Of a stretch of 64,000 bases of DNA, positions 1 to 64,000 are shown in pieces. The notes beneath the pieces were generated by a model. The model worked only from the letters and a program-made list of their open reading frames with translations. It searched no databases and was not told the origin of the DNA. Every line of letters starts with the position of its first letter. Position 1 is the first letter of the stretch. Location: sequence record NC_019526.1; one strand, given 5' to 3'. Both the position numbers and the translations under genes were made by a program.

Positions 1-13
1 AAGAGACTGAAAA

Positions 14-517
14 ATGGCGAAATTTGATCGACTACCAAAAAAGTATACTTTTGTATTGCATTTACTAAGAAGAAGTTCAGTACTAAAATCGTTAGTACCT
101 GATGATAAATCAAGAAAAGAACTTATTGAATGCATGTATGATATGTCCAGACATACATTATATAAATTATTAAAGGATTATAGTACTGATCCGTTTAATT
201 CACGTTTTGAACTAAATTCTTCACCGAATTATACATCATTAGCATCCATTGATAAGTTTGAACTAAGAGACAAAACTAACAATATTCTTTTATGTATTAG
301 CAACTATAATGGTAGTACCGAAAAATACAATCCAAAGTATATCAAATGTAATGCACATATTAATGGAAAGTACATAAGTGATGTTTTAACTGAAAATGAA
401 AAATTGTACTTTTTACGTTTACATGAAGATGTGCGTGTAATGATCAAAAACTTTGATGAATTGGAAAAATATCAGGAAATCAACGAAGTCAAAGATAAAC
501 TAAAAAGGTTATATTAA
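14..517 (+). CDS. hypothetical protein
   Basis: 167-aa ORF with phage-like AT-rich codons; stop overlaps next start (TAATG). Confidence 0.8.
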   Translation: MAKFDRLPKKYTFVLHLLRRSSVLKSLVPDDKSRKELIECMYDMSRHTLYKLLKDYSTDPFNSRFELNSSPNYTSLASIDKFELRDKTNNILLCISNYNGSTEKYNPKYIKCNAHINGKYISDVLTENEKLYFLRLHEDVRVMIKNFDELEKYQEINEVKDKLKRLY

Positions 518-1005
518 TGGCTATTGCACCCAAGAAACCAAAACCAAACGATAACTCAGTAAAATGCATGTTAGGTGCATTGTTATTATCCAAAAGTTTA
601 ATACTAATGGAGTATAATAACAAAAGAGATATTTTAAATGCAAAGTACTACAATTCAAAAGTCTCACAAGAGGTATATCATTTCTGTAAGTACTGCGTGA
701 ACAACCCATCAGATATAAGTTATTTTAATGAAAGTGGTAATTTAAGATATCAAAATCCTGTTTTTGAATTTTATATCGAACATTATGATATGGGATTCAA
801 ATATTCATCACAATCTGATGTTGTATACTTTAAAGTTCAAAATAATTGGATGGAATTCAGTACTAACAAATATGACAAAATGTTATTGAGTTCAGTATTT
901 TTTTGTTTATCAGAAAGAGAAAGAAATGAAAAAATTCTTTCCAATATACAAAATACAATAGATAGTAAATTGCGTTATCTTGCTATGTATAAGGAGACAA
1001 AATGA
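517..1005 (+). CDS. hypothetical protein
   Basis: 162-aa ORF translationally coupled on both sides. Confidence 0.8.
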   Translation: MAIAPKKPKPNDNSVKCMLGALLLSKSLILMEYNNKRDILNAKYYNSKVSQEVYHFCKYCVNNPSDISYFNESGNLRYQNPVFEFYIEHYDMGFKYSSQSDVVYFKVQNNWMEFSTNKYDKMLLSSVFFCLSERERNEKILSNIQNTIDSKLRYLAMYKETK

Positions 1006-1400
1006 CAATTGATGATATTTACAGTACAATAAGGAATTTGGATAAGTACAAAAAAGTTTTTGATTCAATCAACCGTAATATTTTTTACGGTATTGGTACG
1101 TATGATATTATACAACTGGAATACGATCAGGAAGGGAAAAGTGGTATAAATTTCGTGTGTCCACGTGACAGCGAAAACAATTTCATGTATGTTGAAGTGA
1201 ACGAAGATGGTATCAAATTTACAAAAATCTTCAAAGGTGGAATTGATTACGAAGAACTGGATTTGAATGAAGAAGATAGTTTCTTTCAACAAGATACTGT
1301 TATAAATCTTGGTTTTTCATTACAAGAGTACAGAGAAATGCATAAAGATTTTATGCGTTATTACAATGGTTTCCTCAAAGAATTAACGGTACATTTATGA
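1002..1400 (+). CDS. hypothetical protein
   Basis: AGGAG RBS, ATGA overlap with previous gene, 132 aa. Confidence 0.85.
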   Translation: MTIDDIYSTIRNLDKYKKVFDSINRNIFYGIGTYDIIQLEYDQEGKSGINFVCPRDSENNFMYVEVNEDGIKFTKIFKGGIDYEELDLNEEDSFFQQDTVINLGFSLQEYREMHKDFMRYYNGFLKELTVHL

Positions 1401-1861
1401 ATCTCAATACAAGTGAAATGTTCTTTAACGATGTAAAATCAAAATTTCTAAAAAATGATGGTAGTGGTTTTGATGAAAAAATCAAAGAGGTGGTATTGCG
1501 TTGGAAAAATAGTCCAGTACTGAATAATATATGCCCTCGATGGTCATGTCAAAGTCATGATTATGATGATTTTAATACTTATTATTACATTATATTCTGT
1601 ACCCAAAACGATGGTGCGGAATTTCTGTACAATAAAGTATTGAAAAAGCTAATCGAACTCAGTGCAAAGTACGGTGTGATGGATAATTGTTGGGAATACA
1701 AGGTAATCCAGTTAATGAACACAATTGATAACAATCACACACCCTTTGAACCACACGTAGAAATTGCATGTAGAGTATTTGGGGATTATAATAAAATTTG
1801 TATTTTAGAAAAAGTATGGTTAGAATTACTAGAAGGTATTGAAAAAGAATATGGGCAATAA
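1397..1861 (+). CDS. hypothetical protein
   Basis: 154-aa ORF, ATGA overlap. Confidence 0.8.
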   Translation: MNLNTSEMFFNDVKSKFLKNDGSGFDEKIKEVVLRWKNSPVLNNICPRWSCQSHDYDDFNTYYYIIFCTQNDGAEFLYNKVLKKLIELSAKYGVMDNCWEYKVIQLMNTIDNNHTPFEPHVEIACRVFGDYNKICILEKVWLELLEGIEKEYGQ

Positions 1862-3095
1862 TAATTTTTTAGAACAAAATATAGTTAAACATCTTGCAGG
1901 TTCAAATGCATATGGTACTAATACCCCTGAAAGTGATGTTGATTACAGGGGTATTTTTTTAGCATCAAAAGAATATATCATGACTCCCTTTTATAATGTA
2001 AAAGAAGTCACTGATTCTTCAGAAGAAGATACAAAATTTTATGAATTGAATCAGTACATGAAATTGTATCTGGACGCTAATCCAAACATTCTCGAAAGTT
2101 TATGGGTAGATCCATCAGATATCGTTGATAGTACTGAATTTTATGATTATCTACGCAAACACAATGCTGATTTACTAAGTTCACGAATTGCATTTACTTA
2201 TACTGGTTATGCTTATAATCAGGTAACTCGTATGAAAAATCATCACGGTTGGATGGATAAAGAACGTACAGCAGAAAATAGATTAAATGAAATTATTTCT
2301 TTATATCCATATGTTATCACAAAAGAATGGATGTATGATACGTTTCCAGATTATCTGGTTGAACGCGTATTAAAAGATGTAATCTTATCAAACATGAACA
2401 TTTCAATTGATTTTGAAAAATTAATGCGTGATACTTCATTACAACTGGTTTCTATTGTTCCACTGAAGCAATACCATTTTGTTAAATTGGTGCACAATTA
2501 CAGTACTGAAAAAGTTCTTGATCGTGATTTCAATTTACTGAATTACAATAATGGTTATGAATTAATTCACTACGGTGAAAATATTTTTGCTCTTGTAAAA
2601 AATAAAAATGAGAGTACAATTAATTCTGATGGTACATTACGTTATTTCAACAAAGAACGTAGTACTGAAGAATTGAAAACTTATCCTGAACTTATCATCA
2701 AATTCAATAATAAAGAATGGACTGAAAATTCTGATAACAGAAAGAACTATCACAAATGGAAGAAAAATCGTAACACTAAGCGTTCTATTATGGAAATGCA
2801 ATCAGGTTATGATCGAAAATTTGCAATGCATACTATCAGGTTATTGAACACTGCTGAAGAAGCATTGGAAAGTGGTATTATTCATGTTAAACGCCCAGAT
2901 GCACAATTTTTATTGGATATCAGAAATGGTAAGTACACATATGAAGAGATCATGGAAATGTATAATACCAAACAACACAATATCCGAGAAGTTCTGTACA
3001 AAAAATCAGTACTACCAAAGAAACCGAATATCAAATTAGCTACCAAGATTTTACTTGATATTCGTGAAATGCAATTTTATGGCAAAAAATCATAA
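1851..3095 (+). CDS. Pol beta-superfamily nucleotidyltransferase (RlaP/PF10127-like)
   Basis: N-terminal GSNAYG...SDVDYRGIF motif (GS-x-D-x-D) and C-terminal helical YDRKFAMHTIRLL region; ATG 1851 preferred over TTG 1839. Confidence 0.8.
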   Translation: MGNNNFLEQNIVKHLAGSNAYGTNTPESDVDYRGIFLASKEYIMTPFYNVKEVTDSSEEDTKFYELNQYMKLYLDANPNILESLWVDPSDIVDSTEFYDYLRKHNADLLSSRIAFTYTGYAYNQVTRMKNHHGWMDKERTAENRLNEIISLYPYVITKEWMYDTFPDYLVERVLKDVILSNMNISIDFEKLMRDTSLQLVSIVPLKQYHFVKLVHNYSTEKVLDRDFNLLNYNNGYELIHYGENIFALVKNKNESTINSDGTLRYFNKERSTEELKTYPELIIKFNNKEWTENSDNRKNYHKWKKNRNTKRSIMEMQSGYDRKFAMHTIRLLNTAEEALESGIIHVKRPDAQFLLDIRNGKYTYEEIMEMYNTKQHNIREVLYKKSVLPKKPNIKLATKILLDIREMQFYGKKS

Positions 3096-3112
3096 TACAA
3101 AGAGGTAATTAT

Positions 3113-3577
3113 ATGAGCAACTATTCAGAGTATAAACAAAAAGAAATTGAATTGAAAGAAATGGTGAAAACCGTTGGCAAAGAACTCATTCAAGAAATGT
3201 ACGAACAGTTCTTTGAAAAGTATCCAGAAGTTAAATTTGTTAGTACAGTTGGTTATATCCCAGGGTTTAACGATGGTGATGCTTGTGAATTCACATCTGA
3301 TACTGAATTTAGTGGAGATTATGTTGAAAATCTTAGCGAAGAAAGTTTAGAAGATATGGTAATTGCATTTGGTGGTGAACCAGGTGAAGATGATTTGTTT
3401 GATCTTGATACTGCGGAAAATCCAAACTGGAATTATCAACAATACAACGCCGCCGGGAAAGATGTGGACGTCGACCTGCTGGAAAAAGTATATGGTTATG
3501 ATTGGATTGTTGTTGCTTATAAAGGTATTGATGGAACAGTTTCAATTGTTCAAGAGGATTATGATTGTGGATATTAA
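3113..3577 (+). CDS. hypothetical protein, paralog A (PxFNDGxxC motif)
   Basis: GAGG RBS; motif GYIPGFNDGDAC; ends EDYDCGY. Confidence 0.85.
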   Translation: MSNYSEYKQKEIELKEMVKTVGKELIQEMYEQFFEKYPEVKFVSTVGYIPGFNDGDACEFTSDTEFSGDYVENLSEESLEDMVIAFGGEPGEDDLFDLDTAENPNWNYQQYNAAGKDVDVDLLEKVYGYDWIVVAYKGIDGTVSIVQEDYDCGY

Positions 3578-4031
3578 TGCTATCGTTGAAAACATGAATG
3601 CAGAAATTGAAGAAGTACGTCAAAAATATGTAACTATATTTAATGATGATTTCAATATCGTATTACAAGCTATTAAAGACAAATATCCTGCACTCGAAGT
3701 TGTTTACATTCGTGCATGGACACCTCATTGGAATGACGGCGAAGAATGTAAACACAACATGTCTGTACACGTAGATAACAATGGTAAGTATACTGATATC
3801 GAAGAGTTTTTTGAATGTACTGAACGTAATTTTGATTGGGATGAAGCACCTGATTGTATTAAGAATGTCAACAAAGGCATAAGTACTAAAATGTCGAAAG
3901 AGATTGTTGGTTTATTCGAAGCTTATCAGGATTCATTTGAAAGTATTCTAGGCACGAACTGGAAAATGACAATTGACTTTACACAAGAACGACCCATTAT
4001 GGTTAAAGAAGATTATGAGTGTGGATATTAA
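3567..4031 (+). CDS. hypothetical protein, paralog B
   Basis: GTG start 9 nt after GAGG; motif AWTPHWNDGEEC; ends EDYECGY. Confidence 0.8.
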   Translation: MDINAIVENMNAEIEEVRQKYVTIFNDDFNIVLQAIKDKYPALEVVYIRAWTPHWNDGEECKHNMSVHVDNNGKYTDIEEFFECTERNFDWDEAPDCIKNVNKGISTKMSKEIVGLFEAYQDSFESILGTNWKMTIDFTQERPIMVKEDYECGY

Positions 4032-4578
4032 TATCCTTAATCCTGTAGGTAGCATTAGTACTGATCTATTTCAGTTTAATGCTCCTACTGGAGTATTACC
4101 TGATTTAGTACTTAAATATGAAAATCCAAATAAGGTTCTTGATTTAGCTCATCCAGATTTAGTACCTTTGATTGAACGTATGCTCAAAGAAATTAAGAAA
4201 TTTGATTCGAGAGATTGTGTTATTGATTATAAAGTACGTTCATTGAAATCTGGTGATCCTGGTAGTACTATTCCAGGATTTCACATTGATTGTTGTAATG
4301 ATATTCATGATGATTTTGAACCAGAGACTCATTTGATTTATAGTACAGTACAAGGTACATCATTTGCTGTTAATCCAATCGATGTATCTCGTTATAATTC
4401 AGTTCATGAAGTACTTAAAAATGAATCTATAACCGAAGTCATTGGTAGTACTGAATCAGTTCATAGATTTACATCTAAGGTATTACACCGATGCCCAATT
4501 ATTGAACATGATTGTCAACGAATTTTAATTCGTGTAACATCTGGATTTAAAGATAGATTAAAGAGAAACAGAAAATGA
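4021..4578 (+). CDS. putative 2OG-Fe(II) oxygenase
   Basis: HxD (GFHIDC), distal His (VLHRC) and terminal Arg (RILIRVT) in double-stranded beta-helix order; GTG start inferred. Confidence 0.55.
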   Translation: MDINILNPVGSISTDLFQFNAPTGVLPDLVLKYENPNKVLDLAHPDLVPLIERMLKEIKKFDSRDCVIDYKVRSLKSGDPGSTIPGFHIDCCNDIHDDFEPETHLIYSTVQGTSFAVNPIDVSRYNSVHEVLKNESITEVIGSTESVHRFTSKVLHRCPIIEHDCQRILIRVTSGFKDRLKRNRK

Positions 4579-4982
4579 ATAAATCAATTAAAGATGCTCT
4601 TAATATTCTGGAACGAGAGTATTATAAAATCAAAGGTTCAATCAACCAATACAAAGTTCGAGAAGAAATTCTCAATAGAGTAGAGGAAATGAAAAACCGT
4701 TCCATTGAAAAACAAAATATCCAAAATAATACAACAAAAGAAACAGTATTGAATGCTTTTGTCAAAATTATAGAGGATACTGGATATTCAGACACAGATT
4801 ATGAAATCACAGAAAACATGACTGTACTGAATATTAAAGAAAAATTCAATCTGGATACATGGGACTGGTTTGATATCATGGTTGAAGTATCAGAACTTTT
4901 CGATGTACACTTAGATGATGAATTGTATCTGGATGATGTAGTACTGAAAGATATTATTGAAGAAATTTTGAAAGATATTTAA
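4575..4982 (+). CDS. acyl-carrier-protein-like protein with N-terminal extension
   Basis: C-terminal half aligns by eye to ACP: KFNLDTWDWFDIMVEVSELFDVHLDDE vs E. coli [27 protein letters not shown]. Confidence 0.6.
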   Translation: MNKSIKDALNILEREYYKIKGSINQYKVREEILNRVEEMKNRSIEKQNIQNNTTKETVLNAFVKIIEDTGYSDTDYEITENMTVLNIKEKFNLDTWDWFDIMVEVSELFDVHLDDELYLDDVVLKDIIEEILKDI

Positions 4983-4992
4983 AAATAGACCC

Positions 4993-4998
4993 TAAATA
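4993..4998 (+). promoter_or_regulatory. T4-like late promoter core TAAATA
   Basis: TAAATA in short intergenic gap upstream of the spanin pair. Confidence 0.55.
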
Positions 4999-5020
4999 TT
5001 CATATATCTTTGAAGGAGAT

Positions 5021-5395
5021 GTGAATATGTTAGAGTTTATAATCAAGGTTGTATCCGACAATTATAAACCCATCCTGATTGTATTGGCGATGGGTTTTTG
5101 TGTTTTCGGAGGATGGAAAGCAAATACTTATTACACCGGTTATCAATTAAGTATTTCCCAAAAAATTGAGAAAAAAGTAGATGATGCTATTGATAAGCTA
5201 CAACAAGAAAGTGCAAAAAATTTAGTTGAAACACAGAAGACAATTAAAGAGAATGCAACTAAAATTGTGGAAACCAAAGTACCAGTTATTATAGAGAAAA
5301 AAGTATACCAAAATGTCTGTTTAGATGAAGATGGTCTTCAGGTACTAAAAGAATTAAAACTTAATTCAACTGAAGGAAGGAGAAAACTACAATGA
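5021..5395 (+). CDS. i-spanin (Rz-like)
   Basis: single N-terminal TM helix then helical periplasmic region; overlaps a downstream lipoprotein. Confidence 0.7.
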   Translation: MNMLEFIIKVVSDNYKPILIVLAMGFCVFGGWKANTYYTGYQLSISQKIEKKVDDAIDKLQQESAKNLVETQKTIKENATKIVETKVPVIIEKKVYQNVCLDEDGLQVLKELKLNSTEGRRKLQ

Positions 5396-5709
5396 AATTT
5401 AAATTAAAATATGTTGTACTACTGTTGGTATTATCTTTAATTGGATGTAATAGTACCGCTCCAGTTGAGATGAAACAACAAGTACAACAGGAAGTACTAT
5501 TGGAACGCTGTTCAGAAGACACTCCATTACCAACACAAAAAACTGTTGACAAAGACGGAAATGTTGGATATGATGGTAAAGAAGTCTTTAGAGTATTACG
5601 TGAATGGGATGCAATTTATTTTGATTGTGCAAGCCGTTTAGATGCACTCATTACGTATCTACAAAAAACCCAAGATCCTAATTTTAAGGTAACTATAAAG
5701 GATAAGTAA
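5392..5709 (+). CDS. o-spanin lipoprotein (Rz1-like)
   Basis: signal peptide with lipobox LIGC, Pro-containing mature part with extra Cys, 4-bp overlap with i-spanin. Confidence 0.75.
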   Translation: MKFKLKYVVLLLVLSLIGCNSTAPVEMKQQVQQEVLLERCSEDTPLPTQKTVDKDGNVGYDGKEVFRVLREWDAIYFDCASRLDALITYLQKTQDPNFKVTIKDK

Positions 5710-6293
5710 TGAATAAGTACAAAGTACTAAAAGTATTACCTTTATCATTTTTAAATTCTTTAGATCATACTGATATCAAACTAAAAATAGGACATTTTGG
5801 TGGTTCAAAATTTTCATACTATCCACAAAAAGTTAAAACATTTTCAAAGAATCACAAATGTGTAGCATGTGGAATTGAAGCCACTGAAGTACGTATTGAA
5901 TATATGCACGGATGTTCTCATGTAATCTATGGCAAACCACACATCAATGTATATGCGGTGCTTGGTAATTATTCAGTACTAATGACAGTTGATCACGATA
6001 TACTTGCATCCGAAGGCGGAAATGATTTAGACAATAATTTTAGTACCATGTGTTCCAAATGTAATAACAAAAGAGGATCAAAGTATAAGACACTCAAATC
6101 ATTCCTCAAATCAATTGAGGGGCGAGATCTCTTAACGGAATACATGTCTGTACCTAAAAAGACAAAAACCAGTCAGAACGCGGCTGAGCAGCGTTTACAC
6201 GATGAATTTTGGGAATTAGGACATAACTGGCATTACAGAGAATATCTTCGTTATCTGAAGGCCAAAAATAAAGCTAAAAAGAAAGGGGCATAA
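5709..6293 (+). CDS. HNH endonuclease
   Basis: CxxC (CVAC), then TVDH...GG...N...CSKCNNKRG. Confidence 0.8.
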   Translation: MNKYKVLKVLPLSFLNSLDHTDIKLKIGHFGGSKFSYYPQKVKTFSKNHKCVACGIEATEVRIEYMHGCSHVIYGKPHINVYAVLGNYSVLMTVDHDILASEGGNDLDNNFSTMCSKCNNKRGSKYKTLKSFLKSIEGRDLLTEYMSVPKKTKTSQNAAEQRLHDEFWELGHNWHYREYLRYLKAKNKAKKKGA

Positions 6294-6304
6294 GTTGCCC
6301 CTTT
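6282..6304 (+). terminator. rho-independent terminator
   Basis: AAAGGGGCA-taag-TTGCCCCTTT followed by T-rich tract. Confidence 0.7.
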
Positions 6305-6329
6305 ACTTTTATCAAAATTTTGTTATAAT
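6302..6329 (+). promoter_or_regulatory. sigma70-type promoter
   Basis: TTTACT-16-TATAAT with extended -10 TG. Confidence 0.55.
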
Positions 6330-6366
6330 ATAAAAATCAGAATTTAATAAAAATGAGAAAAGAGTA

Positions 6367-6762
6367 ATGCTCAAAGAGTTTGATTACAGTACTTTAGAAG
6401 TTATTTCAGCAGTTAAAAATATCAACAATTTAGATGATGAAAAAACAGTACTGATCACGATCACATTTGTAAACAAAGAAGATTCATATAAACATTTATC
6501 TGGCATAGAAGAAATGTTGCATAAACATCATTTAGAAGAAAATCGGAAATATATTAAACTACAATGTAGTTATACCCAAAATTTGAACAATTTTTTAATT
6601 ATAAATAAAACAATTAAGATTAGTTTCAATGATCCTAAACAAAAATACCGTGCTAAATCGTTCAACGAAGATCAGGTTAGTAATGAATTACTAATGGATA
6701 TTGAATTTATCAATGATTTCTTCGATTCATGTGATAATGAATTAAAAAAGGTATACGTGTAA
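6367..6762 (+). CDS. hypothetical protein
   Basis: 131-aa ORF downstream of promoter. Confidence 0.75.
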   Translation: MLKEFDYSTLEVISAVKNINNLDDEKTVLITITFVNKEDSYKHLSGIEEMLHKHHLEENRKYIKLQCSYTQNLNNFLIINKTIKISFNDPKQKYRAKSFNEDQVSNELLMDIEFINDFFDSCDNELKKVYV

Positions 6763-6770
6763 AAATATTT

Positions 6771-6800
6771 TTGAACAATTTTAGTACTATGTAATATAAT
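6771..6800 (+). promoter_or_regulatory. sigma70-type promoter
   Basis: TTGAAC-18-TATAAT at the start of a 1-kb region with no plus-strand ORF. Confidence 0.6.
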
Positions 6801-6806
6801 GTAAAT

Positions 6807-7300
6807 AATATCAATTCGAGGACTGAATTCTGCTGAATATCTATATGTATATGGATATACAAATAAACTTGAACCTATCGAAAACGTAGAGAGGCATTTG
6901 AGTGGTTCAGCAGCACGCCTTGCAGGTAGTACCGGTGATAAAATCCTAAGTGTGAGCTTACAAAGCACAGCCATAATTCCAAAGAGTGCACAGGAGTCAT
7001 CGCAACACGGCAAGTAAAAGAGAGCTATAGACATATGCTTTCCATCACTATAATCCTCTGGTGATGATAGATTGAACCTACGGAAAGTATTTTCCATAAT
7101 TGTTAAGGGAGAATACACCAAAATTTTTACAGGAGAGTTGCGTCTAAATTTTGTTGTATTCAAGTACTGAGATTGGTCAAATAGTCTCAGTATTAAGTGT
7201 GTGGTATGATACCTACTAAACCACATGACCTCTGCATAAGACTGAGATAGGGAGAAACCGGGCAGACCGCTTCCGTTCTTTATAAAAAAAGAAATTCTCA
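6807..7300 (+). ncRNA. candidate large structured non-coding RNA, family unassigned
   Basis: GC-enriched, no plus-strand ORF, near-contiguous stems with G-U pairs (6837-6858, 6870-6909, 7020-7042, 7043-7066, 7082-7095, 7111-7161, 7163-7194, 7199-7226); ends approximate. Confidence 0.55.
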
Positions 7301-7324
7301 ATTTGACAGTTTCGAAGACTACCA

Positions 7325-7443
7325 TCTTCAAGAAATAAAAAAAAACGTTTTTAAGAACGCGTTCCGTTGCGTTATTTTTTTCTTCCCTCCCTGTGGGGGG
7401 GATATAAAGTTTCTCTTCCAAACCTCTTCAAGAAATAAAAAAA
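7325..7443. repeat. direct repeat TCTTCAAGAAATAAAAAAA x2, 100 bp apart
   Basis: copies start at 7325 and 7425. Confidence 0.85.
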
Positions 7444-7464
7444 GAAAAACAACAATTACCGATT

Positions 7465-7553
7465 AAAATCAAACAACACAGAACGAAACGAAGTGAAGTG
7501 AATGAGTTGTTTGATTTTATGAGAGATGTGTTGAACGAAGTGAAATACATCTT
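7465..7553. repeat. two hairpins with ACGAAGTGA loops
   Basis: 13-bp perfect inverted repeat 7465-7477/7506-7518 and 10-bp stem 7523-7532/7544-7553. Confidence 0.8.
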
Positions 7554-7789
7554 GACATGGATAAACAATAAGTACTTAATTAATAAAAACAAATAAATCA
7601 AGTACTGAAATAAATTACAAAGGAATTATATCCAATGAATACTTAAAAAAAGAACCAGATATAATTAAGTACCGATTGGTTCTCTTTTTAAATAACCGAC
7701 TATAAATTAGTCAAATCAAATAAATTCATTTAATAAAAAGAAATAAATATTTCTATAAATCCCAACCAAAGGGCTTATAGGAGAAATTA

Positions 7790-8239
7790 ATGCAAGAACC
7801 ACAAGACATAAATCAGTTACGCAATTTAATGGATTTCATAGTACAATCAGAAGAAGACGAGTCCTATGATCAATTACTGCTTACATTTATTGAAAATAGT
7901 TTATTCCTTGAATCAGCAGCACACAACTGGCATTTACAAAGCAAACACTACACAAAGCACTTGCAATTAGATGAGTTATACAAAGAACTACCGGAGTTCA
8001 TTGATGCATTTATTGAAGGAATTATGGAATCAAGAGGGCCATTAATAATTGGTACTGGAAATAGCTACCAATTCACTGAAATAAGTACTTGTATTCCTAC
8101 TTTAGAAGAGTATCTAAATCAATGCGAAGCAATTCACCAGATGCTTGAATCTAATGAGGACTATGGAAGTACTAACACACTTGAAGACATAATGAGTTTT
8201 ATTGATGGTGTTCTTTATAAATTAAAACATTTACAATAA
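7790..8239 (+). CDS. ferritin-like/Dps-family protein
   Basis: HNWHLQ...KHLQLDELY...IDAFIE resembles Dps ferroxidase helices; AGGAG RBS; TAAATA at 7744. Confidence 0.7.
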   Translation: MQEPQDINQLRNLMDFIVQSEEDESYDQLLLTFIENSLFLESAAHNWHLQSKHYTKHLQLDELYKELPEFIDAFIEGIMESRGPLIIGTGNSYQFTEISTCIPTLEEYLNQCEAIHQMLESNEDYGSTNTLEDIMSFIDGVLYKLKHLQ

Positions 8240-8244
8240 TAAAT

Positions 8245-8272
8245 GGAGAGTCAAAAGACTCTCCTTTCTTTT
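8245..8272 (+). terminator. rho-independent terminator
   Basis: GGAGAGTC-aaaa-GACTCTCC followed by TTTCTTTTT. Confidence 0.8.
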
Positions 8273-8285
8273 TGGATAAAATAAT

Positions 8286-8675
8286 ATGAAAATACGAATT
8301 CATGAACACACAACTTATAATTATTGTGAAGATTGTGGTCTAGAATCTTCATTGATATATTCTGTATCTGGTGATGGAATCTCATTTAAACAGGGAGACC
8401 ATGCATATTGTTATGGAACTGAATCTGGTGATATAGAAAATGTTCTAAAAGAGCTATTTTTACGCTTGCAATCCAAGGGAATTGATGCTAGACTGCCGGT
8501 GATGATAGATAATGACATTGATTCAGTACTGAATTATGAATCTTTTATCCACTCGGGATATGTTCATTACTTGAACACTTTGGGTGTAAATGTAAAACTA
8601 ACATATAGTACTGAAGACTATCCAGATATGGATGGCGGTGATTATATTGATATTGAGGATGATTATGAAAGCTAA
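8286..8675 (+). CDS. hypothetical protein
   Basis: 129-aa ORF with CxxC (YCEDCG). Confidence 0.75.
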   Translation: MKIRIHEHTTYNYCEDCGLESSLIYSVSGDGISFKQGDHAYCYGTESGDIENVLKELFLRLQSKGIDARLPVMIDNDIDSVLNYESFIHSGYVHYLNTLGVNVKLTYSTEDYPDMDGGDYIDIEDDYES

Positions 8676-9225
8676 AGAACTTGCAGAATTACTAATGAAA
8701 AATCCAGAACAAGAAGTATATCTGGAAGAAACACATTTTGATGATTGGGACTGTTCTGTATTTTATACACCATCTGAAGTTGTAGATGTTCAAATTACTC
8801 CAAGTGGAGTTTTTATTAAACACAATCCTATGCATAGTCAGGATACAACTTCATTAAAGATGCCAAGTACTGAACCAGTTGTTGGTTCACTTAACGTGTT
8901 GTTAAATTGCCCAATTGGTGATCTACGATATTTCAGTAATGATACATCCAATCACGTTCAATCATTTGTTGAAGAATTATTGAATTATGGTTCAATTAGT
9001 GATTATGTTTCATTTATGGATGCACACATTCGTTTTGTGTTACAACAAACTGACGTTGATTACAGTACTGAAGATGGTTATTTTATAGGTCCAGATGATT
9101 GTACTTATGAAGTACTAACAAGTTATGATCCAAACACTTGGGAACCTTTTTATACTGAAATGACCTACCAAGAAGTTTTTGATTATGCACACAAAAACTT
9201 TGAAATTAAGAAATACGAGGAATAA
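8665..9225 (+). CDS. hypothetical protein
   Basis: ATG 8665 after GAGG; acidic. Confidence 0.75.
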   Translation: MKAKELAELLMKNPEQEVYLEETHFDDWDCSVFYTPSEVVDVQITPSGVFIKHNPMHSQDTTSLKMPSTEPVVGSLNVLLNCPIGDLRYFSNDTSNHVQSFVEELLNYGSISDYVSFMDAHIRFVLQQTDVDYSTEDGYFIGPDDCTYEVLTSYDPNTWEPFYTEMTYQEVFDYAHKNFEIKKYEE

Positions 9226-9226
9226 A

Positions 9227-9718
9227 ATGTATACTGTCATTTTTGTATCACAGCCGTATAATAATGAAGATGATTATTCAAAAAGTACAGATGGTTCTAT
9301 GACAATCAAGAATTCAAATTCTAAATTGGAAACAAATAAGATTATCCATGAATTGATTAATGATTATTATCATAAAGATAATAAAAACACAGCATTAAAT
9401 CATTTAGATTATGGTGATTTCGGCCTGGTCGTATTACTTGATGGTTGTGTACTACAAGAATTTAACATGAATGATATTGATTACAGTGATTTAACATCAC
9501 CAATTGAAAGTACTGATTATTTTGACATTAAATCAATTGATAATAAAGTTTCCAAGAACATTAGTAATATTAACAAATTTGCTCATGATTTTAAACTTGA
9601 AGAATCTAATACTTTCAGAAAGTTGAAAACTATGTATCAGGCGATTGAAATGGAGAAAAATGAACGTAGACAACTTAGTATTTTATTAGAAAAATATCCA
9701 GATATGGGTGGTCGATAA
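9227..9718 (+). CDS. hypothetical protein
   Basis: ATG 9227 after GAGG. Confidence 0.75.
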   Translation: MYTVIFVSQPYNNEDDYSKSTDGSMTIKNSNSKLETNKIIHELINDYYHKDNKNTALNHLDYGDFGLVVLLDGCVLQEFNMNDIDYSDLTSPIESTDYFDIKSIDNKVSKNISNINKFAHDFKLEESNTFRKLKTMYQAIEMEKNERRQLSILLEKYPDMGGR

Positions 9719-10044
9719 TGGCATTGCGTTCAATAAAGAAATATAGTGCAACCACAAAAATAATCAAAAAAGATGGTTATGATTTAGTAATGAAACCTGA
9801 ATATCAATATATTAAAAATGCTATCTTTGAAATGCCATATGGTGCTAAAAGAAGAAAAATTATTCTTGATATGTTAAGAGAAGGTGTTGAATTTAAAGTT
9901 AATGGTATGCATGATATCCAAACCAAAAATGATCCAGATATTAAACGATTGTTGAAGTGCAAGAAAATAGAGATGTTTAATGTGAGAAGTGGTTCATGGT
10001 CAGATCGTAGTAAACATACATACTTGAGGATTAAAAATGGATGA
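9718..10044 (+). CDS. hypothetical basic protein
   Basis: 108-aa Lys-rich ORF, coupled start. Confidence 0.75.
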   Translation: MALRSIKKYSATTKIIKKDGYDLVMKPEYQYIKNAIFEMPYGAKRRKIILDMLREGVEFKVNGMHDIQTKNDPDIKRLLKCKKIEMFNVRSGSWSDRSKHTYLRIKNG

Positions 10045-10207
10045 AAATGATTTAGAAATTTTATTAGCAAATAATCTAAGTATTGAGATCAGTACTGAAG
10101 ATGATTCATATGAGGATATGGATGGTAATATTGTTCGTAGAAATCATATTACTGTTAGCATTTTATACAAAGGAAAGGTAATAAGCACAGATATTAGTAC
10201 TGTATAA
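10037..10207 (+). CDS. small hypothetical protein (56 aa, not in ORF track)
   Basis: GAGG RBS; MDENDLEILL...TDISTV; fills the gap before thymidine kinase. Confidence 0.7.
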   Translation: MDENDLEILLANNLSIEISTEDDSYEDMDGNIVRRNHITVSILYKGKVISTDISTV

Positions 10208-10218
10208 GGAAATACAAA

Positions 10219-10794
10219 ATGAGTTTGATTTATACTTTCGCGGTGATGGCCGCAGGGAAAAGTACACAATTATTACAAAATGCATATAATCATAGTAAAA
10301 ATGGATTAAAAGTACTGTACTATACAAGTTCATTAGATAATAGATATGGTGTAGGCAAAATAACATCAAGAATTGGTATTAATGCAAATGCTGAGGTGAT
10401 TCCCAAAGATGATCTTTCAGTACTACAAAATATCATTGAATTACTGAAGAAAGACGATTACGTTGCTATTTTTGTTGATGAGTGTCAATTTTTGAATTCA
10501 AAACAGGTTGACTTTTTGAGTGATATCGTTGATAATTACGAAATAGACATTTATTGCTACGGGATTAAAACTGACTTTGAAGGTAAGTTGTTTGAAGGTA
10601 GCAAACGATTAATAGAAATTGCCGATTCAGTTAAAGAACTGGAAAATTTATGTGAAAATCATAAATGTAAAAACTTAGCTATTATGAATGCTCGTATAGT
10701 CGATAGTACTGAACAAGTACTGATCGGCGGTTCTGAAGCATACAAAAGCTTATGTAGAAAGTGTTATAAAAATCATATTTCTAAAAGAGGTTAA
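10219..10794 (+). CDS. tdk: thymidine kinase
   Basis: AVMAAGKST P-loop, VDECQF, YGIKTDF, C-terminal Zn-binding cysteines. Confidence 0.95.
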   Translation: MSLIYTFAVMAAGKSTQLLQNAYNHSKNGLKVLYYTSSLDNRYGVGKITSRIGINANAEVIPKDDLSVLQNIIELLKKDDYVAIFVDECQFLNSKQVDFLSDIVDNYEIDIYCYGIKTDFEGKLFEGSKRLIEIADSVKELENLCENHKCKNLAIMNARIVDSTEQVLIGGSEAYKSLCRKCYKNHISKRG

Positions 10795-10798
10795 TGCA

Positions 10799-11026
10799 AT
10801 GAAAATCATTAAAAATATTTTCACTCGCGTTGGGGAAGGTATTGTTGAATCTTTTTCTTTTATGTTTGGTACAGCCTGTAATTTAATTGCAGTACTGTGG
10901 TTTTCTTTGGCTTTACATTTTGTTCCAGTGTGGTTTATTGCTACAGTTATAATTGTGATTCTGTTAGTGGTAATTTATTTTACATATAAAGATGAACTCG
11001 ATTCAATTAAAGAATCCGATGATTAA
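10799..11026 (+). CDS. small membrane protein
   Basis: two hydrophobic segments in 75 aa. Confidence 0.7.
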   Translation: MKIIKNIFTRVGEGIVESFSFMFGTACNLIAVLWFSLALHFVPVWFIATVIIVILLVVIYFTYKDELDSIKESDD

Positions 11027-11031
11027 TAACA

Positions 11032-11060
11032 AAAACTTCTCCTTTTGGGGAAGTTTTATT
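11032..11060 (+). terminator. rho-independent terminator
   Basis: AAAACTTCTCC-tttt-GGGGAAGTTTT then T tract. Confidence 0.65.
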
Positions 11061-11074
11061 TTTAAGGTACTAAT

Positions 11075-11539
11075 ATGTTAATTGCTTATTTTGTATTAAT
11101 GCTCTTTACTTTAGTTATTGTAGTACTGGATGGCTCTTATATTGGTTTATTCGGTAAAACTATCCAGAACTATCGTATCGCAGGAGCAGTAAATGATTCA
11201 GAATCAAGACGTGTATCATATCTATGTGCGAGAGCATTAAATCATGAAATTGATGTTAAAATAATCGAAGAGAAACATGAATCTTATCTGGTATTCAAAG
11301 ATGAATTAGTATGTCTTGATATTACAGACCGATTGAGATGGACGTTCGGTAATAGAATGAAGATGAACAGTGTAACACAGGAAACTTTTATTAAAAAATG
11401 TGATAACGGAAGTAATAATTTGTCTATTAGTACCAAAAAAGATATTGAAGAAGTTATTCAGTACTGTAAAAATAATAACCTAATTGATTCTTATAAGAGT
11501 TACGTGTCAATTAGTGATGACCATTGGTGGTTTGAATGA
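11075..11539 (+). CDS. hypothetical protein with N-terminal TM
   Basis: hydrophobic N-terminus, AAGG RBS. Confidence 0.75.
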   Translation: MLIAYFVLMLFTLVIVVLDGSYIGLFGKTIQNYRIAGAVNDSESRRVSYLCARALNHEIDVKIIEEKHESYLVFKDELVCLDITDRLRWTFGNRMKMNSVTQETFIKKCDNGSNNLSISTKKDIEEVIQYCKNNNLIDSYKSYVSISDDHWWFE

Positions 11540-11952
11540 GAGTACGTAAACACAAATTAAAACACTATAACAAAATTATCAAAAAATATTATTTAATTGA
11601 TGATGATTTTATACGTAAAATGTATCGTTCACTACATACCAGAGTATACCCCGACTGTGTATTGAATGATAATAAAAAATACTACAATCCTGGTAAATCC
11701 AAGTACAAGAAAAAAGTAAAAAAAGAAAAATTTAAAACTAAGAATTCTTTTGAAAAATTCATTCCAATGAGTAAAATATATGCATGGATACCAATCACTT
11801 ATTACAATCCAGTCAAAAGAAGTAGAATAAAAGATATATCCAATGGATATATAATGTGTCACATCATTGAATTGAATGAAATTCTTGGTACTGAATACGA
11901 TGAAATGAATTTCCAAAATATGAATTTAATTTCATATTTTTCAGAGTGGTGA
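11536..11952 (+). CDS. hypothetical basic protein
   Basis: ATGA overlap, Lys-rich. Confidence 0.7.
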   Translation: MRVRKHKLKHYNKIIKKYYLIDDDFIRKMYRSLHTRVYPDCVLNDNKKYYNPGKSKYKKKVKKEKFKTKNSFEKFIPMSKIYAWIPITYYNPVKRSRIKDISNGYIMCHIIELNEILGTEYDEMNFQNMNLISYFSEW

Positions 11953-11991
11953 TTTAATTTTTTTTGGATATTTTTTATTAGGTGTGATATA

Positions 11992-12333
11992 ATGTATACA
12001 AATAAAGCACAAGTTGACACAATGTACTGGAATATTCATATTGCTGGGGATTTAGCAGCAGCGGAACGTTTTTGTACTGAATATGCATTTCAAAAAGGTT
12101 GGTGTACTCAGATTTATCCATGCAAGTACATTTATACTGGTGGTCAAGAATCTGGTATTGTGGCTCGTATTATTTCTTATCCTCGTTTTGTGAAGAGTTT
12201 TGACATTCAGAATGATGAAGTGGTTGAATTTGCCAAAGAAATGGCTAAGTATCTTTGTCAGAAAAGTTTTACAATTGAAAACAAAAATAGTACTACATAT
12301 TACGAAAGTGATAATCCTTTGCATGGAAAATAA
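11992..12333 (+). CDS. hypothetical protein
   Basis: 113-aa ORF; the start may be ATG 12022 because a TG-n-TATAAT element (11985-11993) overlaps ATG 11992. Confidence 0.75.
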   Translation: MYTNKAQVDTMYWNIHIAGDLAAAERFCTEYAFQKGWCTQIYPCKYIYTGGQESGIVARIISYPRFVKSFDIQNDEVVEFAKEMAKYLCQKSFTIENKNSTTYYESDNPLHGK

Positions 12334-12813
12334 ATGAAAGCTAATATAACTTATACATATAAATTTGATCCATCGGAATCTGAGTTTTGGTCACATGAAA
12401 CTGAACAAGATATGCTTAATGTATTAACAAGTAATATCAAAAATGGATTTTATAGAGTACTTTTTGAACATGAATTCAAAAACAAAGTTTCTGATTTTAG
12501 TTATTATATAAAACACGATAAAAATACTTTTGAAATTATTATAGAAAGTGAATATCCAATTCACCGTTGTGAAGAATTCCTTGAAGATTTTTGTGCTGCT
12601 TGTTTTGAAGATCTTATGTCACAATTTTCTGTGTATTATTCAAAACATAATGTTGAGATTAAAAATTGGATAGAAGTGCAAACAAAACCTGGAATTTGCT
12701 CACATTCGTATCAACACTTGCAATTTATGGCAGTTGGTGATAAAATACAAGAATTGAAGAAATGTGAAAAGTGTGAAGAAGTCTTTGCATTTGACGTTAA
12801 AAAAGGAAAATAG
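12334..12813 (+). CDS. hypothetical protein, C-terminal Cys motif
   Basis: 159 aa; CSH...CEKC suggests a Zn site. Confidence 0.75.
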   Translation: MKANITYTYKFDPSESEFWSHETEQDMLNVLTSNIKNGFYRVLFEHEFKNKVSDFSYYIKHDKNTFEIIIESEYPIHRCEEFLEDFCAACFEDLMSQFSVYYSKHNVEIKNWIEVQTKPGICSHSYQHLQFMAVGDKIQELKKCEKCEEVFAFDVKKGK

Positions 12814-12948
12814 ATGAAAGGATTGCGAAATTTTACATATGCTACGTACATTGCAATACGTACAAGTTACGAAATGAACCCAGTACTGACTACTGCTCTT
12901 GGAACAGTTACGGTACTTTTTGTTTTGAGTATATTTGGAGTTATTTAA
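12814..12948 (+). CDS. small membrane protein (44 aa, not in ORF track)
   Basis: AAGGA RBS; MKGLRNFTY...VLTTALGTVTVLFVLSIFGVI. Confidence 0.6.
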   Translation: MKGLRNFTYATYIAIRTSYEMNPVLTTALGTVTVLFVLSIFGVI

Positions 12949-12950
12949 TA

Positions 12951-13157
12951 ATGTCTGTGAAAATCAATGCTGATATTTACTGTAGTGGTGCACCGAACTA
13001 TTTTATTTTTGCAGTAAGTACATCTTATGATAGTAAAGGTGATTCTTATACTTTGATTAATAATACACATTGGGTACGTACAAGTAACCCCATTGATATT
13101 TCTGAATTATCAAACTATTATAGCATTGGAAAAGACAGTATTTTTGTAAACAATTGA
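12951..13157 (+). CDS. hypothetical protein
   Basis: 68-aa ORF, GGAG upstream. Confidence 0.65.
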   Translation: MSVKINADIYCSGAPNYFIFAVSTSYDSKGDSYTLINNTHWVRTSNPIDISELSNYYSIGKDSIFVNN

Positions 13158-13167
13158 GGAATTGTAT

Positions 13168-13575
13168 ATGATTTCATTGGAAGGTACATTACAATACGAT
13201 CCACCAAGGACTATCAAAAACAATAGACCTTATTGGTTAGTACTAAACCTACCAGATGAAATTGTTAAGTACTACCAATGGTTTGTTCGTAAAGAATTAT
13301 TCATTGATATTAAAGATCCTCTACACAGTGCTCATGTGAGTATAGTTCGTGGTGAAGTTCCTCCTAATATTGATATGTGGAAAAAATATGATGGTATGAA
13401 ATTACAATTCCAATACTATCCATATATTACAATGAAAAAAGATAATAAAAATCCAGGAAACTTTTTCTTTATTGAATTTGATTCTGATGAAATAATGAGC
13501 ATTCGAGACGAACTGGGATTATATTCCAAATATTCCGAGTGGCATTTTACGATTGGTAGAACTCACTACGACTAA
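13168..13575 (+). CDS. 2H phosphoesterase family protein
   Basis: two H-x-S/T motifs: AHVSIV and WHFTIG; ATG 13168 after GAGGA. Confidence 0.7.
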   Translation: MISLEGTLQYDPPRTIKNNRPYWLVLNLPDEIVKYYQWFVRKELFIDIKDPLHSAHVSIVRGEVPPNIDMWKKYDGMKLQFQYYPYITMKKDNKNPGNFFFIEFDSDEIMSIRDELGLYSKYSEWHFTIGRTHYD

Positions 13576-13582
13576 ATATAAT

Positions 13583-13611
13583 TTGACATTAAATGAAATC
13601 AGTATTAAAAT
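13583..13611 (+). promoter_or_regulatory. sigma70-type promoter with inverted repeat over the -10
   Basis: TTGACA-17-TAAAAT; TCAGTATT-aa-AATACTGA at 13599-13616. Confidence 0.55.
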
Positions 13612-13631
13612 ACTGAGATTGTTAAGTCCAT

Positions 13632-13677
13632 AGTGGCTTGATGCGGAAAAGCCACTTTCTGTATCAAGCCTTTTATT
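13632..13677 (+). promoter_or_regulatory. leader with alternative terminator/antiterminator stems
   Basis: 15-bp stem 13635-13670 plus TTTT, versus mutually exclusive 8-bp stem 13632-13656. Confidence 0.55.
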
Positions 13678-13702
13678 AAACAAAAAAGGAGAAATACAGA
13701 AC

Positions 13703-14605
13703 ATGGCGAAACATAACAGAAAAACCATCAAAAAGCTTATTCTTTTAAGTGGTTTAACTGTTCTTGCTGCCGCTACATTTGAATTTAACGCTTTTTCTAA
13801 TAACGATCACTTATCATCGCAAAAGGTAAGTATACAGGAACCGCATATTCAGCAAATTCAAAAGCAAGTACTTAATATTACAGTACTCAACAGCGAGAAT
13901 GAAAAATACACGGTACAGGCTGGTGATACATATAAAAGTATTTCCGTTAAATATAAGCCAAAAAACGTGAAACTATCCGAGTATATCACATTAATAAAAA
14001 ATATTAATTTGAATGCTCCTATTAGAACTTCTCAAGTTATCCTCTTACCTAATAAAGAGGATTTGCAGAGCATTATGACTGATGAGGTTATAAAATTCGA
14101 TTATACAAACCCAAATTTTATTTCTCACTTAAAAGAACAAGAGGGATCAAAAAAATATCAAAGTACTACTAAACGTAGATTGTTAAATGGTACTTATGGT
14201 TATTCTTACAAAAACTCTAAGTTCTATCCATACAGAGATAGCTATGGTAATTACACCATAGGCTTCGGTCATTATATTTCTCGTAATGAATCAGTTGCAA
14301 TGAAGTACAAAAATGGCATCAGTACTAAGGAAGCACATGATTTATTACTTGAAGATCTTAAAGTTACTGATTTACAATTAACCAAGTTATTACAAGAAAA
14401 GAATGTTAAAAATTTGAGTCCATACCAAGAGAGGGTATTATTTGAAATGACATTTATGTTAGGTTCAGATAAATTGTCAAAATTCCATACAATGTGGAGT
14501 GGTATTAAAACTGGAAATCATAAAAAGGTTAAACAGGCTATTGTCAATTCATTGTGGTATCGTCAGGTACCAAATCGTGCTGAATTGCTCGTAAACAATC
14601 TTTAA
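13703..14605 (+). CDS. LysM-containing T4-type lysozyme (GH24) with N-terminal signal/TM
   Basis: LysM YTVQAGDTYKSIS; EG...YRDSYGNYTIGFGH; SLWYRQVPNRA matches the T4 lysozyme C-terminus. Confidence 0.85.
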   Translation: MAKHNRKTIKKLILLSGLTVLAAATFEFNAFSNNDHLSSQKVSIQEPHIQQIQKQVLNITVLNSENEKYTVQAGDTYKSISVKYKPKNVKLSEYITLIKNINLNAPIRTSQVILLPNKEDLQSIMTDEVIKFDYTNPNFISHLKEQEGSKKYQSTTKRRLLNGTYGYSYKNSKFYPYRDSYGNYTIGFGHYISRNESVAMKYKNGISTKEAHDLLLEDLKVTDLQLTKLLQEKNVKNLSPYQERVLFEMTFMLGSDKLSKFHTMWSGIKTGNHKKVKQAIVNSLWYRQVPNRAELLVNNL

Positions 14606-14620
14606 AACATTTTTTTGGCA

Positions 14621-14650
14621 TTGACAACATTACAGATTGTGTGTTATAAT
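14621..14650 (+). promoter_or_regulatory. sigma70-type promoter
   Basis: TTGACA-18-TATAAT with extended -10 TG. Confidence 0.75.
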
Positions 14651-14676
14651 AAAGGGACTTTAAGAGTCCCTTTTTC
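14651..14676 (+). terminator. rho-independent terminator
   Basis: AAAGGGACT-ttaag-AGTCCCTTTTT. Confidence 0.75.
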
Positions 14677-14690
14677 TATTTGGAAAATGT

Positions 14691-15143
14691 ATGCAAGAAA
14701 CAATCAAATCTATTTCATTGAAAAATGAATTACAATCTGTACTTGATATTAAAGATATTCATTACTATAGAAAAAGAGATAAAAATAATAAATTTAGTGC
14801 AGGATGGTTTAAAATAACAAAAAATACAAGTATTTGTCAGGCACGTTGTGGTGTGAATTATGCTTCGTATCTTTGTATTGAAGTACGTTATCCAAACAGA
14901 GATGAATTAAAATTTAAGTTATACAATGATGCAATTGTATTGGAAGTGAGAAACGGGTTTATTAATATTTTTACGTTTAAACATGTACAACATTGTAGAT
15001 TTACACCTGATTTATCTTATGATATGTACCATCAATATATGTTCATTGAAGACCATTGGAATTTATCATATGATGAGTATTCAGTACTGAACAAGATTTA
15101 TAATAAATGTAAAGATCATTTATTGAAAGAAGAAAAAAGATGA
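14691..15143 (+). CDS. hypothetical protein
   Basis: 150-aa ORF after promoter. Confidence 0.75.
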   Translation: MQETIKSISLKNELQSVLDIKDIHYYRKRDKNNKFSAGWFKITKNTSICQARCGVNYASYLCIEVRYPNRDELKFKLYNDAIVLEVRNGFINIFTFKHVQHCRFTPDLSYDMYHQYMFIEDHWNLSYDEYSVLNKIYNKCKDHLLKEEKR

Positions 15144-15154
15144 AGGATTAAAAT

Positions 15155-16261
15155 ATGAAAAAATATCTAGTAGGTGGTTATTGTCGTGACCGTCTTATGG
15201 GGTTAAAACCAAAAGACAAAGATTATGTTATTGTTGGTGCTAATGAATCAGATATAAAATATCTGGAAAGTGCTGGGTATAAACAAGTTGGTGTTGATTT
15301 CCCTGTGTATCTTAGTCCAAAAGGTAATGAATTTGCATTAGCTCGTGTAGAAAGAAAAACAGGGAATGGTTATGGTGGTTTTACCGTTGAAACAAAAGGT
15401 GTCACTCTTGAAGAAGACTTATCTCGTCGAGATTTGACAATTAATAGTATTGCATATGAACCACTAATGGGAATCCACATTGACCCATTTAAAGGAAGAG
15501 ATGATATTAAAAATAAAATCTTGCGTCATACAAGTTCAGCTTTTAGTGAAGATCCACTCCGTGTTCTAAGGCTTGCTCGTTTTGCTACACGTTTTCAGGA
15601 TTTTACTATTCATTCTGATACTGAACAAATGGTAATTGATATGGTACAAAGTGGTGAAACTGATTACTTGGTACCTGACCGAGTTTATGTTGAATTTAAA
15701 AAAGCATTTTCAGAAGAAAAACCAGGTCGATTTATTAAAGTATTAAATGATATTGGATATATTCCCAAAGTACTACCTAAGTTTAAATGTACTAAAAAGA
15801 ACATCGAATTGATTGATTATATTTCGATGAATTGTACTGAACAATGGAAAGATTATTTCATTTGGAGTGTATTACTACAGGATGAAATTACTAATATTGA
15901 ATCTAAAATCCGTGTACCACAAAAATACATTAAATTTAGTTCTTTTGTAGACCGTATGAAGGAAAATATTAAAACGTTTCGTAAAAAATCAGTAGAGGAA
16001 ATGTGTGATATTCTCTTTGATATGAATATCAAAAATAACGGTGGTGAAGAGTTTTTATATAAAGTACTGGAGTATTTTATTCTACGAAAAGAAATTGATG
16101 TAGACTTAGAAGACTTGATTATTAAAGTATATGACAGATATGATAGTACTGTCATTCCTGATATTCAGGAAATGGTAAAAACTGGGGAACTTGATCCAAA
16201 AGACATTCGTGATTTTGTTCAAAATACACGCTATCATGAAATTAAAAAAATGTTTATCTGA
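15155..16261 (+). CDS. cca: tRNA nucleotidyltransferase (CCA-adding enzyme, class II)
   Basis: YLVGGYCRDRL...DKDYV, EFALAR, EDLSRRDLTINS, EDPLRVLRLARF. Confidence 0.93.
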   Translation: MKKYLVGGYCRDRLMGLKPKDKDYVIVGANESDIKYLESAGYKQVGVDFPVYLSPKGNEFALARVERKTGNGYGGFTVETKGVTLEEDLSRRDLTINSIAYEPLMGIHIDPFKGRDDIKNKILRHTSSAFSEDPLRVLRLARFATRFQDFTIHSDTEQMVIDMVQSGETDYLVPDRVYVEFKKAFSEEKPGRFIKVLNDIGYIPKVLPKFKCTKKNIELIDYISMNCTEQWKDYFIWSVLLQDEITNIESKIRVPQKYIKFSSFVDRMKENIKTFRKKSVEEMCDILFDMNIKNNGGEEFLYKVLEYFILRKEIDVDLEDLIIKVYDRYDSTVIPDIQEMVKTGELDPKDIRDFVQNTRYHEIKKMFI

Positions 16262-16322
16262 ACGTAAGACCAAAAAAAACGATATAATAAATACCACAAC
16301 AGCAAGCAAAAAGGAACGTCTT

Positions 16323-16757
16323 ATGCTTTATAGTTGTGGTATTATATTTTACCAAAATGGACAAATATTATTGGGTCATTGTACTGGTCAAAAACATTGG
16401 GATTTACCAAAAGGTAAAGCTGAAAACAATGAATCATTTGTTGAAGCAGCCATAAGAGAATGCAAAGAAGAAACTGGATTTATTGTAAAAGAAAATGAAT
16501 TAATTCTATTAGGAGAAGTATCCTACCGTAAAGGAAAAAGATTAGTATTATTTTTTTGTACGTCAAAAATTAAACCAAATCCAGATGAGCTTCGATGTAG
16601 TACTACATATGTTAACAAACATGGTAAGAGAAGACCAGATATAGATTCGTACAAATATGTAGATCTAAAAGATTGTCCAAAATATTTAACACAAAGAATG
16701 TCTAAAAGTATTTTAAAATGTACAGAGATTTATAAGAAGAAAAGGGAATCGAAATGA
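16323..16757 (+). CDS. NUDIX hydrolase
   Basis: Nudix box PKGKAENNESFVEAAIRECKEETG; ATG 16323 after AAGGA. Confidence 0.9.
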   Translation: MLYSCGIIFYQNGQILLGHCTGQKHWDLPKGKAENNESFVEAAIRECKEETGFIVKENELILLGEVSYRKGKRLVLFFCTSKIKPNPDELRCSTTYVNKHGKRRPDIDSYKYVDLKDCPKYLTQRMSKSILKCTEIYKKKRESK

Positions 16758-17002
16758 AAGTAACTATCTATGGTCGTAGTAGTGGTTGTAAGTGGTGTGA
16801 TACCGCCAAAGCAGTATGTGAAACCAATGGTTTTGATATGACATTTATTGATATCGATAGTGAAGGTATTGATGCCAATAAACTTGCTGAAATCTGTGGT
16901 GAACCAGTACGCTCAGTTCCACAAATTTTTGTGAATGGTGAATTCGTGAAAGGTGGTTGTACTGGTTTTGTTGAAGGTCTGAAAGAAGGTAAATTCATTT
17001 GA
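16754..17002 (+). CDS. glutaredoxin
   Basis: CKWC active site, VPQIF cis-Pro motif, GG. Confidence 0.9.
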   Translation: MKVTIYGRSSGCKWCDTAKAVCETNGFDMTFIDIDSEGIDANKLAEICGEPVRSVPQIFVNGEFVKGGCTGFVEGLKEGKFI

Positions 17003-17229
17003 ATATTGAAGAAATCTCTAAACGTGCAAAAGAAGTTGCAGAACAATTAGGAACTGATTTCGTTATTCCAGATTATAATGCATCTAAAGAAAAAGCCGAA
17101 CGTAATATTAAAATGCGTATGGAATACTTGTCACGCAAAGAAGAATACGATAATGTAATTGAAATGATTTTTGAAAAATACAGTCCAGAAGTCATTAATT
17201 GTTTTATTAATGATATCAAGAAATCCTAA
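16999..17229 (+). CDS. hypothetical protein
   Basis: 76 aa, TTG start overlapping previous stop. Confidence 0.7.
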   Translation: MNIEEISKRAKEVAEQLGTDFVIPDYNASKEKAERNIKMRMEYLSRKEEYDNVIEMIFEKYSPEVINCFINDIKKS

Positions 17230-17277
17230 ATAATATTGAAGGAACATGATTCCTTTGTACAATAAGAGGATATTACT

Positions 17278-17517
17278 ATGCTTAGTTTCCGTGAAAAATT
17301 AGCTAAAGGTATTTTTGAACACTCTACTCCTGCTACTTTTATTCCTAAAAAATCAAAATTCTTAGGAACAATTACAGAAGATGGTTATTGTGATTTTGAA
17401 GCACCAGAGAGTGATTGGTATCTTACTAAGGATTCAACACGAAGTAATAGACTTTATAAAAGTACACTAGCACGACAACATCGTAAAGAAGTGAAACGTA
17501 TACGTTTCAAAGAATAA
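17278..17517 (+). CDS. hypothetical protein
   Basis: GAGG RBS; TAAATA at 17227. Confidence 0.75.
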   Translation: MLSFREKLAKGIFEHSTPATFIPKKSKFLGTITEDGYCDFEAPESDWYLTKDSTRSNRLYKSTLARQHRKEVKRIRFKE

Positions 17518-17521
17518 ATCA

Positions 17522-17556
17522 AAAAGGACTTCAAATATTTGAAGTCCTTTTCTTTT
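17522..17556 (+). terminator. rho-independent terminator
   Basis: AAAAGGACTTC-aaatattt-GAAGTCCTTTT. Confidence 0.75.
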
Positions 17557-17567
17557 CAGGAAAATAT

Positions 17568-18047
17568 ATGATTCAGATACACAATGGTAATCTGTTTGAA
17601 AAATACATCACACTAAACACACCACCAGACGCTCTACACATCATTGTACACGGCTGTAACGCACAGGGTAAGATGGGATCAGGGTTTGCTAAAGAACTCC
17701 GCACACGCTTTCCAGTGGCTTATACGGAGTATTCAGAACACATATCAATGATTGGTACGGATAATGTATTAGGTACTGTATCATATGTTGCCATTGATGA
17801 AAAGTTGATTATTGCAAATGCCATTACACAGCAGTACTATGGATATGATTCCAAAAAATATGTAAGTTATGATGCAGTTGACACAGCGTTTAAAAATTTG
17901 AATGCATTTTGTGATTGTGATAAAATAATACATGTGCATTTCCCTAAGATTGGAGCCGATTTAGGCGGAGGTAACTGGAACGTTATCAAGGAAATCATTG
18001 ATGGTTCACTCATCAATGCACACAAACATTTATATATTCTAAATTAA
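17568..18047 (+). CDS. macrodomain (ADP-ribose-processing) protein
   Basis: IVHGCNAQGKMGSGFA, FPKIGADLGGGNW. Confidence 0.88.
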   Translation: MIQIHNGNLFEKYITLNTPPDALHIIVHGCNAQGKMGSGFAKELRTRFPVAYTEYSEHISMIGTDNVLGTVSYVAIDEKLIIANAITQQYYGYDSKKYVSYDAVDTAFKNLNAFCDCDKIIHVHFPKIGADLGGGNWNVIKEIIDGSLINAHKHLYILN

Positions 18048-18064
18048 AAAAAGGACTTGACACT

Positions 18065-18379
18065 ATGACTAAAAATGTTAAACTATTCCATGTAAATTCA
18101 GTTGGTCCAGTACTGGCAATCATCCAACAAGAAACCACCGAGGCTATTGTTGTGAATGACCCACTACAATTGGGTACAGATGAAAAAGGTGAACTAATGA
18201 TGATGGATTATCTTGATATGATTACTGAACACAAAGCAGTTGTGTTTTACAAAAACAACATCATTAGTGTGAGTACTCCAGTACCACAACTGGCTAAACT
18301 TTATGTTGAAGCAGTCAAGGGTGAAGAAGATTCTGCTCCTAAGCTAATCGTCCCTGACAATAAAATTATCACACGTTAA
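18065..18379 (+). CDS. hypothetical protein, possibly Sm-like fold
   Basis: beta-rich 104 aa ending KLIVPDNKII, resembling T4-like phage Sm-like proteins. Confidence 0.5.
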   Translation: MTKNVKLFHVNSVGPVLAIIQQETTEAIVVNDPLQLGTDEKGELMMMDYLDMITEHKAVVFYKNNIISVSTPVPQLAKLYVEAVKGEEDSAPKLIVPDNKIITR

Positions 18380-18399
18380 TATACTAAAAAGGTACAGTT

Positions 18400-18780
18400 A
18401 TGTCCAATAAAGAAGCAGTAAACACTATTCAAGCTATTCTGATTATGGCAAATGATCAACCAAACCCAAAAGAACTTGTTATGGCTGGCATGACTGTACT
18501 ACACCAGTACAACCCAGCTTCACCTAATTTTGTAGGTCAAGCAGAAGCAGAAGAATTTAAAAAGCATTGGGACTCGTGGATTAAAAATAATATGGAACAA
18601 GTAGTATACGTATGTAACTCAGAAGAAGACATGGAACAAATCGAGTACCAGGCTAATATGGAATCTATTCCTCTTAGTATTTTCGGTAATGGTGAAAAAT
18701 GTCTTGTACTTGGACCGTTCAGTGCTGAAGATATTGAACGAGTGACACATGAACTCGTTGAAGGAAGTATTCAGTACTAA
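18400..18780 (+). CDS. PTH2-fold protein, catalytically degenerate
   Basis: W...QVVYVCNSEEDM...A...LVLGP....IERVT pattern of peptidyl-tRNA hydrolase 2; DAGxT loop absent. Confidence 0.6.
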   Translation: MSNKEAVNTIQAILIMANDQPNPKELVMAGMTVLHQYNPASPNFVGQAEAEEFKKHWDSWIKNNMEQVVYVCNSEEDMEQIEYQANMESIPLSIFGNGEKCLVLGPFSAEDIERVTHELVEGSIQY

Positions 18781-18790
18781 TACAATTATA

Positions 18791-18839
18791 ATATAGCACC
18801 TCTAAATAATGTATATAACATTAAAATGAGGTGCTATAT
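18791..18839 (+). promoter_or_regulatory. late promoter TAAATA within an RBS-sequestering hairpin
   Basis: ATATAGCACCTC (18791-18802) / GAGGTGCTATAT (18828-18839); TAAATA 18803-18808. Confidence 0.8.
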
Positions 18840-19626
18840 GTACGATTATATGGCTGGCAATTCAGATGCTCCAAATTTTGATCACAGAGAGAAAATTAAA
18901 GATACTATTACACAAATGCTTGGTGCAGGTGCTGTAAATGTAGAACTCACTGATGGTCAACTTGAAATTGCAATAGATAATGCAGTGAGTAATTACAGAG
19001 CATGGAGTTCTGCATCAAAAGAAGAAGCATTTTTACATTTAAAAATGTTCGATTCACAGAGTGTTTATGTACTTCCTACTGAAGTTGAAATAGTACATAA
19101 AATTTATCGCTACGGAAATGGATATTTAAGTTCTGGACAAGGTTCAGCAACTGACCCTTTTAGTTTAGCATTCACCAATAGTTATGTCCTCCAATCTGCA
19201 CGAAATGCAGGTGGTTATGATTTAGCTACTTATGATTTTTCATTCCAATATCAAGAACTTGTCGCCAGAATGTTCGGAAGAGATATTATTTTTCAATTCA
19301 ATCCAGTAACAAAGAAATTAGTACTTGATCGTGATATTCGAGGAAATGAAGAAGTATTAATCCATGTTTTTCAAAACTTACCAGAACCGATGTTATTCCA
19401 GAAACAACAATCTTATCCGTGGTTGCGTGATTGGGCTTTATCGGAAGCTATGATCATGTTAGGTAGGAACCGTAACAAATTTGCTACTCTCCCAGGCCCA
19501 CAAGGTACATTTTCAATGGATGGTCAGCAAATGCTGGCTGATGGTCAACAATTGCAACAAGAATTGAAAGAAAGACTAAGAAAATACGAAGATGGTTCTC
19601 AACCACTTGGTATGATTATTGGATAA
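18838..19626 (+). CDS. neck protein (T4 gp13-like)
   Basis: LG...VNVELTDGQLEIAIDNAVSNY N-terminus; WLRDWALSEAMIMLG...G..M region. Confidence 0.8.
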   Translation: MYDYMAGNSDAPNFDHREKIKDTITQMLGAGAVNVELTDGQLEIAIDNAVSNYRAWSSASKEEAFLHLKMFDSQSVYVLPTEVEIVHKIYRYGNGYLSSGQGSATDPFSLAFTNSYVLQSARNAGGYDLATYDFSFQYQELVARMFGRDIIFQFNPVTKKLVLDRDIRGNEEVLIHVFQNLPEPMLFQKQQSYPWLRDWALSEAMIMLGRNRNKFATLPGPQGTFSMDGQQMLADGQQLQQELKERLRKYEDGSQPLGMIIG

Positions 19627-19645
19627 TTAAAAAAATAAAAAATAA

Positions 19646-19682
19646 AAAAGTACTAATATGGGTTTCTGTATTAGTACTTTTA
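19646..19682 (+). terminator. terminator hairpin
   Basis: AAAAGTACTAATA...TATTAGTACTTTT; stem built from two AGTACT sites. Confidence 0.65.
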
Positions 19683-19699
19683 TTCTATGGTACTGACAA

Positions 19700-21703
19700 A
19701 TGACAAATGAAGAATTAAAAGAATTATTAAATTCTAAGAACATAAATTCATGGCCTTACTTGTATAAACAGAATATTGAAATACGTGATATTCTTTCAAT
19801 ATATAATATAATACCTAAAACCGATAAAGATATTTTTAAATTATTTTACTTATTCATGAATTCATATACTGAAGAACCAAAAGCTTATTGTGGAAAACCA
19901 GCAGTGTATTCTAATTATAAGAATGGGTTTTATAAAGTATGTTCTGATTTTAATGTAAAAGATAAAAATTCTTGTAAAATTTGTACTGAAATGCGTTACA
20001 AATCAAGAACTGAAAATACAAAGAAAAGTAATTTGGAAAAATATGGAGTTGAAAATATTTCACAGATTCAATCCATAAAAGATAAAAAAGAAAAAACATG
20101 TATTGAAAAATTTGGTGCAAGTACCAATTTAAAGACTAAGGAAACTAAAGACAAAATAAAAAATACAAACAGAAAGAAATTTGGTACTGATTATCCTTTA
20201 CAAAATACTGATATTTTATTAAAACAGCAAAATACAAATATAAAACGTTATGGGGTAAAATATCAAGGACAACGTGAAGAAGTAAAGAATAAGATTAAAG
20301 AAACAAATTTGAAAATTCGTGGAGTTCCTTATGTATTACAGGATGAAAACATTAGGTCAAAGATCAAAGATACTAATATGAAAAAATATGGTGCTTCTTG
20401 TATTTTTTCAACACAATATTATAAAGAAATAATAATTAATACTAATATTAAAAAATACAATGCATTATATCCAATGCAGAATTCTGATATTCTTAATAAA
20501 AGATGTATGACAAATAATAAATTATATGGTGGTAATTCACCAAGTTGTGATTCTTCAGTACTGAATAAAATGAAGAACACTACACTAGAAAGATATGGTG
20601 TTGAATATTATTCCCAAAGCGATGAATATAAAATTTATATTCAAGATTCATTGTATATGGATAGATATGATATAATTTCAACGAATATTGATTATAATTA
20701 TATTCCTCTTTTTGATGAAGATGATTTGATATTCAGAACCAACATGGATTTATTACCATTTTGGTGTAATTATTGTGATGATTTATTCTATTCTAAACAC
20801 AAACAAAATAATATCAAATGTAATTGTCAAATAAAACATGGAGTATCTATTAAAGAATTAGAGTTAAGAAATTATATAGTATCGTTAATTCCAGATGAAG
20901 ATATCATTTTCAATGATCGTACTATTCTTAATGGGAAGGAACTTGACATTTATATACCTAATTTGAATTTAGCATTTGAATTTAATGGTATGTATTGGCA
21001 CAGTAATAATATTATAGACAAAAATATGCACCAAAACAAAGTACTACAATGTAAAGAACAAGGTATTAATTTAATTCATGTTTTTGAAGATGAGTGGGAT
21101 TCCAAAAATGAATTAATTAAAAATCGCATTAAAAGTAAATTAAATAAATCTCCAAAAATTTATGCAAGAAAATGCACAGTTGGTAATGTCGATAATACTA
21201 CATACAAAGATTTTTGTAATTTATTTCATATTCAGGGTTACACTGAAGCAAAAATCAAAATTGGATTGTATTATGATTATGAACTGGTTGCTGTAATGTC
21301 ATTTGGAGCACCGAGAAACAAAAGTGATAAAATTAAATATGAATATGAATTAATTCGTTACTGTTCAGATGGTTCAGTTATTGGTGGTGCTTCAAAAATA
21401 CTCAAATATTTTGAAAAGAAATATAAACCAAAATCACTAATGTCATATGCAGATATGAACTGGAGTAATGGGAACTTATATTCAGTACTGGGATTCACTG
21501 AAGAGTCATATACCAAACCTGGGTATTTTTATTATAACAAAGAAACCAACGAACGAATTTCCAGACAACGTTGTCAAAAACATAAACTGGTTAAATTGGG
21601 ATATGATAGTAATTTAACTGAAACTACAATCTGTTGTGATATTATTGGATATCTAAAAATTTACGATAGTGGTAATTTAAAATACGTTAAAAAATATCAA
21701 TAA
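19700..21703 (+). mobile_element. free-standing putative homing endonuclease (Hef-like, PD-(D/E)xK/Vsr-type) with tandem repeats
   Basis: nine ~23-aa KYG repeats, Cys clusters, ELDIYIP...AFEFNGMYWH...LIHVFEDEW nuclease signature; sits between neck gene and dNMP kinase. Confidence 0.7.
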
Positions 21704-21727
21704 CTCTTTTCTTAAAAGGATAATTAT

Positions 21728-22354
21728 GTGAAAAGAAATATAGTTGCAATCAATGGAACAATAGGGAGTGGGAAAGATACTTTTGCACAAGCATTTATTG
21801 ACAATGGATACACGAGATTATCTTTTGCCAAAAATCTAAAAGATACTGTATCAGCAATATTTGGATGGGATCGTGAAATGCTCGAAGGTACAACACCAGA
21901 AAGTAGAAAAATTCGTGAAATGGTTGATCCCTACTGGTGTGAAAAATTAGGACGAAATGATGTTTCTCCGAGATGGGTGCTGCAAAATTTTGGTACAAAT
22001 GTACTTCGTAAGCATTTCCATGATAACATTTGGGTTTTTAGTTTAGAAAAAACAATGAACCAAATAGAAGGTAACATTATTATTACTGATTGTAGATTTC
22101 CTAATGAACTTGAAATGATTCGTAAAAATAATGGAATAGTTATTGAAGTACAAAGAACAATTCCATATTGGTATGGTTTGGCATCAGAATACAATAAAGG
22201 ATTTATTAATATGCTACCAGTTGAACTGGAAGATATTCATGAATCAGAATGGAAATGGATTGGTGTAAACGAACCAGATTATGTTGTAAAAAATACAGAA
22301 ACCCTTCAATCTCTTCAGGATAAAGCATTAAAAATTATTTCATTAATGAAATAA
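21728..22354 (+). CDS. deoxynucleoside monophosphate kinase (T4 gp1-like)
   Basis: GTIGSGKDT P-loop, FAKNLKD, PRWVLQNFGT, ITDCRFPNE. Confidence 0.9.
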   Translation: MKRNIVAINGTIGSGKDTFAQAFIDNGYTRLSFAKNLKDTVSAIFGWDREMLEGTTPESRKIREMVDPYWCEKLGRNDVSPRWVLQNFGTNVLRKHFHDNIWVFSLEKTMNQIEGNIIITDCRFPNELEMIRKNNGIVIEVQRTIPYWYGLASEYNKGFINMLPVELEDIHESEWKWIGVNEPDYVVKNTETLQSLQDKALKIISLMK

Positions 22355-22380
22355 TTTTCTCATTTCTAACATCCCTCATT

Positions 22381-22444
22381 AATCCTCCAATAAATAATAC
22401 TATACGAGAATAATCGAATAGAACCAAATTATTTTTGGAGGATT
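22381..22444 (+). promoter_or_regulatory. late promoter TAAATA within an RBS-sequestering hairpin
   Basis: AATCCTCCAA (22381-22390) / TTGGAGGATT (22435-22444); TAAATA 22391-22396. Confidence 0.8.
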
Positions 22445-22448
22445 TTTT

Positions 22449-25115
22449 ATGGCAGATTTAATCAGCCCAGGAGTTGACGTACAGATTACTGATGAAAGCA
22501 TTAGTACTGCATCCACTCCAGGAACTGTACCCCTATTTGTTTTAGCCACTGCTCAAGATAAATTAGTACCGGGATCAACTTCAATTGCATCCGCTACAAC
22601 TCAAGCGAATGCTAATACACTACAACTAGTAACATCACAGAAAAATGTACTTGATCTGTTTGGTACTCCAGTTTTTCAGGTTGACAGCACCGGAAGCGTA
22701 GTTCAGGGTGATGAACTAAATGAATATGGTTTACATGCAGTATATTCCTATATGGGAATTTCTAACCGTGCATATGTTGTACGTGCAGATCTCGATCTAG
22801 CACAACTATCACCAAGATCAACTGCTCCAACTGGCCCAGTTTCTAACGGTACCCTTTGGTTAGATATGACTTCTTCTCAAGTAGAAGCCTATATTGCTAA
22901 AGTGGCAAACCCATCAAGTTTCCATGACTGGGAATTAAAAACAGTACATATGGTAACTGCTGAGGATGTTGATGATGTTGATACTACAGAATATAATATT
23001 GACGATTTGGTATTGCGTTTTAAACCAAGTAATGGTCAATTTTTAATGTATAAACTGGAAGTACAAGGTCTGGTGCAACCAAACACCATTCTTTCACTAA
23101 TCAATAAAGTACCTACTGGTGCAAATATTTCTGTTGGTGATGTGTGGATCCGTGATGGTTATACACAAAATGGTTCCAATTATTTTGGTACTCGTTTTGT
23201 AATTAAACGTTATATGTCACTTACTGGTGTATGGACTGTAGTACCAACTTATACAGGTAACAACTTCGCTGAAATCGAATCTAAGAGTGGTGTTTTCAAT
23301 ACAAGTTATATTGCATCTCGATTTGATTTAGATAGTAATAGTTTTTCTTTTTATCTACAGAGTGGAAAAACAGTATCACAAAATAGTCCTGCTGTTCCAG
23401 TCGGTGAACTAACTCCGACCACTGCTACTCAAATTTCATATTTAACTTTCTCTTATCTGGATAAAGTTACAAAACTTGTAGCAGTTAAACAAGGTGAAAC
23501 AATTAATACCGCAACAATAATTAGTAATATTTCTTCAAGTAAAGATATGGCTAATGCAGGTTTTAGTTTTGTCCGAGATTCAAATGGTGCTCTGGTTGTT
23601 AGCAACAAAAATGGCTATAGTTTCAAGACTACTCAAACTGGTGATGTACTATTCAGTAATACTGAATTTGCTAAACTATCAGTTGTTGAAAGTTCAAACT
23701 ATTCTATTCTGAATCCTAATAATTTCAAAGGCAACACTGATACCCCAACCAGTATTGCTAAAGATGGTACTTATTGGTATGATTTTTCCAATAGTGATAA
23801 CTTGACTGTTACTATGTATACCGCTGATTATGCAACTGATTCATGGAAACTTGTTGACAGTTCTAATCAATATGTACAAGTCGATGAACCCACTGCTGAT
23901 CGTGAATTCTGGGTACTACCACTTTCACAAGGCGTTGATGGTTATGTTTTCTATCGTAACATCAACGGTTCATGGGTTAAACTTGATACTACGGATCAAA
24001 GTACCCTTAACGGCATGATTTTCGAAGATTTTAACTTCCCTGATACTGTACCAGCACCAGAATTATATCAAAACTCTATGCTCGCTATCGACATGGGTAA
24101 TACTGAAGGTGTTGTAAAGAAAATGGAAGATGGTGAATGGCACGTAGTTAGTGGTACTAACCTAAGTGGTAGTGGTCTTTTCGGTCGTGCCGCACAACGT
24201 CAAATTGTTGTACAAGCACTTCAAGCAGTACTGGTAGGTAATGAAGATATTCGTTCTGAATGGATTAGCTATAACCTAATCTGTGTTCCTGGATATGTTG
24301 AAACACTGGATGAATGCGTGACTCTTAACGTAGATCGTAAAGAAACTGCGTTCATTATTACTGATGTTCCAGCACGATTAGATCCAACTGGTAATGGTAA
24401 TGATGTACAAGCATGGGCCAGCAATGCAAATAATGCGGCTAGTAATGGTGATGTTGGTCGTACAACCACTTATGACTATGCTGCTGAATACATGGGATGG
24501 TGCCTGAGTACTAACGTTGACGGTACTGAAATTGCAGTTCCTGGTAGTACCATAGCAATGCGTACTATTGCTTATAGTGATAGCATCAGTCATGTTTGGA
24601 ACCCACCTGCGGGTACTTCAAACGGGGTTGTTACCAATGCAAGTTCTGTTGGTTTTATTAACTCAGAAGGTGAATATCAATCCGTTCAGTACTCTGAAGG
24701 ACAACGTGATGTGATGTACTCAAACAATATTAACCCTATTGCTATGCGTCCAACTCGCGGTCTTCTAATTTGGGGTCAAAAAACACTAAGTGCTGACAGT
24801 ACTTCTGCACTAAGTCGTGTTAATGTCGCTCGTCTGATGTGTTATATTCGTAAACAAGTTGCTATAATTGCTGAACCATTCCTCTTCCGACTGAATACAC
24901 CAAGTACTCGTCAGGAATTCACTGGTGTAATGAATGCATTCTTCAGCGAATTAGTACAAAATAATGCACTATATGATTTTACCGTAGTGTGTGATGAGAG
25001 TAATAACACTTCTGCCCGTATCGACCGTAACGAACTGTGGTGTGATATTGCAGTACAACCAGTACGAGCAATTGAATTCATCTATATTCCAATTCGTATT
25101 GAAAATACTCAATAA
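22449..25115 (+). CDS. contractile tail sheath protein (T4 gp18-like)
   Basis: SPGVDVQITDES N-terminus; WNPPAG, NINPI, IWGQKTL, RVNVARL C-terminal sheath motifs. Confidence 0.95.
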   Translation: MADLISPGVDVQITDESISTASTPGTVPLFVLATAQDKLVPGSTSIASATTQANANTLQLVTSQKNVLDLFGTPVFQVDSTGSVVQGDELNEYGLHAVYSYMGISNRAYVVRADLDLAQLSPRSTAPTGPVSNGTLWLDMTSSQVEAYIAKVANPSSFHDWELKTVHMVTAEDVDDVDTTEYNIDDLVLRFKPSNGQFLMYKLEVQGLVQPNTILSLINKVPTGANISVGDVWIRDGYTQNGSNYFGTRFVIKRYMSLTGVWTVVPTYTGNNFAEIESKSGVFNTSYIASRFDLDSNSFSFYLQSGKTVSQNSPAVPVGELTPTTATQISYLTFSYLDKVTKLVAVKQGETINTATIISNISSSKDMANAGFSFVRDSNGALVVSNKNGYSFKTTQTGDVLFSNTEFAKLSVVESSNYSILNPNNFKGNTDTPTSIAKDGTYWYDFSNSDNLTVTMYTADYATDSWKLVDSSNQYVQVDEPTADREFWVLPLSQGVDGYVFYRNINGSWVKLDTTDQSTLNGMIFEDFNFPDTVPAPELYQNSMLAIDMGNTEGVVKKMEDGEWHVVSGTNLSGSGLFGRAAQRQIVVQALQAVLVGNEDIRSEWISYNLICVPGYVETLDECVTLNVDRKETAFIITDVPARLDPTGNGNDVQAWASNANNAASNGDVGRTTTYDYAAEYMGWCLSTNVDGTEIAVPGSTIAMRTIAYSDSISHVWNPPAGTSNGVVTNASSVGFINSEGEYQSVQYSEGQRDVMYSNNINPIAMRPTRGLLIWGQKTLSADSTSALSRVNVARLMCYIRKQVAIIAEPFLFRLNTPSTRQEFTGVMNAFFSELVQNNALYDFTVVCDESNNTSARIDRNELWCDIAVQPVRAIEFIYIPIRIENTQ

Positions 25116-25119
25116 TATC

Positions 25120-25149
25120 AAAAAGGGAACTTTCGAGTTCCCTTTTTTT
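25120..25149 (+). terminator. rho-independent terminator
   Basis: AAAAGGGAAC-tttcga-GTTCCCTTTTTTT. Confidence 0.85.
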
Positions 25150-25177
25150 ATTTTATAAGTTAGTACAGGTTGTGGTT

Positions 25178-25230
25178 ATTTCTCCAATAAATAAATATAA
25201 AGAGAATTATATATTCCTTAGTGGAGAAAT
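25178..25230 (+). promoter_or_regulatory. late promoter TAAATA within an RBS-sequestering hairpin
   Basis: ATTTCTCCA (25178-25186) / TGGAGAAAT (25222-25230); TAAATA 25188-25193. Confidence 0.7.
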
Positions 25231-25236
25231 TATAAT

Positions 25237-25920
25237 ATGGCGACAATGCTTGATAAGTATGGCGTCCCCATTAGTGGTGGCGGCAATATGATGAAAAGCC
25301 CTAAACCAAAATATCGATACAGAGTTATCTTTTTTGGTTTTGGTGCAAATGACGATGGTAACATGATTACCCTTGATACCAATACCGTAGGTGCAGTTAG
25401 TGTATCACATGAAAATGTAACTGTTCATAGTTATAACTCAAGTGCACATTACAAAGGGAAATATTCATGGAACACAATTGAAGTTGCATTCCGTGATTCT
25501 GTTGGTAATGACAGTGCTAAAGCAGTTTATAACCAAATGCGTAAAGAGTTTAACTATTATACTCAGGAATCACGCACTTCTGATTCACAATTTAAATTCG
25601 AAATGTGGATTCAGGAACTGGATGGTAGTAACTCATCTGAACGTACCAATTTATTTCAGGGTACTCTGAGTACTTGGGTTTGTCAGGGTTGTTTTATTAC
25701 TGAAACCAACTTTGGTGAATGGGATTATTCCAGTTCTGATCCACAAGTTATTACCATGACAGTTCAACCAGATGGTTGTGCTAAACTTGGGCCTACTGGT
25801 CTTCCATTCGGTGATGAAGTTTCCGGTAATGGTACTCCAGAAGGTGCTTCTTCTATTAGTGGTGCACAAACAGTCATTAATGAAACATCTATAACTGATA
25901 GTAACTTCTATACTTCATAA
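25237..25920 (+). CDS. tail tube protein (gp19-like), paralog 1
   Basis: follows sheath; PKPKYRYRV, YKGKYSWNTIEVAFRD, GCFITETNFGEWDYSS. Confidence 0.8.
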   Translation: MATMLDKYGVPISGGGNMMKSPKPKYRYRVIFFGFGANDDGNMITLDTNTVGAVSVSHENVTVHSYNSSAHYKGKYSWNTIEVAFRDSVGNDSAKAVYNQMRKEFNYYTQESRTSDSQFKFEMWIQELDGSNSSERTNLFQGTLSTWVCQGCFITETNFGEWDYSSSDPQVITMTVQPDGCAKLGPTGLPFGDEVSGNGTPEGASSISGAQTVINETSITDSNFYTS

Positions 25921-25968
25921 TTTATTTGATAAATAATAAAGTATGTTTCATATAACTTCCTTGTAAAC

Positions 25969-26004
25969 AAAAGCTCCGATGCTAAAAACGTCGGAGCTTT
26001 TTTT
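25969..26004 (+). terminator. rho-independent terminator
   Basis: AAAAGCTCCGA...TCGGAGCTTTTTTT. Confidence 0.8.
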
Positions 26005-26060
26005 GTTTATTATATTCGCTAAATAATAGATAAAACCTAATATAATACAGAGGTTAAAGT

Positions 26061-26834
26061 ATGGCTGATATGCTATCCAAATACGGTGTACCTATGCCGA
26101 GTGGTAAAAACAAAACTATGCTACAACCTAAAGCACAATATAAATTCAGAGTTATTGTATACAATTTCGGTACAGAAATTGATGAACGAGATCATATTGC
26201 TTTAGATGTTGACAAAGTTGACAGACCAAGTATTTCATTTTCAACACATAAATTATATCAGTTCACGACTAACACATCCTATATCGGTAGTTATGACTGG
26301 AAAGAAATTAAATTAACAATCAGGGATTCGATTGGTAATGACAGTGCTAAAGCAGTATCAAGACAATTACAAAAACAAAAAGATTTTCAACGAAGAATTA
26401 CTTCTAAATCAGAACAGGATTATGCTGGATATAAATTCGGTATGATTATTCAGATGCTAAATGGGCGAAACTACGATGATAGTCTAGAATCATTGGGTAG
26501 GAATACTGCCACCAGTGTAGCTAGTGCAGTTACAAATAATACTGGACTGGTTAATGCAATTGATAAATTTATCGGTGGTTCTACTTATAACACATCAGGT
26601 GTAATGGAATATTTTGTATGCACTGGGTGTATTATCACTGATATAAGTTATGACTCACTTGATTATGGGTCAAGTTCACCAGTTACTATGCAACTTACTA
26701 TTAAACCAGATAGCTGTCTACAATTCGATGATATAGAAGAAATGTATAAAGTTAGAATTAGTTCACTTCTCCCAGATAGTGTTAATCAGGGTCTTGATAT
26801 TTTAGATCGTGTACTCGGTAGTACTGGAATTTAA
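26061..26834 (+). CDS. tail tube protein-like, paralog 2
   Basis: PKAQYKFRV, YIGSYDWKEIKLTIRDSIGNDSAKAV, GCIITDISYDSLDY; clear paralog of 25237..25920. Confidence 0.75.
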   Translation: MADMLSKYGVPMPSGKNKTMLQPKAQYKFRVIVYNFGTEIDERDHIALDVDKVDRPSISFSTHKLYQFTTNTSYIGSYDWKEIKLTIRDSIGNDSAKAVSRQLQKQKDFQRRITSKSEQDYAGYKFGMIIQMLNGRNYDDSLESLGRNTATSVASAVTNNTGLVNAIDKFIGGSTYNTSGVMEYFVCTGCIITDISYDSLDYGSSSPVTMQLTIKPDSCLQFDDIEEMYKVRISSLLPDSVNQGLDILDRVLGSTGI

Positions 26835-26843
26835 GGAGAATAT

Positions 26844-27938
26844 ATGAGTGATTTTTTTGATTCATTTATAAGTACGGGTACAAATGTTATCGATACTGTA
26901 CTTGATAATGTAAGTATAGTGAAAGATCCACCATTTGAATATTTTAACGCTGCACAACGTGTTTTCGGAACAGCAGGGGAACAGGGATTTACTTTTTATA
27001 ATCTACCCAAATTCAAAAACTGTTTTATCATAGAATTTGTACTCACACCATTTGCAAAGGATTTTATTAAATCACAATTACAAGATACACATAATGATTT
27101 TGATGTTAATAATGTATCTTGTTATGTAAAAGATGTAGTACTTCCAAGTTTTTCTTTTGAAATCGAAAGAATAAATCAGTACAATAAGAAAAGAATTTCA
27201 CCTGGTAAAATTACATATAAACCGAGTACTGTGACATTTTACGATACAGTTGATAGTGCTGCATATCTTTTAATGGATGCGTACAGAAAATTCTATTATG
27301 GTGATTTTTTTGCAAAAACACAAAACTCTTACAGAAATGATGTTTTGAGTAATCCAAATAATTTCAATGGTCTAGGTTCCAATTGGGGTCGTTCAGTACT
27401 TAATGTTGGTAATTACGATAGTTATTATTTCTTCAAACAAATTAATATCTATGAAATTGACAACGAAAGATACACGGTTCATAACATGATTAATGTTTTT
27501 ATTGAAGATGTTCAGTTGGAAACCAAATCAATGGAGAGTACGGGGGATCCATCATTGATTAGTCTAACTATGCAGTACGAATCATGCAATAACTTTAACC
27601 CACAAGGTTATTTGAGTATAGGTGTACCTACTGTTGAAATTGCACAATTGGTCACTAATACAGATGGTCTTGGTGTTAGTGGGTTCTTCAAATATTTTGG
27701 TGAGCTTGATGATAAAACTCAAGGATTAACGACAATAGGGAAAATAATTCGTGCTGGGACTGCTGGTTATGATATTGTTACTTCCATTGAGGATATTTTA
27801 AGCGGGAACATCACGACCGATACAGTAAGAAATATAGGTTCTGCTATTTCAAAAGGTGCTGATGCTATTGGTTTGGGTAGTATTATATCAGATGCAAGTA
27901 CCAGTTTTGGCTTGGGTAATTTATTGGGTGACTTTTAA
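26844..27938 (+). CDS. tube-fold baseplate/tube-initiator protein
   Basis: VVLPSFSFEIERINQYN...ITYKPSTVTFYD resembles the gp19/gp48/gp54 fold; Gly-rich amphipathic C-terminus. Confidence 0.55.
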   Translation: MSDFFDSFISTGTNVIDTVLDNVSIVKDPPFEYFNAAQRVFGTAGEQGFTFYNLPKFKNCFIIEFVLTPFAKDFIKSQLQDTHNDFDVNNVSCYVKDVVLPSFSFEIERINQYNKKRISPGKITYKPSTVTFYDTVDSAAYLLMDAYRKFYYGDFFAKTQNSYRNDVLSNPNNFNGLGSNWGRSVLNVGNYDSYYFFKQINIYEIDNERYTVHNMINVFIEDVQLETKSMESTGDPSLISLTMQYESCNNFNPQGYLSIGVPTVEIAQLVTNTDGLGVSGFFKYFGELDDKTQGLTTIGKIIRAGTAGYDIVTSIEDILSGNITTDTVRNIGSAISKGADAIGLGSIISDASTSFGLGNLLGDF

Positions 27939-27971
27939 TAAAATACAGTTAATTCACAAAATGTTCTTTAA

Positions 27972-29002
<1,031 letters not shown>

Positions 29003-29039
29003 ATTAAACGACAACTTTATATTAATTTTGGAGTTATTA

Positions 29040-29588
29040 ATGATTAATTTACAAAAAATTCTCACCGATAATAAGCCTGTATATGAATACAGGATTAAAT
29101 TTGCAACTGAACCGAGTACTGAAGACTTGAGTAAAATTACTCAACGACTTACAGATCGTTATGATGCATTTGAAATTGGTGCAGTTAAGAAAACTATTTT
29201 TATGGATAAACCACTTGATTTTTATGATATGGATTGTGGTGAAATCTGGATGTTTGATTTTAAATGTAATCGTGGAGTACAAACCAATGTTCTTACTTAT
29301 GAAATTGGTAATCTTCTGTGTATGAGTGAAGCACTAATTCGAGTGCGTAGTAAAGATTCACCAACTCAAATTGAAATGTCAATTGGTGAAGATGACATTG
29401 ATTTTGATACAGTAGAAGTAATTGGCGTTGATGTAGGTGCGGCTGTTGATAGTACTGGAATTGCTGGTCAGGAACGTGCAGATCAAGCAGTGAAAGATTC
29501 ACTTAAAGCATCTGAAGAAGTAAGGGGAGCACACAAAAAAGATAAGTACACTCACTATATGAGTGCGGCTTTTGGTAATAAGGAATAA
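29040..29588 (+). CDS. hypothetical protein
   Basis: ATG 29040 after GGAG; within late operon. Confidence 0.75.
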   Translation: MINLQKILTDNKPVYEYRIKFATEPSTEDLSKITQRLTDRYDAFEIGAVKKTIFMDKPLDFYDMDCGEIWMFDFKCNRGVQTNVLTYEIGNLLCMSEALIRVRSKDSPTQIEMSIGEDDIDFDTVEVIGVDVGAAVDSTGIAGQERADQAVKDSLKASEEVRGAHKKDKYTHYMSAAFGNKE

Positions 29589-29592
29589 TAAT

Positions 29593-30138
29593 ATGAGTTT
29601 ATTTGATGAAGTAATTACACATAATACCGAACTTCAAGAAGACCGTCCATATAGCCGCACACAGGGTGCTATTGATGCTGCTAAAGGTAAAGTCAAAGGT
29701 ATGTTTGGCTCGGGTCAGGTAGAGCAAGGTGCACAAGAAGTTGGTGCAGAAGCTAACAAGTACTGGAACGAATTTAAACGCTATATTGGTAGAAAATATG
29801 GTAAATCCCAAAGTACGGTTCCATATAGTGATGTTGAAGAGTTCTTTAAAGGGAATAATCTTGATACTAAGTTTCTTGGTAACAACAATCGTCGTTCATT
29901 TACTCCCAAAGATGTAGGTAATGCACTATTACAGGCAGTTCGTCAGGAAATGAATGATTATAAAAAACAGGAAGAACCAAAACAAGAACAACCAAAACAA
30001 CAGGATGACACTACTACACAAGAACGTCCTTCTACTGGTTCAGATCAGGGACAACCGGGTTCGTCTGATTCTCTAAATAATGAAATACAGAGACTTACAC
30101 CAGCAGAACGCAGTCAATTACTTTCCCTGCTGGCATAA
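29593..30138 (+). CDS. hypothetical protein, probably virion-associated
   Basis: ATG 29593 after AGGA. Confidence 0.75.
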   Translation: MSLFDEVITHNTELQEDRPYSRTQGAIDAAKGKVKGMFGSGQVEQGAQEVGAEANKYWNEFKRYIGRKYGKSQSTVPYSDVEEFFKGNNLDTKFLGNNNRRSFTPKDVGNALLQAVRQEMNDYKKQEEPKQEQPKQQDDTTTQERPSTGSDQGQPGSSDSLNNEIQRLTPAERSQLLSLLA

Positions 30139-30149
30139 GAGGTGATTGA

Positions 30150-31097
30150 ATGTTAAATGAATTCAAAAGTGGTGTGACCGTGCCAAATGGGTATGTTTAC
30201 ACCAGTAAAACAGGTGCACGTTATGTTTTTCTGGAGTGTATGTGGTTTAATGAAAGTAATATGATGCTTGTTGATCCTCAAAAATATGGTAATATGTATT
30301 TGAGTGCAGTTGCACAGATCAATGAATACAATTCATCTTCTAATGAATACAAAATTGGTAATACATATAACAAAGATAACAAAACTTGTGTTTTTCTTGG
30401 TGAATCACGATTTATTACTGAAAATGGCACTATCATCAATGAAGACGATGAAAATACCAACCAGGTACCAAATGGTATCAGAATCACATCAAAAAATGGT
30501 AATGTTTACCAGAAAAAAGATGGTCAGTGGTTTAACATTGAAACCAAAAAAGCACTGAATAGTTCAGCGGCACAGGGTGCAGAACGTAGTGCACAAAAAA
30601 TGATTCAAATTCATAATTCAAATGAAGATAACATAAAAATTGGTAGTACTGTTACTTCTAAATCAAACAAAACTTATACTTATCTTGGTGGTGATCGTTT
30701 TATGGATGCTGGTGGTAGATTATTACCAAAAAGTACTGCTCAAGCTTTAATTCAAAAACACAAAGATGAAAAAAGTTCTGGGAAAGAAGAAGATGAACAA
30801 AAAACTGGTTCATCCGATGATACCAGTACTAATACCACTGACAACACCAATACCACTGATAATACAAATAGTTCAGATGATACTTCTGGTGGTACTGGTG
30901 ATACAGATAATCAAAGTTCTGATAATCCAATGCAAGAACTTGCTGATAAAATTAATGCATCTCCATATGCACGTAAAATTAAAGTTCTATTAACTCGTGC
31001 TGATAAAGTATCTTTGTTAGCCGCTGATATTTTTCTTAGTGGGAAACGAGAAGAAGTTACACAATTTATCAAATCATTAAATAATAATAATGAATAA
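30150..31097 (+). CDS. hypothetical protein with internal duplication
   Basis: two copies of a PNG..TSK.G..Y...W / KIG....K.NKT...LG..RF unit; D/T/S/N-rich linker. Confidence 0.8.
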   Translation: MLNEFKSGVTVPNGYVYTSKTGARYVFLECMWFNESNMMLVDPQKYGNMYLSAVAQINEYNSSSNEYKIGNTYNKDNKTCVFLGESRFITENGTIINEDDENTNQVPNGIRITSKNGNVYQKKDGQWFNIETKKALNSSAAQGAERSAQKMIQIHNSNEDNIKIGSTVTSKSNKTYTYLGGDRFMDAGGRLLPKSTAQALIQKHKDEKSSGKEEDEQKTGSSDDTSTNTTDNTNTTDNTNSSDDTSGGTGDTDNQSSDNPMQELADKINASPYARKIKVLLTRADKVSLLAADIFLSGKREEVTQFIKSLNNNNE

Positions 31098-31115
31098 TTA
31101 AAAGGATTTATTGAA

Positions 31116-32030
31116 ATGTCTAAAAAAATTAACGAAGCACAAGTTAAGATTGATATCATGAACTTAAATAGTTCAGATCTATCAACACTTGCTCGAATGA
31201 TGGAACTTGCTGGACAAGCCGAACAAGGTGCAGTGCCAAGTACATCTAGTTCTATTGGTGTACCAGGTAGTATTGCAGGTGCAGTCGATTCTATGGGTAA
31301 TACTGAACCATCTGAAGTTGAAGTAGGTTATGATGTTGATTCTAAACCAGATGTAAGTTCTTCTCTGGAAGTGGGTTCTGAGCCTGATGTTGATCCACTA
31401 CAAAGTTCAATTGAAGAACTTGGTGGTATGACTGATTTTGGTGCACAAGATGATGAACTAACTGATATCGACGTGGTAGAATCTGAAGAAATTGAAGACG
31501 AAGATGATATGATTGAAGAAGAGTTAAAACGTATGACTCAGTTATCTGGTATTGTCACTGAAGATGAAGATGTTGAAGTCGATTCCGATGATGATGATGA
31601 CAAAGATGAATCAGATGATGATGTAGATCTCGATGAATCTCGCATTATTCCAGATCTAAGTCTAGAAGAAGATACCAGTGATGTTACTGAGTATGGTCCT
31701 TTTGATTCTGAACAAGATGCTATCCGTGATGCAAAATGGAAGACTAATGGAGAACTGGGTGATAACTTCAACGTAGATCAAAAAGAAGATGGTCATTTCT
31801 ACTGGAGTCGTGTGATGCAAGAACAAGCGTTTAGTACTGAAGCAGATCCTGAATTAGTAGATACAGATGGTATTCAGTATTCACGTCACCGTATGAAACC
31901 AAAATTTAATGGTGCTGCTCTCGGTGATAACCCACTTCGTGAAGAAGAGCAAGAAGACGAAGAAACCGTTGATGATATCTTTGAAAGTCTACAAAAACGC
32001 TACACTGCTTTTGTTGGAGGTAAAAAATAA
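31116..32030 (+). CDS. very acidic hypothetical protein
   Basis: D/E tracts, AGGA RBS. Confidence 0.8.
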   Translation: MSKKINEAQVKIDIMNLNSSDLSTLARMMELAGQAEQGAVPSTSSSIGVPGSIAGAVDSMGNTEPSEVEVGYDVDSKPDVSSSLEVGSEPDVDPLQSSIEELGGMTDFGAQDDELTDIDVVESEEIEDEDDMIEEELKRMTQLSGIVTEDEDVEVDSDDDDDKDESDDDVDLDESRIIPDLSLEEDTSDVTEYGPFDSEQDAIRDAKWKTNGELGDNFNVDQKEDGHFYWSRVMQEQAFSTEADPELVDTDGIQYSRHRMKPKFNGAALGDNPLREEEQEDEETVDDIFESLQKRYTAFVGGKK

Positions 32031-32434
32031 TGTTTGATTATCGTAAACTAATGGAAGCACTTGATGCTATTGAAAATGGTGAAGACGTGCAACAGGACAG
32101 TGCTCCAGCAGCAAAAGAGGATGTGGTGGGGCATCTCAAGGATATCACCAATTCAATTATCGACATTCTTGATAAACTACAAAGTGGTGATGCCGATATG
32201 AATGAGGTTTGTAAAGATTTGCAAAAAGCTAGTGACATTCTGTCAGCATTGGCATATAATGATTCTACTGATTCAGATGAAGAATCTGATACAACTGATG
32301 ATACCAGTACTGAAGAAGTAACAGAAGATGTTGGTGTCGATGGTTATGAACCAACAGTGGATAATCAAGAACACCGTTCTTATAAAGAGAAAAGTGCACC
32401 ATCATATAGTTCTCGCCAAGGCTTTACTGGTTAA
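32030..32434 (+). CDS. acidic hypothetical protein
   Basis: GGAGG RBS, coupled start. Confidence 0.8.
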   Translation: MFDYRKLMEALDAIENGEDVQQDSAPAAKEDVVGHLKDITNSIIDILDKLQSGDADMNEVCKDLQKASDILSALAYNDSTDSDEESDTTDDTSTEEVTEDVGVDGYEPTVDNQEHRSYKEKSAPSYSSRQGFTG

Positions 32435-32446
32435 GTGATATGATGT

Positions 32447-32824
32447 ATGATGCCACGAGTTACCGACAGTACAAATTATCAGCTTGATGTACTTAATAAA
32501 GTTAAAGATGTTCATGAGTTAGAAGCTGATATCACTGATAGAATGCTACTAAGAAGCATATTTAACAATTACAGAAGTGGTGCTGGGTTAAGATTAAGCA
32601 AGTTTGGATATGAAATTTGTACAGAAAATAATCTTTACGAATTTACAAAAATCCCCTTGCAACGAGAAATAAAAAGCTCTATAATCTTTACTGCGTTGGA
32701 CAGAATATGTGTTAGTCCTTATTACTCTGATGGATGTTACATTTATTTGTCTGATGGTATGGTAGTTACTGAATTGACTTTTTGCTGTGATGATTTTAAA
32801 ATACTTTTTGAAATGCACATGTAA
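32447..32824 (+). CDS. hypothetical protein
   Basis: 125-aa ORF ending the late operon. Confidence 0.7.
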   Translation: MMPRVTDSTNYQLDVLNKVKDVHELEADITDRMLLRSIFNNYRSGAGLRLSKFGYEICTENNLYEFTKIPLQREIKSSIIFTALDRICVSPYYSDGCYIYLSDGMVVTELTFCCDDFKILFEMHM

Positions 32825-32856
32825 AAAACACTTCGAAAAAAAATTAAAAAAAATGT

Positions 32857-32884
32857 TTGACAAAGCTGATTAATGTGATATAAT
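32857..32884 (+). promoter_or_regulatory. sigma70-type promoter
   Basis: TTGACA-16-TATAAT with extended -10 TG and A-tract UP element. Confidence 0.75.
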
Positions 32885-33096
32885 GCTCAGCATAAAGACA
32901 AACAACATCAACGAATTTAATGATTGAATAGTTGATGAAATGTCATCATAATTAATGATGTACCTTTTAAGTACCAAGGATGAATTACTAAGTTAGGACT
33001 GCTAAGTTAAAAATAAAAACTTTCAGTCCTTTACTTTTGCTTACGGAAAAGCTATCATATAAACGTAACGATTTCTTAAACCAAAAGGAAAATACA

Positions 33097-34431
33097 ATGT
33101 CTAAAGCTGATCAAAACGATATCCTGAACGTAACTCTGACCCCAAAGAAAGCAAAAATGGCAATTGCTATTGCTGATAAAATCCAAGATTCTCTGATGAT
33201 TTGGGGTTCCCCTGGTATCGGTAAATCTGCTATCGCACGTCAGTACGCTGATGAACAGTACCCGCTGCGTAAGGATAATGTTGGTAAACTCGAATTCATG
33301 CGTCAACAAGTTGAAGTTGCCGATGATTCCGAAAAAGCACAACTGCAACGCGAACTGGAAGCATTTGAAGCCAAACTGATTGACCAGGATTCAAACTTCA
33401 TCGACTTCCGCCTGTCGCAAATTGAACCATCTGATCTCCGTGGTATTCCAGTACCAGAGAAAGTATATAAAGATGATAAAGGTAATATTCTGGCTGAATC
33501 TGACCTGGATCAAGTTAATAACTACATCGCAGAAACTGCTGTTGTGTGGGCTGCACCAAAAGTACTGAAACTTCCAGAAGACTGGAAAGGTGTTATCCTG
33601 TTTGATGAGATTAACTCTGCTATGCCAATTGTACAGGCTGCGTCTTATCAGCTAATTCTCGACCGCTGTGTTGGCGAAATGAAACTGCCGAAGACCGCTA
33701 TGGTACTTGCAGCAGGGAACCGCGAAACTGATGGTGGTGTAACATTCGCACTGGCGACCCCACTGCGTGACCGTATGACCCATATTGAGATGGTACCATA
33801 TCATCAGGATTGGATTGACGATTACGCAATTAGTAAGCGTGTTAACCCAGCAACCGTTGCGTTTATCAATAACACTGGTGCTAAGTACTTTAACACACTG
33901 TCACCAAATGATCCGTCTCATAGCGGTGGTACCTCTCCACGTTCATGGGAAACCGTAGCTCGCTACGAAGATCTGAAAAAACAGGGTGCGATTGATAAAG
34001 AAGTTTTCCGTGCACTGATTGCTGGTCGTGTTGGTGATGGTATTGCAACCGAGTACATCGAATATGTCGAAAACGTATCTAAACTACCAGATACCATGGC
34101 TATTCTGAATGGTGAGATTACCGAAATGGACTCTTCACTGGATATTTCAGCGAACTACTTTGTTTCACTGAACCTGGTGTATAAGATCATCGATCTGTAC
34201 TCAGAAAAACAGGCTAAACGCCTATCTGACAAAGAGTGGGGTCGTCTGGTGAACAATTTCATCCTGTTCCTGGATCACAACTTCAGTAACTGTCAAGATG
34301 AACTGTCTGTAATGGCGATTCGTACAATCACCAAAGCAAACGTCACTGTGAAATTTGCTGATGCTCCAGCGTTCCGTGACTTTGTTAAGAAGTATGAACA
34401 ACTGGTTCGTGCAGCACGCTCTCTTGGTTAA
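33097..34431 (+). CDS. MoxR-family AAA+ ATPase
   Basis: WGSPGIGKS Walker A, ILFDEINSA Walker B, AAGNR sensor, LRDR arginine finger; ATG 33097 after AAGGA. Confidence 0.88.
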   Translation: MSKADQNDILNVTLTPKKAKMAIAIADKIQDSLMIWGSPGIGKSAIARQYADEQYPLRKDNVGKLEFMRQQVEVADDSEKAQLQRELEAFEAKLIDQDSNFIDFRLSQIEPSDLRGIPVPEKVYKDDKGNILAESDLDQVNNYIAETAVVWAAPKVLKLPEDWKGVILFDEINSAMPIVQAASYQLILDRCVGEMKLPKTAMVLAAGNRETDGGVTFALATPLRDRMTHIEMVPYHQDWIDDYAISKRVNPATVAFINNTGAKYFNTLSPNDPSHSGGTSPRSWETVARYEDLKKQGAIDKEVFRALIAGRVGDGIATEYIEYVENVSKLPDTMAILNGEITEMDSSLDISANYFVSLNLVYKIIDLYSEKQAKRLSDKEWGRLVNNFILFLDHNFSNCQDELSVMAIRTITKANVTVKFADAPAFRDFVKKYEQLVRAARSLG

Positions 34432-34457
34432 TAAAAAGTTGAAATAGTACTTTACAA

Positions 34458-34486
34458 TAAGGATACCATTTGGTATCCTTATTTTT
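34458..34486 (+). terminator. terminator-like hairpin
   Basis: TAAGGATACC-attt-GGTATCCTTA followed by TTTTT. Confidence 0.7.
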
Positions 34487-34524
34487 ATCAAGAGGAAAGT
34501 GTTTTAATATACAAAGGGGTAATT

Positions 34525-35910
34525 ATGTCTGATTTTAAATTTGAAGAACCGAGTGTAGAATTGCAACGAGAGTGTCAGAACCGTATGATCATTGCTCGTA
34601 CTGCACTGATGTTGACTCATCCGTTTTTCGGTGTTCTTGCATCCCGCCTTCGTCCGGTAGCCAATAATACATGGTGCCGCACTATGGCTGTTGATGGTAA
34701 ACATCTTTTCTATAACGTTGAATTCGTTATGGGTGTTCAAGATCCAGCAAAAAAAGATATGTACAAAGAAGCAATTCGTGAAAAACTACCAGATGTTACA
34801 GAAGAGCAACTGGAAGCAATGACGAATGGACTAACGAATGAAAACATCATTGCAGTTATTTGTCATGAAATTCTGCACTGTGCATATGATCATTTCCTGC
34901 GTCGAGGTATGCGTGATCCAAGACGTTTTAACCGTGCTGCTGACTATGCAATCAACCAAATCATTGATCGTGATGGTATTGGTAAACTACCTGATGGTTG
35001 TCTGCTGGATAAGAAGTTTGAAAACATGACCGCTGAAGAAATCTATCTTCTACTGGAAGAAGAAGAGCAGCAGGGGCAAGGTCAACAACAAAAACAGCAG
35101 GGTGGTTCAGGGGATGGCCAGGGTCAATCCAGGGGTACTATGGGTGATTTGGCTAATGGTAGTCCAAAGGGTTCTACTATTGACCAGCACGACGTACCAC
35201 AAGATGGTGAGAATGGTTCTGATGAAGAAACTCGTAAAGGTTATATGGATGATTTCAAACAAGCAATGATGAATGCTGCTCGTGCTGGTGGTACACCCGC
35301 TGAAATCGCTCGTATGATTAAGAACTTCAAAGAACCAAAAATTGACTGGCGTTCTAAACTACAGCGTACTCTGCGTAGCTGGCTGAAATCCGATGCTACT
35401 TATCAGACTCCTTCTCGTCGTTCGTGGAGTACTGGTTTTGGTGCCAAGGGTTCATTCTATGGTTCTCCTATCTATCCGGGTATGAAACCAGATGAAGATA
35501 TTGATATCGCAATTGCACTAGATGCATCCGGTTCAATTTCTGAAGATATGCTACGTGATTTCATCGGGGAAGTACTTGGTATTACCAAACAGTTTAAACA
35601 ATTCAAAATTCGTATCATGACTTTTGATACCCAAGTTTATACGGTTAAAGACTATAAAACTGGAGAAGAGAAAAAAATTCTTGAATATCCAATTTATGGT
35701 GGTGGTGGTACTGATTTCGATGCAGTTTGGGAACATATGAAACAAGACAATTATGTTCCTAAACAACTGATCATGTTTACCGATGGTGAACCATGGCAAT
35801 CATGGGGTGATCCAAACTATTGCAAAACTCTGTTTGTGATTCATAGTAATCCTAACAAAGAAGCACCATTTGGTGAAACAGTACATTACGAGTACGAGAA
35901 AAAACGTTAA
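34525..35910 (+). CDS. putative metallopeptidase-VWA protein (DUF2201-like)
   Basis: TMAVDG, HEILH zincin motif, Q/G linker, MIDAS DASGS, GGGGTDF. Confidence 0.85.
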   Translation: MSDFKFEEPSVELQRECQNRMIIARTALMLTHPFFGVLASRLRPVANNTWCRTMAVDGKHLFYNVEFVMGVQDPAKKDMYKEAIREKLPDVTEEQLEAMTNGLTNENIIAVICHEILHCAYDHFLRRGMRDPRRFNRAADYAINQIIDRDGIGKLPDGCLLDKKFENMTAEEIYLLLEEEEQQGQGQQQKQQGGSGDGQGQSRGTMGDLANGSPKGSTIDQHDVPQDGENGSDEETRKGYMDDFKQAMMNAARAGGTPAEIARMIKNFKEPKIDWRSKLQRTLRSWLKSDATYQTPSRRSWSTGFGAKGSFYGSPIYPGMKPDEDIDIAIALDASGSISEDMLRDFIGEVLGITKQFKQFKIRIMTFDTQVYTVKDYKTGEEKKILEYPIYGGGGTDFDAVWEHMKQDNYVPKQLIMFTDGEPWQSWGDPNYCKTLFVIHSNPNKEAPFGETVHYEYEKKR

Positions 35911-35916
35911 TAAACA

Positions 35917-35953
35917 AAAAGACGGACTTTTTAATGTCCGTCTTTGTTTTTTT
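35917..35953 (+). terminator. rho-independent terminator
   Basis: AAAGACGGAC...GTCCGTCTTT followed by T tract. Confidence 0.75.
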
Positions 35954-36018
35954 TTGAACAAAATAAATATTCCTGATATAATTATTATGGAAAATCACAT
36001 TTACAAGGAAAGTGTATT

Positions 36019-36240
36019 ATGGAAAATGAAAATGTCCAACTTGAACTAGTTGATCTAATCAATGCAGCAAAAATTATGGAACACGCAATTAAACTAAATG
36101 TCTTCACCGTAGAAGAACTGGTTTCTGTTGCTCCAGTAGTATCTAAATTTATCAAATTCGCTAATAATGCATTACAAGACTCTCAGAACCAGGATTCTGA
36201 AAATTCAGAAACCACAGAAAGTGGTGACGTAAATGAGTAA
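36019..36240 (+). CDS. hypothetical protein
   Basis: AAGGA RBS, 73 aa. Confidence 0.75.
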   Translation: MENENVQLELVDLINAAKIMEHAIKLNVFTVEELVSVAPVVSKFIKFANNALQDSQNQDSENSETTESGDVNE

Positions 36241-36883
36241 TGTAGTACGTCATAAAGGCGTGATGCGAAATACTGGTTCACGTGTGTTCGTTGTTTTTCG
36301 TGAACTACCGGGTGAACCAGAATATTGTCTGGTTGTATTTCAAGATTCTCTACCAGAAGTATATACTTGGGCCGTTCGTGATCTAGTTTCAGGCCCAGGA
36401 CAAAATAGTACTGAATTACATGAAATCATGAATGCAGTTGGTGTTCTTGATGGTCGTAAAATGCTGAATGTATTACATGAAGGTAAGTACTTACGTAAAG
36501 TTCGTACTGCTGATGTGGACATGCATACTGGCGGAAATAACATTATTCCTCTTAATGTTCTTAATGAACGATTCAGTGCTAATCTTACCGAAGAATCAAA
36601 AATCAAAGATTACAACCCCTTTAATCCTGAAATGCAGGATACCAAAATCGAGGAAATGACTATTGTTTCTGAACTGATTAAAGAAGCTCAGAAATATGAA
36701 AAACTTTCTAAAGATTACTACGAGCGTCTTTATAACCTTGAACCTTCTATGCGTCCACAGGGTGAAGTTAAAGAAAGTGAAGGTTTCTTTAGTATCGAAT
36801 TTCCTAACGATATTTCACAAACTAAAGCAATTGAAAAACTGAAAAAAGTATTCTTGGAGCGTAAAAATAATGCCAACGATTAG
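36233..36883 (+). CDS. hypothetical protein
   Basis: 216 aa, coupled on both sides. Confidence 0.8.
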   Translation: MSNVVRHKGVMRNTGSRVFVVFRELPGEPEYCLVVFQDSLPEVYTWAVRDLVSGPGQNSTELHEIMNAVGVLDGRKMLNVLHEGKYLRKVRTADVDMHTGGNNIIPLNVLNERFSANLTEESKIKDYNPFNPEMQDTKIEEMTIVSELIKEAQKYEKLSKDYYERLYNLEPSMRPQGEVKESEGFFSIEFPNDISQTKAIEKLKKVFLERKNNAND

Positions 36884-37175
36884 TATAGAAGAAATTATTC
36901 TTATGCTAAAAGAAGAAAGGCAAAAACAAATTCATAGTCCAAATACTTTAGGTGATACAAATAAAACAAAAAATGACTGGACTGCATTATGTGCTTACTA
37001 TTTGTTTGAAGGAGCAAGTAGACCAGATAAACATGTATCATTTGATGAATTCAGAACATCATTGATTAAAGCAGGTGCTGTTATTATTGCAGCACTTGAA
37101 ACGAGTTTCGCTTTAGAAGATGAAAAACTAAAAGACTTGATGAATAAGCTTGAGAATAATCATGACGAAGAATGA
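36870..37175 (+). CDS. MazG-like (all-alpha NTP pyrophosphatase fold) protein, degenerate
   Basis: ERQKQ...DW...FR.SLIKAGAVIIAALE pattern; acidic metal ligands poorly retained. Confidence 0.5.
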   Translation: MPTISIEEIILMLKEERQKQIHSPNTLGDTNKTKNDWTALCAYYLFEGASRPDKHVSFDEFRTSLIKAGAVIIAALETSFALEDEKLKDLMNKLENNHDEE

Positions 37176-37752
37176 ACTTGATTCTTGGATCAGGTGTCAG
37201 ACTAATACATTTTATAGTGGCGGAGCAGCAGGTGCTGACCGCCTTTTTACTTTATATGCAATTGAAAACGGTTTTGAATGTATCAATTTCTCTTTCAGTA
37301 AACATGTACATTATGTATCAGAAGAAACTGTACTGAGAATACCAGCAGATATATTAGGTGACAATGAAATATATAATGAATTAGTTAGAGCATCCAGAAA
37401 TTTATCGAAGAAAGTCCCACAAAAAAATACATACGTATATAACTTATTAGCTCGCAATAGCTATCAAATATTCAATACTGAACGTATATATTGTATTTCT
37501 ACTTTAGTTTCTCCTAATACAGTTAGTGGTGGTACATCATGGGCTGTACAAATGTTGATTAATAAAGAAGAACACCCAGAAATATATTTGTACGACTATT
37601 ATGATAAATGCGTATATTCATACGATTCAGTACTGAAACAATTCACTGAAGTATTTTTTGTTCCTACCCCTCATGGAAACTGGACTGGAATAGGATCAAG
37701 AAATGCAGAACCAAAACATTTAGAACATTTTAAAACATTTTTCAAGGATTAA
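37162..37752 (+). CDS. SLOG-superfamily protein
   Basis: SGGAAGAD, RNSYQI, SGGTSWAV, GIGSR. Confidence 0.65.
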   Translation: MTKNELDSWIRCQTNTFYSGGAAGADRLFTLYAIENGFECINFSFSKHVHYVSEETVLRIPADILGDNEIYNELVRASRNLSKKVPQKNTYVYNLLARNSYQIFNTERIYCISTLVSPNTVSGGTSWAVQMLINKEEHPEIYLYDYYDKCVYSYDSVLKQFTEVFFVPTPHGNWTGIGSRNAEPKHLEHFKTFFKD

Positions 37753-37754
37753 AA

Positions 37755-38684
37755 ATGAAACAACTATTAGACTTATATGACAAAATCTTGAAAGAAGGAG
37801 TACAAAGTACAGACCGAACTGGGGTTGGTACTATTAAACTCGTAGGTCAACAAATGCGATTTGATCTAAATGAAGGCTTTCCAGCCGTAACAACTAAACG
37901 TCTTGCGTGGAAGGCGATGTTATCAGAACTACTGTGGTTCATTGAAGGTTCCCATGACGAGCGTCGTTTGTGTGAAATTCTTCATGGTACTCGTGACTGG
38001 AGTAAAAAAACAATCTGGACTGATAATTATCTTAAACAAGGCGTAGATCTTGGATATAGTGACGGAAATCTTGGTCCAGTATATGGTAAGCAATGGCGTG
38101 ATTGGGTAGATTATAAATTTAGTTCTGATCCAAATGAAATTCAATTATTAAAATCCAAAGGTTATAAAGTATTAGATTATACTGGTTCGCACGGTGTCGT
38201 AATGCATCGCAGTACTGATCAACTAATGAAAGTTATTGATGGTCTAAAAAATGATCCATATGGACGTCGACATATTCTAAGTGCATGGAATGTTGGTGAG
38301 CTTGATGATATGGCTCTTCAACCATGTCATAGTTTTGTTCAATGGGTAGTTAGTGATAATAAACTAAGTTGTATTCTTACCCAACGCTCAGCAGATACAT
38401 TCTTGGGAGTTCCACTGAATATCACATCATATTCAGTACTCACTCATATGATAGCACAAATTACTGGATTAGAAGTTGGTGAATTTATCTGGAACGGTGG
38501 AGATTGTCATATTTACTTGAATCATATCGAACAAGTAAAAGAACAATTATCACGAGATACAAAAGAATTACCAAAATTGTGGATAGATTCAACAGTTACA
38601 GATATTACAAAATTTACAATGGATTCTGTGAAATTGGTTGGATATGATCCACATCCAGTAATCAAAGCACCAATGGCAGTATAA
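37755..38684 (+). CDS. thyA: thymidylate synthase
   Basis: LGPVYGKQWR, LQPCH, QRSADTFLGVPLN, GDCHIYLNH; no intron. Confidence 0.97.
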   Translation: MKQLLDLYDKILKEGVQSTDRTGVGTIKLVGQQMRFDLNEGFPAVTTKRLAWKAMLSELLWFIEGSHDERRLCEILHGTRDWSKKTIWTDNYLKQGVDLGYSDGNLGPVYGKQWRDWVDYKFSSDPNEIQLLKSKGYKVLDYTGSHGVVMHRSTDQLMKVIDGLKNDPYGRRHILSAWNVGELDDMALQPCHSFVQWVVSDNKLSCILTQRSADTFLGVPLNITSYSVLTHMIAQITGLEVGEFIWNGGDCHIYLNHIEQVKEQLSRDTKELPKLWIDSTVTDITKFTMDSVKLVGYDPHPVIKAPMAV

Positions 38685-38686
38685 TA

Positions 38687-38716
38687 TAAAAGGGAGACTT
38701 AATGTCTCCCTTTTTT
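38687..38716. terminator. bidirectional terminator
   Basis: AAAAGGGAGAC-ttaat-GTCTCCCTTTT between convergent genes. Confidence 0.85.
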
Positions 38717-40248
38717 TATACACCAACAACACAACGACCAATGAATCTCATATCAGGTTCCATTGGAACTTGTAGTTTTACTTTATCTAGTTCAATTGAC
38801 ATATTTTCTACTGCAACATTTTCATAAAACCCAGATGACATAAGTTCTTGTACTTGTACTGATTTTGGTTCATCTACTGTAATAACCAATTCATAATTAA
38901 TACCATCACTGGAAGGTACCCATGAAGATATATCAGAAATGTCTATTGTTTGAGAACCACTAATACGTTTCCATTTACCATTAATTTTTTGAATTAATGT
39001 ATTAAAACTAGGAGAAAAAGCTAACATACCATTTTCACCTAAAGTATTATTAGATGCATCAATAAATGGTGGTCTAAACCCAATCTCAGTTAATTTGGTT
39101 TCCCCATTATAACCATCCACAGTCGGACTTTGTGGGAAAAATAAAATTTCTGTATTTTTCCAACGCTGCACTTCTTTTGATAAGGCCGTGGCCGAGAATT
39201 CACCAGTTACCGAACCCCTGTGATATAAACCAGTGCTACTATCAGACCATTTACTTGGGTCTATTCCGGGGTTTGTGGTTGGATCATATGGTTTGCTGTT
39301 AAATGTAATCGAAGGTTTATCGACGGTACCATATGTTGCTGCAAAACGTCCTTCAGCTTCTGAAATACCATCATCATACATTGCATCTCCGGTTCTACGT
39401 AAACCATCTAAACCATATAAATCAAGTACAGATTGTACATCGGAAACTGAAGTTGGGAATTGTCGTCCATATGAATTCACTAGTTTATTATCAAATGTAA
39501 CACTAGTGGCTGCAATACGGGTAGCATACTGACGAAGACTTTGCCATTTGGTACCAGTACTAATGATCCAGTCACTATCACGTAAGCCTGGGTCATAACT
39601 AGCATTACCAACCTCGAATTGTTCTGTTAGATCTGGGTCTGATGTTAATGATATAAGACCTTCATGACCAGTAGTTGGGATTTGATCTACATTAAATCTT
39701 GCATAAGCAGAGGTAACTGATTTAGAACCATTACCATCTGTGGTAAAATAATATTTAATTTCCAACCAGTCACCCTCACCTGATGGGTTGGTTGGTGTGA
39801 ATATAACTGGTGATGTTGAAGGATTTGTAGTACTCATGTGAGTAGTAGCTAGATCAACAATACCACGAGTTACGTAATAATCACCTGAATTGGTTGAGTC
39901 CGTTGGTGGTAGATTATCGTAAACCGAAATTTCTGATGGTGGATCTACATCATCGGTATTTGGATTAAAAGTACCTTTATATGTCATACCATTCAATAAT
40001 GTATCTGGTAAATTTGCAATTGAAATTTTACCATTAGCATCTAATTGAACAAAACGTCGATATTCTACTGTATCATCTAATAATTGTAATGTACCTTCAA
40101 AAGCTTCCCATTCACTATTATAACGAATCATTCCTGGACGTTTAATGTCATTTGGTGGATTTTTCAATAGTGCTTTTGGTAATTCCAAGAAGCCATTAGT
40201 ACTATCGATAATAACACCAGAATCACCACGTATTCTATATATACTCAT
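38716..40248 (-). CDS. virion structural protein (tail/baseplate-associated)
   Basis: 510 aa; TAAATA and GAGGA upstream on minus strand; PGMIRYNSE...FEG fibre-type motif. Confidence 0.65.
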   Translation of the reverse strand: MSIYRIRGDSGVIIDSTNGFLELPKALLKNPPNDIKRPGMIRYNSEWEAFEGTLQLLDDTVEYRRFVQLDANGKISIANLPDTLLNGMTYKGTFNPNTDDVDPPSEISVYDNLPPTDSTNSGDYYVTRGIVDLATTHMSTTNPSTSPVIFTPTNPSGEGDWLEIKYYFTTDGNGSKSVTSAYARFNVDQIPTTGHEGLISLTSDPDLTEQFEVGNASYDPGLRDSDWIISTGTKWQSLRQYATRIAATSVTFDNKLVNSYGRQFPTSVSDVQSVLDLYGLDGLRRTGDAMYDDGISEAEGRFAATYGTVDKPSITFNSKPYDPTTNPGIDPSKWSDSSTGLYHRGSVTGEFSATALSKEVQRWKNTEILFFPQSPTVDGYNGETKLTEIGFRPPFIDASNNTLGENGMLAFSPSFNTLIQKINGKWKRISGSQTIDISDISSWVPSSDGINYELVITVDEPKSVQVQELMSSGFYENVAVENMSIELDKVKLQVPMEPDMRFIGRCVVGV

Positions 40249-40412
40249 TTATATATTTCCTCAATAAGTAATATTGTATATGGTATTTATTTTTCGATAA
40301 TAAAAAAAGTTATTCTTGGAATTATATGTTTACACACAAACTACGGTACTTTTTCCATGAAAAATATATTCTTTATTTTTAATAAATTATTATATCAAAA
40401 TCTTGAACCGTA

Positions 40413-40760
40413 TTATACAGATGGTATACTAATAAGGGGTTTCCATATACCGCTGTCTTTGATAAAAATATTAACGATGTTGGTTGTATCAATTTGGTAA
40501 TATACATTACCATCTTCACCTGTACTGGAATCTGGAATATCTGTTCCTCGTAATATAGTACTGTTTAATTTAGTATTAAGATGGTTTAATGTAACCAGAT
40601 GTTGATCTTTGGTAGGTTCACCAGCTTCCACTGGCAATAATAGTGTGCCTTCGTAATTATAAATTTTTACATCGGTACCATCTGTACTTAATTTTGCACC
40701 ATTTTTACCAAGAACAAAATCCTTCTTCATAGTCCCTTCTAAGTTAGAAAAAATTGCCAT
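40413..40760 (-). CDS. small virion structural protein
   Basis: GGAG RBS; GTDIPDSSTGEDGNVYY fibre-module motif. Confidence 0.65.
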   Translation of the reverse strand: MAIFSNLEGTMKKDFVLGKNGAKLSTDGTDVKIYNYEGTLLLPVEAGEPTKDQHLVTLNHLNTKLNSTILRGTDIPDSSTGEDGNVYYQIDTTNIVNIFIKDSGIWKPLISIPSV

Positions 40761-40772
40761 TATAAAATCTCC

Positions 40773-41888
40773 TTAGATATTGTCGCTAATAGGCAGAGTT
40801 GGTGCTTGCCATGATAGTGTACAAATAATTGTCATATTACCATATGAACTTAAATTAACTGATTCATTAAAAATACAAGAAATTATTTCGTCTTTATCAG
40901 AAACAGTGTGATTTGTTTCATTGATTACATATCTACTTTGCATTGATATATCAAAATAATCATAACCAGCAATAACAGTACCACCAATATCCTCATTTGC
41001 TTCCCCACTGAAACGAATTTTCATATCAGTTACTGGTGGTTCATACCCCTGTGTTACATTTACTTCGATATTAGTGACAAGATATCCAGCAGGACAAGTA
41101 CCAATAACCAGTACTGTATTAGTGTATGAATGATCGATAGTGTTCACTATAACAACTATATCCTTACCGGCATCTCCTTTATCACCCTTCTCACCTTGCA
41201 AGCCTTCTTTACCACGAAATTCAATACCAGTGCTCCATTCTTTTTGTACTGGATCTGTATTTTCCACAATATCTACATAATATAATTTACCATCACTTGT
41301 GTTATAGAAACAATAATCTTCTGGAAGATTAGTAATATCAGGGAAAGTGCTTCCGGTACTATCAATGTGGAATCTACCGCGTGGACCTACTTCACCCCTG
41401 AAGCTAATACCGCTCGACCACGTTTGAGTACTGGAATCATAAAAATAAAGTTTTCCATCATTGGTATTATAGAAAGTATAACCATCAAATAAACCAGAAG
41501 TAGGGAATACCGTACCAGAACTATCTATATGGAATGGTTTACCCTGTTCACCTTGCTCACCTTTTCCAAATTCAACCGAATTCCATGTGCTTGACTCACC
41601 TGGATTTGAAGTTTTAAAATACAAAACACTTGTGGAATTTGCTAAGCTCAGATAGCTCCACCCAATAGTTTTATCTGTATTAAAATCACTGTCAGGTATT
41701 TCAAAACCAATTTCGTTTGGATAAAAATTACTTCCATCAGAACCGTCATGACCAACAACCAGACCTAAATCTTCAATGGTATTATCTGCATAAGTTACAA
41801 TCAAATGACCATCTGTGCTGATTTTCATACTTTTAATACCAGAATTATTACATGAGCAATTGGACCCATTATTAAATGAAATTGTCAT
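40773..41888 (-). CDS. collagen-repeat virion fibre protein
   Basis: Gly-X-Y runs (GEQGEQGKP; GKEGLQGEKGDKGDAGKD) separated by repeated FHIDS.G..FP...FYNT.DGKLY units. Confidence 0.75.
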   Translation of the reverse strand: MTISFNNGSNCSCNNSGIKSMKISTDGHLIVTYADNTIEDLGLVVGHDGSDGSNFYPNEIGFEIPDSDFNTDKTIGWSYLSLANSTSVLYFKTSNPGESSTWNSVEFGKGEQGEQGKPFHIDSSGTVFPTSGLFDGYTFYNTNDGKLYFYDSSTQTWSSGISFRGEVGPRGRFHIDSTGSTFPDITNLPEDYCFYNTSDGKLYYVDIVENTDPVQKEWSTGIEFRGKEGLQGEKGDKGDAGKDIVVIVNTIDHSYTNTVLVIGTCPAGYLVTNIEVNVTQGYEPPVTDMKIRFSGEANEDIGGTVIAGYDYFDISMQSRYVINETNHTVSDKDEIISCIFNESVNLSSYGNMTIICTLSWQAPTLPISDNI

Positions 41889-42004
41889 ATTTATATCCTT
41901 TAATGAATATCATCTAGAAATATTTATCCAGTACTATACTCTTTTGGTTAGTATATAAAGCACAATAAATAAGTTAAAGTTCATAATAAAAGGGCTTAAC
42001 GATT

Positions 42005-42502
42005 ATGGCATTACGTTCAAAAAATTTTCTATTCAACAGAAAAGACAGAGATGGAGAATATAAAGATTTTCCAAATAGTGATGTGTGGTATCCAAACAAT
42101 GTAGATTATTACTGGGATGAGCAATCAACTCCAATGGCAAGTGGTGGATATTATGGAAGTACTACAGGTTTGCACACAATTTCTTTTACACTACGCGAAT
42201 TCACTGGAAGAATTTATGTACTTGCTACACTAGCAAGCAACCCCACAGATCAAGACTGGTTTCCAATTAAATTTAAAGAAAGTTGTAAATATTATCTTGA
42301 ATTTACGGATATGTCGGTTTATAACCCAATTACCGCAGAAATAAACCGCGAACGTGGTACAACTGGTACTTTTGCTGAAACATTAACTGGTAATTTTACA
42401 TACATTAAAATTGGTATTGATAGAGATTATATCAGTGAAAATCCAAGTGATATACAAAAAGGTGCAGTAGGGTACTTAGAATCTATATTAATTAATTTTT
42501 AA
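42005..42502 (+). CDS. hypothetical virion protein
   Basis: TAAATA upstream; divergent from the collagen gene. Confidence 0.7.
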   Translation: MALRSKNFLFNRKDRDGEYKDFPNSDVWYPNNVDYYWDEQSTPMASGGYYGSTTGLHTISFTLREFTGRIYVLATLASNPTDQDWFPIKFKESCKYYLEFTDMSVYNPITAEINRERGTTGTFAETLTGNFTYIKIGIDRDYISENPSDIQKGAVGYLESILINF

Positions 42503-42512
42503 GGAATAAGAA

Positions 42513-43118
42513 ATGCTACACAAAGAACAACCAAAATTATTTGTAAAAGGACATGTATTAATAACTGATATCACGGATCCAAATAATGTTATTACAGTTT
42601 TAGATCGTAGTAATGCGATTCACAGTGAAAATATGTCATATGCAATAGCGAATTCATTATCATATGTTCAAGATAGTACTGGGGTTCCTATTGGATCTAT
42701 TAGTTCTATGCATTTTGGTAACGGTGGTAGTACTATCATCGGTACTGGACGTATTTTATATAAGCAGCCAAGAGTAACATCTTTTGGTGGATTATATTCA
42801 GAAACTTATAAAAAAAATATTAATGCCAGAATTAATCCTGGAATTGATGAACAGTACAACTATATTAGTACTGTTCATATCCCAGGACAATCATACTCAG
42901 ATGTTGTATGTATTTGTACTCTAGGTTTAGGTGAACCAGTTGATCAAAACGCAAGTAGTAGTAATGATTTAGATGGTACCTATGTGTTTGATGAATTAGG
43001 TCTGTATACTGATGGTGATAGTGGTTCACCACTGTCTCATATTATTTTCCACCCAGTGGAAAAATCAGCCAACCGTGTTTTGCAAATTAAATACACTGTA
43101 CGCATTCAATTACAATAA
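42513..43118 (+). CDS. baseplate/tail-associated structural protein
   Basis: FDELGL...SHIIFHPVEKSANR.LQIKYTVRI, typical of myovirus baseplate-fibre attachment proteins. Confidence 0.6.
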   Translation: MLHKEQPKLFVKGHVLITDITDPNNVITVLDRSNAIHSENMSYAIANSLSYVQDSTGVPIGSISSMHFGNGGSTIIGTGRILYKQPRVTSFGGLYSETYKKNINARINPGIDEQYNYISTVHIPGQSYSDVVCICTLGLGEPVDQNASSSNDLDGTYVFDELGLYTDGDSGSPLSHIIFHPVEKSANRVLQIKYTVRIQLQ

Positions 43119-43131
43119 TAAGAGGTATATA

Positions 43132-44244
43132 ATGGCAACGGTTAATTATGTAATCAAAAGAAGTGATGGTACTACATATGCTACCATCCCCAACGATGTT
43201 ATACTAGGTCCAAATCAACCTGGTAGCAACCCAGTACCTCTTAATTTTGTAGGAAGGAATAAGGTTGGATATGGTCAGGCATCAAACGAAAACTTTCTAC
43301 ACTTAGTTGAAAACTTCACAAGTTCAAATGCACCTTATGGTAACGTTAAAGGGCAATTATGGTATAAAGCCACTGGTAGTACACCTGGTGAATTTCTTTT
43401 AGCATTGCAGGATAATGCTCAACAACCCGTAGATACTGCAACAGAAGGACAATGGGCTTCTATACCAATGATTACATTGTTTAATACCATACCAGATGGC
43501 ACTAACAGTGTAATGGGTAGAATGATCCTCACCAATAATGGTGATACTCTTCGTGTTCTTATGAAAAATAAAGAATGGAGGGAAGTTTTAACTCGTAAAC
43601 CACAAGCAAAAGAATATGAAGCACTGCTTGATATTAATTATGATAGTTCAGTAAATTATATTGAATTCACACAAACTAACAGTACTAAACCTATTGCTTA
43701 TTTTAATACTGGTGGTGATATGAGCATTGACTCAAATGGTTGGGCTAGTTTTGAAACAGGCAATGGTGTGTTCCAATTTGGAACTAACTATTTTTATGAA
43801 ATGAAAATAATGTTCAGGGAAGTTTCGATGGATAGTGGCTCATTATTATCTGTCCCTTCTAACTACAAAACGTGGAAAATTAATGGTAGCTTTTATGTTG
43901 ATAATAAAGGAACCATTACACCGGGTTCTGTTCCGTGCAGTGATTTACCAGATCCACGTCGTATTGCAAGTTTGGAAACTATTAAAGATGTAATCACCAG
44001 TGCTACACTACAAAATGACTGGGACGTTAGTATGGTAATTAATGATATAGATTCATCCATTCCTAACCCTACTGGGGTTACTAAAGCAGCATATGAACAA
44101 TGGGTTATTAATTCACTTAATAGTAGCAAAACACTAGGTTTTAGAGTAGATGGTACTGTATCAGGATTAAGTACTGGACAAACTGTAAAAATTCAACCTA
44201 ACATTTCAATTAAAATTCTTGGGATCCCGGCACTCGGTGTATAA
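43132..44244 (+). CDS. tail fibre/baseplate-associated protein
   Basis: GRNKVGYGQASNENFLHLVENF...GQLWY N-terminal fibre module; ATG 43132 after GAGG. Confidence 0.6.
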   Translation: MATVNYVIKRSDGTTYATIPNDVILGPNQPGSNPVPLNFVGRNKVGYGQASNENFLHLVENFTSSNAPYGNVKGQLWYKATGSTPGEFLLALQDNAQQPVDTATEGQWASIPMITLFNTIPDGTNSVMGRMILTNNGDTLRVLMKNKEWREVLTRKPQAKEYEALLDINYDSSVNYIEFTQTNSTKPIAYFNTGGDMSIDSNGWASFETGNGVFQFGTNYFYEMKIMFREVSMDSGSLLSVPSNYKTWKINGSFYVDNKGTITPGSVPCSDLPDPRRIASLETIKDVITSATLQNDWDVSMVINDIDSSIPNPTGVTKAAYEQWVINSLNSSKTLGFRVDGTVSGLSTGQTVKIQPNISIKILGIPALGV

Positions 44245-44250
44245 CAAAAA

Positions 44251-44280
44251 TAAAAAAGGAGCCGATTGGCTCCTTTTTTT
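44251..44280. terminator. bidirectional terminator
   Basis: AAAAAAGGAGCC-gatt-GGCTCCTTTTTT. Confidence 0.85.
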
Positions 44281-44281
44281 G

Positions 44282-44755
44282 TTAAAAATATGGTTCACTA
44301 TTTAAACTGTTGACAAACACAGTCCCTTTCTTTATACTTTCATACAGAGATTTAAAATCCTTCATTAAATTTTCATTAAGTAGTGTGCTTTTAGCACCAG
44401 GATGTAATCTTAGACTTTTATACGAACCAATTTCTACCCAAGAATATCCAGAGCTTTCGTGATTCAGTACAGGAATAAATTCATTTTCAACTACTATAAC
44501 AAATGAATAATATTTGAATTTACCATTTTTAGTACTGAATACATCAAAAGGTATAATATCTTCAATATCGGGAACAGAATTACCTAATTCTTCTTGTATT
44601 TCTCTGTACAATGCTTGTAATGGTGTTTCATTATTTTGAAGTTTTCCTCCTACAAATCCCCAGTTATTACTATAGGTAGCACTTTCCGAACGTAAATTGA
44701 GCATCATTCTTCCTGTATTCTTGGATAGGAATATAGCACCAACTGCTTCATTCAT
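44282..44755 (-). CDS. NUDIX hydrolase
   Basis: WGFVGGKLQNNETPLQALYREIQEELG; LNHESSGYSW. Confidence 0.88.
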   Translation of the reverse strand: MNEAVGAIFLSKNTGRMMLNLRSESATYSNNWGFVGGKLQNNETPLQALYREIQEELGNSVPDIEDIIPFDVFSTKNGKFKYYSFVIVVENEFIPVLNHESSGYSWVEIGSYKSLRLHPGAKSTLLNENLMKDFKSLYESIKKGTVFVNSLNSEPYF

Positions 44756-44767
44756 AGAAACTCCTTG

Positions 44768-46093
44768 TTAGTTTTTATCACGAAATGTAATACGCCAATA
44801 ACCAGCAGTGTATTTTGGTTTAACCGATCTAGACCAACCCAAACGCTTATTATATTTGTAATAATGAGTATCATCTCTGTTATAGATATAATTTGATACA
44901 GTTTCTGGATCAATCAAATCTGCACCTGTGTTGGTTATTTTAAATAGCATATTAGGTTCGATTGATGTATCTTTGTATTGAATAGAACATTTTGAATTAT
45001 TAACATAATATTGTTCTGGTATAGCATTATTTAGTTCAGAAATTTTAGATACTAATTTGATAATATTAAAATTCGTACTATACTGTAAAGGATCAATTTC
45101 AACTGTTAACTTATTTGCATCATCACCACTACCAATAGATGTTACTATCCCCTTTAATGGGTTAGTTTCTTCGATTGCAGTTTGGAATCTTATGGTAATT
45201 TCCTTATCTTCATAATCTGGATCTAAATACTGGAAATATTTTTTCCATGAATAAATCCCACCAGTATCTGTTTTTGGACTTCCTGATTGAGAGATTAAAG
45301 TAATTTCAAAAATATTATCAGTTTGTTCTTCAGTACCTATACCCAAATTCTTTGGTGTAAAAACATCAACGATTGGATCTTCAAAATCAAAGTTCATATC
45401 CTTTTCAGGAATATATGTTGTCATATTAGTGTTGATTTGGTTAATTAGTTTTGGTTTTTCAACCCTAGCAGGTAAAGAAAACCATATAGTAGTTTCGAAT
45501 TTAAATACTGCAATATCCAAATCAGTATCATTACCCTGTGGTACACCCCTTGTACTAAATGTTGTATCTACCAATTCCACATTTTCAATACTGGTCCAAT
45601 CAAGTGGGTTATTGGACATTTGCATTTGTACACTTGGTGCAAAGAGTGTACAAATTTGTTCCCACAATTCCATTTTAGCTTGCAATTGTGTAGTCCATAT
45701 GTTAAGATTGAATACAAATTTATATGGTACTGGATTGTGTCGTGTAACTTTGTACATTTTATCGATTTCGTGTATATAATTACCATTATCATCAGTTTTA
45801 TTAGTTGCGAATACTGAAATATCATCTGCATTAGAACGCGTTGATTTTCTATCCACATTTAAGCTTTCTACACTGATAGTCATAATAGGTGCTGAATTTA
45901 TGATATTTTCACTACCACTATTAATAATATAGGCAGCCATTTTTGAAATATCTGCATAACGAACCGGAACTTCTCGGTATCGTGGTTTGCCTTCATCATC
46001 AACACCATTTTGTACAGTAAAACCACTGAATAAACGAATAAGATGAGTTAATTCTCTATGAAATTGTCCATCATAATAATAATCTAGTTTCAT
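44768..46093 (-). CDS. tail terminator/sheath stabiliser (T4 gp15-like)
   Basis: PVPYKFVFNLNIWT...MELWEQICTLFAPS. Confidence 0.8.
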   Translation of the reverse strand: MKLDYYYDGQFHRELTHLIRLFSGFTVQNGVDDEGKPRYREVPVRYADISKMAAYIINSGSENIINSAPIMTISVESLNVDRKSTRSNADDISVFATNKTDDNGNYIHEIDKMYKVTRHNPVPYKFVFNLNIWTTQLQAKMELWEQICTLFAPSVQMQMSNNPLDWTSIENVELVDTTFSTRGVPQGNDTDLDIAVFKFETTIWFSLPARVEKPKLINQINTNMTTYIPEKDMNFDFEDPIVDVFTPKNLGIGTEEQTDNIFEITLISQSGSPKTDTGGIYSWKKYFQYLDPDYEDKEITIRFQTAIEETNPLKGIVTSIGSGDDANKLTVEIDPLQYSTNFNIIKLVSKISELNNAIPEQYYVNNSKCSIQYKDTSIEPNMLFKITNTGADLIDPETVSNYIYNRDDTHYYKYNKRLGWSRSVKPKYTAGYWRITFRDKN

Positions 46094-46098
46094 TGTTA

Positions 46099-47559
46099 TT
46101 ATTTCCTATATTTTGGTGTACTTGCAATATCATGTAATGGCATTCTATCTGAACTGTTGACGAAATTTACAAGTTCTGGGTCTGAACCTAACCATGGAAT
46201 TCTGTTACCATAATCGAATACTACCCATGATTGACTGTCGGCATTGTATTTCCAACATGTGACCGGATTATAGTCAGTTCTGAAAAAATATTCTCCATCA
46301 GTTGGTGTAGATGGAAACTCGGTACCTTCTGGTACTGAACCCCTTTGTGGTGGAATTTCCGGTCTGTAGTTATTAGGATCATCAATAATATCATTAATAT
46401 TAGAAGTATTGAAATTAAATTTTCCTGGGAAATTAGATGGAATAATCCACGAATCATCTTTGTACTGATATACTTGTAAATCACTATATTTTACATAAAA
46501 CTCCATGTTATTCTTAGGTTGTTTATCTTCCTTACTATATTCAACATCACATAACAACCAACTATTACTTGAGTTATCGTACTGGTACAATGAAAAACCA
46601 CTCACATTAGTACTATCTTCTTTAAAGAAGAAATCACCATCAGTTGGATTGGATGGGAAGTTAATATCATACCCAGTACTGACAACATTCCACACATCAT
46701 CAACATTCTCTTTAAGTACAGGTTTAGTCTTTTTAAGATATAGCATATTATTAGCTGGTTCTTCTGGGAAGTCATATCCATTTAACATACTTTTAGATAG
46801 GTCTACATAGTCAATTCGTGGATCATAAAACTGTTCATTATCAAAATTGAGATAAGGTACATCATTTTCAGCTATTGTGATTATTTTATTCATTATATCC
46901 ATTTCATTTTGATAATTACTGTTGTTATTACCATTACCGTTGCCATTATTTGGATCATCTGGGTTATCTGGATAACTATTGTTTTGTAGTAAATCTGAGT
47001 ATTCAGGTGAATCAGTAATGGGTTTGACTCGAATTTTCCATATATGAGCTTGCCACGTAGCAGAATATCCTTCATATGTTTTAAAAGCATCCTGTACTAC
47101 ATAAAAACGGTTTATACCACTATCTTTACCAATAACATCGAAATCACGTAAATTTGGTAGTTCAATAACATCACCCGGAAGAATCTTTCTTCCTAAACGT
47201 TTCATCATATCGTTATAATGAACAGTTATATCCATTGTATTAAAATCAAAAAACAGGCCAGGGAGTTTCATGTCGGGAGTTGCTTCTTGCACTTGATAGA
47301 CACATGAAAATGTGATAGCCTCTAGATTATATTTTCTATTCGAGGTGTCACCAAAAACCCAATCGCTAACACTGTTGATATCAAAACTTGACTCTGAACT
47401 GGAAGTTGTTGTATAATCACCAGTACTGGACGTTGGTTTTTCACCACAGTACGCGTAAAGCCACATGTCAACGCCACCTATGTTGTATTGTTCGGCAATG
47501 GCAGAATCAATAAAAGAGTAATCATTCGTTCTGCCTTTTTTCCACATCTTATAAGCCAT
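46099..47559 (-). CDS. neck/head-closure protein (T4 gp14-like) with C-terminal extension
   Basis: PGLF...ITVH...LGRKILPGDVIELP core; repeated FP..P..G modules in the extension. Confidence 0.7.
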   Translation of the reverse strand: MAYKMWKKGRTNDYSFIDSAIAEQYNIGGVDMWLYAYCGEKPTSSTGDYTTTSSSESSFDINSVSDWVFGDTSNRKYNLEAITFSCVYQVQEATPDMKLPGLFFDFNTMDITVHYNDMMKRLGRKILPGDVIELPNLRDFDVIGKDSGINRFYVVQDAFKTYEGYSATWQAHIWKIRVKPITDSPEYSDLLQNNSYPDNPDDPNNGNGNGNNNSNYQNEMDIMNKIITIAENDVPYLNFDNEQFYDPRIDYVDLSKSMLNGYDFPEEPANNMLYLKKTKPVLKENVDDVWNVVSTGYDINFPSNPTDGDFFFKEDSTNVSGFSLYQYDNSSNSWLLCDVEYSKEDKQPKNNMEFYVKYSDLQVYQYKDDSWIIPSNFPGKFNFNTSNINDIIDDPNNYRPEIPPQRGSVPEGTEFPSTPTDGEYFFRTDYNPVTCWKYNADSQSWVVFDYGNRIPWLGSDPELVNFVNSSDRMPLHDIASTPKYRK

Positions 47560-47564
47560 TTGAA

Positions 47565-47600
47565 TTCTCCAAATGCATTTTTTATATAGTATTTAGAGAA
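47565..47600 (-). promoter_or_regulatory. late promoter TAAATA with RBS-pairing arm
   Basis: minus-strand TTCTCTAAA can pair with TTTGGAGAA; TAAATA at 47590-47595. Confidence 0.55.
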
Positions 47601-47613
47601 GATAAAAAAAGAG

Positions 47614-47643
47614 TTGACATTGCAATTTAATTTCTGATATAAT
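47614..47643 (+). promoter_or_regulatory. sigma70-type promoter
   Basis: TTGACA-18-TATAAT with extended -10 TG. Confidence 0.75.
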
Positions 47644-47690
47644 GTAATCATAGTTCAATACAAAAGAGACATTTTACAAAAGGAAAATCA

Positions 47691-50000
47691 ATGAATCTAC
47701 AAAAACTATTTAAAGTAAGCGATGATCTGGCAACTTCTCTTGGTCATACATATCTTACTATTGACCATATTAGTGCTACACTTCTTGAAGTTGATAGTAT
47801 TGTAGAACTATTCAATACCATGAATATTGATACAAATAAACTTCACAGTCGTGTGATGAATTTTCTGAAAAGTACTGAATATCCAAATCAACCGGCTAGT
47901 ATGTCAGCTAATGGGACTAACAGTAGTTCTTTGTTGGTAAATCGCGTATTCAATGAACTGTCAAAAAAATCAGTTATTGAACAACTTAAACGTGATGATT
48001 TTACAATTGATTCATACTTTGTACTATTTGAATGCTTGTCTTTCCCTAATACAGCACTAGAAGCTGCGTTAAAAGAAGAAGGCGTGTCTCGCACTGAAGC
48101 AGCACGTGCATTACAAAAACATGTGGCGAAAATCGATAGTTCCATCAATCTACAAAGTATTGCTGAAGATCCTAATTCATCAGATAAGAAAGCGACGGCG
48201 GGACAAATGAATGCAATTAAACAAAAAACTCTAGAAGATTTTACTGTAAACCTGACTAAACTTGCACAGGAAGGTAAACTTGACCCAATGATCGGTCGCC
48301 AAAAAGAACTTCAATCACTAATTGAAGTAATGGCACGTAAAAACAAAAAGAATGCTATTCTTACTGGTGATGCAGGAGTCGGTAAAACTCAGATCGTCGA
48401 TGGTTTTGCACAAGCCATTGCTGATGGTGACGTACCTGACTATCTGAAAGGTGTTGAGGTATTATCTCTTAACGTTTCTGCTGTAACTGCTGGTACAAAA
48501 TACCGTGGTGAATTCGAAGAACGTATGGAAGGTATTATTAAAGAACTTAAAAAACGAGAAAATGTAATTTTGTTCATTGATGAAGTACATATTATGATGG
48601 GTGCTGGTGGTAGCAGCACTGGATCTATGGATATGAGCAATATCATGAAACCTGCACTTTCACGTGGTGATATTCGTGTTATCGGTGCAACAACTTATGA
48701 GGAATATCGCCAGAACATTGAAAAAGATGCTGCATTTTCCCGCCGCTTCACTAAAATTGATGTAGTTGAACCTAGTATTAACGAAACACGTGAAATTATT
48801 AATGGTCTGAAAGGTACTTATGAAAAATATCACAACGTAACATTCAGTACTGAAACAATTAACTCAATCATTAATCTGAGTTCTAAATTTTTACAAAATA
48901 AAAAGTTTCCAGATAAAGCAATTGATCTGATGGATAGTGCTGCTGCTAAAATTCGTTCAGAAAAACGTTCAGATCTAAAAGTGACGGTACGTGATATTGA
49001 AGAAGTTGTGTCCAGAATCACAAACCTTGATATTAGTGTTATTTCTTGTACTGAAAGTGAACGCATGAATAATCTACCAGATGTTCTACGTTCGCGTGTA
49101 TTTGGTCAAGATGAAGCAATTGAAAAATTGGTCGATAACGTTATGGTTGCACGTGCTGGGCTACGTGATAAATCAAGTGTTCAGGGTGCTTTCATGTTTG
49201 TTGGACCATCTGGTACTGGTAAAACTGAAATCACAAAAGCACTTGCTGAAGCAATGGGTTCTGAGCTAATTCGTTTTGATATGTCAGAGTTTTCGCAAGA
49301 CCACACTGTATCTAAACTTATTGGTTCACCTCCTGGATATGTAGGACATGAAACAGGCAATGGTCAGCTTCTTGATAAAGTTGAACAATTCCCTAATGCA
49401 GTACTTCTACTGGATGAAATTGAAAAAGCACATCCAAAAGTACTGCTGACATTCCTACAAGTATTGGATGAAGGGCGTTTGACTGGTTCACAAGGAAAAA
49501 CAGTTTACTTCAATAATATTACTGTTATTATGACTACAAACCTTGGAGCAGCAGATTCCAATAAACGTAGTATCGGTGTAAGTACAGTGGATTCTGCACA
49601 AGAAAAAGCTATTAAAGCATTTTTACCACCAGAATTCATCAATCGCATTGATAGTATTGTTAAATTCAATGAACTATCATCAGAAGCAATTGATAGTGTA
49701 ATTGACAAGTTTATGGGGGCATTGCGTGAACAAGTTAAAGAACGTGGAATTGAAGTGGTACTGACCAAACGTGCACGAGAATATCTTGCAGAGAATGGTG
49801 TTCAGAACGGCATGGGTGCTCGTCCAATGAAACGTTTGATTGAACAATGCATTCGTGTACCTTTGGCAAAAGAAATGCTTCTAGGCTCTCTGGTGAACGG
49901 TGGTAAGGTAACGTTTGATGTGATTGATGGTAAGATTGCAATTAAACAAAAAGTTAAAAAATCCACAAAGGAAATTGATTCAGCAGAATTAGAGGCGTAA
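47691..50000 (+). CDS. clpA: ATP-dependent Clp protease ATP-binding subunit (ClpA-like)
   Basis: two AAA modules (GDAGVGKT, GPSGTGKT), KYRGEFEER and GYVG pore loops, no ClpB M-domain, IGV ClpP-docking loop. Confidence 0.9.
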   Translation: MNLQKLFKVSDDLATSLGHTYLTIDHISATLLEVDSIVELFNTMNIDTNKLHSRVMNFLKSTEYPNQPASMSANGTNSSSLLVNRVFNELSKKSVIEQLKRDDFTIDSYFVLFECLSFPNTALEAALKEEGVSRTEAARALQKHVAKIDSSINLQSIAEDPNSSDKKATAGQMNAIKQKTLEDFTVNLTKLAQEGKLDPMIGRQKELQSLIEVMARKNKKNAILTGDAGVGKTQIVDGFAQAIADGDVPDYLKGVEVLSLNVSAVTAGTKYRGEFEERMEGIIKELKKRENVILFIDEVHIMMGAGGSSTGSMDMSNIMKPALSRGDIRVIGATTYEEYRQNIEKDAAFSRRFTKIDVVEPSINETREIINGLKGTYEKYHNVTFSTETINSIINLSSKFLQNKKFPDKAIDLMDSAAAKIRSEKRSDLKVTVRDIEEVVSRITNLDISVISCTESERMNNLPDVLRSRVFGQDEAIEKLVDNVMVARAGLRDKSSVQGAFMFVGPSGTGKTEITKALAEAMGSELIRFDMSEFSQDHTVSKLIGSPPGYVGHETGNGQLLDKVEQFPNAVLLLDEIEKAHPKVLLTFLQVLDEGRLTGSQGKTVYFNNITVIMTTNLGAADSNKRSIGVSTVDSAQEKAIKAFLPPEFINRIDSIVKFNELSSEAIDSVIDKFMGALREQVKERGIEVVLTKRAREYLAENGVQNGMGARPMKRLIEQCIRVPLAKEMLLGSLVNGGKVTFDVIDGKIAIKQKVKKSTKEIDSAELEA

Positions 50001-50004
50001 AAAC

Positions 50005-50036
50005 AAAAGGAGAGCATAAAAGCTCTCCTTTTTTTA
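50005..50036. terminator. bidirectional terminator
   Basis: AAAAGGAGAGC-ataaa-AGCTCTCCTTTT. Confidence 0.85.
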
Positions 50037-53000
50037 TTATATAACATTTAACAAGTTATTGAGTACCAAACCGTCAATTTTCAATGAATTAGCATACACA
50101 CTTACATCAATTGGTTTGTAATAATTTTTATAAACACTAAAATTAAGTTCAACACCAAGATTGATACCAGTGAATGTATATGTTTCACCTTTAGCAAAAT
50201 AGTGTTCAGCACTATACATATCTGAACGAAGGATATTGTTATTATTTCGCACATGAACTTTTTCATATCCAAGTACGATAATATCATCATAACTAGTACT
50301 ACCAGTAATGATATTATCCTTAACACTATATGTACCAACTGAAACTGGCTCCACCACATAAGTGGTATTTTCATTCTCAACTTTAGTAACACTGGTTACT
50401 GTACAAGTTGTATCACCGATATACACTTTATCTGTTAAATCATATGAGTAAGTCCATCTTACACCATCGAACACAGGTTTAATATCATCGACGCCATATT
50501 CATATACAGTAAACTCTAAACTTTCTGGAGTTCCAATACGAACCAGTTCATCTAATGTACCAACACCGGTATTTGGCATGAAATATCCACTATCAACCAC
50601 ACCATCAGAAGTTTCAACTAACTCATTAGAGATTAGCCAAACATCCAAATCTAATGGATCTATTTCATCCGTGTAATCACCATTATTCAAAGAAATATCA
50701 TAGAATACATCATAGTCCATAACATCAACTCTGTAATTTCTTATACTTTCATACAACAAATCACCATTGTTATTGAACTCATGGTCTGCAAAACTTCTAA
50801 TACGAATAACATTTATACTTGTTTTTGTATAAGGTTCACCAGTATTATTAGTGGTTAAATTATTAAACTCAAGTTTATTTCCATTTGAATCAACCAAAGA
50901 ATAAACTCCGTTATTAAGCTCAACTTCAAACATAATAGGTCGATCATTCTCTTTGATTTTATCAGTACTGAGAATAAGTTCATGAGTAAAGTTCTGGTAT
51001 CTGTAATAATCATCACCATCTGGGGTAAACACCATAACTTTATCACCACTATTGAGATTACTATTTTTCATCAAGAATTCAGTACTGCTTATAATACTAT
51101 CAATAGTACTGATATAATTATAAGAGTCTTTCTTAATTACTGTGCGGTTTACATAGTTTTGTACCAGACTATATGGAGGAATGCTCACAATAGCTTCTGT
51201 ACGCTTGTATGGATTGAGAACAACAAAACCCTCTATCTGGAATCGACTAAAGTCTTTAATCTGCTGTAGAGATGTAGAATCGTTACTATAACCATCTACT
51301 GTAAAACGCATTTGTGAAATAGCATTAGCACTTGGGTTCAACTCGGAAATATCAATGAAAACTGATTCAGTCAAATCACCTTCGTAGCTCAGTGCGACAG
51401 TTTTATATTGAGATTCCAAACCTAAATTATCATAAGCATTCATATCATTATAATACTTCTGCCCCTTGATTCCCTCAAGTACAACCATGTAGTCACTGTA
51501 CATTGGATTATTATCATCCATTTCCAGATCATCCATATCAATCTCAACTGCTGTAACTACTGAACCATCAGTAATGAAAAGATCTTCCATATATTCATCA
51601 ATGCTACGATCATCAGGAATACTAACATAACTACCGTTAATATTGAATCTAATATATTTTCTCGGGATCATTACAAATGCCTGAATATCCATTGATTTAC
51701 GATTACTATTCAGAATATCCTCTGCATATGCATAAGGATCATCACTGTCTTTATCAAACGTGTTACGAATAGCAGTTAGTACATGAATAGCATCTTTGTA
51801 ATAACGACCCTGAGAATCAATATCATATTTGAAACAATAGATACCGTATTCAATTTCCATTACGCTTCTGATGGTTTCTTCATCAGCATCTGGTGTTTCT
51901 TCCAAAATAAGTTCTCTATAATGGGTGAATAAATCCTCACTAATTTCAAAATATCCCATGTTGAAGTCAGAACTTGAACTAAAACCAAAAGGTAATCTCG
52001 TATTCGGATTATCATTGTAAATTTCACCACTCAGACCACAACCAATGGTATCATGGATTACATCTGAACTCATTGAACTATAAAGTTTTAATCTATTACT
52101 CAATGTATTATATTGTGAATACATTCTAACATCTTGTGTTAAGTTAGAAGTACTATACAATTCAGAAGTGATTCTGTCTAAATCAGAAGTGAAACTTTCA
52201 GTTCTTTCAGCATCATCAACGTTCAATTTATACCATGCATTGATAGCATCAACTAAATCCAGGCTTGTATCAAAATCAGAATATAGTTCAAACATATCAA
52301 CAGAAATCTGAGTATAAATTTCATCTACCTCAACAACTGGTAGTGTATACTTGAAACGCTGGATTTCATAGTACTGTACATTATCATCAGAATTACTTAC
52401 ATACTTAGCATTGTTCTCTTCCAGACTTGTAACATCATATAAATCACTATCAGGCTGGCATTGAACATTATCAAATTGCATTGAGATATCAATTTCCTGG
52501 AATTTTCTATCTGGGTAAACGAAGTCGTTTGGTATTGAACCAACTACCACCCATTGTCCAGTACTTTCATTATATTCAGCATATTCATGATCCCAAATAT
52601 CAGATTGTGTTTTAACCCAAATTGTACCGTTATATTCATAACCATTTGGATCTAAATCATTACAAACACCATAAACATAATCAGTGTCGGATGTTTTCTG
52701 TTCAATTTGAGAACGAATTTTAGTCCTGTACGGTTTAACTTCATTGAAATATTCAATAATCTGATTAATCAATTCGTCATTAGTGTAATTTTGTTTAAGT
52801 GATTGTTCTAACCCAACAATATAAATGTATGAAGTTTTGAATACCCAATCAACCACACCCTGTTCAACGTGTACGTATTTAACCATGTCAAATACAATAT
52901 TACTTTGAGCTAAATCGAATGTATTTTTGATTAAATCTAATGCACTTCTTACATTAATTTCCTTGTTGCTTAAAGAACCATCACTGTTATAAACTTCATA

Positions 53001-56000
53001 CCCATCATATAAAGATGAATTAAGAGCGATTGTGCTGTTTTGACGCCCAATAGCATTCCAGAATACAGTATTACGTGATGATGTTTTCACATACATTGTC
53101 CATCCATCTGAATCAGTGATTCGAATAACATCACCAACTTGATAGTTTTTGGTATTAGCTATATCCAGGCTGGCTTCCTGAGTATAATCAGTATTTTCAT
53201 CATACCCATCACTATACCAGTCAGCATATTCCCAGTACTGGGTCATGTCAAGAGAAGTACCAAGTGATTCAACATAATCACTCTGTTTAATCATACTATG
53301 TTGTCCTTCACCTAGACCTTCCAGTGTGATTGTTGATGGATTAGCATCAGTACTCTTTGTAGTCATGAATCTTATATAACCATTACTATCGTAGTGGACG
53401 AAATATACTGAAGTTGTATCTAGCGGGGATGGTAATACACCAGTACTACTCAAAATTACTGCATCGTTTTCATCGAATTTATCAAAATCAGTTGAGACAA
53501 CAAATTCGTTATTGTATGCCAGAACCCTGAATGTAACTGAATTTTCATTCACCTCAGTAGTTTTAACATTGAAAACTTCACTCATTAATACCGTATCAGT
53601 TATGATATTTTGTGTTTTGTAATAATTATTTGCACTATCTACAAACGTTCTGCGAGCTTCAATCAAATCCATAAACCAGGTTTTAGATGAACCCAACCCT
53701 AATTCTACACCAGGATAAACAATTTCATTTACTACACCACTCTTTGTGGTTTCGTGTCCTTTCAGAGAATTCCACAGAGAATTCCATATATCTGAATTGA
53801 AATTGTAGCTATCTCCTTCTTTACATAGCTGATATTGTTCATGTTTAATAATATCAACACTATCTTCATGATAAGAAACTGTCAAAATGCTGGTATCATC
53901 AGTAATTTCATATTGCATATTACTAAGAATGAATGAATTCTCGTTAATTGGTGCAAACCAAGGAACGTCCAGTAAATGTGGATCTTTAATAATACGTGCA
54001 ATATCAGTACATGATTTACTTCTGGTGTTAATTGGTGGTACATAAATTGTATCTCTTACCCAGAAATAATAATACGTAACATATGAATCAGTTGTTTCAT
54101 CATACTCAATGAATGAAGTATAATTATCCATGATTGCAGTACCAGAAGGTATATACATAGTGTTATTTTTATTATTTTTAGTTTGTTCCTGACAGTATTT
54201 GTCCCAATTATATGGCTGTACTGGAGATTTAACCCACTCAAGAACATTAATATCACTATGTGGTAGCAATCTACCCCAGTTATAACGACGATATTCATTT
54301 GTAGCATCTTCATCAATGTCACCATTCTCATCCAGTACTGGGCGAGTGTAATCCAAATAAAATGCAGTACTGGTGTCCCACCATACTTGACCAACTTTCT
54401 CAGAACCCCATGCTTGAAGAGTTTCTCCATTGCTATTGTACTGAGCAGGGTCTACTGGAGAGATATAAGATACATCTTTCATTGCAGTCCCAGGTAAAAC
54501 ACCATTAATTGGGTCAAATATATTAAGATATAATTCAGTAATGTTTGTTTTTGAATTATAAGTAGATGGTCTATCAAATAAAGTACTATCTGGAACATCA
54601 AAACTGTATTTTTTATCAATATATGCCTGGCGTTCGGTTGTATCACTGAATCTGGATGTATATTTGTACAGTTTTGGTCTTGTATCTGGATCAGTGAAAT
54701 TAATTGTGATACTTGTATCAAACGGAACAACAATTTTAGTTTTATCATCACCTGCCGTGAAATATTGACTTTCTACTGTTAATGCATCTGGCATAAAATA
54801 TGTATCATCAACAAAATAATAATAATCACCATCATCTAATGGAGCTTCGGCATCTAATTGAACAGTACAGTACTGTTCAGCATAAGTATCAGTATTTTCA
54901 ATTGGAGTAATTGATAACATAGATACACCAGTATCAACTAAATCAAAAATGTTCCATTCCTGATTCATATCAACGAACATCCACACTGAATCTGGATTTT
55001 CACCATTATTTTTAATATAATTCATGCGGTCTTCATATGAATCCTGATAAGTCCATGTAGTATAAGATACTTCATTTAAATTAACTGGGCCAATATCAGG
55101 TAAATGGATATTATCACTCTTTCCTGAACGCATCGGGAAGCGGAATTTACCTTTAGGACGAGTAATCCATCTGGAATCTTCACCTTGTGAACCATAATAA
55201 ACTATTTCAGTACTACTTGTACTTGTATTAACATCTTTATTAAACGTAACCAGTTGTGGTTCTTGTTTAAAATCACTGTTAATTAATTGAAATTGTAAAT
55301 TTTTCTTGGCATTAACGTTTCCATAAGTACCAACTTTAAAAGCCCACTCTTGTAGTGCTTTATATTCATCAGTATTATATGATTTAGATACACGAAGAAC
55401 GCGTTCCATTACCAAATTAGAGCCTTTATCTCTAATAAAACCACGATAAAAATCAACACGGTTGGGATTATTAGTGATCATTTGCTGTAAGTAATCACGA
55501 GTTTGATATCCAATAACATGAGTACTTAGATCATACAGTTGAACATCAGAAACAGGATCATTTGAATCATAATAATGTTGGAAATTAGTAACTAATGTTT
55601 CAAATGATGGTAATGTACCAGCTTCAAGAATTATAAATCCGGGTGCTTGTAGGCGACCAACCCAGTTATCAGTGATATAACCGTACATTTTCACCAATTC
55701 CTGAATAGAACCGAATGTAGGTTGATAAATGCTATCACCAAAAATAGTTTTATCATCAAATACCACTGCATGTTCCCATGAACATACACCTAAACGAACC
55801 AACGCCATGCGTTTATCGGCATCTTCATTAACTCTAACAGTGAAAACATTACCAATTCTTGATGTTTCAACTTCATATGGGTAGATACCACTGTTATCAT
55901 CGTCCAACAGACTCCAGACACCACCATTTGTTTCACTAATACTTTGTACTGAGCCAAAATAAGTTCCGAATTTGGCATTTTTAGAGCTTGGTGTACATGA

Positions 56001-59000
56001 AATGTAATCACCAATGGTTAAATCTGTGGTACTCCATTGTAAAAAGTACTTAGCAATAGTAGACCAGTCCTGTTGTACCCCAGTGTCATCAACATCTTCA
56101 AAAATCCATCCATGTTCAACAAGATATTGACCATATCCACACAGGAATGTATAAACATCCTGGAATGTGTTAAGAATAGATCCATATTCAAGCGTATCAT
56201 CTTCTTTCCATTCCATATAATGAACAACAGTGCGATTTCCTTCCGTTACGGTTACTTTTTTACCATTTTTAACTGGTAATTTATAAGTAAACGTAGCATT
56301 AACCAAATCATAACCTTTAATAATATAATTACTACCATTGAAAGTGATTTTAACTGCACTAAGAACTTCATTTTTGATATTATTAGAGCGTACCAGTCCG
56401 ATTGTTTGGTTTTCTTGTGAAATTAAACCAAACGATTCAGATGTAAATGTTAATTCATTGCTCTTTGTAAATCCACCAAGCTTGTGTGCAATACTGATGT
56501 ATGAAGTTCTAACTAAATCACCATATTTTGAAGTAATATTCTTACTTTGATAGGTTAAGTAGTTACTAACAGCCATTTGATAACCAAGAACACGAGTATT
56601 ATTTTCACCATGAACCACCGTATCTGAATTAAAATTCAGTCGAGTTCTGGTTTCTTTGTACTGCAATTGTAAACCACCATTTTTTACAGTTTTTAGTGTA
56701 TCATTTAGTGTATCCCAGAAATAATTACAGAATTGTGCTGGTTTTGCACGATATATCTGCATCATTACATCATAACTAAACATTGCGTTATTCATATAGG
56801 TGAATTCGTTGTCACCCATATCACCATAAGACCATGGTGCACTGCGTTCTTTGATCGTACCTTTTACTAAACCAAGAACGTCAGGTTGAATATAATCAAC
56901 GGTACAAATTTCTTTACCATTAGTTGAATATTCACCTGTTTTAGTAATTACAAATGGTTGAGTACCAAAACGCTTGTACTTATCATGCTGTCCCTTACGA
57001 TCTCCATATAAAATGGTACCAGTACTGGCATCACCTTTAACACCATTAACATCCCAAAGACCACTTGGTACTAATTCACCACTTTCATTAACAACCAATG
57101 ATTCATATACATATAAAATGTCATCTTCATTCGTTCCTACCTGAACTTCAGTTGGTTCATATTCCTGATTCCACCAGGTTGGACGAACACCAAAGCCAAA
57201 CATTTCCCATGGATGAGTTGCAGGGCGATAAGTCCCGAACTGATCAGTATATATGGCACGCCAAGAACCACGTGCAGGAAAATCGGTAATTACACCATTA
57301 ACTGTATAATAGGTACCACTATAATTCCACGTCATCCAGTTTTGTTGGTCATAATTATGAGTAGTACTGTCAATTCCGTTGGTTGCAATGAAGTTAATAT
57401 ACCCACGTAGTAATAATTCATCACGTTCTTCTGCACTATACTCAGTATCCCTGTAATATGGTGTTGGAAACAGATCTGAACTATCAAGTTCAGGTTGATA
57501 ATCTTCATCTTTGAAAGTATTATCAATACTGTTATAAATTCTATTCTCAAGTTCATAGATAACATCATCCATTTTATCTACACCGTTAATAACACGATAA
57601 GATTTGGTAATTTCACCAGTATGACGAATATTATACGGTACTTGTTTGGATGCAGCAGTCAGGTATACAGTTTTTTCTGGCTTATGTACTTTAAGAACAC
57701 CCATAAATTGTGGTGTAGGTGGAATAAAAGTACGAATTGTAGTTGTAGTACTCCCTACGCCATCGTAATAGAACGCAAAAGTAGAATCTTTACCAACATT
57801 AATGTTACTCAAAATAGTATCACAAATATCACTACTTGAAGTGCTTAAAAATTTACTTGGGTCTTCTTTATACATATTAAGCATGTAGTTTTCAAATCTG
57901 TTATTAAAACGAAGATATTCACCTTGTAAAAACATTAATGCTTCAAAAAGATCAATGTCACTATTAGCAGTATGTGCCATTAGTGGAAGTAGTGATCCTT
58001 CGTTTTGAATAATTTTAGTACCAACAGCATTATCAACTAACCCTTGTTCAAGACGTTCTTCATAATTATTGATATTATCCACGGCACCAGATGTGATATT
58101 TTTTTGTACAATTTCCTGAAAATGTAAAGTATAATTACTTTGATCAATATAAGAAATATTATCACTATATGGGTTATTTTGTAAATTTACTGGAATTTCA
58201 TAACTACCAAGATCGGTATCTGGTACTTCAGTACTACTATAAGTTCTGATTTGAATTACGCTTTCGGAGTCTAAATCAACTGAATCACCAATGGTGATGC
58301 TTTGTACTTTACCATTAGACACATTTCTAGTATAATCTTCAACTACAACACCATTGACCTGAATTTCAATGATATCTGAACTACCATCAATGACTTTTTG
58401 TGCCAGTTCATAACTGCGGTTATACAATTCACTCTGGATACCTTCAGTGTTTACCATATGCCAGTCATAATAAGTTTCAGATTTTTCTTTGTAGTATTGA
58501 TAGGTTGCATTGGTTTCAATAACATATGCATACATACCATCAATGGCTTGACTGGAAAAGCTTTCCATTTCATATACAGTACTGAACACTCTGTACATAT
58601 CAGTGCGTTCAACTTGAGGTGTTTGTTTTACAAATTGTTTAGAAAATTCAGTACTACGAACCCAGTCAGTTTTTAATACACTATCTTCATCACCAATGAT
58701 ATTGTAATAATAAAATCCTGGGATTTCTTTAGTTTCACCAGAACTGATGTATTCATAACGAGTACTTTCAATAAAATTTTCGTATATATAATAATTATAA
58801 TCACCCAATTCTACATTATATCCATAATAACTATCAACTTTGTAGTTGTAGTTAATTTTTAGTCCAAACAGAGAAGAACCACTGAAGGTACTTGACGGAT
58901 ATACAGTACTATCTTGTAATTTTACACCATTTCGATCATATAACTGGAAAAGAGGGAATGCATTTGTTCCATTCTTTTTCTGAGTTGTAATCCAGTTATG

Positions 59001-60005
59001 CCCATTCCAGTACATAGTGGTATTTCCATAAACTTTACCACTTTTAATTAATACAACATCACCATCAAGTGGTTCACCACTTACACGTTCTGGTGTTTCT
59101 TCATCTGGGTCTAATGCTAAACCATAAACGCGAGTACCATCCTGCATTTGGTTGATGTATACTTTATAAATTCTGTTATTTTCACCACTGTTACCAATGC
59201 TGGTAAAAAGAATACGCATTCCGTCTAATGGGATTTGTCCATCAATACGAATACCCTGATTAATATCTTTTTGTACGATATCTTCTGGTTTTAATGAATC
59301 ACTTAGTAGATCCACCACACCACGGAACTGTGTACCAAAATTGATTAGTTCGATATCTTTGTTATATTCAATAATTGGTACTTGTGCACGTACAAAACGA
59401 TTATCATATGATAATTCATCATTCAGTACTGAACCATCTGGTAAAGTATCACCAATGGTATACCAGAAGTTTTGTAATGACCATAAGTTTCCGTTTTTAG
59501 CATTACGTTGCATTACAACATAATCAGGACTAGCGATACCATATTCATTTTCAGTATCCCAAAGATATGAACTAAAATTAATCATTTTATTTGGATTAAT
59601 TGGTGGAGTCCATGAATAAATTCTTGAATTAAACAGTCGGCTTTGATTATCAGTAATTGCACCATAATGATTCATATAAGAAACCAGATCATCATAGAAT
59701 TCAATACTACGAATACTTTGATCTACATTACGGGAGACATAAGCTGGAGATAACTGATATGCTTGGCGTGGTTGTGTTGATTCATTAACGAAAATCTTAC
59801 CACTCGCTGCTGGAGAACCCATATCACCAAGATACCCATCAACGATTTTTTGTTCAGTGGGATTAAAGAATTGTTGAATAACATCATCACATACCTTTTG
59901 GATATCTTCCAAGCCTTGCATCCATTCTGGTAATCTCTTAATGAACAACTTTTGTTGTACTGCTTCAGCCGTTTTTGTTGGTTGAAACTTAAAATCATTA
60001 GCCAT
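50037..60005 (-). CDS. giant virion protein, probable baseplate wedge (gp7-like position)
   Basis: about 3322-aa uninterrupted ORF downstream of gp6, GGAG RBS, TAAATA upstream; start 60005 preferred. Confidence 0.75.
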   Translation of the reverse strand: MANDFKFQPTKTAEAVQQKLFIKRLPEWMQGLEDIQKVCDDVIQQFFNPTEQKIVDGYLGDMGSPAASGKIFVNESTQPRQAYQLSPAYVSRNVDQSIRSIEFYDDLVSYMNHYGAITDNQSRLFNSRIYSWTPPINPNKMINFSSYLWDTENEYGIASPDYVVMQRNAKNGNLWSLQNFWYTIGDTLPDGSVLNDELSYDNRFVRAQVPIIEYNKDIELINFGTQFRGVVDLLSDSLKPEDIVQKDINQGIRIDGQIPLDGMRILFTSIGNSGENNRIYKVYINQMQDGTRVYGLALDPDEETPERVSGEPLDGDVVLIKSGKVYGNTTMYWNGHNWITTQKKNGTNAFPLFQLYDRNGVKLQDSTVYPSSTFSGSSLFGLKINYNYKVDSYYGYNVELGDYNYYIYENFIESTRYEYISSGETKEIPGFYYYNIIGDEDSVLKTDWVRSTEFSKQFVKQTPQVERTDMYRVFSTVYEMESFSSQAIDGMYAYVIETNATYQYYKEKSETYYDWHMVNTEGIQSELYNRSYELAQKVIDGSSDIIEIQVNGVVVEDYTRNVSNGKVQSITIGDSVDLDSESVIQIRTYSSTEVPDTDLGSYEIPVNLQNNPYSDNISYIDQSNYTLHFQEIVQKNITSGAVDNINNYEERLEQGLVDNAVGTKIIQNEGSLLPLMAHTANSDIDLFEALMFLQGEYLRFNNRFENYMLNMYKEDPSKFLSTSSSDICDTILSNINVGKDSTFAFYYDGVGSTTTTIRTFIPPTPQFMGVLKVHKPEKTVYLTAASKQVPYNIRHTGEITKSYRVINGVDKMDDVIYELENRIYNSIDNTFKDEDYQPELDSSDLFPTPYYRDTEYSAEERDELLLRGYINFIATNGIDSTTHNYDQQNWMTWNYSGTYYTVNGVITDFPARGSWRAIYTDQFGTYRPATHPWEMFGFGVRPTWWNQEYEPTEVQVGTNEDDILYVYESLVVNESGELVPSGLWDVNGVKGDASTGTILYGDRKGQHDKYKRFGTQPFVITKTGEYSTNGKEICTVDYIQPDVLGLVKGTIKERSAPWSYGDMGDNEFTYMNNAMFSYDVMMQIYRAKPAQFCNYFWDTLNDTLKTVKNGGLQLQYKETRTRLNFNSDTVVHGENNTRVLGYQMAVSNYLTYQSKNITSKYGDLVRTSYISIAHKLGGFTKSNELTFTSESFGLISQENQTIGLVRSNNIKNEVLSAVKITFNGSNYIIKGYDLVNATFTYKLPVKNGKKVTVTEGNRTVVHYMEWKEDDTLEYGSILNTFQDVYTFLCGYGQYLVEHGWIFEDVDDTGVQQDWSTIAKYFLQWSTTDLTIGDYISCTPSSKNAKFGTYFGSVQSISETNGGVWSLLDDDNSGIYPYEVETSRIGNVFTVRVNEDADKRMALVRLGVCSWEHAVVFDDKTIFGDSIYQPTFGSIQELVKMYGYITDNWVGRLQAPGFIILEAGTLPSFETLVTNFQHYYDSNDPVSDVQLYDLSTHVIGYQTRDYLQQMITNNPNRVDFYRGFIRDKGSNLVMERVLRVSKSYNTDEYKALQEWAFKVGTYGNVNAKKNLQFQLINSDFKQEPQLVTFNKDVNTSTSSTEIVYYGSQGEDSRWITRPKGKFRFPMRSGKSDNIHLPDIGPVNLNEVSYTTWTYQDSYEDRMNYIKNNGENPDSVWMFVDMNQEWNIFDLVDTGVSMLSITPIENTDTYAEQYCTVQLDAEAPLDDGDYYYFVDDTYFMPDALTVESQYFTAGDDKTKIVVPFDTSITINFTDPDTRPKLYKYTSRFSDTTERQAYIDKKYSFDVPDSTLFDRPSTYNSKTNITELYLNIFDPINGVLPGTAMKDVSYISPVDPAQYNSNGETLQAWGSEKVGQVWWDTSTAFYLDYTRPVLDENGDIDEDATNEYRRYNWGRLLPHSDINVLEWVKSPVQPYNWDKYCQEQTKNNKNNTMYIPSGTAIMDNYTSFIEYDETTDSYVTYYYFWVRDTIYVPPINTRSKSCTDIARIIKDPHLLDVPWFAPINENSFILSNMQYEITDDTSILTVSYHEDSVDIIKHEQYQLCKEGDSYNFNSDIWNSLWNSLKGHETTKSGVVNEIVYPGVELGLGSSKTWFMDLIEARRTFVDSANNYYKTQNIITDTVLMSEVFNVKTTEVNENSVTFRVLAYNNEFVVSTDFDKFDENDAVILSSTGVLPSPLDTTSVYFVHYDSNGYIRFMTTKSTDANPSTITLEGLGEGQHSMIKQSDYVESLGTSLDMTQYWEYADWYSDGYDENTDYTQEASLDIANTKNYQVGDVIRITDSDGWTMYVKTSSRNTVFWNAIGRQNSTIALNSSLYDGYEVYNSDGSLSNKEINVRSALDLIKNTFDLAQSNIVFDMVKYVHVEQGVVDWVFKTSYIYIVGLEQSLKQNYTNDELINQIIEYFNEVKPYRTKIRSQIEQKTSDTDYVYGVCNDLDPNGYEYNGTIWVKTQSDIWDHEYAEYNESTGQWVVVGSIPNDFVYPDRKFQEIDISMQFDNVQCQPDSDLYDVTSLEENNAKYVSNSDDNVQYYEIQRFKYTLPVVEVDEIYTQISVDMFELYSDFDTSLDLVDAINAWYKLNVDDAERTESFTSDLDRITSELYSTSNLTQDVRMYSQYNTLSNRLKLYSSMSSDVIHDTIGCGLSGEIYNDNPNTRLPFGFSSSSDFNMGYFEISEDLFTHYRELILEETPDADEETIRSVMEIEYGIYCFKYDIDSQGRYYKDAIHVLTAIRNTFDKDSDDPYAYAEDILNSNRKSMDIQAFVMIPRKYIRFNINGSYVSIPDDRSIDEYMEDLFITDGSVVTAVEIDMDDLEMDDNNPMYSDYMVVLEGIKGQKYYNDMNAYDNLGLESQYKTVALSYEGDLTESVFIDISELNPSANAISQMRFTVDGYSNDSTSLQQIKDFSRFQIEGFVVLNPYKRTEAIVSIPPYSLVQNYVNRTVIKKDSYNYISTIDSIISSTEFLMKNSNLNSGDKVMVFTPDGDDYYRYQNFTHELILSTDKIKENDRPIMFEVELNNGVYSLVDSNGNKLEFNNLTTNNTGEPYTKTSINVIRIRSFADHEFNNNGDLLYESIRNYRVDVMDYDVFYDISLNNGDYTDEIDPLDLDVWLISNELVETSDGVVDSGYFMPNTGVGTLDELVRIGTPESLEFTVYEYGVDDIKPVFDGVRWTYSYDLTDKVYIGDTTCTVTSVTKVENENTTYVVEPVSVGTYSVKDNIITGSTSYDDIIVLGYEKVHVRNNNNILRSDMYSAEHYFAKGETYTFTGINLGVELNFSVYKNYYKPIDVSVYANSLKIDGLVLNNLLNVI

Positions 60006-60055
60006 GTTTAGCTCCATAAATTCTTTCTTATATCATATGTTTTTATTTATTACAT

Positions 60056-60083
60056 AAAAAGGCGTCCACAGTGGACGCCTTAA
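60056..60083 (-). terminator. rho-independent terminator (minus strand)
   Basis: AGGCGTCC stem with A tract on the plus side, after the gp6 stop. Confidence 0.75.
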
Positions 60084-60084
60084 A

Positions 60085-63000
60085 TTATGAACCAATATTG
60101 ATATTAGTCTTAGCAAGGGATTTGACAATTTGTACATTATCAACTGTTGCAGTACTAATAAAAATCTGATCACTTTGAGATGGTATTTCAAATAAAGAAC
60201 CAAATTTAGAATCTGGATTTTGTGATACAATAACGATTGTACTAATATACCTACCTAAATTACTTTGAATATAAGTACACAAATCAGTATAATAAAAACT
60301 TTCACCAAAGTCCCAGTTGTCTATACTGAAGTATTCATTACAAAGAGAAATAACATTTTGTCTTATTTCATCATCACTCATAGTAGTATTTGGTAGTGGT
60401 ACCACTTTGAAATCAGCCCTGTATGATTCATCTGCACTATCACCAAATAAAGGAAGATATCTTGCACTGTGCCAAATTAAACTGTCACTGATTACACTCC
60501 TTAACTCAACATCGCTAAATGTTTGTTTAAGTTCAACTGAAGTTGGTGGTTTAGGAATAGTACCACTTGCACCATTCTTAATCCACAATTGTACTTCATC
60601 ATGATAAGATGTTGTTAATACATACATATCAATTAAGTTAGTTTTACTTGGATCTATGCGATTATCATCTGGTGCATAATGTTTCCAGTGGAAATATACA
60701 CCACTTCTTGCACCAACTTTAACATCGTATTGAGTACTTACATCATCATATCCATAATAACTGAGTTTTTGGTTTTCATCAACATCGGATGAACCGTTAT
60801 TCATAATAGCTCTATAAAACGCAGTTTCTGGTGTAATAGCCGAAGTATCATCAGATGAAGTCATATTTGTAATTAAATTATTAAGACGATCATTGTTATT
60901 TCCCACATTTTGTTCAATGAAGTAATAATTATCATTGTACGCAAATCCAATAACAAAACCTGAACCTTTATTGAACAAATCACTCAATAAGGTACTTCTG
61001 ATTTCCACGTTTCTGGTAAATTCTTTTCGTTTATATGCATTGGTTTCTGCTAATGCATCAGAATTAGTATATTTCCATGAAGAATCTAATAAAGTAAAAT
61101 CATCATCTGGTAAATTTAATGCTTCTACTGTGAAATCTTCATTTTGCTGGAATATCAAAATTGCACCATATTTTTTGAGATCAGTTGATTCCCAGTCCGG
61201 TACTATATTACTGAATTGATTTGGCTCAAGTGGGATACCATTGGTATCTATTTTAGTACTACTGATAACTACACGAGAACCATCTATATAACCATTATCC
61301 TGTTCAATATTATCAATAATCTGGAACTGGATATCACTAGACAGACCCAAATTACTGGTATCAGTAGTATTTGAACTTAAAATTGTTATTTTATCGTTCT
61401 GTACTGTACCACTGTTGATATCATTAATTTTATTTGGGTTAACAAAATAAAAACGAACTTTAGAACCACCAACGAAGATATATTCAATACCATTTGATTC
61501 AAAACTCCATGATTCAGATGTGTACTTGATATTAACCATTACTGGAACAGTAATACCCTGATATGAGATTTCTTCTTCATCAGTACTGATTTCAACTGGA
61601 ACCCAGCGTGAAATAGATGTATCATAAATGAGTACAAAATCAGTTTTTTTATCCAGTTCAGCGGAAATAGATTGAATTTCGACTGAATTGAAACTAATTC
61701 GATAAGGTTTGATATATTCCTGAATATACATAGATGAAGGAACAGTAGTACTTAAAATATAATATCCATTCTCAAGGACATTAGTGACACTACTCCATAT
61801 CGTCGTGTTTCCATCAGTGAATAAAATTAAAGTACCAACTTGGTAATCATACAAGGTCTTTCCTGTACTATCAAGTATTTTACCATATGTATTGTTTGTA
61901 TAATTTGAATTATATTCAGGAGTCCAGATATTTCTCAATTCAAGTGTGACAGTATTACTTGGATATGATTGATATTTCTGTATAACTGCATTTTCACCAA
62001 TTAATGGTTGGATACTATCAACTACTATACTTGCATTTGGTTTAGATGTTGGTAATGATACTGTATTTTTATAAGTAACTTTATCTTTATACATACTACC
62101 ATCATCACTGAATACATCAGTGTTTTGATATTTCCCGGTTGGGTCATTAATGTCAATGAATCGTGACTGACCACTATATATTCGGTTAATAGCTTTTGCT
62201 TTTTGAACCAAATTACCCTGACTTAATGGTGCAATATCATAATCCTCACCATTGACAAATCGGTTTTGGGTGTAATATAATTGTGGAGCACGAGCTTTAA
62301 TCTGTTCCAGAGTTTCAGCACTTTGTGCACGACTACTTTCGTACTGTAATGTAAATTTAACTTCAAGGATACTCTGTTCGTAGTTTGATTGTGCATTAGT
62401 TCTGTACTGATATTTTATACTTTTATTTTGGATATCAGTTGTTTTAATACTGTATGTCATCCCATTACTAACACGATACCACGTTCTGAATGTTCCACGT
62501 GGAACAACACCACTTCTTGAATCAGGAAACTTAATACTAATTTGATCATTATCACGCGTGGTTACAGCGAAAATAGTTTGTTTTTTTCTGTCTACACTGT
62601 TATAAGCAACACTTTCCATTGCAGGAACTTTAGTCCATTTGGTTCTTACTAAACCGTCCTGATTAATTTCTTGTACCCAAACATCTGTTTCATTAATATT
62701 ATTAACATTAATATCCTGTAAACGGTTTTCAATACTCACACTATAATCGAAGTCTTGTTTAGAAAGTGTGCCTTGTTTGAAATAAACGAAAAATCCAGTA
62801 TTGATTGAATTAAAACCATTACCATCATTCTGATAAATGATATATTTTTGTTCTTGTGGTTCAGGATGGCGTTCATCGACACCAGAAGAGCTAATATCAG
62901 GGTTTACTACTTCAAATTTCATACTTTCACCATTTACGTTTGCACTAAATGGGATAGCTGGTGATTGCATTTGATTAGTATTCATTTTATACAAATGAGT

Positions 63001-63549
63001 ACTCAACCCATTCACATTAGTTTTCTTAACTGGATTGCCAAACTGGTTGGTACTCACAAAAACATTGTTCATAACCAGAATAAAGTTCTCGTACCAGTTA
63101 GGATCAGTAGGGTCATTCCATCTAATCGTTTTATCTTTAAGTGATTTATTAAAACTATTTCGTACATCCTGGTTTGTTTTTATTTCAGTGACTTTAGCTA
63201 ATGCACGACCTGGATATGAACGTCTTGGAGCATAAGAGATCATTTTAGCAAGTTTAAGTACCGAAGCCCTGCGGGTTGCAGTATCCATAAAGTTTTCACG
63301 AGTGTTCATGTCCATACGAAATGCAAGGTTTTGACCAAGCATGGCAATCGTGTCCAGAATGAATAAAAATTCATCATTTGCAATCCAGTCATTGAATGTA
63401 TCAGGATAGTTAGTACTAAGATAGTCAACCATACTTTGACGTATACTATCGAAATCATATGAATTCAATGAAATTTGATAAAAACTTTCATATATTTGCG
63501 ACCAGTCTTCACCAGCGTATAAATTAGATTGTCTTCTTTGCTGAGACAT
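60085..63549 (-). CDS. baseplate wedge subunit (T4 gp6-like)
   Basis: RENFMDTATRRASVLKLAKMISYAPRR; ETLEQIKARAPQLYYTQNRFVNGEDY. Confidence 0.85.
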   Translation of the reverse strand: MSQQRRQSNLYAGEDWSQIYESFYQISLNSYDFDSIRQSMVDYLSTNYPDTFNDWIANDEFLFILDTIAMLGQNLAFRMDMNTRENFMDTATRRASVLKLAKMISYAPRRSYPGRALAKVTEIKTNQDVRNSFNKSLKDKTIRWNDPTDPNWYENFILVMNNVFVSTNQFGNPVKKTNVNGLSTHLYKMNTNQMQSPAIPFSANVNGESMKFEVVNPDISSSGVDERHPEPQEQKYIIYQNDGNGFNSINTGFFVYFKQGTLSKQDFDYSVSIENRLQDINVNNINETDVWVQEINQDGLVRTKWTKVPAMESVAYNSVDRKKQTIFAVTTRDNDQISIKFPDSRSGVVPRGTFRTWYRVSNGMTYSIKTTDIQNKSIKYQYRTNAQSNYEQSILEVKFTLQYESSRAQSAETLEQIKARAPQLYYTQNRFVNGEDYDIAPLSQGNLVQKAKAINRIYSGQSRFIDINDPTGKYQNTDVFSDDGSMYKDKVTYKNTVSLPTSKPNASIVVDSIQPLIGENAVIQKYQSYPSNTVTLELRNIWTPEYNSNYTNNTYGKILDSTGKTLYDYQVGTLILFTDGNTTIWSSVTNVLENGYYILSTTVPSSMYIQEYIKPYRISFNSVEIQSISAELDKKTDFVLIYDTSISRWVPVEISTDEEEISYQGITVPVMVNIKYTSESWSFESNGIEYIFVGGSKVRFYFVNPNKINDINSGTVQNDKITILSSNTTDTSNLGLSSDIQFQIIDNIEQDNGYIDGSRVVISSTKIDTNGIPLEPNQFSNIVPDWESTDLKKYGAILIFQQNEDFTVEALNLPDDDFTLLDSSWKYTNSDALAETNAYKRKEFTRNVEIRSTLLSDLFNKGSGFVIGFAYNDNYYFIEQNVGNNNDRLNNLITNMTSSDDTSAITPETAFYRAIMNNGSSDVDENQKLSYYGYDDVSTQYDVKVGARSGVYFHWKHYAPDDNRIDPSKTNLIDMYVLTTSYHDEVQLWIKNGASGTIPKPPTSVELKQTFSDVELRSVISDSLIWHSARYLPLFGDSADESYRADFKVVPLPNTTMSDDEIRQNVISLCNEYFSIDNWDFGESFYYTDLCTYIQSNLGRYISTIVIVSQNPDSKFGSLFEIPSQSDQIFISTATVDNVQIVKSLAKTNINIGS

Positions 63550-63751
63550 ATATGTTATTCCTTTAAAATTATGTTGAATGTATTTTTAAAGTGCTGTATA
63601 AGTACTGAAATATGATTTTCATCATATCTAATTCTCAATAGTCATTCTTTATACACGTAATTATGTTTTCTAATGATTCATTATTACTTTGGTATTGTAA
63701 ATTGATTCATTTAACCATATAAAATACTATCCAGTACTATATTCTATGAAG

Positions 63752-63763
63752 ATATTTATAAAA
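63752..63763. promoter_or_regulatory. palindromic late-promoter element TATTTATAAATA
   Basis: TAAATA on both strands upstream of gp6. Confidence 0.55.
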
Positions 63764-63766
63764 TAA

Positions 63767-63791
63767 TAAAGGCTCCATATCGGAGCCTTTA
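63767..63791 (-). terminator. terminator hairpin
   Basis: TAAAGGCTCC-atatc-GGAGCCTTTA. Confidence 0.7.
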
Positions 63792-63797
63792 ATGTTA

Positions 63798-64000
63798 TTA
63801 TGAAACAACATAAGATGACATTTTATCAGTGTTTCTGTTATCAAATACCATACGAAGAGTTTCAACTGAATTTAGAATTACATACTTCAGTTGTAATTCA
63901 ACTACATAACCGTAATCAATTTTTTCGGCTGCAATATTCAATAGTTCAACTCTTGGTTCTTCATACACAATTCTCCTACAGTCAGCTTCAATAAGATTGA
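63798..64000 (-). CDS. baseplate wedge gp25-like protein (C-terminal part, 5' end outside window)
   Basis: my minus-strand translation: ...NLIEADCRRIVYEEPRVELLNIAAEK...VELQLKY...; EPRV is the gp25 signature. Confidence 0.75.
   Translation of the reverse strand, partial: NLIEADCRRIVYEEPRVELLNIAAEKIDYGYVVELQLKYVILNSVETLRMVFDNRNTDKMSSYVVS

Follow-up and report, generated by a model that had tools for sequence, protein, structure and literature searches.

The analysed stretch of DNA (64,000 nt; below, the window) corresponds, with 100% identity, to bases 1–64000 of Klebsiella phage RaK2 (NC_019526.1). The region 6771–7440 comprises, in this order, a promoter, a structured RNA core of ~500 nt, a hairpin, a terminator, a C-rich hairpin, and a 36-nt direct repeat. 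This stretch is a real gene for a pseudoknotted non-coding RNA of roughly 500–600 nt. A preliminary description of the sequence had delimited a candidate RNA at 6771–7300; the element indeed lies there, but the proposed right end was too short, the actual one being at ~7443, and a conserved hairpin module extends onward to ~7552. The features of the locus are as follows.

6771–6800, plus strand, sigma70-type promoter (–35 box TTGAAC at 6771–6776, 18-nt spacer, –10 box TATAAT at 6795–6800)
6837–6858, plus strand, 5′ hairpin, a different self-complementary sequence in each homologue
6874–6916, plus strand, two small hairpins with conserved loops and compensatory changes
6919–7014, plus strand, long-range two-part helix (6919–6923/7010–7014 and about 6932–6935/6999–7002)
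7020–7067, plus strand, variable hairpin domain, only the closing helix 7020–7025/7063–7067 being common to the homologues
7081–7110, plus strand, hairpin (stem 7081–7084/7091–7094), then AAGGGA (7105–7110)
7111–7161, plus strand, long hairpin (7111–7126/7146–7161), its loop containing a conserved module with consensus GTACAATATAGATCCGTCCAAAATT
7163–7194, plus strand, hairpin whose loop GTCAAAT (7176–7182) is the 5′ strand of the pseudoknot
7198–7300, plus strand, 3′ core with hairpins, helices, and the junction GACCTCTGC (7227–7235)
7301–7307, plus strand, 3′ strand of the pseudoknot, ATTTGAC, pairing with 7176–7182
7308–7343, plus strand, repeat A, with the hairpin GAAGA/TCTTC (7314–7318/7325–7329) and the motif ACCATCTTCAAG
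7356–7382, plus strand, intrinsic terminator, a hairpin followed by a T-run
7383–7402, plus strand, C-rich/G-rich hairpin CCCTCCC TGT GGGGGGG, conserved and unique in the window
7408–7443, plus strand, repeat B, a direct repeat of repeat A 100 nt downstream (AGTTTC ... CTTCAAGAAATAAAAAAA)
7464–7552, plus strand, two hairpins (7464–7519 and about 7523–7552) with ACGAAGTGA in the loops
6672–7325, minus strand, ORF014w (YP_007007169.1), annotated in RaK2, judged not a gene

Coding Potential and Folding

Downstream of the promoter the G+C content rises, as had been noted, from ~0.25 to 0.39–0.43, and the plus strand of 6771–7440 is confirmed to have no ORF longer than 39 aa. A small ORF starting from a conserved ATG after the G-run was considered and rejected, its frame being shifted between homologues by indels of 1–2 nt. 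The predicted fold of the plus strand (–128.1 kcal/mol) is better than expected from shuffled sequences (z = –2.83, one of 100 shuffles being equally good), compared to z = –1.44 for the minus strand.

The minus strand carries an open frame of 217 aa (249 aa if counted from TTG), annotated in RaK2 as ORF014w, and conservation of the locus might be attributed to this protein. We consider this practically ruled out. In phages Muenster, K64-1, and RCIP0023, at 96% DNA identity, the frame contains 7–17 stops; net length changes of 4 nt (Muenster) and 23 nt (K64-1) shift it, and the annotation of the locus in all three is different or missing. Long ORFs are also absent from the homologous gaps of other genera, and no PHROG family matches ORF014w. 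Substitutions are distributed over codon positions 1/2/3 as 4/6/7, with no third-position bias, and the asymmetry between G-U and A-C pairs (see below) favors an RNA of the plus strand. Conservation thus does not track the antisense codon pattern, although such tracking was what the preliminary description had named as a possible refutation of the RNA, and ORF014w, broken in sister phages, is judged from the available sequences to be spurious.

Homologues in Phages and Bacterial Islands

Homologues were found with the string AGAAAYMGRRCARMCCGCTT of the 3′ core as a query. The nhmmer search yields full-length matches in loci of viral, metagenome, and genome origin, with E-values between 1e-148 and 1e-50. 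Full-length homologues are present in 64–71 RaK2-like jumbo phages, in 3–5 places per genome, and copies within one genome are diverged from each other. RaK2 itself has at least two copies, the second one at 279.6 kb, with the region 113.5–246.5 kb being outside the scan. Homologous non-coding gaps are also observed in Eneladusvirus, Asteriusvirus, and Mimasvirus phages. The named hosts all belong to Enterobacterales genera, with the exception of two phages named for Xanthomonas.

At every locus examined the element begins with a promoter and is intergenic, and all phage copies are co-directional with the flanking phage genes. In the tree, copies from different phages cluster by paralogue type, and the single locus whose neighbours were compared is syntenic in four phages; these observations fit old duplications rather than active mobility. 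Neither a reverse transcriptase nor a homing enzyme is consistently adjacent at the loci examined.

In enterobacterial chromosomes, copies reside in small integrative islands, flanked by the integrase on one side and a cI-like repressor on the other; isolates of Enterobacter chinensis and Serratia fonticola are among the carriers. In the Enterobacter chinensis island, an integrase and a cI/cro-like switch accompany defence cargo, and neither a replication initiator nor structural genes can be recognised; DarT-like cargo is observed in islands. The island RNA is oriented toward cI, with a cro-like operon beyond. The genes downstream of the element vary both among paralogues and between phages and islands.

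Covarying Helices and the Pseudoknot

Pairs were analyzed in the alignment of 51 non-redundant homologues (A2, to which the column numbers below refer) with RNAalifold and our own covariation scripts, without a covariance model. Compensatory changes are observed in 43 of the 66 pairs predicted by RNAalifold, and our own covariation scan identifies the same helices plus the pseudoknot; at least a dozen covarying helices are found in the ~500-nt core. The covariation on which the preliminary description had made the RNA assignment depend is strong. Moreover, G-U pairs are far more frequent than A-C pairs (291 vs. 19 in the 51 homologues), indicating selection on the plus-strand RNA. Compensatory changes, strand-specific tolerance of G-U pairs, and folding better than that of shuffled sequences are the generic signs of a structured non-coding RNA, and all three are seen here.

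In the first small hairpin, CCTATC/GAGAGG (6874–6879/6889–6894) encloses the conserved loop GAAAAnGTA, and in the second one, GTG/CAC (6902–6904/6914–6916) encloses GTTCAnnCAG; both sides are changed at columns 195/209 in 19 and at 222/235 in 20 of the 51 sequences. The following long-range helix surrounds a variable insert, is flanked by conserved strings resembling GAAACCCGTTAG and CACGGCAATGCGGC, and is changed on both sides at columns 239–241/369–371 in 15–24 of 51 sequences (K64-1 lacks 6912–6934 due to a deletion). The closing helix of the variable domain has compensatory changes in 9–31 of 51 sequences (columns 377–382/424–429). Further downstream, AAGGGA is invariant in 51/51, and the pair 445/457 in the same region is compensatory in 15. 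The base of the long hairpin (7111–7113/7159–7161) is compensatory in 10–22 sequences. Its GTACAATATAGATCCGTCCAAAATT module is located elsewhere, after the GGAAG hairpin, in eight homologues, and an extra partial module is found after this hairpin in the island copies. Pairs of the 7163–7194 stem are compensatory in 9–31 of 51 sequences.

The 3′ core is formed by a hairpin (7198–7205/7220–7227), the helices 7243–7247/7296–7300 and 7277–7279/7290–7292, and the hairpin GGGAG/CTTCC (7250–7254/7270–7274), whose internal loop is nearly invariant. Compensatory changes reach 32 of 51 sequences at columns 725–729/809–813, with 21 at 733/755 and 11–15 at 759–761/803–805. The alignment also contains long invariant single-stranded strings, which are typical of tertiary contacts or binding sites. 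A sponge of the Csr or Shine-Dalgarno type, suggested by GGA/AAGGGAG motifs, was rejected, with one motif base-paired and no supporting pattern.

Several stems initially proposed from the RaK2 sequence alone are retained in the family: 6837–6858, present in all homologues with differing sequences, 7082–7095 (GGAAA/TTTCC), 7111–7126/7146–7161, 7163–7194, and 7199–7226 (GTGTGGT/ACCACAT). Others are not. The stem TGAACC/GGTTCA (6870–6909) is specific to RaK2, the family supporting the two small hairpins instead; two stems inside 7020–7066 (GAGAGC/GCTTTC at 7020–7042, and 7043–7066) fall in the variable domain, where only the closing helix is shared; and the second ACTGAGA (7241), suggested as an alternative partner of TCTCAGT, instead contributes its TGAGA to a covarying helix with TCTCA at 7296–7300.

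The pseudoknot has seven pairs, which are Watson-Crick in 356 of 357 cells of the alignment (99.7%), with two or three pair types at each position. Partners slid by 1–3 columns pair in 24–43% of cells, and none of 1000 column shuffles reached the observed value. Here a hairpin loop pairs with a downstream strand, unlike the P3/P7 arrangement.

Comparison With Described RNAs

No Rfam 15 family matches the window at the gathering score, including ROOL, GOLLD, OLE, HEARO, raiA, RNase P, tmRNA, 6S, group I/II introns, and RNAI. With E up to 10, the region 6500–7900 yields only scattered weak matches, all downstream of 7315 and far below the gathering score, and in nine homologous loci no family recurs at the element. 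ARAGORN identifies no tRNA or tmRNA in the window, in agreement with the initial failure to recognise either. A group I intron was rejected given no match to RF00028, the position between genes, and a pseudoknot that is not P3/P7-like; a suspected likeness of GATAGAC and GACTATC to the group I core is supported neither by Rfam nor by the topology. The suggestion of an undescribed large structured RNA with its own sigma70-type promoter is thus borne out by the Rfam, folding, covariation, and antisense-ORF checks.

No description of this RNA family was found in the full-text literature searched. The family is new, with no relation to any described RNA family found in Rfam or in these papers, although large ornate RNAs of mobile elements, as a general kind, do have precedents. 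Among the 10,006 candidate structured RNAs that a 2023 survey predicted in IMG/VR viruses (PMC10690425) there may be fragments of the element.

ROOL (RF03087) and GOLLD (RF01998) are similar to the element in being structured, non-coding, phage- or prophage-borne RNAs of 500–800 nt with many covarying helices and unknown function, but match it neither in sequence nor in structure. Their hosts are mainly Firmicutes and environmental samples, whereas those of the element are Enterobacterales, and the element family stands apart through its multiple diverged copies in each genome and its conserved 3′ repeat module. ROOL and GOLLD are reported to form multimers (10.1101/2024.12.08.627333).

The related jumbo phage PA5oct, from the same wider clade, also has an ORF-free transcript of similar length: ncRNA002, a “putative lncRNA” of 451 nt identified by RNA-seq, constitutes ~5% of phage reads and is highly expressed throughout infection (PMC7318152). 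As a homologue it was rejected, since neither visual inspection nor an nhmmer search with the profile of the family revealed sequence similarity. It provides a precedent for an abundant long non-coding RNA in a related jumbo phage.

Promoter, Terminator, and Possible Read-Through

The promoter TTGAAC–18–TATAAT, reported at the outset, is present, and both hexamers occupy the same position across the 51-sequence alignment (consensus TGAAAC ... TGnTATAAT/TATACT). From it we infer, without mapping data, that transcription in RaK2 starts near 6807. At the position of the terminator 24 of the 51 homologues have an inserted hairpin, followed by a T-run in 20 of these; in the remaining 27 it is missing, transcription probably continues, and the RNA may extend into the downstream genes as a leader.

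These data raise the possibility of a cis-acting leader RNA that controls read-through into the downstream operon, either as a processive antiterminator similar to HK022 put and lambda nut or as a large sensor; island transcripts that read through would pass the cI-like gene antisense and then the cro-side operon in the sense direction. The arrangement is indeed that of put and nut, just downstream of an early promoter, directly upstream of terminators, and co-directional with the operon in all phage copies, and the island RNA is aimed at cI and the cro-like operon. Still, the downstream genes vary among paralogues and between phages and islands, and the next RaK2 gene begins only ~350 nt beyond the element, with further hairpins in between. 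Moreover, known antiterminator RNAs are about ten times smaller (50–70 nt for put and nut, compared to a pseudoknotted element of ~500 nt), and there are no antitermination data. We regard a leader function as unlikely.

Conserved 3′ Repeats and Hairpins

The hairpin of repeat A is maintained by compensatory change, being GACGA/TCGTC in most homologues and GAAGA/TCTTC in RaK2. At two variable positions repeats A and B are identical within each element in 47/48 and 43/48 homologues, compared to permuted means of 25 and 23. Pairs of the C-rich hairpin vary only between C-G and U-G, which fits an RNA of the plus strand. The string ACGAAGTGA (at most one mismatch) is found within 300 nt downstream of 25/49 homologues, at 2.1 per kb against a background of 0.13, and the extended motif GAACGAAGTGA (at most one mismatch) occurs in the 64-kb window only at the 7464–7552 hairpins.

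One explanation of the linked repeats is a ribozyme or a mobile-element RNA, with repeats A and B as cleavage, joining, or template-jump sites around the C-rich hairpin. Repeats matching one guide or each other would be expected to change together by identity, and the compact pseudoknotted fold with invariant unpaired nucleotides is also suggestive. However, even with E up to 10 none of the Rfam ribozyme or intron models gives a match; the element is not within a gene and hence has no exons; the absence of a consistently adjacent reverse transcriptase or homing enzyme, as well as the tree and the synteny, which suit old duplications, also argue against it. We consider this explanation very unlikely.

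Another explanation is an RNA-primed replication origin of the ColE1 RNA II or T4 oriF/oriG type. The folded RNA of ~550 nt would be a pre-primer and would hybridize persistently through its 3′ part near the C/G-rich hairpin, and the repeats and downstream hairpins would act at the DNA level, e.g., as primosome or helicase loading sites. T4-type phages have several origins, and the 3–5 dispersed copies per 350-kb genome would be several origins per jumbo phage, while an island would carry its copy for replication, perhaps by the infecting jumbo phage. The resemblance to these systems extends to the own promoter, the transcript length, close to that of RNA II (neither feature discriminates alone), and the G/C-rich and hairpin features that follow the RNA. 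Conservation of the C/G-rich hairpin, the direct repeats, and the conserved-loop hairpins past the terminator, the lack of a recognisable initiator in the Enterobacter chinensis island, the restriction of named hosts to Enterobacterales (bar the Xanthomonas-named phages), and the T4-type replication and recombination genes of RaK2, RNase H included, are all on the side of this model. We also infer that an RNA 3′ end derived from repeat A might pair with the repeat B template, which would explain why the repeats stay identical.

Against an origin, the invariant loops and junctions and the covarying pseudoknot go beyond what is known of primer RNAs, and conservation of the RNA is far stronger than that known for ColE1 RNA II. 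A strong terminator precedes the supposed origin in RaK2 and in 20/51 homologues, the context is not a plasmid, and the C-to-U changes in the C-rich hairpin suit pairing in RNA rather than in DNA. No counterpart of RNA I was identified: the Rfam RNAI model has no match in 6500–7900 or in the nine homologous loci, minus-strand promoter-like sites only overlap the plus-strand promoter (6734–6814) and are no commoner than in shuffles, and no conserved antisense promoter was noticed, conservation of minus-strand sites being outside the analysis. With no replication data, the origin model, related to the primer RNA feeding the adjacent hairpin cluster that the preliminary description had offered as an alternative, is neither demonstrated nor ruled out; we regard it as rather unlikely.

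Proposed Function

The stretch from 6771 to ~7443 encodes a large non-coding RNA on the plus strand. The tentatively preferred reading, to which we assign a probability of about 0.45, is that this RNA is abundant and early and acts in trans as a scaffold or decoy; there are no expression data, and no partner has been identified. In this mechanism the host RNA polymerase would transcribe the element early, from ~6807, and stop at the 7356–7382 terminator or partially read through the C-rich hairpin and repeat B. The transcript, stable and compactly folded, would accumulate, with the multiple gene copies supplying the dose, and would bind a conserved protein or nucleic-acid partner. As the RNA occurs in unrelated mobile elements within one host order, such a partner is more likely to be a host one, or one shared by phages and islands, than a phage-specific one.

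Two observations are not specific to, or not covered by, the trans-acting RNA. Co-direction of all copies with the flanking phage genes is compatible with a cis role as well, and conservation past the terminator (the C-rich hairpin, repeat B, and the ACGAAGTGA hairpins) is not needed by an RNA gene that ends there. In addition, the trans-RNA model does not account for why repeats A and B change together by identity, which is unexplained.

A more speculative possibility, which we find improbable, is that the RNA is a handle shared by RaK2-like phages and the islands, so that the islands are replicated, induced, or packaged upon infection, or interfere with it by mimicry. Were this so, the islands would be satellites or decoy-based defences aimed at jumbo phages, and the RNA would have a mechanism without described precedent, e.g., a jump of primer or template between the two 3′ repeats.

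Significance

Large, intricately folded RNAs of bacteria and phages are few, and each class has opened new biology, as did RNase P, tmRNA, and group I/II introns, and, more recently, OLE, ROOL, and GOLLD. The family described here is well supported, with dozens of covarying pairs and a pseudoknot seen in 51 non-redundant sequences, and its carriers are cultivable: phages of E. coli, Klebsiella, Salmonella, Serratia, Yersinia, and Erwinia make it open to genetics, RNA-seq, pull-downs, and cryo-EM. In genome annotation, ORF014w of RaK2 and the various small ORFs predicted here in its relatives should give way to a non-coding RNA feature. Should the element prove to be an origin, it would offer the first handle on the start of replication in 350-kb T4-like jumbo genomes. 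The presence of the RNA both in lytic jumbo phages and in islands with DarT-like defence hints at a role in phage–host or phage–satellite conflict.

Genomic Locus and Promoter

The window comprises the first 64 kb of Klebsiella phage vB_KleM_RaK2 (NC_019526), which bases 6700-7500 match at 100%. The promoter and the RaK2 annotation at and around the element are as follows:

6367-6762, plus strand: ORF013, neighbor of the element
6672-7325, minus strand: ORF014w (YP_007007169.1), the sole annotation at the element, antisense to it
6771-6776 and 6795-6800, plus strand: promoter, TTGAAC and TATAAT with an 18-nt spacer
7790-8239, plus strand: rI.-1-like gene, neighbor of the element

The promoter has the hexamers and spacer assigned to it in the preliminary description of this DNA, and both hexamers are retained, at the same alignment position, throughout the 51 homologues of alignment A2. 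The reported absence of a plus-strand ORF and rise in G+C are also reproduced: the longest ORF in 6771-7440 does not exceed 39 aa, and the G+C content increases from approximately 0.25 to 0.39-0.43 over 6800-7100. Folding no better than that of shuffled sequences would have counted against an RNA; the plus strand of 6805-7300 folds at -128.1 kcal/mol (z = -2.83), better than the shuffles, only one in 100 of which is equally good, while for the minus strand z = -1.44. Taken from RaK2 alone, the ORF, G+C, and folding evidence is modest, and it is the comparison across homologues that decides.

Two features lie close by. The HNH endonuclease gene ORF012 (5709-6293, plus strand), approximately 500 bp upstream, is probably unrelated to the element, as other copies have no HNH association. 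Nested inverted repeats at 7624-7694 end in a T-run (TGGTTCTCTTTTT), and their loop contains a -10-like box, GATATAAT, a short way ahead of the rI.-1-like gene (7790); a terminator combined with the next promoter is one possibility.

ORF014w has no match among PHROG families. In Muenster, K64-1, and RCIP0023 (approximately 96% DNA identity) its frame contains 7-17 stops, and in Muenster and K64-1 length changes of 4 and 23 nt within its span shift the frame. Substitutions are distributed over codon positions 1/2/3 as 4/6/7; conservation following the antisense codon pattern, which would have refuted the RNA interpretation, is not seen. These three genomes annotate the locus otherwise or leave it blank, and in related genomes assorted small ORFs are called there on either strand. 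As far as sequence can tell, the stops, frame shifts, and lack of a PHROG match refute the coding reading, and ORF014w is almost certainly not a gene.

Conserved RNA Structure

The element is a pseudoknotted RNA that is conserved, has its own promoter, and is under selection at the RNA level. Full-length homologues were thinned to 51 sequences of less than 95% identity (alignment A2), for which RNAalifold predicts 66 pairs. Of these, 43 have at least one sequence changed on both sides with pairing kept, and for many pairs the number of such sequences is 15-32. An independent scan of stacked column pairs for compensatory changes recovered the same helices and, in addition, a pseudoknot between the loop (7176-7182) of the 7163-7194 hairpin and 7301-7307. 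All seven pseudoknot pairs vary, with Watson-Crick pairing in 356 of 357 cells; shifting the 3' strand 1-3 columns out of register leaves only 24-43% pairing, and none of 1000 column shuffles attains the observed value. The nested helices contain 291 G-U cells versus 19 A-C cells, which indicates that selection acts on the plus-strand RNA rather than on the minus strand or on hairpins in the DNA. The helices are separated by long strings (AAGGGA, GACC, and AGAAA ... CCGCTT among them) that are invariant or nearly so in 51 of 51 sequences, a pattern typical of binding sites or tertiary contacts.

Most stems proposed from the single sequence are supported; two points are wrong. TGAACC/GGTTCA is RaK2-specific and clashes with two small covarying hairpins with conserved loops, and the second ACTGAGA, suggested as a competitor for TCTCAGT, instead pairs with 7296-7300, as seen from covariation.

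One conserved module varies in position. In most members GTACAATATAGATCCGTCCAAAATT lies in the loop of the 7111-7161 hairpin (A2 columns ~590-620; window 7127-7150); in eight phage copies it is relocated to follow the GGAAG hairpin (A2 columns ~770-800), and island copies have an additional partial module after this hairpin. In one paralogue group (loci L010, L013, L006, L008, and relatives), the first hairpin downstream of the -10 box has a T-run behind it (A2 columns 40-80) and looks like a terminator just after the promoter.

The 3' Module

The core is followed by a set of plus-strand features:

7314-7329, plus strand: hairpin GAAGA/TCTTC
7356-7382, plus strand: intrinsic terminator
7383-7402, plus strand: C-rich hairpin
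7308-7343 and 7408-7443, plus strand: 36-nt direct repeat (A and B), offset by exactly 100 nt, common AGTTTC ... CTTCAAGAAATAAAAAAA

The first hairpin is kept by compensatory change, being GACGA/TCGTC in most homologues. A hairpin is inserted at the terminator site in 24 of 51 homologues, 20 of these with a T-run, and the C-rich hairpin is present in every family member. The repeats flank the terminator and the C-rich hairpin, repeat A spanning the surroundings of the first hairpin. At two variable positions, A and B are identical within an element in 47/48 and 43/48 homologues (permutation means 25 and 23, maxima 35 and 34). Rare variants affect both repeats together, such as CTTCAAG in both RaK2 copies and CGACAA in one Serratia island. 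As paralogues of one genome can differ in the repeat variant, the constraint acts within each element and does not reflect one genome-wide factor. A ribozyme, or a jump mechanism built on these repeats, is possible but improbable.

Further downstream, hairpins with a ACGAAGTGA loop (two in RaK2, 7464-7552) go with 25 of 49 homologues and are enriched 16-fold; allowing at most one mismatch, ACGAAGTGA is found downstream of about half of the homologues, island copies included, and the extended form GAACGAAGTGA, again with at most one mismatch, is found in the 64 kb only at 7464-7552. There is more to the 3' end than a terminator, and this module has no tested explanation.

Distribution in Phages

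Sensitive BLAST with the RaK2 segment yields near-identical Alcyoneusvirus phages and short matches in Yersinia phage fHe-Yen9-03 and Escherichia phage EJP2, both inside unannotated gaps of 650-740 bp, with an annotated promoter at the head of the fHe-Yen9-03 gap and no long ORF on either strand of the two gaps. The RaK2, fHe-Yen9-03, and EJP2 gaps can be aligned end to end, with variable hairpins between blocks of identity. Used as queries, the latter two retrieve 64 and 71 phage records from Asteriusvirus, Eneladusvirus, Mimasvirus, Alcyoneusvirus, and relatives, and match each genome at 3-5 separate sites. Scanning for exact occurrences of the most conserved string gives 38 loci in viruses, 61 in metagenomes, and 9 in bacterial genomes, not all from independent genomes (121Q contributes three, and a single 366-kb metagenomic phage four), and a profile HMM identifies full-length homologues of 490-680 nt at nearly all of them (E-values down to 1e-148).

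The 64-kb window contains one copy. A second, diverged RaK2 copy lies outside it at 279,653-280,183 (L120:33153-33683 in the second-copy region), in a 740-bp unannotated gap; this count excludes 113.5-246.5 kb, left out of the scan. In the tree of RNA sequences, both RaK2 copies have long branches and form a sister pair. ORF446, dam, and a cytidyltransferase gene lie downstream of the second copy, a neighborhood shared with copies in EJP2, fHe-Yen9-03, and CBB. That the element is a leader acting in cis we regard as possible but unlikely.

Chromosomal Copies in Mobile Islands

The element, multi-copy in jumbo phages, is common to them and mobile islands. Full-length chromosomal copies are found in Serratia fonticola, Serratia sp., Enterobacter chinensis, Silvania, Buttiauxella, and other Enterobacteriaceae, usually in the order chromosomal gene, integrase (tyrosine at some loci, large serine at others), RNA in the same direction, convergent cI-like S24 repressor, cro-like HTH gene. 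In the RNA tree, the island copies group in a single clade that is nested among those of the jumbo-phage paralogues.

The Enterobacter chinensis island (JARDVI010000005.1, approximately 10.5 kb, locus L121:5909-16183) lies between hofB/ppdD and nadC. It has a serine integrase and a cI/cro-like pair and encodes a 286-aa unknown protein, an LprI-domain protein, a resolvase, an ADP-ribosylglycohydrolase, a DarT-family protein, and a UvrD-like helicase; neither capsid nor recognizable replication genes are among its genes, and it looks like a mobile defense island or satellite. In Serratia fonticola CP183218 (locus L114:4775-5490), two tandem rof genes at the island end beside the RNA suggest that the island integrated in or close to rof and duplicated the target gene, and two ParB/RepB-like genes replace the cI/cro pair.

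An RNA-primed origin would better explain an island without replication genes, as well as several dispersed copies and conservation past the terminator, but agrees poorly with such deep conservation of the RNA and with a terminator preceding the putative origin; this main rival remains a minor possibility.

Relation to Known RNAs and Possible Role

No Rfam 15 family matches the window or nine homologous loci at the gathering score, and none consistently at E ≤ 10; in agreement with the preliminary description, no tRNA or tmRNA is found in the window. We found no description of this RNA in full-text literature. RNA-seq of the jumbo phage PA5oct, which belongs to the same wider clade, revealed four ORF-free transcripts, one of which, 451 nt long, accounts for approximately 5% of phage reads (PMC7318152). 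This is the nearest experimental precedent; no sequence similarity to the element was found.

The original interpretation as an undescribed large structured RNA with its own promoter holds, given the covariation, the pseudoknot, and the absence of an Rfam match. By sequence and structure the element is a new RNA family of unknown function, and it is bigger, more widespread, and more interesting than the sequence alone had revealed. Our preferred reading, with a probability of roughly 0.45, infers expression, function, and partner alike: the element would be transcribed early by the host polymerase, accumulate as a stable folded molecule, and work in trans, serving as scaffold or decoy for a partner that is common to the cells that host both phage and island.
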